A stretch of DNA of 64,000 nt from Flaccisagitta enflata (GCA_965153355.1 OZ231126.1:15996001-16060000), one strand, 5' to 3'. Shown: positions 1-64,000, counted from the first letter of the stretch. Numbers and translations: made by a program. Notes: generated from the sequence alone by a model not told the origin.

Positions 1-1
1 C

Positions 2-583
2 GCTTCCAGCGTGAATGGCGGCACCACCAGTCATTTTGGCGTCGACGCCGGTAACAACAATAACCTTAACGACGGCGAATCTGAAATTCCATTCGGCGGT
101 GCCGAAGCTCTCACTCTCGAGCGAGGCGTCTCGGATCTTCGACTCAGCGGCGTCGTTGATGCTGTCGGCGCCTCCCCTTTGCTCGATGATTCCCATCCAG
201 CGCGCTGCGTACGCCGTTCGCCGATAGGCGGCGCCACGTCTGAATCTGATCAATCTCACGTTTCGACGTCGAAGAAAAACGCCTCTGCGTCCTCCGTTTC
301 AACGACTAGGTCAAGGAGCTCTACTCCCGTGGCGGCGATCTCTTCCTCGGCGTTGTTACATCATCATCATAGAGAGGACTGCGGCGCGTCGCCCGAGTTG
401 GCTTTCACATTGATGCCTTCGCCGGATGACGTGCTCATGACGTCAGCGACTTCATCTCGTGGCTTTGACGTCGACGATGACGATGACGTCAATGGCAATC
501 GCGGGAAACTCGCCGTCAACGCCGCTTTCAACTACATCAATAATAGCAGCGACAGCGAACATGATGTTGATGGCCGAAACTGA
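2..583 (+). CDS. 3' end (terminal coding exon) of an upstream gene, Ser/Asp-rich low-complexity C-terminus, product unknown
   Basis: The frame is open from the window edge to TGA at 581-583, with GC/CpG-rich codon style like the other genes here, followed by AT-rich UTR-like sequence. No recognisable domain. Confidence 0.5.
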   Translation, partial: ASSVNGGTTSHFGVDAGNNNNLNDGESEIPFGGAEALTLERGVSDLRLSGVVDAVGASPLLDDSHPARCVRRSPIGGATSESDQSHVSTSKKNASASSVSTTRSRSSTPVAAISSSALLHHHHREDCGASPELAFTLMPSPDDVLMTSATSSRGFDVDDDDDVNGNRGKLAVNAAFNYINNSSDSEHDVDGRN

Positions 584-1437
584 AAGGAGACTGGAAAAAA
601 AACTGTCACCTGCAACTCCTTATTGCCTTTCTCGATGACGACGAACGATTTCGCGAACAATCATAGTCAGCTCGGTCCCATGACTGGTTAGAACCGGATT
701 AGGATCAACCATTGTGAACAAAGGAATATCATTGCCAACTAAATCTGGCGTAGATTTCCTCTTTCTTGGCATGTTCATTTCAGAAATTGGTATTTTATAA
801 TCACGATGGTTGGCGTTGACGAAGATTTCTACAGAAGTTTATAGAGATTACACACAAAATTGAGATATATATTTACGCCATTTTCCATTTCTTCCTCCAT
901 TTCGATCAAACCATATTAAGAGCTTCTTCCGCTTCGGTCCATTGTTCTTGAGTAGCTCGTTCCACTTATTTTTTGCTCATTTTCTCGAGAATTTTTGAAC
1001 AAGATTTTCCCAACGATAACCGAGAGTCGCGTTTTTGCAACTTGGAACTCGAGTTCTTGAAGGCCGTCATTTAAACCGTTTCAGGCCTCTTGTTTTATTT
1101 CCATGACAAATATTTCTAGATTCTTCAACTTGTGCCACATGTGTAGTTTTACCGATACAAACATAATCTTTTTATTTTTTTTTATTTCTATGGAATCGTC
1201 CACTTTGTGATTATCATCTTGATCGTTTAACTTTTAACAGCAATAACGAAGATAAAGCAGGTTTTCAGCTTAAATTTAAACTTTTCTCTTTGCAGAAATT
1301 TCTGGTACTTAATAAGAAGCATGGTAATGCGACCATGAACTTAGCGAGATGAAGAGCTTTTTCTTCAAATTCTTTTGTTGAACGTGAGAGTCGTATCGTG
1401 TGCTCTTTTAAGTTCCGTTACACTGGTAGTATCTCTC

Positions 1438-4400
1438 ATGGAACCCGCCGACACAACCGAGCCCACTTACGCGTCGTCCCTCGTCGACGCTTTAAAGACG
1501 GTGGTTCTTGACACTTCATGGCAGCGCGTTGGAGTCGCGTCCGATTTACGAACTAAAAAATGCCGCAAAATCTACGCCGAAGATGGCGAACATTTGGCGC
1601 TGATTTACGTCCAAGCTCGAGACACTTTTTACGCCATGGAGGCCGCTTGCTCTCACGAAGGTGGCCCTTTGGACATGGGCGATATCGAAGACGTCGGGAA
1701 CGGCAGTTGGGTCGTCGTCTGTCCCTGGCATCATTTCGAATTTGACGTGGCTACAGGTTTTGATGCGAGCACTGTGGGCCTTTGAGTGAATATGAGTGCA
1801 TTAGAGCCAGTTCTGTCCTCAGTTTAGCTGGACTTAATCTGGGTTTTTGTCAAATGTAATAATTTAACTCGACAGCGTTACCATAACTGTGTATTTTAGG
1901 CGAGAACTCATACGGTCTATCTCAAAAGACATTTCCAGTGAAGATCGAGGATGGCTTTGTCTATGTCAATTCTCCGGAAATGCTCTCTCTGACTCCGTTT
2001 CCTGTTGTGTCGAATTGTCACGGCGATGACCAACCGACCGACCCTCGCGTCAAAGCTAAATTACTCGTCCAACAAATGAGACAAAATCACGGCGGACAAT
2101 CAGACGCTAAAGCGACTCTCGTTGTCGATGGTGACGGAGTTGTTAGTGATGCTACCTCTACAAAAGAACCAAATACTTCGGCGACGTCACACTCGACGAT
2201 CTCAATACCCAATGACATTACCGCCGACGTCGCAAACAAAGGACTCAGTTCCCTCGAAGAGTTTGCCATTCAGATCCTGAAAACAGCGGATCCCGAGGAG
2301 AAGGTCCGCCTCACGTTTCTCACGAGTGAAGCCTGGCTGGAAGGTTCGATCGATCTTATCGACGTCGATAAACACGCCTCATTGACGCCTCCGGAAACGC
2401 CGTGGCGGCGAGACGACCTCAACGTCGTCAAACCGGAGAAAATCAAGAGGGGGAAAGGAGGAACTTTGGCCTCTCGGATCGCTCTCATTCATTCGCTGGC
2501 AAATATCGAGCAGTGGGCCATCGATCTTTCCTGGGACGTCATTGCCAGGTTTGAATACGTAACCGACCGAGCATATGGCCATTGGCCCTAAATTTATCTG
2601 CGTGTCTATCTGCCTGTCTCTGCTTGCATAACTCTCCCTGTCTATCTGCCTATCCCTCTGCCTGTCTGTCAATATGCCTGTCTGTCAATATGCCTGTCTG
2701 TCAATATGCCTGTCTGTCAATATGCCCGTCTGTCAATATGCCTGTCTGTCAATATGCCTGTCTGTCAATATGCCTGTCTGTCAATATGCCTGTCTGTCAA
2801 TATGCCTGTCTGTCAATATGCCTGTCTGTCAATATGCCTTTCTGTCAATATGCCTGTCTGTCAATATGCCTGTCTGTCAATATGCCTGTCTGTCAATATG
2901 CCTGTCTGTCAATATGCCTGTCTGTCAATATGCCTGTCTGACAATATGCCTGTCTGACAATATGCCTGTCTGTCAATATACCTGTCTGTCAATATACCTG
3001 TCTGTCAATATGCCTGTCTGTCAATATGCCTGTCTGTCAATGTGCCTGTCTGTCAATATGCCTGTCTGACAATATGCCTGTCTGTCAATATACCTGTCTG
3101 TCAATATACCTGTCTGTCTGTAGGCTTGTCTGTCAATAGGCCTGCCTGTCAATAGGCCTGCCTGTCAATAGGCCTGCCTGTCAATAGGCCTGCCTGTCAA
3201 TAGGCCTGCCTGTCAATAGGCCTGCCTGTCAACAGGCCTGCCTGTCAACAGGCCTGTCTGTCAACAGGCCTGTCTGTCAACAGGCCTGTCTGTCAACAGG
3301 CCTGTCTGTCAACAGGCCTGTCTGTCAACAGGCCTGTCTGTCAATAGGCCTGTCTGTCAATCTACCTGTCTGTCTATCTACCTGTCTATCTACCTGTGTC
3401 TATCTAACTGTCTGTCTACCTGTCTGTCTACCTGTCTGTCTATCTACCTGTCTGTCAGTCTACCTGTCTGTCTATCTACCTGTCTGTCTATCTACCTGTC
3501 TGTCTATCTACCTGTCTGTCTATCTACCTGTCTGTCTATCTACCTGTCTGTCTCTATCTACCTGTCTGTCTATCTACCTGTCTGTCTAGCTACCTGTCTG
3601 TCTAGCTACCTGTCTGTCTAGCTACCTGTCTGTCAATAGGCCTGCCTATCTACATGTCCATCTGCCTGCCTGTCCATCTGCCTGTCTATCTGCCTATCTG
3701 TCCGTGCTCTGCTTGTCTATCAGCCTGTCTGTGTCTCACACTGTCCCCGATAGCCCTATAAAGTTGGGCATCAATGTCCATGGATCAGACCATGTTTCAA
3801 ATGTTTTATGAGGTATTAGGACCTGGAAAAACATAGCGGCAAATTTTTTCTCACGTTGAAATTTTGTAAATATATTTTAGGGGTTTATGATAAACTCATG
3901 ATTGTAGGTCTAAAACAAATGTTTAGGGTCACACTCTTTCAAGGATATCTCTGCTTCTAGAAAAGCTAGGAAACTTTTTTAAAAAAGCAAATTAATCTAC
4001 ATAAAAAAATCTACAAGATGAGCGCAATCTGGTTTTTGTATCTTTAACCGTTTAGAAATGGCAAGCAAAAACGTGAAAACAGTCAAAATCAAAATGGTTG
4101 AAAAATGACATATTGTTACTACTGAAGCTTATTTCTTAATCCTTATCATAATTTTGGTCCATTCATTCTCTTGAACAGCCAAAAGCAATGAGTAGTTAGC
4201 ATTACCCTTTGAGTGCGAGGAGCAGGGTAGTGGCCCCAAAGGGATGAAGTCTGATAAAAGGCCCCTGGTGTGAAGGCTGATTCCAGGCCTGAGGAAGCTG
4301 ATTTTGATTGAATCAGTTGCCCAACGGCAATATATCCCATTTTCTGCTTTGTACAACTTTTGAATTGAGTCAGGGGAAGCAGAGCAGCAGCCCCAAAGGG

Positions 4401-7400
4401 ATAAAATCCTGTAGAACAGATCGCCCAAGGGGAATATGTGGTCATTGCTATGCATGATTTCCTTTACTCTGCTTTGCATGATTATGAATTGGAGTGAGAG
4501 GAAGCAGGGCAGTGGCTCCATAGGGAACAAAGTCCTGTAGAACACAGGGGAACTTTTGATCATCCATCTATCCATCCCCCAGGCCTTCACAGGCCTGAAA
4601 TATGCCCTCTCAAGCCTTGAATTTTAAAGGCAGGTTTAGGGCCTAAGAGGATGGATTTCAGGTTTGAGAGGGCAGATTTCAGGCCTGTGAAGGCAGATTC
4701 AAGGCCTGCAAGGGCAGATTTCAGGCCTGAGAGTGCAAATTTTAGGCTTGTGAAGGCCTAGGGGGGTCAAACGGACAAAAACATGGACAAACAAAAGTCC
4801 CCCTGTGTTTTTCAGGACTTTGTCCCTTTTGAGGCTGCTGCCCGAAAAATATACTAACCAGTGGCCCCAAATTTAAAGTCTGGCAATTTAATTTGAGGCC
4901 TGAAAGGGCTGATTGGGACCTTGAAAGAACATATCTTAAGCATGAGAGGGCTAATTTTAGTTTTGAAAGGGAAGAGCCAAGGTCTTAAGAGGCAGCTGTG
5001 AGGTCAAAAGGCTTAAGACAGATGATTTTTTATCTGAGAAGGCACAATTGAGGTCTGAAAGTGTCTACTAATCGACTAATTTGAATCATGAGTGGCTTAT
5101 TAGGGCTGATTTTTGGGCTCTGGAGGTTTTTTGGAGCCTGAATGGGCAAGTAAGGGGCCTGAGAGGGCAGATTGGAGGTTTGAGAGGGTTGATTTGGTGC
5201 ATGAGAGAACAGATTTAAGACATAGGGTTGATTTTGGGTCTGAAAGAGCAGGTTTAAGGGCTAATTCTTTGATTTTAGGCCTAAGACAAGTTGTTGGGCA
5301 GTGGCCCCTAAAGGTTGATGACCTATGCTTTCACATATACGGGGAATTTTCTGCTTCTCCTCCTCCTTCTCCCTCTGTCCATCCTCCCCCCTTCCCACCT
5401 ACTCAAATCCTTGTCTTGAGGCCCAAATCCCAGTTTCAAGGCCCAAATCCTGGGAGATACAATTTTAAGCCCGAGAGGGCAGATTTGAAGCCCAAGAGAG
5501 CAGATTTGGGGCCGTAGAGGACAGAGTGAAAGCTTTGAGTGGGCTTATTGGAGGCCTTGGAGCATGGATTTAACTAGGTCGCCCAAGGGCAATACGTGGT
5601 CAGCGATACCCATTGCCCTGCTTTAAGTGATTGTGAATTGGAGTGAGGGGAAGCAGGGCAGCGGCCCCGAAGGGGACAAAGTCCTGTAGAACAGGGGGAC
5701 TTTTGTTCATCCTGCCTGGAGAAGTGGACAAGTTGCTATAGAGGGCTTACTAAAGGCCTTCAAGAACCTAATCTGAGGTCTAAGACGGCTGATGTAAGGC
5801 CTCAGAATGCCATTGGAAGCTTGAGAGGGCTGACTTGATGCTTGAGAGAGCTGGATTAAGGCTTGAAAGGTCAGACGACTGATTTGAAGCCTGAGAGCAA
5901 TAAATTGAGGCTTAGATAGCTGATTTAAGGCCTGTGAGGCCTGATATGAGGCCCAAGAGGCCTAATTTGAGGCCTGAGAGGCCCAATTTGAGGCCTGAGA
6001 GGCCCAATTTGAGGCCTGAGAGGCCAGGTTTGAGGCCTGAAAATTTGGATTTGAGGCCTGAGAAGCCTAATTTGAGGCCTGAAAGGCCAGGTTTGATGCC
6101 TGAGAGGTTGGATTTGAGGCCTGAGAGGCTGGATTTGAGGCCTAAGAGGCTGGATATGAGGCCTGAGAGGCTGGATTTGAGGTCTGAGAGGCCAGATTTG
6201 AGGCCTGAGAGGCCAGATTTGAAGTCTCAGAGGCCAGATTTGAGGCCTGAGGGGCCAGATTTGAGGCCTGAGGGGCCTGGTGAGGGGGGGGACTAACGGA
6301 CGGACAAACGAACGGACGAACGAAAGTCCCCCCGTGTTCTACAAGACTTTGTCCCCTTCGGGACCGCTGCCCAAACACAGAGTGGATATTTAAGTCTTGA
6401 GAGAGCAGATTTGAAACCTAATTGGGCAGAAATATAGTCTGAGAGTCTATGATATAAGATTGAAGGGACCAGTTTCAGATCTAGGCTTGCAAGGGCAGAT
6501 TTGGGGTCAGAAAGGCCTGATTTAGCCTGATTTGGGATCTGGAAGGTCTAATTTTGAGTTTGACTGGCCTGATTTGAGGAGAGAGGAATGATTTGGGATC
6601 TCAGAGGCCTGATGTGGGGTCTGGGAGGTCTAATATAGGGTCTGGCTGGCCTAAATTGGGGTCCAAGAGGTCTGATTTGAGGTCTGAGAAGCCTGATGTG
6701 GGGTCTGACTGACCTGATTTGGGGAGATAGGCCTAACTTGGGGTTGGAAAGGCCTGATTTTGAGTCTGGGTTGTCTAATTTATCGTCTGACTAGCCTGAT
6801 TTGGGGTCTAAGATGCCTGATTTGGTGTTTGTAAGGGCTGATTTAAGGTCTGAGATTAGCAGATTAGCAGAGCACGGGGTATCGCTGACCATATATTGCT
6901 CTTGGGCGATTGGTTGTCCCCTCCCCAAGGCCTAAAATCGTCCGTTTCATGCTGTAGATCAGGCTTCTCAGGCCTCCAATTAGACCTAATAAGCCTTAAA
7001 TCAGCCATTTCCGTCTTCAAGTCAGCCCTCTCAGACCTCATATCAGCTTTTTTTGGCAACGGCCTCAAAGGGAACAAAGTCCAGTAGAACACAGGGACCC
7101 CATCAGGCTTGAAATCTGCCCTGAGGCTTGAAATCTGCCTTCTCAGGCCTTGAATCTGCCCTCTAAGGCCTGAAATCTGCTTCCTCTCATTGTGTATCGA
7201 GCACATGCAAAGCAGGGCAACGAGTATTGCTGACCACGTATTGCCCTTGGGCGACTGGTTCAAATCTAGAATCCACCCTCTCATACCTCAAACTCACCCT
7301 GTTAGGTGTTCCAGGACTCAAATTCACCCTCTCAGCCCCAAAATTAGGCCTTAAATCAATTGTATCAGGCCTCTCAAGCCTTTTCAAGCCCCAAATCAGC

Positions 7401-9646
7401 CCACTAAAACATTGAATCCACCCACTATAGCCTCAAATCAGCTCTAACAGGTCTCAACTCAGCTCTTTATGGCCTTAAATTATTCCTCTGAGGCCTCCAA
7501 TCTACCCTCTAAGGCCTCAAATAGTCCAGTCAAGTCTTAAATTTGTCCTCTCAGGCCTTGAAACAGCCTTGGCTGGTCTAAAATCAGCCTTTAGGGGGCC
7601 TCATATCAGCCTTCTCAGAAGTTAGTTTTATAAAAGGTTAGTCCAAGCTGGATTACCCATTAGGCTTACCAGACCTCATCCTTTTTGAGGCCACAACCCT
7701 GATCCCCTCACTCAAAGGGTGTTGCTAACTACTCGTTGCTTTTGGCTGTTCAAAAGAGAGACTGGACCAAAATTATGATAACCAGTAAGAAATGAGCTTC
7801 AGTAGTAACAATATGTCATTTTTCAACCATTTTGAATTTGACTGTTTTCACGTTTTTGCTTGCTATTTTTAAACGGTTAAAGCTACAAAAACCAGATTGC
7901 GCTCATCTTGTAGATTTTTCAATGTAGATAAATTTGCTTATTTTAAAAAGTTTCCTAGCTTTTCTAGAAGCAGAGATATCTTTGAAAGAGTGTGCCCCTA
8001 AACATTTGTTTTGGACCTACAATCATGAGTTTATCATAAGCCCCTATAATATGATATTTACAAAATTTTAGCGTGAGAAAAAATTTGCCGTCATGTTTTT
8101 CTAGGTCCTTATACCTCATAAAACATTAGAAACATGGTTTGATCCATGGACATTGATGCCCAACTTTATAGGGCTATCGGGGACAGTGTGGTCTAACTTT
8201 ATCTGCCAAGCTGCCTGTGTTAACCAATCTGTCAGCTGTCTGCCTGTCAGCTGTCTGCCTGTCAGCTCGTCTTTCTTTCCGTTATCGCTTTCTCGTCCTC
8301 TCGATTTCGATCTCGATCTTCCGCTTCCTCTTTAATATTCTCTTGGTGTCCTTTTCATTCTTCGCGCAGCTCAGCCAAGTAGAAAACTCTCGCTCAGTCG
8401 ATGTTCATTTGTTTTTCCGTGATTGCACATCCTAATTTGTATATTGTTGTTGGGATTGTTAGCATTGCTGTCCAAACTTGGGAAGTTTATTATATGGCTA
8501 TCATTGCTAGAATTTGTTAGTTATGAAGTTTTCAAACATAGATTCTGTTCATTGGGCGCTTAGAATGGTTTCTACCGCGAAATATTTGCGATCTTTTAAT
8601 CTGCCGGTCATCAATGACTCTAGTCTAACTGCTATGTACGGTATCGAAAAAATCCGTGATTTGGTAGCTTTGCGCAGTGGCGATACCATAGCCAGTGAAG
8701 TACTAACTGAGGCGTGGTTATTGCTAATTGAAAACTAAATCCAATCCCCGCTAGGAAGGACTTGAAACATAGTCCACCTAGCAATTTCTGAAGACCTGAA
8801 AAGGTCGACAATCCCAGGATGTTCCATAGTCATCGTGACTCTCGAGCTTTCTTCCGTGTTTTTTCACCTCATCCAGGTTCACCAACTTTTCAACTCCGAG
8901 TCTCGCTTGTTTACCACGCGCCTTTTACTCAGACTTTATTAAAGTCGCCGTTGACGAGGCGAAACATTTCAAGCTGTTAGAAACCCGACTTCGCGACCTC
9001 GGCAGTCACTTTGGCGCATTGCCAGTGCACAACGCCCTTTGGCAATCCGCGCACGACACCAAAGACTCCTTCCTCGCCAGATTGGCCATTGTGCATATGG
9101 TGAGTTGGGATGTCGGAAGTGATGCCTTGGGGGAATTTTGTCGCTTTCAAGTTCAGGCTGTTGTAATGTGCCAGCATATGTTCCGACGCGGTTAAGAATC
9201 ATATCTAAAAGCATGAATTGATTGTCTGACTTACAACTGATAAGTGGTTTTACCACAATTCTTCTTTAGAAAATGAGGCTTAACTGAATCCTTTTAAACA
9301 CTCACCTGTACCACGCAACCAGGTTCACGAGGCTCGTGGCTTGGACGTTCATCCAAAAACTCGGCAGCGATTCGCCGCGCAAAAGGACGAGGATTCCGTC
9401 TCGATGTTGGAAGTCATCTTTCAGGACGAGATCACTCACGTAGAAGCGGGACTAAAGTGGTTTTCCTTTGTCTGCGCCCGACATTGTCCCGTTCTCAATC
9501 CCGTGGAAACATTTCACGAGATGGTCAAGAAATACTTTCAAGGCTATCTGAAGCCGCCTTTCAACACGGAAGCGAGAGAGACCGCCGGCATGACCGAGGA
9601 ATGGTATCTCCCTCTTGTGAAAAGGACGGATGAATTGGTCGAATGA
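1438..9646 (+). CDS. Rieske [2Fe-2S] domain + DUF455 ferritin-like (di-iron) domain fusion protein; exons 1438-1756, 1900-2548, 8877-9099, 9323-9646
   Basis: Rieske boxes CSHEGGPL and CPWHHFEFD. DUF455 motifs HSLANIEQWAIDLSWD, DEAKHF, HNALW, RLAIVHMVHEARGLDV, DEITHV, LKPPFN. All introns are GT-AG with matching phases (1, 2, 0). Confidence 0.88.
2620..3725. repeat. 16-bp minisatellite (TGTCAATATGCCTGTC)n grading into related variants and TCTA/TCTG microsatellite
   Basis: Tandem array seen directly in intron 2 of the Rieske gene. It explains the MPVCQYACLSIC ORFs. Confidence 0.95.
3737..8190. mobile_element. Non-autonomous foldback DNA transposon with ~500-bp imperfect terminal inverted repeats, CAC...GTG ends and 4-bp TSD GTCT (Chapaev/CMC-like)
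   Basis: The left end CACACTGTCCCCGATAGCCCTATAAAGTTGGGCATCAATGTCCATGGATC is the exact reverse complement of the right end. Homology continues over ~3737-4255 vs ~7670-8190. GTCT flanks both sides (3733-3736, 8191-8194). No transposase ORF is present. Confidence 0.85.
4380..7650. mobile_element. Multiple nested, degenerate copies of a small interspersed element family (GCAGCGGCCCCGAAGGGGACAAAGTCCTGTAGAAC ends) with internal 21-bp tandem repeats (TTGAGGCCTGAGAGGCCAGAT)
   Basis: The same end motif recurs at ~4385, 4505, 5655 and 7065, and inverted at ~4800 and 6330. The cleanest 21-bp array is at 5934-6280. Confidence 0.75.
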
Positions 9647-9954
9647 AAGGAAACATCGACATTTCAAGTAGTAAACCGTCTCCGGTTGAGAAGGAATTAA
9701 TCAATTCTTTACTTTGAGAAAAAATGTACTTGGATCATACTCTTTCCTCAAGATGAACTTTAAGCCAAACCGTTGTGCCTTTTGTACTTGTTGTTTACAA
9801 GCGTATTTAATCCGCTATCATGATCTTTCTCCGTTGATCTATCACTAGCACGTGCAAAATTGAAAAGAAATATTTATTTCCATGCCCTGTCTTAATTTCC
9901 AGTTCATCTTTGCCATAAAAGTGTTTGTTGATGCCGGCATCGATCTAGCGCTCC

Positions 9955-10011
<57 letters not shown>

Positions 10012-10013
10012 CG

Positions 10014-13000
10014 ATGACGAAGCGAATGGATCGTGACTTAGAGAAGTTGTTGTGCGGGTCTTTGCCGTTGAGGCGCGAGCGCATGTCAACGTTGCCTCTT
10101 TCGTGCGGCGTTCCCTTCGCCGCCAAGCGGAAGCGCGTCGAGTGCGTCTTCGTTCGCGACGACGTCAGTTTAGCGTCTAACATCTTCTCCACCGAATCCT
10201 CTCCGGCGAGAAAAGCTGACTCAAAATTGGGGTCCGGCGCGACCAAATCGAACAAAACCGCCAGAAAAAGTTTAGACACTTCCAAATCAAGCAATCATAG
10301 TAACAAAAATGCCATCGCGATAAATAATAGGGCGACGGCGGCTAACGTGACCGCCACTTCCCGCGATCGCGTCCCAGACATCATCCACAGTGCCAGCGAC
10401 GAACTTTACACGACCAACATTGGAGAGAAGGTCAAGTTCAAGAGACTGTTGGTCCAGGCGGAAGAAAAACGTCAAAAAGAATCGGAAGGGAAGGAGAACA
10501 TCAACGCGACAACTGGGAACAAAACGGCGCGAAAGTCTCAGGCTGGTGCCATCAAGGCCTCTACCGGCGCGACCAAGGTTAACAACCTATCTACCGGCGC
10601 TGTCAAGTCCTCCTCCGGCGCCGCCGTGTCTGCCGCGAAGCCTTCTTCCGACACCGCCCTCTCAGCCGCGAAAATTGCCGCCAGAACCGCCTTCCCCATC
10701 GGAATACCCGCTGTCAAGTCTTCCTCTGGCGTTGCCGTGGGTTCTGGCGCCAAGGTTCGAGCCAATGACGATTCCGTTTCGTTAAAAGGCAGCAAAAGCA
10801 GTTCGAATATCGGTCGAGCGAAGGCAAGCAAATCATGCGCGGCCGTCCTAAAACAACCCATTCCCTCGGTCCCTTCCTCCTCATTGTCCACCTCTTCATC
10901 GACCAAAACAAATACGACGAAGAAGGGTACAACCAGTTCAAATCCGATAGTCGCCAAGAAGTCGACAGGCGGAATTTCGAAGAGCACGTCGTCCAAAGAT
11001 ACGTCTTCGCAGAAATCTGTGTCGTTTTCCGTGAAAGAAAAAGAGAAAATTTGTTCTTCCTCGACCGTTTTATCCGACAAAGAAAAAAGTCGTCCTTCTT
11101 CAGCCGCGTCATCCCAAAAGCCCAAAAAGAATTCCATGGATCGTCATCCTGAGCCCGTTACTCCGGTATCTGCGGAACAGGTCGACGCCAGTCCAAAACA
11201 CGAGGCTGAAACCAACGGCGCGGGGCCCGTGAAAACTTCCAGCCTCGTTAGATGCAATGGCGAAAACAAACTCATTATTAAGATACCCAAACCGACTGCA
11301 TCAGCCAGGTCGACGGTATCAACCACATCAAGCTTTTCATCGGACAACGGGCCCAGCGGCAGTGATGTCTCTCACAACAGTCCCGACCCTGCGGTGCCTT
11401 CTTCTTGTACAAGCGACAAACCTTCCGAGGAGACGCCGATGAAGAGCCCTAGCGGCGCGACGATTGCCGTCGATCCACGCCTGAACAGCTCCGCAGCTAG
11501 GAAGAGATCAGGCGCCTCCTCTCAACAACCGACATCTTCCAGAACTCCATCTAAGAAGTCATCATCGCCATCATCGCCAAAAGATCCTTACATGCTGTAC
11601 AAAATTTATCGAGGAAAACTGAAATGCAAATATAAGAGGAAGATGAAGGAGAAACTGGCGAAGCGTAAAGAGCAGATAAAGAAGATGTTTCGCGGGCTTT
11701 GCGGCAGCGACTTTGACGAACTCTCGTCTTGTTCTCTTTCCTCGATTTCTTCCGAAGATGAAGACTGGGTGACCGAACCTCTTCGCGACGACGTGATAAC
11801 TACTTCGGAGAAAGCCTCGCCAAATGACATTTCGTTCGCTCACAATCTCGACGCTTCCTTTCAACAAACCTTGTCCAATTCCGCCTTTATGACGCCCTCC
11901 AACTCCTCCATTTACGCCACGCCGGCAGCCACTACTCCTGCCCATGGCCCGTTTCGGAACGAAATTTCTTTGTCGGCATCATACGTCCAGCTGCCGATGG
12001 TGGATAGCAGTATTTCTTCAGAATCGATTTCCGGCAACGCCATGCAGGAAGCATCGATGGGTGGATCTGGACAGTCTGACTTTGTCCCAGTTGGCTCAAG
12101 TGGTATCAACAATGGCGCCTTTAGTAATCCAGGAGTAACTCTTTTCCCGAATACTAATGTCCAGGCTACCAGTCCGGCGATGGCCAGCGGTAATGGAGAA
12201 ACTCCACCAGTGGCTCCGCCTCAGGAATTGTTTTTGCCAAACGAGAATCTGTCTTTCAACAGCAGCGGTCAACCGCAGAACTTTTCCTTGCTGTTGGTGG
12301 ATGACGCCAACACCGTCGAAGAGAATGGCAACATCTCGCTGTCATCGCCCTTCGCTACGCTTTTGGCCACAGATACCACGCTGCCTACGCCCGACTTGAG
12401 ACCCTGTCAAGTACAGCTGGAACATCCGCTTTACATTGAAATTCTACCCAATCAGCGATACGGGGTCGGAATCACTTCCCCTCCACCTCCTCATCTTCCT
12501 CCATCTTCTTCTAGTGGAGCTGCACCACCGCTTGGCTCGACGCCTTCGGGGACTCCCGTTCTGCAGCATCAACAACAGCAATCCTCAGCCAGATCGTCCG
12601 CAGCGTGCGGAACCGCGACGGAGATCGTGCAAATATCCGAAAACAAGTATTTTAAGAAAGCCATGAAGGAGGGCGACATTGTTGTTTTACCTCGCTCGAC
12701 GGTGAGTACTGGCGGCAGCGTCAGCGAACCCGACGATGGTCGCAAGATGGCGCAAACCCTCGAAGAAACGACCATTTCCATCCCAGCTTTGGACGCTTCC
12801 GTAGCTTCGGTGTTCAACGCTGGGACATTAACGCGCGACGGCAGTTCCATGCTGAAAATGGACCAGTCGAGTTTAGACGGAACTATCGACGAAGAGTTGG
12901 TTGAAGTGAATCTGGATATGGCATTGAGTGGCGAATTTGCTCTTCAGCAAAACTTCGCCCCCAACGATCGAGGTGGTCAGCATGGGTCATCGTCATCGAC

Positions 13001-14768
13001 GTCTCCAGGCGCCAACTCTGAAGGTGTGGAGGACACGAGAGCTAAGGAGGAGGAAGAGAGACGAAAATTGGAGGAAAAGATATGGAAAGAGAAGGAGAAG
13101 GAAAGGAAGGAAAAGGAAAGAAACGAGGAGAAGAGAGAAAAGGAACGAAAGGAGAAGGAGAAGAAAGAAAAAGAGAGAAAAGAGAGGAAGGACAAAGAGA
13201 GAAAAGAGAAAGATAAACAAGAAGAAGAGAAGGAGAAGGAAAGAAAGGAGAAAGAAAGAGATAAGGAAAAGAAGGAAAGAGATAAGGAAAAGGAGAAAGA
13301 TAAACAAAAAGAAGAGAAAACAAAGGGTAAATTGACGGAGAGAAAAACCAACGTGGAAACAGAAAAGAAGGACACATTCAGTAAACCCGAGGCGCCTGCC
13401 GGTCGAAGTAAAGCGGGAGTATCGGTGCCATCGGCAAAAGCCATTCGCGCCATGCAACCCATTCCCAAAGTGTCAACTAGGGAATCCTCCCTCGACAAAA
13501 GCCGCGATAAGTCATCCGACAGGCACGATAAGTCTGTGGATAAGCATGATAAATCAACCGACAGATGTGTGTCTAAATCTTCCGACAAGCACGATAAATC
13601 CAGCGATAAACATGACAAATCACGAAGCAAGTCTTCTTCAGATGACAAATCCTCTTCAAAGAAGTCCCGTCGAGATTCTAGTCGAGGCGACGACGAAGAC
13701 GACGATCACAAACGCCATAAACGCAAAAGAAAAGCAAAAGACGCTTCTTACGAGAAATTTCTTGAGGGCGGCTCGTCGCCCAAGCGGGCCCGTTTCCAAA
13801 TCGCCTTGGCATTGAGCGAATTCGACAAGGATAAAGATTCCGGGTCTACCAAGATCGCCGGGCACATCGTTACCGTCTCCAAGTCGAAATTGAAGCACAA
13901 GATCGAAGGATCGGAAAAGTCCTCGCTGGATGTTCGCGCAATACGGCCTTCGGAGACGTCTGAGAGGTACACCCAACACTCGATTCTTTTGGCCGATTTA
14001 AATCCGCATCTTAATCCTGGACCTACGCCGGTCGAGTTCGAGGAAGCTTGGGCCGAGCGGCGTCTATGGGCGTGCGTGGCGACTAATTGTGGAGGCGGTG
14101 GAGATGCCACAACTGCCTCCTCCAGCCGAATCATAGGCGAGGAGAACTTTTCCCGTAGGTCGGGTGAGTTAAACGCTGACAAGTTCACATACAATCCGAG
14201 TCGGCCCGTCGCCGACCTCATGAGTCAGAGTTGTAACGTGTCCTCGCTATCCACGACGTCACAAGTTCGCCGCATCAGCACGTGGAAGGACGCTCAAGTC
14301 GGAGACGCGCTGCCAACGAAATTGTTCTCAGTTCATGCGTCCAATTATGTCACTTCGCTCAACTCATTGGCGCCACCTGCCACGGCATCAGGATCTTACG
14401 AGACGTCTCAAGGCTTTTACGGTTCTCAACATCAGCATCCGGCTCAACCACCGCCTCAGCAAACTCGGCAAGATTACAATGAGCACCAGCCGGTGACGCA
14501 GCAAAATCATTACCAATATCACCATCAGCAGCCGCAGTATCAGCATCAGCATTCGGGGTACAATAGCGCATATGCTGCACCTCCCAACCAATCCGGCAAC
14601 CCGGTACACCTTCAAGCTCGGCAACCATATGGAGATGCTGGTCACGGTTACGAAGGCCATGCCCATGGGTCTCATCAACCCCCGGACTACGGCCATGCGC
14701 CAAATGCGTCTCACGCGGCTCGAGAAGCATCTATGGATCGATACTACGGACACTACAGACAATATTGA
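10014..14768 (+). CDS. Large intronless, mostly disordered Ser/Lys-rich putative nuclear protein (~1,580 aa) with K/E-rich tract and Gln/His/Tyr-rich tail; function unknown
   Basis: 4.9-kb uninterrupted ORF (9882-14768). The first ATG after the (CT)n tract is at 10014. Basic NLS-like clusters (KRKR, KRHKRKRK). No globular domain recognised. Confidence 0.75.
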   Translation: MTKRMDRDLEKLLCGSLPLRRERMSTLPLSCGVPFAAKRKRVECVFVRDDVSLASNIFSTESSPARKADSKLGSGATKSNKTARKSLDTSKSSNHSNKNAIAINNRATAANVTATSRDRVPDIIHSASDELYTTNIGEKVKFKRLLVQAEEKRQKESEGKENINATTGNKTARKSQAGAIKASTGATKVNNLSTGAVKSSSGAAVSAAKPSSDTALSAAKIAARTAFPIGIPAVKSSSGVAVGSGAKVRANDDSVSLKGSKSSSNIGRAKASKSCAAVLKQPIPSVPSSSLSTSSSTKTNTTKKGTTSSNPIVAKKSTGGISKSTSSKDTSSQKSVSFSVKEKEKICSSSTVLSDKEKSRPSSAASSQKPKKNSMDRHPEPVTPVSAEQVDASPKHEAETNGAGPVKTSSLVRCNGENKLIIKIPKPTASARSTVSTTSSFSSDNGPSGSDVSHNSPDPAVPSSCTSDKPSEETPMKSPSGATIAVDPRLNSSAARKRSGASSQQPTSSRTPSKKSSSPSSPKDPYMLYKIYRGKLKCKYKRKMKEKLAKRKEQIKKMFRGLCGSDFDELSSCSLSSISSEDEDWVTEPLRDDVITTSEKASPNDISFAHNLDASFQQTLSNSAFMTPSNSSIYATPAATTPAHGPFRNEISLSASYVQLPMVDSSISSESISGNAMQEASMGGSGQSDFVPVGSSGINNGAFSNPGVTLFPNTNVQATSPAMASGNGETPPVAPPQELFLPNENLSFNSSGQPQNFSLLLVDDANTVEENGNISLSSPFATLLATDTTLPTPDLRPCQVQLEHPLYIEILPNQRYGVGITSPPPPHLPPSSSSGAAPPLGSTPSGTPVLQHQQQQSSARSSAACGTATEIVQISENKYFKKAMKEGDIVVLPRSTVSTGGSVSEPDDGRKMAQTLEETTISIPALDASVASVFNAGTLTRDGSSMLKMDQSSLDGTIDEELVEVNLDMALSGEFALQQNFAPNDRGGQHGSSSSTSPGANSEGVEDTRAKEEEERRKLEEKIWKEKEKERKEKERNEEKREKERKEKEKKEKERKERKDKERKEKDKQEEEKEKERKEKERDKEKKERDKEKEKDKQKEEKTKGKLTERKTNVETEKKDTFSKPEAPAGRSKAGVSVPSAKAIRAMQPIPKVSTRESSLDKSRDKSSDRHDKSVDKHDKSTDRCVSKSSDKHDKSSDKHDKSRSKSSSDDKSSSKKSRRDSSRGDDEDDDHKRHKRKRKAKDASYEKFLEGGSSPKRARFQIALALSEFDKDKDSGSTKIAGHIVTVSKSKLKHKIEGSEKSSLDVRAIRPSETSERYTQHSILLADLNPHLNPGPTPVEFEEAWAERRLWACVATNCGGGGDATTASSSRIIGEENFSRRSGELNADKFTYNPSRPVADLMSQSCNVSSLSTTSQVRRISTWKDAQVGDALPTKLFSVHASNYVTSLNSLAPPATASGSYETSQGFYGSQHQHPAQPPPQQTRQDYNEHQPVTQQNHYQYHHQQPQYQHQHSGYNSAYAAPPNQSGNPVHLQARQPYGDAGHGYEGHAHGSHQPPDYGHAPNASHAAREASMDRYYGHYRQY

Positions 14769-14991
14769 ATGACGGGGGCAGAAACGTCATACTCTTTGTA
14801 ATTCTGTGTCCGTCCTTCCATTGTTTTACCAGCTTTACTTGCGTTTTAGTTTAAAAATGTTTATTAACGTTACGCTTTTCTAGTTCTAGTTTACCATCTC
14901 TCGTTCTTGAACGTAAACATTACATTGTATCCTATTGATTGCCCATGATCTTTGCAGGTTTGATGAGTAAGGATAAAAAAGAATTTTAACT

Positions 14992-17900
14992 ATGGGCGAC
15001 TCGGCGAAGAACCCAGTTTTGTTGTTGACTCGAAAATTCGAATCTACGCCCACTGCCTCCACGGACGTCGTATCCGAGAGTCAAGATGGCGAATCAACGC
15101 AACAACAACAAAAACAACAACATTCCAAACTCACAAAATCGATTCTGAAACTCTCCGAGAAGAAAGACCAACGAAAGCAAAACTCGGAACAACGAACGGA
15201 ATTCGCCCCCAAAGTCTCCGAGTTTACTTTCAAGGGCGGCGCCGAGGGCAGCGTCAAGGTCGACATCAGGGATCTATCGAGGCCGTTGACCGTAGCGGCC
15301 AGCAAGAAAGGCGATGAGGCCGATGGTTTGAGTAAAAAGGCCGGCGGGTTGAACGCCGGCCAACGATCCACGGCGAAGGCGGATAAAAAGGGGTCTCAAG
15401 TTCATCGCGAAGTTCGAAGTCTGAAAGCGCGTCAGCCGACTCGTGCGCCTCTCGTCAAGCATAAAGAAGAGAAGCTTCTTCGGCAAGTTGGATACAATGT
15501 GGCGGTCGATGAGGTAGGATGGCTTTTGTCACGTATTCGCGTTTATGAACAATTATCAATTCATGATTACAATTGTCAGATGTACTAATTGTCAGTTTTC
15601 TCTTAAAATATTTTTGTGCTGCTTTCATTGTAGCTTACATAGTAGCTCTGTTAGTTTTAAACACTCGGTCTTGCGCCTCATACAAACAAAAACGATTTTA
15701 TTATCTCAGGTGAAAAAGTGGAAAGGCGTCGTTAAGAGAAATCGGGAGGCAGAAACTGCGTCATTCCCGCTGGAGCAACCCAGTTTCAACGTTAGCTCAA
15801 CGCAGGAGTTAGTGCAAAGGTGAGATTGTTGCATCGACTGGATGTAGTCAATTTTATTTTAAGACGATTTTCACAATTTTATTCTAAGACGATTCTTTCT
15901 CATTAGGATTTGCCTCGGATCAGCGGTTTCTCTGTCTTGCATGTCCACTACCTCCTTCATTTCCATTTCTCTCTCTTTCTTGCTTTCGAAGTTCTCTTTC
16001 TTGCTATTTTTTCTCTCTTCTTATCTTTTGTTCATTCTTTCTCTCTCCATTTTTTCATACTTTTCTTTCTTCCTTGATTTCTCTCACTTTATTTTTCTTA
16101 CGTTTTCTCTCTTTCTTTCTCTTTATTTCTTGCTTTGTTGATTTCTTGCGTTCTTGCTTTGTTTCTTTCTTGCTTGCTTGCTTTGTTTCTTTCTTGCTTC
16201 CTTACTTTGTTGCTTTGTTTCTTTGTTACATTGTTTCTTTCTTGCTTTCTTTCTTTCTTGCTATGTTTCTTTGTTACTTGCTTTGCTTCTTTCTTGCTTT
16301 GTTTCTTTCTTGCTTTGTTTCTTTCTTGCTTTGTTTCTTTCTTGCTTTGTTTCTTTCTTGCATTGTTTCTTTCTTGCTTTGTCTCTTTCTTGCTTTGTTC
16401 TTTCTTGCTTTGTTTGTTTCTTGCTTTGCTTACTTCTTGCTTTATTTCTTTCTTGCTTTGTTTCTTTCTCGCTTTGCTTCTCTCTTGCTAAGTTGCTTCT
16501 TTCTTGCATTGCTTCTTTCTTGCATTGCTTCTTTCTTGCATTGCTTCTTTCTTGCATTGCTTCTTTCTTGCTTTGTTTCTTTCTTGCTTTGTTTCTTTAT
16601 TGCTTTGTTTCTTTCTTGCTTTGTTTCTTTCTTGCTTTGTTTCTTTCTTGCTTTGTTTCTTTCTTGCTTTGTTTCTTTCTTGCTTTGTTTGTTTCTTGCT
16701 TTGTTTCTTTCTTGCTTTGTTTCTTTCTTGCTTTGTTTCTTTCTTGCTTTGTTTCTTTCTTGCAATGTTTCTTGTTTTGTTTGTTTCTTGCTTTGTTTCT
16801 TTATTGCTTTGTTTGTTTCTTGTTTTGTTTGTTTCTTGCTTCGTTGCTATATTGCTTCGTTTTTTCTTGCCTCGTATCGCTCTGGATTTGTTTGTTTCTT
16901 ACTTTCTTTCTCTCATCAATTTTTTCCTTTCCCCCAGATTTAAGCCTCGCACTCCTTTGGAGCTAGAAGTGGCCAAACTTCTTAACGGCAGCGACAGCGT
17001 TTTGGGACAAGATCGCGTCCTGACCGTTCGAGAAGAACGCGCTCTCAAAGCGATGGACTTGGAAGAAGCCCAAAGAAAAAGAGCCGAGTTGCAAAAGATG
17101 CGATCGTTGCAATCCTACGCTCAAATCCGCGCCAAACGTCAAGGCAAGATCAAGTCCAAACGTTATCATCGTCGTCAGCGTAAAGCCAAAGAAGGCGAAA
17201 ACGCCAAAATCTACGAAGAGTTGGAGAAATCGCATCCAGAAAGATTTCAGGAGATGTTGGAGAAAATGGAACGCAAACGTGTCGAAGAAAGGATGAATCA
17301 AAGGCATAAGAATAACAGCAAATGGGTAAGACGCGTCAGTTGGATTACCCCCAACTTCTTTTAACATGTGTTCTGGCATATTGGCTCATGTCGTAGTTTG
17401 AACTTTGAATTTTTGATTCATCATGAACATTCATCATGAACAACATTGAACATCATCATCTTCATCTGCATCATCCATCATCAATCATCATCCTCACACT
17501 CTATATCATCATCATCATCATCATAGTCCTTATCGTACTTAATATCGTCAATTCATCATCCTTGTCATCCCTTCTCTTCATTTAAATCTGAATTCGCTGT
17601 TGCACTTACCAACATCTCTTGCTAAACAGTCTCATGTCCTTTACTCCCACTTCAGGTAAAAAGCATGACGAAGCTCGGTAAGAAAGATTCCGAGGCGAGG
17701 ACGGCGTTGAACGAGGCGTTAGAAACGAGTCGGAAGTTGACGGAAAAGCGGCCCGTGGCTCAATCAGACGAGGAAGAGGAGGAAGAGGGAGCATCGTCGG
17801 CGCAACAAAACGGCGGAAACGCGGCTGAGAACGGAGGAGACACTTTGGGATCCGGAATCTCGCACAATCCATGGCTGTCGTCAGCCGGCGCTAAAGGCAA

Positions 17901-19026
17901 GAAAGACGACGTCGGCCTCAATAGCGCCGTGGATCAGGAAGAAACGATTTCCTCAATGTATCCAAAATTGGAGGAGATCAGGAATGAGCAGGAATCGTCC
18001 GACGATGATGACGATGACGACGACGATGATGATGGAAGCGACGAAGATGAAGAAGATGAGGATGACGGAGGCAAAGAAGGCGAAGAGGAGAAATTGGACG
18101 CGGAAGATTTACCTACGATTCAAAACGACGACGATGAAAATATAGTCGCGAAAGAAGATCGAATCGTAGCGAAACTCGATAAGAAATCCGACGACGTGCC
18201 TCCCATTTCCGCCTCTAAAGCCGCTTCCGCCGTACAGGAAGTGGATCCGACGATGATTCTGCTCAAAGCCCCGGAAGTCGTCAAATCTGGTCAATTACCG
18301 ACGTTGGCCTCGTACGAAAACGACATCGACGGTGTCGACGATAACGTGGATGACGATGAAGACGATGATGAAGATGCTCAACGACGCCTGACGATCGAGG
18401 AAGCGTTTGCCGACGACGACGTGGTCGCGGAATTCGCTTCGGCGAAATCCAGCGCCGTGGAGAAACAAACGCCGAAAGCGGTATGCACGGCGTTGCCCGG
18501 TTGGGGCGATTGGGTCGGCGGCCAATTGGACGGCGTTTCCGCCAAAAGAAAACGCCAATTCACGGAAAAACCGGCTCCCCAGCGAGCGAGAAAGGACAAG
18601 GACAAACCGCGCGTGATCATCAACGAAAAGCAACGAGACAACAAACTCATGAGACATCTCGTCTCCGACATCCCGACGAGAGACTTTGACTCGGTGGAAG
18701 AGTTTGAGAAGTCCATTCGGGCGCCGGTGGGAAGGACTTGGAACGCCGAAGCGGCCTATCAGAAGATGATCGTGCCCAACCTCACCACCAAAATGGGAAC
18801 CGTCATCGATCCAATTAACAAAGAGAAAACTTTCATTCGCAAAGAGGAAAAAGCCCATTCTAGCGACGAAGACGAGGATTATGATGGTGGTGACCAAAAA
18901 GTGAAAAGGAAGAAGATGCGACGCGATGGAAAGATGCGAGGGAAAGGATCGGCTGGGAAAAAGTTTGGTGGAATGAACAATTCGGATGTGGGGAAGAAAA
19001 AGACCAAAGGGGGTGCCAGAACTTAG
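14992..19026 (+). CDS. UTP14: U3 snoRNA-associated protein 14 (SSU processome); exons 14992-15513, 15710-15819, 16938-17325, 17656-19026
   Basis: Utp14 motifs KWKGVVKRNREAETASFPL, RTPLELEV, KRQGKIKSKRYHR, ERMNQRHKNNSKW, AFADDDVVAEF, LPGWGDW, VIINEK, PVGRTWN. GT-AG phases are consistent. Confidence 0.93.
15950..16920. repeat. Pyrimidine-rich 16-bp minisatellite (TTGCTTTGTTTCTTTC)n in UTP14 intron 2
   Basis: Tandem array seen directly. Confidence 0.9.
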
Positions 19027-19294
19027 CTGTTACTGATTTGGAAACTGTGAGCTTTAAAAACCAGTTGTTACATGCTGTGCTGTTGTTTTGATGAATTTTT
19101 TGAGATTTTTTTAAAGGTTCGTGGCTCCAGTTAAATGCCTCCAATCCGCGTTAAGATTCAGTTAAGTATTCATACTCAATTAAGTATTCATACTCCTTTT
19201 GCTATTTATCCATCTCGTTAGGTGCGGTCCATGTAGTTAAACACAAAGACAGTTATTTAGCTGTAGCCCTTAAGCAGCTTTACAGTCGACCACA

Positions 19295-21451
19295 ATGTCG
19301 AGCAATGAGCTTCTCAACGTTTTCGTAAAAGTCTCATCATTCCTGACGCAAGAACCAGACTGCGCTTGCGTCGAGATTAGTTTAGATATCGGTGAGGGTT
19401 GCATTAAGATTAGACCCCTAGGCACGCGCACGCGAGCTAGCTTAAGCTTACATGAGGTGGTCGATCACTCACAGCAGATGCGCAGTTGCCCCTCGACGCA
19501 GCCAAACCGTCGATCTCAGCAGACCAACGATCCTAGACCGCGTCACGGTGATCGCCGTCCTGCAACCAGCTACGAGGAGCCTATGGCCCGCTTCTCAGCC
19601 GCTCCAAACCAACAACGAAGCTCAGCAGATCCTGTAGGGGCGATACGCCTCCCACCTCTTCCAGAGACAATGCGATCTCTAGCGCCAGCCAATCCGCTCT
19701 CGCCAGTGCAGGGACGCCCGCCATACATCGGACCTCGTCAACATGATAGTCGTCCTTTAAATGAAACCATCTACGCGGAGCCCATGCCCCGCTTCTCAGC
19801 TGCTCCAAACCAACGGCAATTGGTTGCAGATTCCGCGGATGCGATAAGCCCCCTTCCGCCCCCGGAGACGATACGGTCTCAGGCGCCTGTCGAGACGCCC
19901 TCGCCGATTCGGGAACGCCCGCGATCCTGCAGTTTGGAGTGCGCTACTCCAGACGCAAACGCGATTTACGGTACTTGTCGGGTAACGAAAACTTCTCCAA
20001 TAAAGCGATTGAAGCCAGGCTATATTCCCATTGACGCCCCTCCTTGCAAGAATGGCCCTTGTAAATCTCGACGAGCTCGCATGCAGAACGTTTCGGCTTC
20101 GATGTCGCGTTTTTCGGAAGGCGACGATAGCTGGAGCGTCGCTGGTTCCGAGGAACCGCTTGTCGTCAACACGTCCACACCTGAGTCTGAAAGCTTCCCT
20201 ACCACCTTGTCCGATCCGGCACCACCTCCGCTGAAGAGAATGAGCTACTCGATGTTGCCCGCCCGTGTAAGGAAATCGTCCGTGGGCGGAGGAACGCGTA
20301 TGGAAACATCGCCAGAACCCCTGCTGCAGACGGCAACGCCGCCCCTGATGCCCTTTCCCCTGTCTTTCCATGTCTCGCCTTTGCCGGTTGGTGTGGAGAA
20401 GCCAAATAACAGGGTGGAGATGGGTAGCAAAGGTTTCACTGAGGCGGATGTTAAGATTGATAGCGCAGGTAAACAGATCTCCAATCTAACAAGGTTCTTC
20501 GATCTTCATTTCTCTTTAAAGCGTTGGTCCCGTCATCCCTCGTCCTTAATCAATACATTTCTCGTTATTTGCACATTTGGCTGATTATCGCATCTACACA
20601 ATCATTGAATGGCTTCAATGAATGCCCACCCACCCACCCTGCATCAAAAACATTTTTCAATTTTCCAACTCCGCTTTCCGCGCAATTTAATCTCGAGTAT
20701 CTCCTTTGCCTCTGCAGCATGCGTTCCATCGTCAAAGAAGTCCTGCCCGGCTTTAGCCTCTGCTATTCCTCCCCCGCCTCTGCCGACATTGGTTGACTTC
20801 TTGGCCATCAACCAACCCGGTACCGCGGACAAGCTGCGCTTCGCCGCGTTCGTTCCTTACGACGATGCCATTTCCCTTCCTTCGGCGTCCACTTCGTTTT
20901 GCAAGCCTCCCCTCCCGTTCAACGTCATCACCGCTATGGCCTTGCTCAACTCCCGACAAGCCACTCTGCCCACCAACGAGATTTTCGAGTTCATTCGGAA
21001 GAATTTCCCTTATTTCAGGTAGCGCAAACTTGTTATCTATTGCTTTGACGATACTATGTGCTTAAAAAAAAAAGAAAAAAAAAAAGAAGAAAATTTGAAC
21101 AAATAATGAAATGAAAACATTGTGAAGAATAATCTTAATCGTTTGGAGTTTTGCATAATTTTGGACCCTCTGTTCTCAGAACCTATCGCAGTTGGGAGGC
21201 TTCGGTGAAACGCGCGCTGTTGGCTTTTCCTCAATGGTTCAGTCGTTATCATCCCACTCATTTTCAGTCCAACTTTCATTTGTGGCACTTCTCTTCGGTC
21301 GAGGCCGTTGATATTGTGATTGAGAAATTGAGTCGGACCAAGGTTAGTGTGAAAATGAAAATGGATGAAAGGCAGAAGGGTAAAGGAAGAAAGGCAGAAG
21401 GGTCAAGAAAGAAATGAAAAGAAATAAAGAGAGAATGAGAGAAAGAAAGAG

Positions 21452-21487
<36 letters not shown>

Positions 21488-24263
21488 TGAAAGATTGAAA
21501 GATTGAAAGATTGAAAGAAAGGAAAAGTAGGAAGGAAGGGAGAGGGAGAAAAGAGAGGAAGAACAAAAGAGAGAGGAAGAACAAAAGAGAGAGGAAGAAC
21601 AAAAGAGAGAGGAAGAACAAAAGAGAGAGGAAGAACTAAAGAGAGAGGAAGAACTAAAGAGAGAGGAAGAACAAAAGAGAGAGGAAGAACAAAAGAGAGA
21701 GGAAGAACAAAAGAGAGGAAGAACAAAAGAGAGGAAGAACAAAAGAGAGGAAGAACAAAAGAGAGAGAAGAAGAACAAAAGAGAGAGAAGAAGAACAAAA
21801 GAGAGAGAGGAAGAACAAAAGAGAGAGGAGGAAGAACAAAAGAGAGAGGAGGAAGAACAAAAGAGAGAGGAGGAAGAACAAAAGAGAGAGGAGGAAGAAC
21901 AAAAGAGAGAGGAGGAAGAACAAAAGAGAGAGGAGGAAGAACAAAAGAGAGAGGAAGAACAAAAGAGAGAGGAAGAACAAAAGAGAGAGGAAGAACAAAA
22001 GAGAGAGGAAGAACAAAAGAGAGAGGAAGAACAAAAGAGAGAGGAAGAACAAAAGAGAGAGGAAGAACAAGAGAGAGGAAGAACAAAAGAGAGGAAGAAC
22101 AAAAGACGAAAAACAAAAGAAAGGAGAGAAAGAACAAAAGGAGAGAAAGAACAAAAGGAGAGAAAGAACAACAGAAAGGAGAGAAAGAACAACAGAAAGG
22201 AGAGAAAGAACAACAAGAAGGAGAGAAAGATAAAAAGAAAGGAGAGAAAGAACAAAAGAAAGGAGAGAAAGAACAAAAGAAAGGAGAGAAAGAACAAAAG
22301 AAAGGAGAGAAAGAACAAAAGAAAGGAGAGAAAGAACAAAAGATAGGAGAGAAAGAACAAAAGATAGGAGAGAAAGAACAAAAGATAGGAGAGAAAGAAC
22401 AAAAGATAGGAGAGAAAGAACAAAAGAAAGGAGAGAAAGAACAAAAGAAAGGAGAGAAAGAACAAAAGAAAGGAGAGAAAGAACAAAAGAAAGGAGAGAA
22501 AGAACAAAAGAAAGGAGAGAAAGAACAAAAGAAAGGAGAGAAAGAACAAAAGAAAGGAGAGAAAGAACAAAAGAAAGGAGAGAAAGAACAAAAGAAAGGA
22601 GAGAAAGAACAAAAGAAAGGAGAGAAAGAACAAAAGAAAGTAGAGAAAGAACAAAAGAAAGGAGAGAAAGAACAAAAGAAAGGAGAGAAAGAACAAAAGC
22701 AAGGAGAGAAAGAACAAAAGCAAGGAGAGAAAGAACAAAAGCAAGGAGAGAAAGAACAAAAGCAAGGAGAGAAAGAACAAAAGCAAGGAGAGAAAGAACA
22801 AAAGCAAGGAGAGAAAGAACAAAAGCAAGGAGAGAAAGAACAAAAGCAAGGAGAGAAAGAACAAAAGCAAGGAGAGAAAGAACAAAAGCAAGGAGAGAAA
22901 GAACAAAAGCAAGGAGAGAAAGAACAAAAGCAAGGAGAGAAAGAACAAAAGCAAGGAGAGAAAGAACAAAAGCAAGGAGAGAAAGAACAAAAGCAAGGAG
23001 AGAAAGAACAAAAGCAAGGAGAGAAAGAACAAAAGCAAGGAGAGAAAGAACAAAAGCAAGGAGAGAAAGAACAAAAGCAAGGAGAGAAAGAACAAAAGCA
23101 AGGAGAGAAAGAACAAAAGCAAGGAGAGAAAGAACAAAAGCAAGGAGAGAAAGAACAAAAGCAAGGAGAGAAAGAACAAAAGCAAGGAGAGAAAGAACAA
23201 AAGCAAGGAGAGAAAGAACAAAAGCAAGGAGAGAAAGAACAAAAGCAAGGAGAGAAAGAACAAAAGCAAGGAGAGAAAGAACAAAAGCAAGGAGAGAAAG
23301 AACAAAAGCAAGGAGAGAAAGAACAAAAGCGAGGAGAGAAAGAACAAAAGCGAGGAGAGAAAGAATAAAAGCGAGGAGAGAAAGAACAAAAGCGAGGAGA
23401 GAAAGAACAAAAGCAAGGAGAGAAAGAACAAAAGCAAGGAGAGAAAGAACAAAAGCAAGGAGAGAAAGAACAAAAGCAAGGAGAGGTAGAACAAAAGAAA
23501 GGTGAGGAAGAAGAAAAGAAAGGTGAGGAAGAAGAAAGGAAAGGTGAGAAAGAACAGTTTAAGGAAGGAAGGACCGTTTGAGGAAGGACAGTTTAAGGAA
23601 GGAAGAACAGTTTAAGGAAGGAAGAGGAAGAACAAAAGCAAGGAAGAATGGAAAAGAGAAGAGGAAAAGATAGAAGGGGAAAAAGGAGGAAAACACATCG
23701 AAAAGAAAAGGAGAGGAAAATGTAGAAAGAAAAAAAAATGATGAAATAAAGGGAAGGAAGAATGAAACGAGCCCATTTAAATGAAGGAAAAACAACAAAA
23801 CGAAAATCAAGGCTAAGTAGGCCAATTAGGTGCGACGTGTGGATCGTTGAACGAATACGTTACCAACCAACCAACCAACACACCAACGGACATAGCCAGT
23901 TATAGTGGTGCTTTGTCGCATCTAAAAAGAATAAAAACCAAACGGAAACAGTAAAGTGTGAGACATTTTTGATTGTTTTGTGTCTTCTGTGTTTCGGTGT
24001 TTGACCAATTTTTGGCTTGCCCGTTCCATCCACATAACTTTTCACTAAATCAGGAACTCTACCAATCTTCTCTGCACGAGTTCATGGCTTGGCCTCACTT
24101 GGCGACGGCCATATTTCGTGGCGTGGTTGAATCGAGAATGATGCCTTCGCTGATGCCTTTCCTATGTCAACTCGGCGAGGTGATCGACGGCAAAGGGGTC
24201 ACCGGTCGTCACACGGAAGTCCAGTGGTGGAACGCTAACGCGCCCTGGTTGCCAAAGAGTTGA
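19295..24263 (+). CDS. Divergent forkhead-box protein, closest in pattern to FoxN1/4 (FoxR-like tail); exons 19295-20468, 20718-21018, 21180-21342, 24054-24263
   Basis: KPPLPFNVITAMALLNSRQATLPTNEIFEFIRKNFPYFR/TYRSWEASVKRAL...HLW aligns by eye with FoxN KPIYSYS..FMALKNSKTGSLPVSEIY..EHFPYFK..GWKNSVRHNL..LW. The downstream LHEFMAWPHL resembles the FoxN RRSMAKPEEL segment. Splice phases 1, 2, 0 are consistent. Confidence 0.72.
21420..23760. repeat. Purine-rich minisatellite array, mainly the 21-bp unit AGAACAAAAGCAAGGAGAGAA with 16-21-bp variants
   Basis: Seen directly in intron 3 of the forkhead gene. It is the source of the 716-aa poly-LLFF ORF. Confidence 0.95.
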
Positions 24264-25074
24264 AACCGGGTCGTTGTCAATTTCCGAGCTGTGGCTATTT
24301 TATTTTAGCTTCATTTCCGTTTAAAAACTGTGAAGATGTTTTTAGATTAACCAGAACCAGTGGATTGTCTTACGCAGCGATCCTACACACTTTCGCATTC
24401 GTGCTCATTTAGTTTTCTTCAAATCCTCTTTTTATCTTATGGAACATTCTATTTAATCCTGTATTGCCCCTGGCAGCGAAACTCAATTATTCTTGATGAT
24501 TCATGATGTCTCGCCGCGTAAGGATTATCTAATCTAAGCTACGCTACGAGTAGTCGAGTTTTTATCCTCACCCCTTTGGTCTCTCTTTTGTTCTTCATAT
24601 CATCCAAGAAACTCGTCTTTCTCGTCTGAGGTCGTCGTTGCTCTGCGCTCTCAACGGCTAAACCCCGAGCTTCTTTTTGAGTTTTCCTCACGATCAAATA
24701 AAAGAAAAGAGGGAAGTGAGAGATTTTTGTTTCCTTCGTACGCGCCAAAACTGAATCTGGGAAAATAGAATTGCTTTCACCGATTTATCGACGATAGAAT
24801 TTACGCCATAATCGTTGTTTTCTGACGCATGTTTTCGCCCCATGACCAAGATATTATCTGTAGTAGTATTTAGCTTCGTTTTATGACACGAGAAAAAGAT
24901 TCTTCTTCTTCTTTTACCGTTGCGATCGCGTTTCCTTTATTTTGACTATCATTTGCCTAACAACGACCAGGTCTCACGAACCACGACGGTTGGTTTTACC
25001 GTATCCAATTGGTACGAAATCATCGAACAATCAGATCAAATGTGAAAGCTAGCTAAATAACTTTTTTCGCAAAC

Positions 25075-28000
25075 ATGCCACCGGTGAAAAGGAAATCGAT
25101 GGGACCCCCCGTCTTCGCGGGCGGGTAAGTTTCGGGCAATGGCCTCGGTCCTGCTTATCAGAATGCAGTGTTGCATGTTAAATGGCATTGATTCGTGTGA
25201 GCTGTGTATCGAATGGTGCTTTTGGGCAGCGGCCCCAAAGGGGCCGATGACCTAAGCTTTCACACATAGGGGAAATTTCTCCTTCTTCTCCTTCTCCTTC
25301 TCCTCCTTCTCCGTCCCCCCCCCCTCAAGGCCCAAATCCTAGTCTCGAGACCCAAATCCTAGCTTTGAGGCTCAAATCCCCGCTTCGAAGCTCAAATCCC
25401 CGCTTCGAAGCTCAAATCCCAGCCTTGAGACTCAAATCTCAGTCTCCAGGCTAAAATCCCAGCCTTGAGGCTCAAATCCCAGCCCTTAGGCTCAAATCCC
25501 AGTCTTAAGGCACAAATCCCAGCCTTGAAGCTCAAATCCTAGCCTCAAAGCTCAAATACCAGCTTCCAAGCTCAAATCCCTGCCCCGAAGCTCAAATCCC
25601 AACCTCAAAGCTCAAATCCCAGCCTCGAAGCTCAAATCTCAGCCTTGAAGCTGAAATCCCAGCCACGAAGCTCAAATCCCAGCCTCAAGGCCCTAATCCA
25701 AGCCTTGAGGCCCCAATTCCAGCCTCCAGGCCCTAATCCCAGCCTCCAGGCCCTGATCCATCCTTGAGGCCTAAATAAAAACAGCATAGGTCATCGGCCC
25801 CTTTGGGGCCGCTGCCCCTTTAACCACCTCACACTCACATACACTCACATAGGGGCAACGGGTACCGCTGACCATTTAACGCTTTTGCGACTATTTAGGT
25901 TGCTTTATGTGCTTCAGACCAATTTTCTGTCGCCTGGACATCCACAGTCCCATGGAAAATCGTGAATCATCGATTTATGTGTGCTTGTCCTCTTATTGCT
26001 ACGACTTCTACCAAAAAAAAAAAAATATTAAACTGACTTTGCACCCTCCACAATTCTACCCATGACTTCACATTAGGTCCCCAGACGAGTCGTCGTTGGA
26101 CATGTCTTTGAGTCAAGGAGACGCCGACATCCAGGAAAATGACGACGCGGCGGAGAGGCGCGCCAGGCGGAAGTCCAAACTCGTCAACCAACTCGACTCG
26201 GAACGATCCGTACTCGAAGGCGGCAGTCCGTCCAGAAAAAGACCCGCTAAAAGTGAGTCGTTTCAAGATGAAAGTATGTGATGACATGAAATTGGTCCGA
26301 GTGTGCGCAGAACTGCGCATTTGTCCTCAGTCATTGTCGCATGCGTAAGTAAAACATTCTTGACGAGACCTATCCGCTAATTTTGCTTCTTTTGGATATG
26401 CTTTTGGCGCGGAAAAAAAAACAGATTCGACGGGACGCAGTTTAAGCAGAGAAAGTCCCGGGGAAAGCGAGTCAGGTCTCTCACTCTTCTTGCTTCTCAT
26501 CGAGATTCAGTTGAGATGTTTAGAACCTTTTTGTCAGTGTAGACGTGTAGAACCTTATTGTCAGTGATAACTCTGTCAATTCAGACTCCGATCCAGAACC
26601 AAACAGACCCGGCCCATCTAGTTCCACAAGCGGTCATCTTACCTCTGGGAAAAGTTAGTAAAACACTATGTGGTCTTTGTTTCCCACTCTATTCATTGAT
26701 TTTATTGGCTTGATTGCCGTGGTTAGGAAGATAACTGACAGTTGAGTTGGTCATCTATGTACTCTCATCTCCATCCAGAACCACAAAGACCCTTTCCCGC
26801 GTCGAGCAGTCACTCAATTCCAGAAAAGCCTCCTGGGAAACGTGGGTGGAATTTCCTATTTTCATCTGATTTAATCATTCTCGCTTTCAAGAAAGAAAGA
26901 TGCGTGGGATTGAAGAGAAAGTTCGGATCGAATTCGTTATAATTGCTCGGGTAGGGTAGCTAAGGGTGGGAGGGGTGGGGCCCACGGGGGGGGGAAAATC
27001 CACCCGTCGCCCCACCCCTCCCACCCTTCGGTTGAATTTCCCCACCCCTCGCATCAACAGACTACCCCTACTTTCACTTGCCCACCCCACGATGTCATCT
27101 CAATTAATCTCTATTACCCCTACCCCTCGATCCACCCCTACCCCTCGATCTACCCCTCGATCCACCCTTACCCCTCGATCCACCCCTACCCCTCAATCCA
27201 CCCCTACCCATCGATCCACCCCTACCCATCGACCTGTCAATCAAGAAATCGATCATTTAACATAGAATCACAGCTTCCATATTTCACCATTTGATGGCTA
27301 ATCGCTTTTCCTTTGGCGTCTTGAAGATTTTATTTGTGCCTCCATCACCCTCATTCGACGATCAATGTAGTCAACAGCTTTTACAAGTTTTTGCCAGGAA
27401 TCCAAGTTGAGGATGATCCCACGCTCTCCTTTGAATTTCTTGTTCACATCGAGGTAACACTTTCGCAAATCAATTTCGTTGGTGAGCTGAATAAGACATG
27501 AGCAAATTTCAAAATCTGCCAACAGCAAAGTGAAACACTGTCTGTGGCAATGTGAGACTGAAATCCTTCACCTAATACAGCCACTAACCCTAAACCCAAC
27601 ACAGCCCCTAGCCCTAAACCCAACACAGCCGCTAACCCAAAACCCAACACGGCCCCTAGCCCTAAACCCAACACAGCCCTTAGCCCTAAACCCAACACAG
27701 CCCCTAGCCCTAAACCCAACACAGCCCCTAGCCCTAAACCCAACACAGCCGCTAGCCCTAAACCCAACACAGCCCCTAGCCTTAAACTCAACACAGCCCC
27801 TAGCCCTAACCCAAATACAGCCCCTAGCCCTAACCCCAACACAGCCCGTAGCCCTAAACCCAACACAGCCGCTAACCCTAAACCCAACATAGCCCCTAGC
27901 CCTAAACTCAACACAGCCGCTAACCCTAATCCCAACACAGCCCCTAGCCCTAAACCCAACACAGACGCTAACCCTAAACCCAACACACCCCCTAGCCCTA

Positions 28001-31000
28001 AACCCAACACAGCCGCTAATCCAAAACCCAACACAGCCCCTAGCCCTAAACCCAACACAGCCCCTAGCCCTAAACCCAACAGCCCCTAACCCTAAACCCA
28101 ACACAGCCCCTAACCGTAAACCCAACACAGCCCCTAAACCTAACACAGCCCCTAGCCCTAAACCCAACACAGCCCCTAGCCCTAAACCTAACTCAGCCCC
28201 TAGCCCTAAACCCAACACAACCCCTAACCCTAAACCCAGCACAGCCCCTAACCCTAATGTTATGGGTACGCTTATGCCCTTACGTGCCGTTATGATTATC
28301 ATTGTCATTGTTATTACTGTTACCGTCATTATCCATTGTCATTTACTGTCATTATGACTGTCTTCCCGAATCATTCATTGGTTTACCGGATGGGTTCTCT
28401 AATACTAAACGACCCCTAATACCAAACCCATCACAGCCCCCAACCCTAAACCCAACACAGCACCTAACCCTAAACCCAACACAGCCCCTAACCCTAAACC
28501 CAACACAGCCCCTAACCCTAAACCCAACACAGCCCCTAACCCTAAACCCAACACAGCCCCTAACCCTAAACCCAACACAGCCCCTAACCCTAAACCCAAC
28601 ACAGCCCCTAACCCTAAACCCAAAACAGCCCCTAACCCTAAACCCAAAACAGCCCCTAACCCAATCCCTAACTCTAAGCTCAACCCAACCCCTAAACTCA
28701 ACCCAATCCCTAACCTCAACCCAATCCCTAACCCTAGACTCAACTTAATCTCTAACCCTTACCTCTACTCAATCCCTAACCCTTAACTCGAATTAATCCA
28801 TAACCCTTAACACGACTTAATCCCTAACCCTTAACTCGACTTAATCTTTAACCCATAACTAGACTTAATCCCTAACCCTTACCTCGACTTAATCCCTAAC
28901 CCTTAACTCAACCCAAGTTGTAACCCTAAACTCAACGCAATCCCTAAACCTAAGCCGTCAACCCAATCCCTAAACCTTAACTCAACCCAATCCCTAAACC
29001 TAAACTCAACCCAATCCTTAACCCTAAACTCAACCCAATATCTAACCTTTAACTCAACCAGTTCTCAACCCCACAATTACCTCCATTTTACTGAAACCAT
29101 CTCACCTTGTTACGGAAAAGATGTTTTGCGAAGATCAGGAATTTGTTACCACCCAAGACCACTCGTTCTTGGTTTAAAGAATCGCGATTGTCCGTGTGAA
29201 TGGTTGTAGGCCCGTCGCTGTCGTCGTCCTTGATCGCAGGAGTCGGAAGAAGAGAGATAATCGATGTCGAATGCCGGCGGTGTTGGTGAGAGGATGGGTA
29301 CTGTTGTCAAGAGGAGTTGTCCACGATCATCAAAGGTTGAGAGAGAGTCTCAGTTCTATCGGCGGACCTCGGATTCGCTGACCGGCGCTCAGGCTACCGA
29401 TGGCGCAGATGAAATGGCGCAGATCGATTTGCTACCAATGAAATATCACAAATCGGGTGACAATGGATCTTAAATAGGACGTATAGAAAAGGCTAGTACA
29501 AACTGATGCATATCTCTAGCGGACCTATGATGAAAAAGAGCGATATCAAAATGCACATCAAATCAATCAGTCAATCAATGACGAATGAAAAAGAAGCTGG
29601 AATCAATGAGAAATCATGATATAGAAATGTCTATGAATACGGAGATATATTTGCTGCCATCAGCAGACAGTCCTATTCTTCACAAGTCCGTGCACTATAT
29701 CGATTGAGAGTCAGAATCATCATCGTTTTCATTCATCGTCTTCCCCGATCATTTGTCGTTTCATTCATCATCTTCTTCCATTCATCGTTCACTTTACAGC
29801 TTTAAAGAATCATTGACAGACAATGTATACTAAATCTTTGGGGTCATGATTACACGACTGAACGAAGCAAACCGAAGCGAAGAGAAGAGAAGCAAATAAG
29901 AAGTTGAAGATTGATGTAAATTATCCGCAGCCATCTTATCTATACTATGCAACTAAAAGGTCTGAAATAGAATAAACAAGTGAAAAGGAACAAGGCCATG
30001 TCTCGACGGATGTGTGCGCCTGAACGATTATGAATGCATGCATGCGTTTTGAATGAATGAATGAAGGACGGAAGGAAGGAAGGAAGGAAGGAAGGAAGGA
30101 AGGAAGGAAGGAAGGAAGGAAGGAATGAATGAGCGTTATGAATGAATGAGCGTTATGAATGAATGATAAACCGAACAAATTTAGGCACACGATAGATCTA
30201 GATCTAAAGCACCAAGAACGCGAACGGAGAAATTTGAGGAAAATAATTCCTCGTCTTTAATCCCAAAGCGATATCCAGCAGAAGATGTTGAGAGTGACCA
30301 CCATGACCTGAAAGTAAAAGAAATGAACCATGCCTTCCATCCACCCATCGACCCACCCCTACCCCTCGACCCACCCCAACCCCTCGACCCACCCCTACCC
30401 CTCGACCCACCCCTACCCCTCGGCCTACCCCTACCTACCCCTCGGCCCACCCCTACCCCTCAGCCCACCCCTACCTACCCCTCGATCCACTTCCCACCCG
30501 TCGATTTAATTTCCCACCCCTCGACCTACCCCTCGGATTAGATTCCCACCCATCGCTACCCCTACATAATTCCATCCACCCGTCGGATTTTGCCCACCCC
30601 TCGCTACCCCTCACTACCCCACACGAGCACTTATAACGAATTTTAACCGAAAGGTCTTTAGCTTTAGTGGCAATTGTGCATTTGTTTTCCTTTCATCAGA
30701 TATCCCATGTTAATCTAAGTCGTTTTTGTAGTAAATATTGTCGTTTGAATTTCTTTTGAAATTAAATATTATTTCTTCCTCCTTCCCCCTCCTCTCCCCC
30801 GCAACAACCCCTGCCTCTCCATCGCAGCCGCGCCGGCTTCGAATGCTATGTCCCACGCCCAATTGGCGGAACATTACTCCGATTGCATCAAGCTCAGCAG
30901 CGAGAACAAAATCAACAAGAAAAACGCTTTCGCCCTCAACCTCATCGATTACATGCGTGACATTCTCCAGAAGAATGGCAACAGTTTTCAAATGGCCAGT

Positions 31001-33175
31001 GCATCCTTGGATGCCAGGTGAGATTTTAAACGCAATTTCATCAATTTCAAACGCAATTTCATCCACTGCATTTGAGTTAGGACGAGCTGTTGAATTTATG
31101 TCTGAAGAAGTTCAGTCTGACGCTTTCCACAAGGGTGTTATAAAACTATCAAAGGTTTTATTGCGAGGCAGTCAGCCATATCGCATTTTTGGGAGGAATC
31201 TGCAAACGTTAGGCCCTAGAGTCTAAACTCAATTTGAGAGTTTTCACGCTTCAAATCCCATCTTTCTCTTCTGAATCCTCAGCGCGAAAATCTATTCGTG
31301 TCGCGTCGACAACGTTTGGGACACGACGAATCAAATGATGGTAAACTTGGTATCCAACAATAAAAAGCAGCAAAAGGGCGGGCCGGAAGACGCCGACGAC
31401 GTAACGGGCGCCGACGGCGTCAGCGGCATGGACGATATGTCGCAGGGCGGCGACGATGGCGCCGAGGACGAAACCAACGTCGACGGCACCTCCAAACTGA
31501 AAAAGAAAAAGAAAGTGCGAAAGGGCAAAACGATCGAGACCAATTTAAATAACATTCGCGTGACGCATTTCGAAACCAATTTCGAGAAAGACCCTCTCTT
31601 TCAAATTTTGAGCGAATCTTTCGACTCTGGCACCGGCGGTTTGCTTCTCAATCATCTCCACAGCGTCGACGACTCCAACTCCCTACTACTCGACTCGAAC
31701 GCCGTACGGGACCGCGAGAAGGAACGCGGCCGCGCCGCCGCTTGCGCCGAGGCCACGTGCGCCGCCCGCGAAGACTTGTTCGACGTCAGTCAGTTGGCCG
31801 ATCGGTTCGTTTGTCCCTCGTTAAAGACGTTTAAATTCGGCCGATCGGGACTCGAAGAGGACGGAGACGAATCCGTTTTGTCGCAAATCATGTCCAGTAG
31901 TCAACAGAAGGCGGCCAACGCGCGAGAAGGAGACGAGGACATTGAGAAACACGCCTTTGATATGGACGCTGAACCGGAACCCGTCGAGGATGATATCGCG
32001 CCCATGGACGACGTTGTGGGACCGCTCGATTACGACGATGACGGTGGAGGAGGCGGCGGCGAAGACGAAGATGGAGAACCGATGGACATCAGAGTGGGTA
32101 AGAAGTGTCACTATTTAGGGTTGTTTAGTTTGGTTTAGAATTGAGTTTGGAGGACGAGGTTCATCAAGATGTCCAGAGGAGATTTATCCTGTCGCATTTG
32201 CATCGCTGAAACGCTCTTGTCATTTCTTAACATTTGATTGGTTTCAGGCACAAACGACGCTCAAATCAACATCGGCACGTCCTTTATGAGTCAGTCTGGA
32301 GCTGACTTGACGAACCTTTCCATCCTGTCTCAAACTCTGGTCAACTCGATCGATCAACTCAATGAGTTCTCTTACTTCAAGAGTGATAAACTAAAATTGT
32401 GGATGGGACCGGATCGGTGGAAACCTTTAAGTCTTGGAGCCATGAGACCTAAAACGGCGCAGGTGATTGAGATAGGCGTGGCCTTTTAGTTATTCCTGTT
32501 CAGTATTCCCCCTTAACAACTTAAAAATGAATATTGATTATCTTCGATATTCCATGTCGCATCTGATTGATTCCTATGATTTTCAGATGATGGCGGATCT
32601 TCAAAAGAAGAGAAAGGAGAAAGAAAAATTCGTCCTATCCTACGCGGAAGATACCTCGAAATCGGATCAGGGTACGCCGGTAAGTAATAAGTATCATTTG
32701 GAGTGACTATGCTTTGTCCTAATTAATCCTTCATTTGTCATCGAGCAACAAAGTTTTCATCCGTCCCTCTCTCAGATACCTCCCGATAACTTGGATATGT
32801 GGAACCTTTCATTGAAAAAGTCTAGAGCTGCCACAGAAACTTCTCAAATCACCCTTCGGAAGTGGCGCGAGGTAAGACCGGCAGCCGGATGTCGTGGTTT
32901 GCGTCTGATCTTTCACTGTTGATATTTTTGCGCGAAGCCTATGTAAATGAACATGCAGTGATAAAGTTCCTTTTGCATTTTAGTTGGCAAGTATTTTGTA
33001 AACTTGTGTATTTTTCACTTTTTGTTGCACTTATCATTGTACTAATGATTTCTTGTTCCATGCTGTTGCCATGCAGGATGTCGGCAAAAACCAGCTCGAA
33101 TCATTTCTCACGGAGGACCATCTCAAAGGTACAGACAGAGCTCTCTCTCTCTCACTCACTCACTCACTCACTCAC

Positions 33176-33256
<81 letters not shown>

Positions 33257-36200
33257 ATTTGCATATTGTTGTATCCGTTTAATTGTTCTTATACAAAATT
33301 TCATCACCTTTCTTAAAAATTTCATGATTGGGCATCGTAAAGTAACTGAGCTCGCTTGATCCGAAATTTTTTGTCCCCGACGAACAGTTTTCGTCGGTGG
33401 ACTATGTGATGGACCTGATCGTGTAGTCTGTCGTCTGTTTGTCTGTTTGTTTAAAACCCTCTCATATTTTTGGAACCAGACTTCAGAATTTGATGAAACT
33501 TTGCTGGTGTTGTTTATAGGTCAATAGGAGCTTGTGTACCAATTTTCAAAAAAATTCATTAACTTTTACTACCCTTTGCCTATTATTTTTATTTTTATAG
33601 TAATATTTAGCTGGGACTTAGGTTGCATGAGTTTTATGTAGGATGAATTGTTGCTCATGTCACGTAGGTAGAGGGTAGTAAAGGTTAATGATTTTTTTTT
33701 TTTAATTTGGTATACAAGTAAAGGGTACTAAATAAACAACCCCCGCAAAATTCGAATTAAATCTGAAGTTTGGTTTATGAGATATTAGCTTATTTATGTA
33801 GTAGTATGTTGCTAGGACTTAAGCAATTTACATAGGCAAAGGGTAGTAAAGGTATGTGAATTTTTTTCTAATTTGGTATACAAGTAGAGGGTAATAAATA
33901 AATAACCCCTGCAGAATTCGAATTAAATCTGAAGTCTGGTTTATGAGATATTAGCTTATTTATGTAGTAATATGTTCAGGGGTGTATAATGTTGAGTGGC
34001 ATTTGATTTTATTCCCCCCCCTGCGTTTGATTTTCTTCCCCGCGACGCGTCGCGTCGCGTTAAAAAATCAGTGATTTTTTCACCCTCAAAGCTATAAAAC
34101 AGTATATTTTAGGTTTTAATAGTGTTAAATTGTGTTGTAGTAATTACATTTTACCCTTTAGTACTGCTAAAAGTGTTAAATCTTCAAAAAATTTCTTTTT
34201 TCTTTTTTTCAAGCTTTTGATTTTCTTCCCCATCTCCAAACCATTTGATTTTATTCCCCCCCCCCACCGGGGGGGGGGGGAATACTCAACATTATACACG
34301 CCTGAATATGTTACTATGACTTTGGCAGTTTACATAGGCAAAGGGTAGCAAAGTTATATGAATTCTTTTTTAATTTGGTATACAATTAAAGGATATTAAT
34401 TGAACTGCCCCTGCAAAATTTGAATTAAATCAGAAGTCTTGTTTATAAGATACTAGCTTAATGATGTAGTAATATGTTACTAGGACTTAAGCGATTTGTA
34501 TAGAGGATTGGAGTTGATGAATTTTTTTACTTGCTCATTTATTTCATTCTGATTTTTCTTTAGGTTTGCCATCATGGATTTCAAGATTCATCTTCAACTA
34601 CTGTCATCATCTTCAACTACTGTCATCATCTTCGACTACTGTCATCATCTTCGACTACTGTCATCATCTTCTACTGCTGTCATCATCTTCAACTACTGTT
34701 ATCATCTTCAACTACTGTCATCATCTTCAACTACTGTCATCATCTTCAACTGCTGTCATCATCTTCAACTGCTGTCATCATCTTCAACTACTGTCATCAT
34801 TTTCAACTACTGTCATCATTTTCAACTACTGTCATCATTTTCAACTACTGTCATCATTTTCAACTACTGTCATCATCTTCAACTACTGTCATCATCTTCA
34901 TCTACTATCATCATCCTCGACTACTGTCATCATCTTCGACGACTTAATTTTTTTTTTTTTTAATTTTTGAAAATATTTTTTAAAAATTTTTGAAAATTTT
35001 TTTTGAAATTTTTTTTTGAAATTTTTTTCAAAAAAATTTTTTTTATTTTGAATTTTTTTTTTGAAAATTTTTAAAAACTTTTCAAAATTTTTTAAAATTT
35101 TTTTTTGAAAATTTTGTTTAAATTTTTTTTGACATTTTTTTTTTTTGAAAATTTTTTTTTTGAAAATCTTTTAAATATTTTTTCTAAGATTTTTGTTGTT
35201 ATTATCATTCATTGTTATCATCATCATTCACTATTGTTATCATTATCAAGTTATGTCATCATTAAAACAATATTGAAAATTTTTTTTGCTTGAAATTGCT
35301 GTCTTGTCGTGTATCTCATCGAGTTGCGTTTACGCAACGAGAAAGCTTCAAAAATTACAGTCCCCAGTCGGGGACTGTAAATTTGAAGCTTTTTTACTCT
35401 GAATTGAGTGAATCAAATATCGCTCCCTTCAAAGTGCATTATAAATGCTATTATTTTTTCCAATCAGTCTAACTATTATAAAAATTTTGGGTGATGCGCA
35501 TGTGATTGAAATGCCATATGGGATGGTTTTCCCACCATGTGCATTTTAGGCACCATCGCAGCGAGCAGCGCGATTGGTTCAGCGTGGTTATCCTCGCAGC
35601 TATTTATGGCCCTCTGTCTTGGTTCGACTGTAGGGTTTTCGCTTAATCTGCGGAAGGATTTGTTCGTTCAACGAAGTCGGACAAAACGCGACGCCGCCGC
35701 TGCCAACGTCGACGGTGGAATTGGCGACTACAATTACGACAACGCAAACGACAATAACGATTTTGTTCCAGGTTTGTAACGTCAAATTCTGATGTGGTCC
35801 AAAAGTTTTGAGGCGAAGTTAAAGAAGTAAAACAATTCATTACTCTCGGTTATGCCGTCGGTGCTGAGCTGAAGCAACTCAATTCAATTTCCTTTTCTTT
35901 TATACAACAGCGATTAACGATAGCGGGAACAATTACGATGACGACGATGGAGGCGGAGGAGACGACATTGGAGGCGATGATATGGCATCTGCCGTCGATG
36001 CCTACGCCGATCTCGAGGAGCCTTTAGGTTTGTCACTGTTTGCTAATCTTCATCTTTTTGTCCTCGACGATCAGTTTACGTCGAGGACTATAACATAGCA
36101 CTGATCGTGTAGTGAGTCGTTGTGTGTTGTTGTTTGTTGTCGTGTCAACCCTTAAAAACTTGGGAACCAGTACTCAGATGTTGATGAAACTTGGTCAGTG

Positions 36201-39200
36201 TTATTTTTACAGCATTACTATCCTGTGTACCAACTTTCAACAACATTCATAAATATTTAATACCCTTTGCCTATTATTTTTGTAGTAATATTAATTCCTG
36301 GACTTGTGCAATTTACATAGGGGAAGGGTAGTAAAGGTTCACCAATGTTGTTCAAACTTGTTGTGAAGGTTTATTGCATCAATTAAAGCTCCCCTGCAAG
36401 ATTTCAGATAATTCTGAGTATTGGTTTAGAAGATATAAGGGTATTTTGCTAGTAATATTGATTCCTAGACTTGTGCAATTTACATAGGGGAATGGTAGTA
36501 AAGGTTCACCAATGTTGTTCAAACTTGTTGTGAAGGTTCATTGCATCAATTAAAGCTCCCCTGCAAGATTTCAGTAAATTCTGAGTATTGGTTAAGAAAA
36601 TATAAGGGTATTTATGATGTATCTAGTAACATTATTTCTTGGACTTAAGAATTTTTTTTTGCAAATAAAAATTTTTTTTTTTAAACCTTTTTTTTTTGAA
36701 AAAAAATTCTTTTTTTTTTTTGAAAAAAAAATTTTTTTATATTTTTTTTAAAAAATTTTTTTTTTTGAAAAAAATTTTTTTTTCTTTTTGAAAATTTTTT
36801 TTCTTTTTTTTGACTTTAAGGTATGCAATTGGTAGCGGGGTCAGACTGGGTAGCCGGGTCAGACTGGGTAGCCGGGTCAGACTGGGTAGCTGGGTCAGAC
36901 TGAGTAGCCGGGTCAGACTGAGTAGCCGGGTCAGACTGAGTAGCTGGGTCAGACTGAGTAGCCGGGTCAGACTGAGTAGCCGGGTCAGACTGAGTAGCCG
37001 GGTCAGACTGAGTAGCCGGGTCAGACTGAGTAGCCGGGTCAGACTGAGTAGCCGGGTCAGACTGAGTAGCCGGGTCAGACTGAGTAGCCGGGTCAGACTG
37101 AGTAGCCGGGTCAGACTGAGTAGCCGGGTCAGACTGAGTAGCCTGGTCGGACACCAAATAGACTACAGTCGAGGACTGTTGTTTTTAAGCTTTTTTTTTT
37201 TTTTTTTTTTTGCCACACCAGTACAGGATTGGAACACTAGATATGACTGAAATGAACATAAAATTTGATTCTTTGTAATGGCGAAATGATTTTCTGTGGA
37301 TATAAAAAAAAATTGCATCTTGAATGTATGACTAAGGTTGTCCCCATGTTAAAATCATCCTGTTCGTCGTTTTTCTCCCTCCTACAGGAAACTTGGAAGA
37401 GTTTGGTGGCCCGTCTCAGGCAGGTTTCGCAGCCGCTTTCACTCAAGAAAATCTGATCGCGGCCCCGAATCAAGTCGCCGCCTTAGACATCGCTTACGCG
37501 AAACAGGTAAATACGTTTTTCTTTGTTTTATGGATGGCCATGTCTTAAAAGAAAACATCCTGTGTGCTTGCGTATCCGAACACACACACAAACAAACAAA
37601 CACACACACAACAGAACATATAACCAACAAACTATAAACAACATAAAAATTAACGAATAACCAGTAAACAACCTACAAAAAAAAACAATAAACAAACCAA
37701 TCAATCAACCAACCAACAAACCAGAAAATTAACAAAAAAAAACCAAAAAAACAGACGCAACACAACACAAACAAACAAATACTCAATTACATAAGAAAAC
37801 AAAGACAATGGCACAAGAAAACAAACACAAACACAAAAAAAAGAAGAAATAACCAACACCAAAATAGAATTGAAACTCATGATAACTAGGCCGGGTACAC
37901 GGCTACCCCATTCGCGTGCGGGTGGGCAGGGGCCATATTTGAGGTCACCACACCATTTGGGCAGGGGCAGTAGGGTCAAAGAATAAAAATCATAAAAAAA
38001 GTTTGTGACAGACAGACAGACGATCGACCGACCGACAAAGCGGGATGTAGAGTCGCGCAGCACACGACTAAAAACTCAAAAGAACAAGGCCGGATACACG
38101 GCCAATACCAGTCGCGGACGGGTGGGCAGGGGCGGAAATGCGCGTTTTCACACTTTCCAACTCGATCACCACGGACCGACCAACCAACCGACCAACCAAC
38201 GGACGGACGGACGGACGGACGGACGGACAAAGCCTCTTATAGAGTCGCTTGTCCGCGACTAAAAATATGCAAAACGGTAACATGCGAAGAGAAACACAAT
38301 ACACCAAAAACACAATACACCAAAAACACAGCCACCCGAACACAAAGATTAAGAAAGTTAGCAAAAACACTAACAACAAGGCCGCATACACGGCCAATAC
38401 CAGTCGCGGACGGGTGGGCAGGGGCGGAAATGCGCGTTTTCACACTTTCCAACTCAATCACCACGGACCGACCAACCGACCAACCGACCGACCGACCAAC
38501 CAACGGACGAACAAAGCCTCTTATAGAGTCGCTTGTCCGCTACTAAAAATAAAGACACCAGGTATCGTTCAATAACAAGATAAATTTTCTGATTCAGCCA
38601 TTCTGAGATAAACATCTTTTGACAATCAATCTTCGCTATTCAGGCAAAGAAGATCGACATCAAACGGCTAAAAGGTACTTTTTGGCGCATTTTGGCCTCC
38701 ACGGACGCGCCTAACACGACGTTGAACGCCACCGTCGAAGGCGAAGCGCCGAAAACGCTTTCGTCCGAAGCCGTCGGCAGACACTCCTTCCACAAAACCA
38801 TCGCCGCCGCAAAGTCACTACTCCCACCTTCCATGGCAGAAAATCTCAGGTTGGTGGAGTTTGAGTTGAGTGAAGGAAGCAGTAAGATCAAATTAAGTTG
38901 AGACGGCTGTGCAAACATTACAGTTGCAATAAAAATACAATGTAAGGAGCCACAAAATCTCTAGCAACCCCCCCTGCAGCTTTTACTATGAATGTAACAG
39001 AGGTGAGTGAAGTGATAAATGCTAGTATACCTCAAATAAAGGCGATTTTTGATTTTTTTCATTGTACCTCTTTAAGTAGAATGAATAGCTGATAAACAAA
39101 ATCAGTACCTTTGGAGAACAACACCGAGTCGCGTGTGGTGGGGAAGCGGAGTAAAAACGCGAGGTTTAACTTTCGTCTCTAGCGTCCCCAATCGACGGAC

Positions 39201-39448
39201 TAACGGACAAAGCCCATTTTATAGTCGCGTGGCTTCTGACCAAAAAGTAACGTTATCGCCTGTCGTCATGCACAATGATGATGATAACCTAAATCTATCT
39301 TATTCTTTTTCTTTTCCTCCCTTCTTTAAGTGTTCCCTTGGCTTTCGTTTCCATGTTGTATGTCGTGAATGAGAAATCGTTACGGATAGAAGGCCAGCCC
39401 GACTTACAAGACTTTCACTTATCGCAAGACACACCACCCACCAAATAA
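25075..39448 (+). CDS. NCAPH: Condensin I kleisin subunit CAP-H (barren/Cnd2); exons 25075-25124, 26077-26252, 30828-31017, 31283-32097, 32248-32462, 32587-32679, 32776-32871, 33077-33128, 35550-35771, 35911-36027, 37388-37506, 38644-38849, 39331-39448
   Basis: [122 protein letters not shown]. All 12 introns are GT-AG and in phase. Confidence 0.93.
25224..25895. mobile_element. Non-autonomous element with ~30-bp inverted repeats (GGGCAGCGGCCCCAAAGGGGCCGATGACCTA) enclosing a 21-bp tandem array (GCTCAAATCCCAGCCTCGAAG)
   Basis: Inverted pair at ~25224-25254 and ~25787-25817. The 3' motif GGGTACCGCTGACCA recurs at ~49328, with a near match at ~6878. Confidence 0.75.
27298..29300 (-). CDS. Spliced PC4/Sub1-like (transcriptional coactivator p15, ssDNA-binding) domain gene; exons 29300-29106 and 27486-27298; 5' end unresolved, possibly pseudogenised
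   Basis: Joining donor AAG|GTGAG (29106/29105) to acceptor TTATTCAG| (27487/27486) gives [63 protein letters not shown]. This matches the PC4 pattern LG..K.V....F.GK..IDIR..Y...KKGISL....W..L......ID. An in-frame ATG at 29330 is followed by TGA at 29309-29307, or the exon starts at the CAG acceptor at 29301. Confidence 0.68.
27572..29060. repeat. Telomere-like 24-bp satellite (CCCTAAACCCAACACAGCCCCTAG/A)n, two blocks plus a degenerate CCCTAA-rich tail
   Basis: Arrays at 27575-28258 and 28410-28660, then CCCTAACCCTTAACTC variants up to ~29060. Confidence 0.92.
33373..35380. mobile_element. Helentron/DINE-1-like non-autonomous element with ~168-bp internal tandem repeats and a 21-bp array (CATCTTCAACTACTGTCAT..)
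   Basis: 5' hairpin GTCCCCGACGAA..TTCGTCGGTGGAC after a T-run, then a GTYT microsatellite, then 3' GTCGGGGAC within a long hairpin (35342-35392). Confidence 0.65.
33977..34304. mobile_element. hAT-type MITE, 328 bp, nested in the Helentron-like element
   Basis: TIRs CAGGGGTGTATAATGTTGAGT / ACTCAACATTATACACGCCTG. Perfect 8-bp TSD AATATGTT at 33969-33976 and 34305-34312. Confidence 0.92.
36060..37176. mobile_element. Second Helentron/DINE-1-like element, related to 33373-35380, with ~167-bp repeats and an 18-bp array (GGGTCAGACTGAGTAGCC)n at 36830-37145
   Basis: 5' GTCCTCGACG..CGTCGAGGAC hairpin, shared CTGATCGTGTAGT motif, 3' GTCGAGGAC, flanking T-runs. Confidence 0.65.
37888..38548. mobile_element. 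Cluster of three short DINE/HINE-like elements (GGCCGGATACACGGC...GGGCAGGGGC...(GACC/GACG)n...AGAGTCGC..CGACTAAAAA); the family is dispersed through the window (e.g. ~40090, 40655, 43418, 45320, 50290; related copies ~23820, 56610)
   Basis: Near-identical copies at 38084-38262 and 38377-38547. Each has a tetranucleotide microsatellite and a terminal hairpin. Confidence 0.8.
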
Positions 39449-40455
39449 TCCCAATATAGATCGTAGTATCAGTTTCTTAGAAACTCTTGTTGTCAATGAG
39501 AGGGATGAATGATTTGACTGAGTTGCGTTTAAATATTGTAGAATTTTTCATGATTAAGATAAAAGTGCAAATGACCCTAGGATTTCCTTCAAAATTACAT
39601 TCCAAAAAAATTTCAACATTCTCCACGGACCCCGATCATCATTTTTGAAATTGTTCTCGTCTTTTGTTTATTTTTTTCTGGAACGAACATTTTTCTAAAT
39701 TATATAGTGCCTTTTACTATAAGCCGTGTTTGATGCTTTTCAGTTTGTTATATTTTCTGCGACATGATGTATAATTATGATTGTTATGATTTGCAATTAT
39801 TTCAGATGCCGGGTAGAATGCAGGAAATTTCCTTTAAGATTTTGTAGCATCCTAGTCTTCTTGACAAAGCAAAACCTATCAATCCTAAGCTATCAATCCT
39901 AAGTTATGTGTAGAGGGCGATTTCAGAATCGCTGGATGTAATTTTAAACGGAGAAAACTTGATTTTAATTATTCATTTCATATTTGTGAATCACTCTCTT
40001 TTTATGATATTAAAAGATCGTTACATTCTCGTTCTGTTTCATCCTCGCTCCTCAAACTGAAGACACTGAACTATCGCCTGCAGTTTTTAGGTTGAGGCCA
40101 CGCAACTCTATAAGAGGCTTTGTCCGTCCGTTGGTCCGTCCGTCTGTCTGTAGTGATCAAGTCGACCATGAAGACCATGAAGACCATGCGATTCCGCCCC
40201 TGCCCACCCGACTGCAACGCTATTGTGACCCCGGGGTACTTGAAGCCTTGCTAGTTGAAGAGTCTCGCAGTAGAAATAAGGCTGAAGGTTAATAATTTAT
40301 TGGATTATCATGAAGTTATGAATATACAAATATGTATGAAACATATGTGAAAAACAAAGTACAGCATACAATTGGAGGCATGTATCACAGAGAATTTTCT
40401 GATTAGATATCTTGAAAGCTATGTAATGCAACATGTAACAAAAACAATCTTGTAG

Positions 40456-53640
<13,185 letters not shown>

Positions 53641-56465
53641 CAAGTTTCTCGGCTGGCGGCGGACGCGGCGCTGTTGGCGCCACCGGTGCGTCGGCCGGCG
53701 TCGAGTAACTTCCGTTCCGCGGGCGTCAAATCGGATTTTGTAGAGACGCACAGAGAAGCGATCGATTGACGAGATTGACGCTGTGAAGCGTCGCGTCGAA
53801 ATGGACGAGGATCCTCCTCTTCGGCGTTTTCTTCCTCCTCATCCGGTCTTGTTACATCTTTTTTGTCTTTCACGTCATCTGCGTTGCCATCTGGCGTCGC
53901 TTTAACGTCGACAATAACGCCGGCTGCGTCAGCCGTCGATGGAGCAGCGGCAGCAGTAGCGCCGCGAAGTCGTTCATTCTCCGTCTTTGGTCTCGACGTC
54001 GCCGCCGCAGCCGTCGCTGCTTCCTTCTCCACCACCTGACTTCTCTCGACATTGGCCGAGGGGACTTTGCTTTCATCCGTCGTGTCGCCGCCGGCGTCGC
54101 TGTGAATATGACTCATATCTTGTTCAACCGCGTTTCGTAAGAGGGACAGAGTCGGAGAAGACAGATCGGATCTCTCTCTGTCTTGCACACGCAACAGATG
54201 TAAATTCGCCGAATTAGGCGATGAAGAAGCTGCCGTGTGAGGGCGTTTGCGACCCGAGGCGCTGCGGCGTAAAGCTGGGTCAGCATTCTCCTCCGCTGCT
54301 GTCGCTGCCGCTGTAGCGGGTCGAGGTGGCGTTTTGGGGGGACCGCGTTTCGCCGCGGAAGCCAGTTTTCTCGGCTGATGAGGGAAACGACCGGCTTTTA
54401 ATCTGAGATTGGCCTCATTTTCAGCGATGGCTTCTGCTGATTGATCTCCACCGGAGGCAGCTGCTGCAGCTGCTGCAGCGGAAGCAGCAGCTTCTACAGC
54501 ATTTTCCTCGTCATTCTTCACATCTGGAGTCGGTGGAATGTCGATCGTAGTGGATTGTGACGCGTTCATCTCCAGTTTTGACGATGGTCGCGATTTGGTC
54601 GCGGATTTTCTCCCACTTTGTCTCGATTTAGCGGATGCACTTCGAGGATGGGATTGATCCTGATTAGATGCTGCAGCTGCGGCAACAGCATCAGCAACCT
54701 CCGCCGCTGTAACGACTTCCGCGTCCTTTTCTTCCTCTTTCTTCACCACAACGACGGTATTTTCGTGGGTTGACATCATAATGGAAGCCGGCGCCGACGC
54801 GACAAACGTCGGCTGTGGTTGTTGTTGTTGTTGTTGCTCGAGATTTACGGGAATGGCTTCATCTTGTGACGTTTGAGATCCCGGTTTTGAAATGTCCATT
54901 ACGTGGACCAAACTGGCCGTCGACGGAGATTCGATGCCGATGATGATCTGAGGGTTGTCAGAGTGTTCGGCCGACGCAGATGACGATCTAGATGGGTCCG
55001 ACGAGGATGTGGGTTCCTTGGAGGATGACGATACCGGACGCGAAGATGGCCGCTGTGTTTTTGTAGTTGGGGATGTTGTTCCGTCCTGTTGTTCTGGGGT
55101 CGGTTGGGATGGGGTGGCGGGTTTGGAGGTTCTAGTAGGTTGAGATGGGGTGACGGGTTTGGAGGTTCTTACAGGTTGATCCGTTGGGGTTGAGGATTTG
55201 CTATGGGGTCTCTCTTTGGGGGTGGATGCTCTGGAACCGACTTGGGGCTGGTCTTTTGGGGTAGAAGATCTGGAAATGGCCGGGGGTTTGTCTTGATGGG
55301 ATGATGCCCTGGAAGAAGATTTGCCTATAGGAGCTTGTGATGTCCTCGCAACTGAAGCGGGACGAGAACTGATCTTCGCAGATGACGAGGGTCTCGAGGG
55401 TACAGTTGGTGGTGCATCTTTCGGACGAGCAGCTTCTTCACCCTCAGAGTCGGTGGAGAAACTCTCCGAGTAAGCCAAAGAGTTGGCGCTGGCGAAAATG
55501 AAGGAAAGAAAGGGTTATTTGGGAGCTTCCGGACGTTACGCTTGTTTCGCATTCTCCGCTTACAATAAAAAGACAGAGAGCAACGACGATTACCTCATCT
55601 CGAAGTTTTTGATTTTCTTCACCGGACTTCCTTCCGATTGAGAGCAGTCTGTAGAGGAATCCAACTCTGAAAAAAATCATGTCATTGCTTTCAACATAAC
55701 TGAAATTTGGTGGCTTCAATTTTATCACAAGCGATTTTTTGGGCCTGAGTCCTGAGAGGACCTACAACAGCGGCAGCCTGCCTAACTCCCGCAGGCACTG
55801 TCAAACCGGTGTTGAGACTTACATCCGAATGCATGTATGCCAACAATGGCACTACGGGTGTCAAAGGAAGCTCGAGTTCCGCATTAACACCATTTTTTCC
55901 GAATTTATTCAAATTGAATTATGCAGTCACCTGTCCACCTTGAATCACTAAATCCATACAAAAATCGGCAAAGAAGTGACAAACACCGGTATTCTTTACA
56001 GATTAATGCGTACGCTTGTTGCAGGAGCTCATATTGAAAGACTTAAAGTCAAATGAGGAAATTCTGAAATTTCTTGAATGCATTTATGTCAAATATGCTT
56101 CACCCCGATTCCCTACATAATGCTAACCTGTCGGGGAATGGGTTTCCACGGTGAAGGATCTTTTCGTGTCTCTTCCTTCGTCGTCTATCTTGATTTTCTT
56201 CAACGAATTTTCTTCTACGAAAGACGCTTTGACTTCCTCCACTTGATAGGCCAACTGTTCGGCGCGAAGAGATTGCTCGCGCTGACGGGTGGCAACCACG
56301 TTCTGGAAAAGGGGGAGGGAGATGAGTAGGGCGGGAAGAGAGAACATGCAAAGGAAGTAGAAGAAGAAGATGGAGAAGAAATAGAAGAAGAAGAAGAAGA
56401 AGAAGAAGAAGAAGAAGAAGAAGAAGAAGAAGAATAAGAAGAGGAAGAAGCAGAAAGATGATGAC

Positions 56466-56534
<69 letters not shown>

Positions 56535-59500
56535 GTAGAGGGAAAGAAGAAGAAGACGATGAATTTGAAGAAGAAGATGATGAAGAAGAAGAAGAGGAAA
56601 AAGAAACAAGGCCAAGTAGGCCAATAGTTGCGACTTGTGGATTGTCGAACGAATGCGTTACCGACCAACCGACCGACGGACACAGCCAGTTATAGAGGTG
56701 CTCTGTCGCACCTAAAAAAGAAAAATAAAGAGAGAGAGAGAGTGAGTGACTCAAAAGTCAACACGCGTATAAAAGATGGACGAAACAGTCACAACTCACA
56801 TAACTTCTTAATTGAATGAATAATAGGATGGAAATAGTAGGATGAATAGTAGGATGAATAATAGGATGAAAAAAGTCAGAAAAGGTAGAGATAGATTTAC
56901 CTTCAGATAATCGCGTACTTTCTTCTTTTTCTTGGTGATGTCTCCACTTCCTTCTTGTTCTCCTTCTGGCTCTTCTCCTCCTGCTCCTTCCTCTTTCCTC
57001 TCTCCTTCCGCTTCTCCTCCTACTGCTTGTTCCTCGGCTGTTTCCGGTCTGTCGTCTTTTCTCTTCGCCGAACTTTGCAGCGGCGAATATTCGCCGGTTT
57101 CCGGATTCCGGATAAGAATCACTCCGTCAGCGCCTTCAATACTCTCGACGGTCGGACTCTCTTCCGCGGCAACAGACGTCTTTTGTATAGCGTCTTCTTC
57201 TTCTTCTTCTTCTTCTTCTTCTTCTTCTTCTTCTTCTTCTTCTTCTTCTTCTTCTTCTTTTTCTTCTTCTTCTTCTTCTTCTTCTTCTTCTTTCTTCTCC
57301 TTCTTCTTTTTCTTCCTTTCTATCCTCAGCGGTCTCCAAGCTAGATCTAACTTTAATCTTCCTCGTTGTTCCTTTGTTTTTCTTCTTTCTCTCAGACGGC
57401 GCTGGTTTCGTGTCAAACTCTGATTGCGCAGTTTCGATATCTGGCAGAACGCTTGCGGAATTTAGATTCAAATGAGTGGCGGTTTCCGCTCCGCCGGTAG
57501 ATATCGGCTGATCCGGAAGTTCACAGAATTCCTCCTCCTCCTCCTGTTCCTCCTCTTCTTGAATATTTTTCTCTTCTTCCTCAGCCTCTTCTTCGTCTTC
57601 TTCAAAATCAAATCTTTCCTCTTCTTCCTCCTCTTCTTTCCACTCCTCGACGCGACTGTTGTCGACGGGGTCTTCGGCTGAAGACGCCTTCTTCCGTTTC
57701 TCTTCTTCCTCTTCCCGTTTGCGAAGCGCCGCGAATTTTGCGCGGATTTCGTCAGTCGGGACTGCTGGCGCTTTTTTCTGCCGCGGCGCCGCCGGTTTAC
57801 GCTTTTTCTCAACTTCCTCCTCTTGTTCTTGAGATTGTTTTAATTTCTCTTCTTTTCGCGCTTTTATGAGCGCTTGTTTCTGGAGCCGCTGCTCTTTTTT
57901 TAGTTCCTCCTCTTTTCTTTGTTTTTCTTGTTGCTTACGGCGCTGCTCTTCTTGTTTCTGACGTAGCTCCTCTTGTTTTTGACGTTCTTCCTTTTGTTTC
58001 TGCTCCAGTAATACTTGTTCTTGTTGCTTACGTTCCTTTTCCTCTTTTTGCTGTTGCAGCTGCTGTTGGCGCTGTTCTTCCTGCTCTTGTTTTTGCTGTT
58101 GACGTTTCTCCTCTTGCTTTTGTTTTTCCTCTTGAAGTCTTTGCAAGCGTTGCTGTTCTTGCTGTTGTTTTTGTTGCTGTTTTTGACGTTTTAGTTCTTC
58201 CTGATTTTGACGTTCTTCTTTCTTCTTTTGCTCTAATAGTTTTTGTTCTTGTTGCTGCTGCTCTTTCTCTTGTTTTTTCTTTTCAAGTTGCTGCAAACGC
58301 TTTTCCTCCTGTTGTTGCTTTTGCAACTGGAGTTTTTCTTCTTTCTCTTGTTTTTGCTGCAGAAGCTGTTGCTGTCGCTTTTCTTCTTGCTGTTTTTGCT
58401 GTTCAAGCTGCTGAAGGCGTTTTTCCTCCTGCTGCTGTTTTTGCTGCTGTGATTTATCTTCTTTTTCTTGTTTTTGCTTCTTGATTTGAAGCTGTCGTTG
58501 CTCCTCCTTTTGCTGTTTTAGTTCTTTTTCTTGTTTTTGTTGTTGGATTTGTTGCTGCCTCTTCTCCTCTTGCTCTTGCTTTTGCTGCTGGCGTTTTTCT
58601 TCTTGCTGCCTCTTCTCCTCTTTAACTTCTTGCAACTGTTTTTGGCGTTGTTGTTCTTGCTGCTGCTTTTTTTCTTGTTGTTGTCTTTTTTGATCTTCTT
58701 GTTTTTGCCGCTCCTCTTTCTTCTTTTGCTCCTGCAATTTTTGTTCCTGCTGACGCTGATCTTTCTCCTGTCTCTGAATCTCAAGTTGCTGTTGACGTTT
58801 TTCTTCCTGTTGCTGCTTTTGTCGCTGAAGCTTTTGCTCCTTTTCTAGTTTCTGCTGCTGAATTTGCTGCTGCCGCGTTTCCTCAAGTTTTTTTTGTTGT
58901 TCAGCCTGCTTCTGTTGCTGAAGTTTCCCCTCTTTTTCCTGTTTTTGCTGCTGTATCTGTTGCAGACGTTTCTGTTCCTGCTCCTCTTTTTGCTGCTGTC
59001 GTTTTTCGTCCCTCTGCCTTTTCTCCTCCTGCACTTGTTGTTGACGTTGCTGCTCTTGCTGCTGCTTCAATTCCTGTTGTTGCTTCTGCTGCTCGATTTG
59101 CAGTTGACGTTTTTCCTCTTGTTTCCGTTTCTCCTCCTCCTTTTGCTGCTGACGTTGCTTCTCTTGCTGCTGCTTGAGCTCTAGCCTCTCCTGTTGCAGT
59201 CGTTTCTGTTCCTTCTGCTTTTGTTGTTGCTCTAACTGCCTTTTCTCCTGCTCCAACTTCTTTTGACGCCTCTGCTCTTCAAGCTCCTGCTGCTTTTTTA
59301 TCTGTTGCTGACGTTTTAACTCTTGCTGTTGTTGCTGCAACTGTAGCCTCCTTTCCTGCTGAATCTGCTGTTCGCGCTTTTGATCTTCCAACCGTTTCGC
59401 TTCCAACTCCTTCGCCGCGCGAATTTGCTCCTGCCTTCTTTGCTCCTCTTCTTTTCTCTGCTTCAATTGCTGCTCTCTTTTCTCAAACTGCCTTGCTGGA

Positions 59501-60428
59501 TCGGGCTTTCTTATGGACCGCGAGTTGGCGCTTCTAAACGAATCCTGGTAGCGTTTTCTTTTCGCTGGAAGCGGAGTTTCGGACGCTTGATCGTCGACGT
59601 CTTCGCCGAAAGAAAGATCTAAGGGTAACTCTTCGCCGCAGACGGTCGCTGCGTCGTCGTCAGCCGATGCGGTGCCAAATCCGGATCTCCCGGCTCCCGA
59701 CCGCGCGTCGCCTCTTTTACTGAAGAGTCTTTCCGGGTCGGCCTTGGAATTGTTGCGCTTCTTTAACGATGCGAGGGATGAAGATAATTGAGCGAGGGAA
59801 AGAGAAGATTCTTTTGAATCGAATTTGAATCTGCAGGTGAGAGGGGAAGACAGGTACGGTAGAGATCATTTCTTTTTCAAGTTAGATAGAATATATTCTA
59901 TATAATGTATTTAAATATTTAGTAAAAAGTATATGTATACCTAAGGAATTTGGCTTAATAAACCATATTTTAGATATGTATGTATATAACTAACTAAAGG
60001 GAGAAACACCCAGGCTTTTGACCATTGCCCATCGGACTGCTGAACCTCTGCTACCTGGCGCCGAGGTGATCGCTTTGCCATGTTGGGCGGCGTGGAATTC
60101 TGCCTGGGCTAGCCGCGTCACAGCGACTCATCAAGTGAAAGTGCGGAACGAACAGTCTCCTCTTACCAGGTCATATTTTTTGATAATTACGTAATTTCAA
60201 ACATGAGGCCGCGTTGGCTTTGAATACGCAGAAAATATGCATTAATGACACAAAGTATTTTAATTCAACAGAAATAAGTAGTCAGCAACGTTAAGGACAA
60301 ATCGATGATATTCTATTAAAATTGAGACATAATTGATGTATTTCCAGCTCCATAGCCGGTCAAACTAAAATTTGCTGCGATATGCAAATTAGCTTATGAG
60401 AAGCATCATAAGGAGAGAGTACTAGAGG

Positions 60429-60468
<40 letters not shown>

Positions 60469-62949
60469 TATCACGTACCTCGTATCGACGACGCCCGTGG
60501 ACGTTTGATAAACTTTCTGTACAATTTGATTTCTCGTCGATTTTTTCTCGTGGACTTTTTTGATTGTCCTGACGGCGTTATAAAGCGAACTCTTAAACTT
60601 CGGAGCGTCGGTTTCGTCAGCCTGAGGATCAACGACCGAAGGAATTGCGCCGCTTCTCGCGGTTTTCTGCAACCGCTCGTCAACTTGGTCGTCGTCGTCG
60701 TCAAACTGATTTCCGATGTCGTCGTCGGCGCGGGTTTTTCTGCTTCTCCTCCTCCTCCTCCTTCTTTCTCTTCTTGGGTCTTTGTCGAAGTCGTTATTTT
60801 CGTTGTGGTAGGGATTGTAGTAGTCGTTGTCTACGTCCGCGATAGGAGTGACGTTAGGTGGCAAGAAGCCGTGGAAACGATTTCCTCTAGAATCACGATC
60901 ATCGTCGTCATCATCATCTTCATCTTCTTCGTCGTCGTCATCATCATCTTCACCATCGTCTCCTTCCTCCTCTCGTATCGGCGCGATTTGACGTCTCCTC
61001 TTCGGTCTCCTGGGTTTCCGTTTGACTTTCGGTCTGGACGTGAGTCCGTATCGATCACAAGTGTCTTGAAACTTCTTCTTGTCGGTTTTATTGTTGAGCG
61101 GAAGCGCGATGTGAAGAAATTCGTTTTCCGAGCTCTTGATTTTCCCGCCGTGACTCAACGCCGGATCGAAAGACATTCTCGCGGACAGTTCCGATCGAAA
61201 TGGAGACCATGTTTTTTTTATCGCGATGAAGATAACGAGGAATTAAGGGTTAGTTTGTTTTGCTATCGCGATATAGGTGACGAGGAATAAAGTGTCACCA
61301 AGAGAGATATTTCAAAAATTTTGAAGTGAACGTGTACGTCGAATTGCGTGAAATTCTTGTTAAAAAAAATATCATGATAATTATGGCGATCTTATGTTGT
61401 CGTTATGGCGACATTTTGTCCATCGCGGGGTTTTCCCTGATCGTCGTCTTACGATTAATCGGGACACGGATCCATCTAAAGAAATGGTTAATGAGGAAAA
61501 AAAAACTATTAATTAAATGGTTTGATATCGGAATGATCTATGACCAGCGCAATTTCCTTCCAGATTCTACGAGAAAAGCAAGGACTAGTAGGCCAACGTT
61601 GCATCCTCGAAAAATGAACGTTTTTCATTTATGAATGTGGTTTAAAAATGAATGAATGAATTAATGAATGAAATAATGAATAAATGAATGAATGGTTGAA
61701 TTATAAAATGAAAGAATTAGTGAGAGAGTATATGTATATTGGTGCCGCTTTTTGGGTTGGATTTGAAATTAAAATATTTGCTAACCAACTGTATGACCGC
61801 TCGACCAACCGACCAACAGACGCACATGACCTCTTATAGAGATGCGAGGACGCATCTTAAACCCATTGAAGGTGTGCGTTAATCAGACGGAGAGCCATGT
61901 GTCCATGTCCCAATTTGAGAAAGGGAGGAGGAAGAACAAGAACAATTTTGTTAAATAAAGTTCGATGCTGATATAGTTACATATGTAGTGTTAGAAATGT
62001 ATGTCCGTCCGTTTCTTAAGTATGTGTGCTTTTGTTTCTTTTGCGTGCTTTGGCTTTTCTTCTTTCTCTATTATTCAATGCCAGCGTCTTTTGTTTCTCG
62101 CCATTTTTTATATTGAACGCTAGATGGGTAACCATATGGTTGCGCCTTGTATTTTGTGCCATTTGTTTTTATTACGTAGGCATACATACGTAACTCGTCT
62201 TTCGTATCATCCAATTTTTGGATTGATTGATTTTATTTATTTGCGGCATTGCTTCCTAAAGTGATTGATTGATTTTTCGTGATTGATTGAATGTGCCCTT
62301 GGAATTTACTAATTTCAATAATCTCTCATCTTTTTATTGCAGATAAACTTATGAACGGACAATTAACGTTAATTTGACTTCGACAGACTGTGGGTTGAAA
62401 CCAACGAAAGTGGGCCTAAAAGTAAGTTTTATAGACGCGTCTTTGCTTTTATTAACGTTGTTTTTATCTTGTCTTCCGGTCTGTTATTTTTGTCTTTTGC
62501 CCTTTTGCATTTTTATCGCGGATTTTAGTATGGTTTTATCGCTTGCCCGATCAGCTTACTATGGGGATGATATGGATGAATCTAATAGGATAGGCAGGGG
62601 CAGGGGCAGGTATTATCAGGTGGCATGGGCTCTGAAGAAGATGAACATGTTGTCATGTGCTGTTTCTGTCCTTTATTGTGTCCTGTCTCGATTCATGTTA
62701 TCTTTTGCGTTGCTGATCAAAGTAACGCCCTTTCCTTTTCATTTTCCCTCTCTTCAGTTGTTGAAATTTTTATGGAATAATGAGACGATCGCCTTCCTAT
62801 TTTCCAATTCGGCCAACTTTCTTTCACCACAAGTCGTCAGTCAGATAAGCGACTCATAGACAGTGCCAGTTGAAACTCGTGGAGCGTAATTTATATTTCA
62901 ACAATTTAAAAACGACTGGATTCTTTCCATCTTCGACCTCAGCGAAGTG

Positions 62950-64000
62950 GACAATGGCAGCCGCGCGCGGCGGCTCCGTCTGACGGCTTCAACGTCTCTC
63001 GTGTATCCGCCGGGTTTGAATCAGTGTCGAGAGTCGGATGCGTTTGCGCGCGATGAGAAACGACATCTGGCGGAGATGGAAGGATGCCGGCGCCTTTTCG
63101 GCGCCGTTGCTACTTGCGCCGAAGGGCGAATGATTTAAACGACGCCGCCTGTGAATCAGATGGCGCTCGACACGGCCTTCGGGACATGGTCTACGACTTT
63201 ATATCATATGCAAGGCAAATGGCGCTCGACTCGATGCCCGGCGACCCTCTTCGATTCGCGGCGTCCACTCTGCGTCGAATCAGTAGCGAATGGAACTCCA
63301 TGCGTTTTCGATCGTGAAAACTATCCAGAGGTTTTCCTTCCAACGCCGACATCGTTAACGCAATGCACAATGACATTGGGAATCGTAAAAGACCCGTCAA
63401 CGAATTCTCATGGAATAGTCTCCCAACTGATACTCATGCCGCCCGTGACAATGTGACTGGCGCTCCAACACCAAGGATGCGGACGTCTTCGCCAAACCCC
63501 GACGGATCCGAGTATCTACCACTTCCGGCCCGGAGACATGGTGCGTAATCTCCGGCTGGTGGCCAATTTTTAAATCTGCCGATATCCAAAGAGGAGATGG
63601 CCAATCAATGGGTATCGGATTTGGTCTCGGAAAATGAACCTGCGCGTGCGCTCCGATGGAGCAAGCTGACGACATGCTTGCGGATCTCTGACGACGCCGG
63701 CGCCTCGCAAGAGGTCGTGGGATCATCGAACGGACTGACGCCGCAGGAGAGGGCAAGGCGGCGTTTCGCCAACAGGAGTGCGGAGAGAGACAGATGGGGC
63801 AGGCAGTTGGAGGATGAAATGCGACAAGGCCGTCGGCTGATTGACGATATGCAGCAGCAATAACGGGAGGAGGAGCAGCGACAGCAGCAGGAGCAACAGC
63901 AGCAGCATCAATTGCAGATGCAGCAGCAGCAACTCCAACAGTAACGTCAACTCCACCGACCACATGAGCAGCAGCAAACGACAGCTCAACGGCAGCAGCA
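62950..64000 (+). pseudogene. GC-rich coding-like relic with several short overlapping ORFs and a poly-Gln tract interrupted by in-frame TAA codons
   Basis: ORF fragments switch frame between 62947 and 63863. The QQQ*REEEQRQQQ...LQQ*RQ pattern is consistent with CAA>TAA mutations. No family recognised. Confidence 0.4.

Follow-up and report, generated by a model that had tools for sequence, protein, structure and literature searches.

The 64-kb window, by which is meant the whole stretch of DNA that was analysed, probably holds a copy of a TIR transposon carrying a PC4-like gene of its own. The element spans 3.7 kb (26935-30638), is bounded by terminal inverted repeats (TIRs) and lies antisense within an intron of Cnd2/CAP-H (condensin subunit 2). 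As judged from sequence profiles and structure prediction, the coding module that it carries is genuinely related to PC4/Sub1, and the occurrence of such a gene together with repeats prone to form G-quadruplexes (G4) in one TIR element is an unusual pairing. The features of the region are as follows.

26066-26252, plus strand: Cnd2 exon upstream of the insertion (PF05786, E 0.019, profile 10-55), with a GTGAGT donor from 26253
26931-26934, unstranded: left AATT flank, putative 4-bp target site duplication, identical to 30639-30642
26935-26981, plus strand: left TIR, G-rich on this strand, with two G4 motifs (26949-26970 and 26972-26994)
26962-27028, unstranded: left-end hairpin with perfectly paired 20-bp arms (26962-26981 with 27009-27028, 100% complementary)
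27116-27232, plus strand: subterminal array on the left, built from an 18-bp unit (CCACCCCTACCCCTCGAT type) and C-rich on this strand, 6 of the 11 matches in the window
27298-27486, minus strand: exon 2 of the PC4-like gene, 62 codons and a TAG stop (27300-27298)
27487-29105, minus strand: putative intron of 1,619 nt (GT..AG) with 24-bp telomere-like minisatellite arrays and 20 sense-strand G4 motifs
29106-29306, minus strand: exon 1 open frame, 67 codons without ATG, with a conserved 16-residue motif at its 3' end
29307-29309, minus strand: in-frame TGA, 7 codons past the sole upstream ATG (29330-29328)
29310-30342, minus strand: non-coding region upstream of the PC4-like gene, a genomic repeat with internal deletions in other copies and 0 Pfam matches
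30343-30490, plus strand: subterminal array on the right, with the 18-bp unit of the left array in the same orientation, 5 of the 11 matches in the window
30592-30638, minus strand: right TIR, with a G4 motif on the minus strand (30593-30620)
30639-30642, unstranded: right AATT flank
30828-31021, plus strand: next Cnd2 exon (PF05786, E 3.6e-17, profile 69-129), acceptor AG at 30826-30827

This anatomy agrees with an earlier note on the same DNA, which had described a TIR-bounded, AATT-flanked 3.7-kb element without a transposase, placed in a condensin intron, with two minus-strand exons joined at canonical splice sites and an in-frame TGA at 29309-29307. The TIRs are imperfect, with gapless identities of 14/15, 19/22, 24/30 and 35/47 nt, and lie far above chance. 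The 22-nt terminus has exactly two matches in the window, at 26935-26956 on the plus strand and, with 3 mismatches, at 30617-30638 on the minus strand (chance expectation 0.00 from 100 shuffles), and an identity of at least 35/47 was reached by only 4 of 200,000 random inverted 47-mer pairs drawn from the window. AATT stands directly outside both ends, as seen in a single copy and with a tetranucleotide that is itself palindromic. Beyond it the inverted match resumes (TTCGG, four unmatched bases, then AATT), so that the boundary of the element could be misplaced or the target could have been palindromic. The 18-bp subterminal unit is confined to the element, with all 11 of its matches at the two ends and 0 elsewhere in the 64 kb. 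No transposase-like ORF was found in the element, and the 11 other ORFs tested against Pfam returned 0 families. On either side of the insertion the host exons match the Cnd2 family PF05786, the downstream matches reaching E 3.6e-17 and 2.8e-28, and the host reading frame is kept if 26252 is joined to 30828.

The two exons of the PC4-like gene are both in phase 0, with a putative donor AAG/GTGAGA at 29106/29105 and a putative acceptor TTATTCAG/CTC at 27487/27486. The minisatellite arrays of the predicted intron are found at 27570-28257, 28413-28662 and 28658-29059. The in-frame TGA had been taken as a possible sign of decay of this copy, and no ATG follows it. The TGA site shows no variant among the best-supported 40 of the 68 inter-copy differences, which indicates that the TGA may instead be a feature of the family, located in a 5' UTR or an intron. 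The window copy itself probably makes no protein, since exon 1 offers no in-frame ATG beyond the TGA and a TTG stands at the position where the gene call of a distant relative begins. The ORF may start at this codon (29156-29154), where the gene call of the 43%-identical relative P0025 begins. Two further observations were made in this region: the TGA would fall within an intron if CTCCTCTTGACAACAG/ at 29301/29300 served as a 3' splice site, and a more distant upstream ATG is present at 29934-29932, with GTAATC 27 codons later.

That other copies exist, as the earlier note had supposed, was judged on bases 29060-30050 (991 bases, mostly non-coding) and not on the termini. This stretch is matched at 85-99% identity by many contig pieces: 77 in run X1 (20 at 99% or above, 12 at 95-99%, 23 at 90-95% and 22 below 90%), 64 in X2, a second run from the source organism, and 15 in X3, a marine metagenome. 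The element is accordingly multi-copy and diverged, and internal deletions are present in some copies. Among 12,162,974 RNA records, approximately 6% of an RNA run from the same study, 0 matched 29060-30050, a count to which no weight is given, since the organism was not seen in that run through any other stretch. At the protein level, five close copies with 70-82% identity were found on other contigs, and in three of these the minisatellite is read through into exon 2. Exon 2 also defines a wider family, in which 15 of 35 matches are short relatives with 41-57% identity and which possesses its own motif, DEIDxRKCYxDVDKKFKG. The similarity of these relatives stops at, or a few residues from, one common column (judged in members whose gene call extends upstream), the sequence upstream being unrelated, and several of the gene calls have ...FQ or ...IQ immediately ahead of this boundary, like a translated 3' splice site. 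In P0025, GGNKFIHVAKHLKSGK, located approximately 57 residues upstream of the exon-2 block, matches the exon-1 motif of the window, and the motif thus stands upstream of the same intron in both. Loci related to P0001 or P0008 were not found in metagenome contigs, and no related loci were found in viral contigs or genome contigs. That many short contigs from marine metagenomes contain the family points to its being abundant, and unannotated, in some marine animal genomes.

It had been left open whether the gene is an accessory gene of the element or captured cargo. Capture would mean that a host PC4/SUB1-like fragment was taken up by a non-autonomous TIR element in the manner of a Pack-MULE, its copies being decaying passengers, and this we regard as unlikely. 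The element without a transposase would fit such a history, as would exon 1, which lacks an ATG and has an in-frame TGA upstream, and so would the close copies with frameshifted or truncated tails (C-termini are altered in P0003 to P0005) or a lost acceptor (P0006). A 1-nt insertion is present at 29177 in one of the diverged copies, and by codon reading the listed changes that lie upstream of the conserved motif number approximately 4 synonymous against 12 non-synonymous, as in non-coding DNA. Among the close copies conservation is no higher in the exon than in the intron (by our own count, approximately 76-81% identity for the translated intron and 80-83% for exon 2), which implies that recent copies drift neutrally. 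What speaks against capture is the depth of the family. The 15 short members keep nearly the same boundary and the PC4 core while their upstream sequence is unrelated, which argues for long-term constraint on the coding block and against a recent capture, and the family is far removed from canonical PC4, with a Pfam score at the threshold and a motif of its own. The gene looks, from these comparisons, like a long-lived element-associated gene; of the two possibilities first raised, that of an element gene was strengthened and that of a fresh capture was weakened.

Less probable again is that the condensin intron harbours a PC4-like gene of the host, present in multiple copies, with the inverted repeats and AATT as by-products of the G-rich arrays. 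In favour of this reading, the gene has an upstream region of its own and splice sites of canonical form, the subterminal arrays run in direct rather than inverted orientation, and the termini were sighted once, the target site duplication and the exact ends being drawn from a single copy with one pair of termini. This explanation is difficult to reconcile with the terminal 15 nt (14/15 identical), which are unique AT-rich sequence outside the arrays and end exactly at the AATT flanks. It also does not fit the upstream non-coding DNA, which is repeated over many contig pieces at the identities given above and with deletion variants, and copies turn up in metagenome assemblies too, as DNA of high copy number would. 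The reading that we prefer is that of a TIR transposon copy with its own PC4-like gene.

PC4/Sub1 domains bind single-stranded DNA, and the homologous part in exon 2 is the C-terminal two thirds of this domain. Against PF02229, exon 2 aligns to positions 20-52 of 52 (E 1.5e-5) with 24.8 bits, just below the gathering cut-off of 25, while among its relatives P0025 (34.4) and P0010 (26.5) pass the cut-off and P0007 (24.7) is below it. When the exon-2 family profile was compared with PC4 repeats using hhalign, a probability of 98% and an E-value of 1.7e-13 were obtained (score 64, falling to 57 when the alignment was forced to be global), and in a comparison with the PDB all six matches were PC4/Sub1 chains (best E 4.8e-6). 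A protein atlas returned only PC4-named clusters, at 0.86-0.87 (lead level 0.9). The AF2 model of exon 2 (pLDDT 87.5) has strands at 4-7, 10-12, 18-20 and 24-27 and a helix at 28-61. With this model Foldseek gave no match at E 0.001, and ranks 1-10 were all PC4/Sub1 (probability 0.87-1.00, 2.0-2.6 A over 44 columns), the best being 1pcf_A (probability 1.00, E 0.083, TM 0.52, 2.2 A over 44 columns). Of the PC4 domain described in the earlier note, the homology and the predicted fold (a curved antiparallel sheet with a C-terminal helix) were thus recovered for the exon 2 part only. A resemblance arising by chance in the exon 2 frame, with no gene present, is very improbable in spite of the Pfam score just under the cut-off, being refuted by the profile-profile E-value, by the six PDB matches and by the ten best structural matches, and two relatives lie above that cut-off.

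The domain had also been described as complete-looking, which was confirmed only in part. Exon 1 alone has no match in Pfam, and the first strand of PC4 (profile positions 1-19) is not recognisable in it by sequence. Against a PC4 profile the spliced product scores 32.7 bits, which compares with 34.3 for exon 2 by itself and 32.0-32.6 for 20 versions with a shuffled exon 1, and since the spliced score is close to those of the shuffled versions, exon 1 adds no PC4 signal by sequence. A search for relatives of exon 1 gave no candidate. A read-through model of P0025 with the intron included had a pLDDT of 69.3 (below 50 in the exon 1 part), and a wide structure search with it gave weak helical matches only, none with Z of at least 5.

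The element is also dense in G4 motifs. The sense strand of the gene has 27 of them, and the left TIR contributes 2 on the opposite strand, a count inflated by tandem repetition. Only 3 occur in the remaining 60.3 kb outside the element, both strands taken together, and shuffled elements contain 0.52 on average and at most 3. Both terminal repeats contain G4 motifs, and the G4-prone parts are both TIRs, both subterminal arrays and the intron, on the sense strand in every case but the left TIR (plus strand). G4 DNA is a known ligand of the DNA-binding domain of PC4/Sub1, which also suppresses the instability that arises at co-transcriptional G4 (PMC5449603). The link between the G4 motifs and the PC4-like protein is circumstantial.

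In the preferred reading, a non-autonomous cut-and-paste TIR transposon probably inserted at AATT, antisense, in the Cnd2 intron. Its own small gene would have a promoter region followed by exon 1 and exon 2, with a minisatellite-filled intron between them, and would encode a short protein around a PC4/Sub1-type single-strand-DNA-binding domain. The diverged, intron-bearing gene family may travel with such elements as an accessory factor, comparable to the second protein of Harbinger. In the mechanism that we propose, a dimer of the protein could bind G-rich single strands or G4 from the terminal and subterminal repeats and from the transcribed intron, and the bound protein could help a trans-acting transposase to find or hold the ends, or could limit repeat instability. 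Such a G-rich-end-binding role is offered tentatively, as doubtful though worth considering. Comparably doubtful is that the element represents a new kind of two-component DNA transposon, whose PC4-type accessory recognises its own G4 or G-rich single-stranded repeats. If this were true, the ends would be recognised through DNA structure and not through duplex sequence; alternatively, the excised ends and the G4-laden intron would be protected through DNA structure. To our knowledge, eukaryotic DNA transposons have few accessory proteins, most of which bind duplex DNA, and in the full-text literature searched no description of a PC4-type single-strand/G4 binder in a TIR element was found. A G4-binding PC4/Sub1 together with G4-prone ends and intron leads to a testable hypothesis, of structure-based end recognition or self-protection.

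Among known systems, 4-bp target duplications are also made by Ginger, Chapaev and Academ. A resemblance to Sola1 had been suggested, and an AWWT 4-bp target duplication is a hallmark of this group (PMC3845634). The AATT flank fits AWWT, in one copy, and TIRs are present, but unlike Sola1 the window element has no Sola-type DDE transposase. Its termini (CGTTATAATTGCTCG...) are also unlike the insect Sola1_NA TIR (GGACCGTTTATTTTG...), the sole Sola1 TIR compared, by eye (PMC3845634); the Repbase rule for Sola1 termini allows at most 1 mismatch in positions 1-11 (PMC4455052). Of the suggested resemblance the flank thus remains, and it is the AATT sequence alone that points to a possible Sola1 assignment.

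The activities expected of a PC4-like product, by analogy with PC4/Sub1 (PMC5449603), are the binding of single-stranded and G4 DNA. The DNA-binding domain of PC4/Sub1 p15 (PF02229; PDB 1pcf, 4usg, 6ycs, 4bhm) has 66 residues, and exon 2 covers residues 22-63, which we take to be strands 2-4 and the C-terminal helix, with 34-36% identity in the structural alignment. Unlike PC4/Sub1, the window gene is multi-copy and within a TIR element. It has a tyrosine in place of W89 of human PC4, and the best PDB sequence match is the W89Y mutant. The loop at the intron site is approximately 4 residues longer than in PC4 (alignment by eye), and no serine/acidic or lysine-rich N-terminal region is evident.

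Pack-MULE transduplication involves a non-autonomous TIR element in which an intron-containing gene segment is carried, and the window element is likewise a non-autonomous TIR element with such a segment. It differs in that its gene is a member of a deep and diverged family, in which an exon structure of its own is conserved, and is putatively not a near-identical copy of a host gene. The second ORF of PIF/Harbinger encodes a Myb-like DNA-binding accessory protein, and Helitrons carry RPA-like genes, which are single-strand binders. The window element is similar to both in having a DNA-binding protein besides, or apart from, a transposase; in contrast to them it carries no transposase gene, and the fold of its protein would be that of PC4 and not Myb or OB.

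The element at 26935–30638 (3,704 bp) is a multi-copy, transposase-less unit which carries a PC4-related gene module between terminal inverted repeats (TIRs). The features on which this description rests are as follows.

26935–30638, TIR-bounded element
26962–26981 / 27009–27028, arms of a perfect 20-bp hairpin, left end only
27116–27232, array of an 18-bp unit inside the left end
30343–30490, array of the 18-bp unit inside the right end
29306–29106, minus strand, exon 1 frame of the PC4-like gene
29105–27487, minus strand, putative intron containing a telomere-like 24-bp minisatellite
27486–27298, minus strand, exon 2

The two ends of the element are inverted copies of each other, with gapless identity counted from the tips of 14/15, 19/22, 24/30 and 35/47 (38/45 allowing one 1-nt gap), and AATT, a putative target site duplication, immediately flanks both tips of this one copy. 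When 200,000 inverted pairs of 47-mers were drawn at random from the window, just 4 reached 35/47 or better, and the 22-nt terminus occurs at only two sites in the 64 kb, namely the two ends (0 and 3 mismatches; chance expectation over 100 shuffles, 0.00). Terminal identity thus stands far above shuffle and random-pair levels, bearing out the TIR-bounded, AATT-flanked element of about 3.7 kb that had been described in the earlier note. Beyond the flanks the inverted match picks up again (26922–26926 / 30647–30651), giving TTCGG, four unmatched bases and AATT on both sides. This represents either a palindromic target site or true ends lying 13 nt farther out, in which case the flanks would have only AG in common. 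All 11 matches to the 18-bp unit in the window fall within the two subterminal arrays and, as all are on one strand, the arrays are direct rather than inverted. In the left-end hairpin, a segment of the TIR pairs with its own inverted copy, which lies 27 nt farther inward.

The window is eukaryotic DNA with abundant simple repeats; several other long micro- and minisatellite tracts in it (21344–23611, 2632–3621, 45999–46997 and 50560–51230) contain no G-quadruplex (G4) motifs. ORF pieces on both sides of the element match condensin subunit 2 (Cnd2, PF05786), weakly upstream (profile 10–55, E 0.019) and strongly downstream (profile 69–129, E 3.6e-17; 130–366, E 2.8e-28). A GTGAGT donor from 26253 and an AG acceptor at 30826–30827 join the two flanking frames in phase, and the element therefore lies in a Cnd2 intron of 4.6 kb, filling 3.7 kb of it, with the PC4-like gene antisense to Cnd2, as originally proposed.

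On the minus strand, the open frame of exon 1 closes with AAG followed by GTGAGA, the exon ending at 29106, and exon 2 opens at 27486 directly after TTATTCAG, with both exons in phase 0 at the predicted splice sites. Exon 2 comprises 62 codons and a TAG stop. It matched positions 20–52 of the 52 in Pfam PC4 (PF02229) at E 1.5e-5, its 24.8 bits lying just under the cut-off of 25, and human PC4 chains with E 0.0064 to 0.042. With a profile of the exon-2 family, all six matches in the PDB were PC4/Sub1 chains (best E 4.8e-6), and in hhalign the family aligned with a set of 78 canonical PC4 repeats, drawn from multi-repeat hits, at a probability of 98% (E 1.7e-13, 42 columns). An AlphaFold model of exon 2, built with 21 aligned sequences, has a long helix and four short strands (pLDDT 87.5). 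Its best ten Foldseek rows were all PC4 or Sub1 (probability 0.87–1.00), superposing at 2.0–2.6 Å over 44 columns, with no E-value reaching 0.001 for this very small model. Given the agreement of these approaches, the second half of the claimed PC4 domain is real.

The first half, in contrast, cannot be demonstrated from sequence. On its own, exon 1 had no match in Pfam and added no score against the PC4 profile (32.7 bits spliced vs. 34.3 for exon 2 alone; 32.0–32.6 for 20 versions with exon 1 shuffled), and the hhalign score dropped from 64 to 57 once the alignment was forced to be global. The "complete-looking" domain of the earlier note is therefore supported by sequence for the exon 2 half only. 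Exon 1 is nevertheless non-random sequence, judging from a motif match with P0025, a distant relative (43% identity in exon 2) whose gene call reads through a short intron and which has GGNKFIHVAKHLKSGK approximately 57 residues before its exon-2 block, matching the motif at the end of exon 1 in the window.

No ATG occurs in the exon 1 frame, and the sole upstream ATG (29330–29328) meets a TGA seven codons on. Among the 40 best-supported of 68 differences between copies none alters this TGA, with many variants listed around it, and it may therefore be a family feature located in a UTR or intron. The window copy has no evident initiation codon and is probably dead as a gene. Its base is in the minority among matched copies at 29122, 29229, 29286, 29297, 29299 and 29318, so that it is not the family consensus; the 29122 variant is a His to Arg change within the conserved exon 1 motif.

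The repeat status of the element was assessed with 29060–30050 (991 bases; exon 1 together with some 750 nt of non-coding DNA upstream of it), which was matched by many contig pieces across sequencing runs.

Contig pieces matching 29060–30050, by identity
X1, same organism: 77 pieces; 20 at 99% or more, 12 at 95–99%, 23 at 90–95%, 22 below 90%
X2, same organism, second run: 64 pieces; 3 at 99% or more, 16 at 95–99%, 31 at 90–95%, 14 below 90%
X3, marine metagenome: 15 pieces; 0 at 99% or more, 4 at 95–99%, 8 at 90–95%, 3 below 90%

Word depth was 137–198 for exact-match contigs and up to about 5,000 when summed, a figure which is not a copy number and is read just as "many copies". Some matching contigs carry internal deletions: one from X1 (word depth 2462) jumps from 29330 to 29400 and from 29449 to 29619, lacking 29331–29399 and 29450–29618, and a joint of 29331 to 29727 is common to X1, X2 and X3. 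The contig of highest word depth is such a deletion form (29330–29619 region, seen in X1 and X2), and the upstream region of the window copy may therefore be longer than that of the most frequent form of the element. Four marine-metagenome runs from one study (X3–X6) contained 5–9% of the element's sampled words, and the pieces from X3 were 85–99% identical; the host or a close relative was therefore present in these marine samples.

Protein searches found five close copies, 70–82% identical, on short contigs elsewhere; in three of them the same minisatellite is translated ahead of exon 2. The acceptor and the first residues are missing from P0006, and the C-termini of P0003, P0004 and P0005 are altered. 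By our own count the translated intron is 76–81% conserved among close copies, similar to the 80–83% of exon 2, and young copies therefore drift neutrally, like transposon copies.

An exhaustive representative search gave 35 matches at E <= 0.001, in four groups.

Close copies: 3 of 35
Short gene calls (46–129 aa, 41–57% identity): 15 of 35
Longer proteins with 2–4 PC4 repeats, one cluster being from marine protist transcriptomes: 15 of 35
Long bacterial repeat proteins, taken as spurious: 2 of 35

The family members looked up were on short contigs. In short members with an upstream extension, alignment similarity ends at or near one common column, and several calls finish ...FQ or ...IQ right before it, like a translated pyrimidine tract and CAG. 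As their upstream parts are mutually unrelated, the coding block and its boundary have been retained while the upstream sequence diverged, which argues for long-term constraint rather than recent capture. Upstream of exon 2 in P0010, a relative with 54% identity, residues 4–35 form a 7-residue tandem repeat (EGHVSVA, about four copies), and thus a different minisatellite lies at the same intron position.

The density of G4 motifs in the element is a new observation here. Counting non-overlapping canonical motifs (four runs of at least three G, loops of 1–7 bases), 27 were found on its minus strand, in sense orientation to the PC4-like gene (20 in the intron, six at the right end including the TIR and one at the left end), and two on the plus strand, both within the left TIR. 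Only three occur in the remaining 60.3 kb, counting the two strands together, and 500 shuffles of the element averaged 0.52 and never exceeded 3. Tandem repetition inflates the count; even so, the TIR, the 18-bp unit and the 24-bp unit, as three independent kinds of repeat, are each G4-capable. At each end a motif sits on the strand having the tip as its 5' end. The DNA-binding domain of PC4/Sub1 is known to bind G4 and suppresses instability at co-transcriptionally formed G4 (PMC5449603), a setting that needs a G-rich non-template strand; the intron of the PC4-like gene has the same arrangement.

The element would be moved in trans by an unseen transposase and would bear the PC4-like gene as an accessory factor, whose product may bind G4 or G-rich single strands of the element itself. 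What makes the finding noteworthy is the pairing of G4 with PC4 and the depth of the family; its weight is reduced by the single pair of termini and the lack of a start codon and of a partner element. The earlier observation was largely right and its interpretation supported in part. Full-text literature searches turned up no account of a PC4-type gene within a TIR transposon; supplements might hold such annotations. The suggested likeness to Sola1 is partial: the element has no transposase and its termini are unlike the one Sola1 TIR printed in PMC3845634, whereas its AATT flank does fit AWWT, given there as the hallmark of Sola1.
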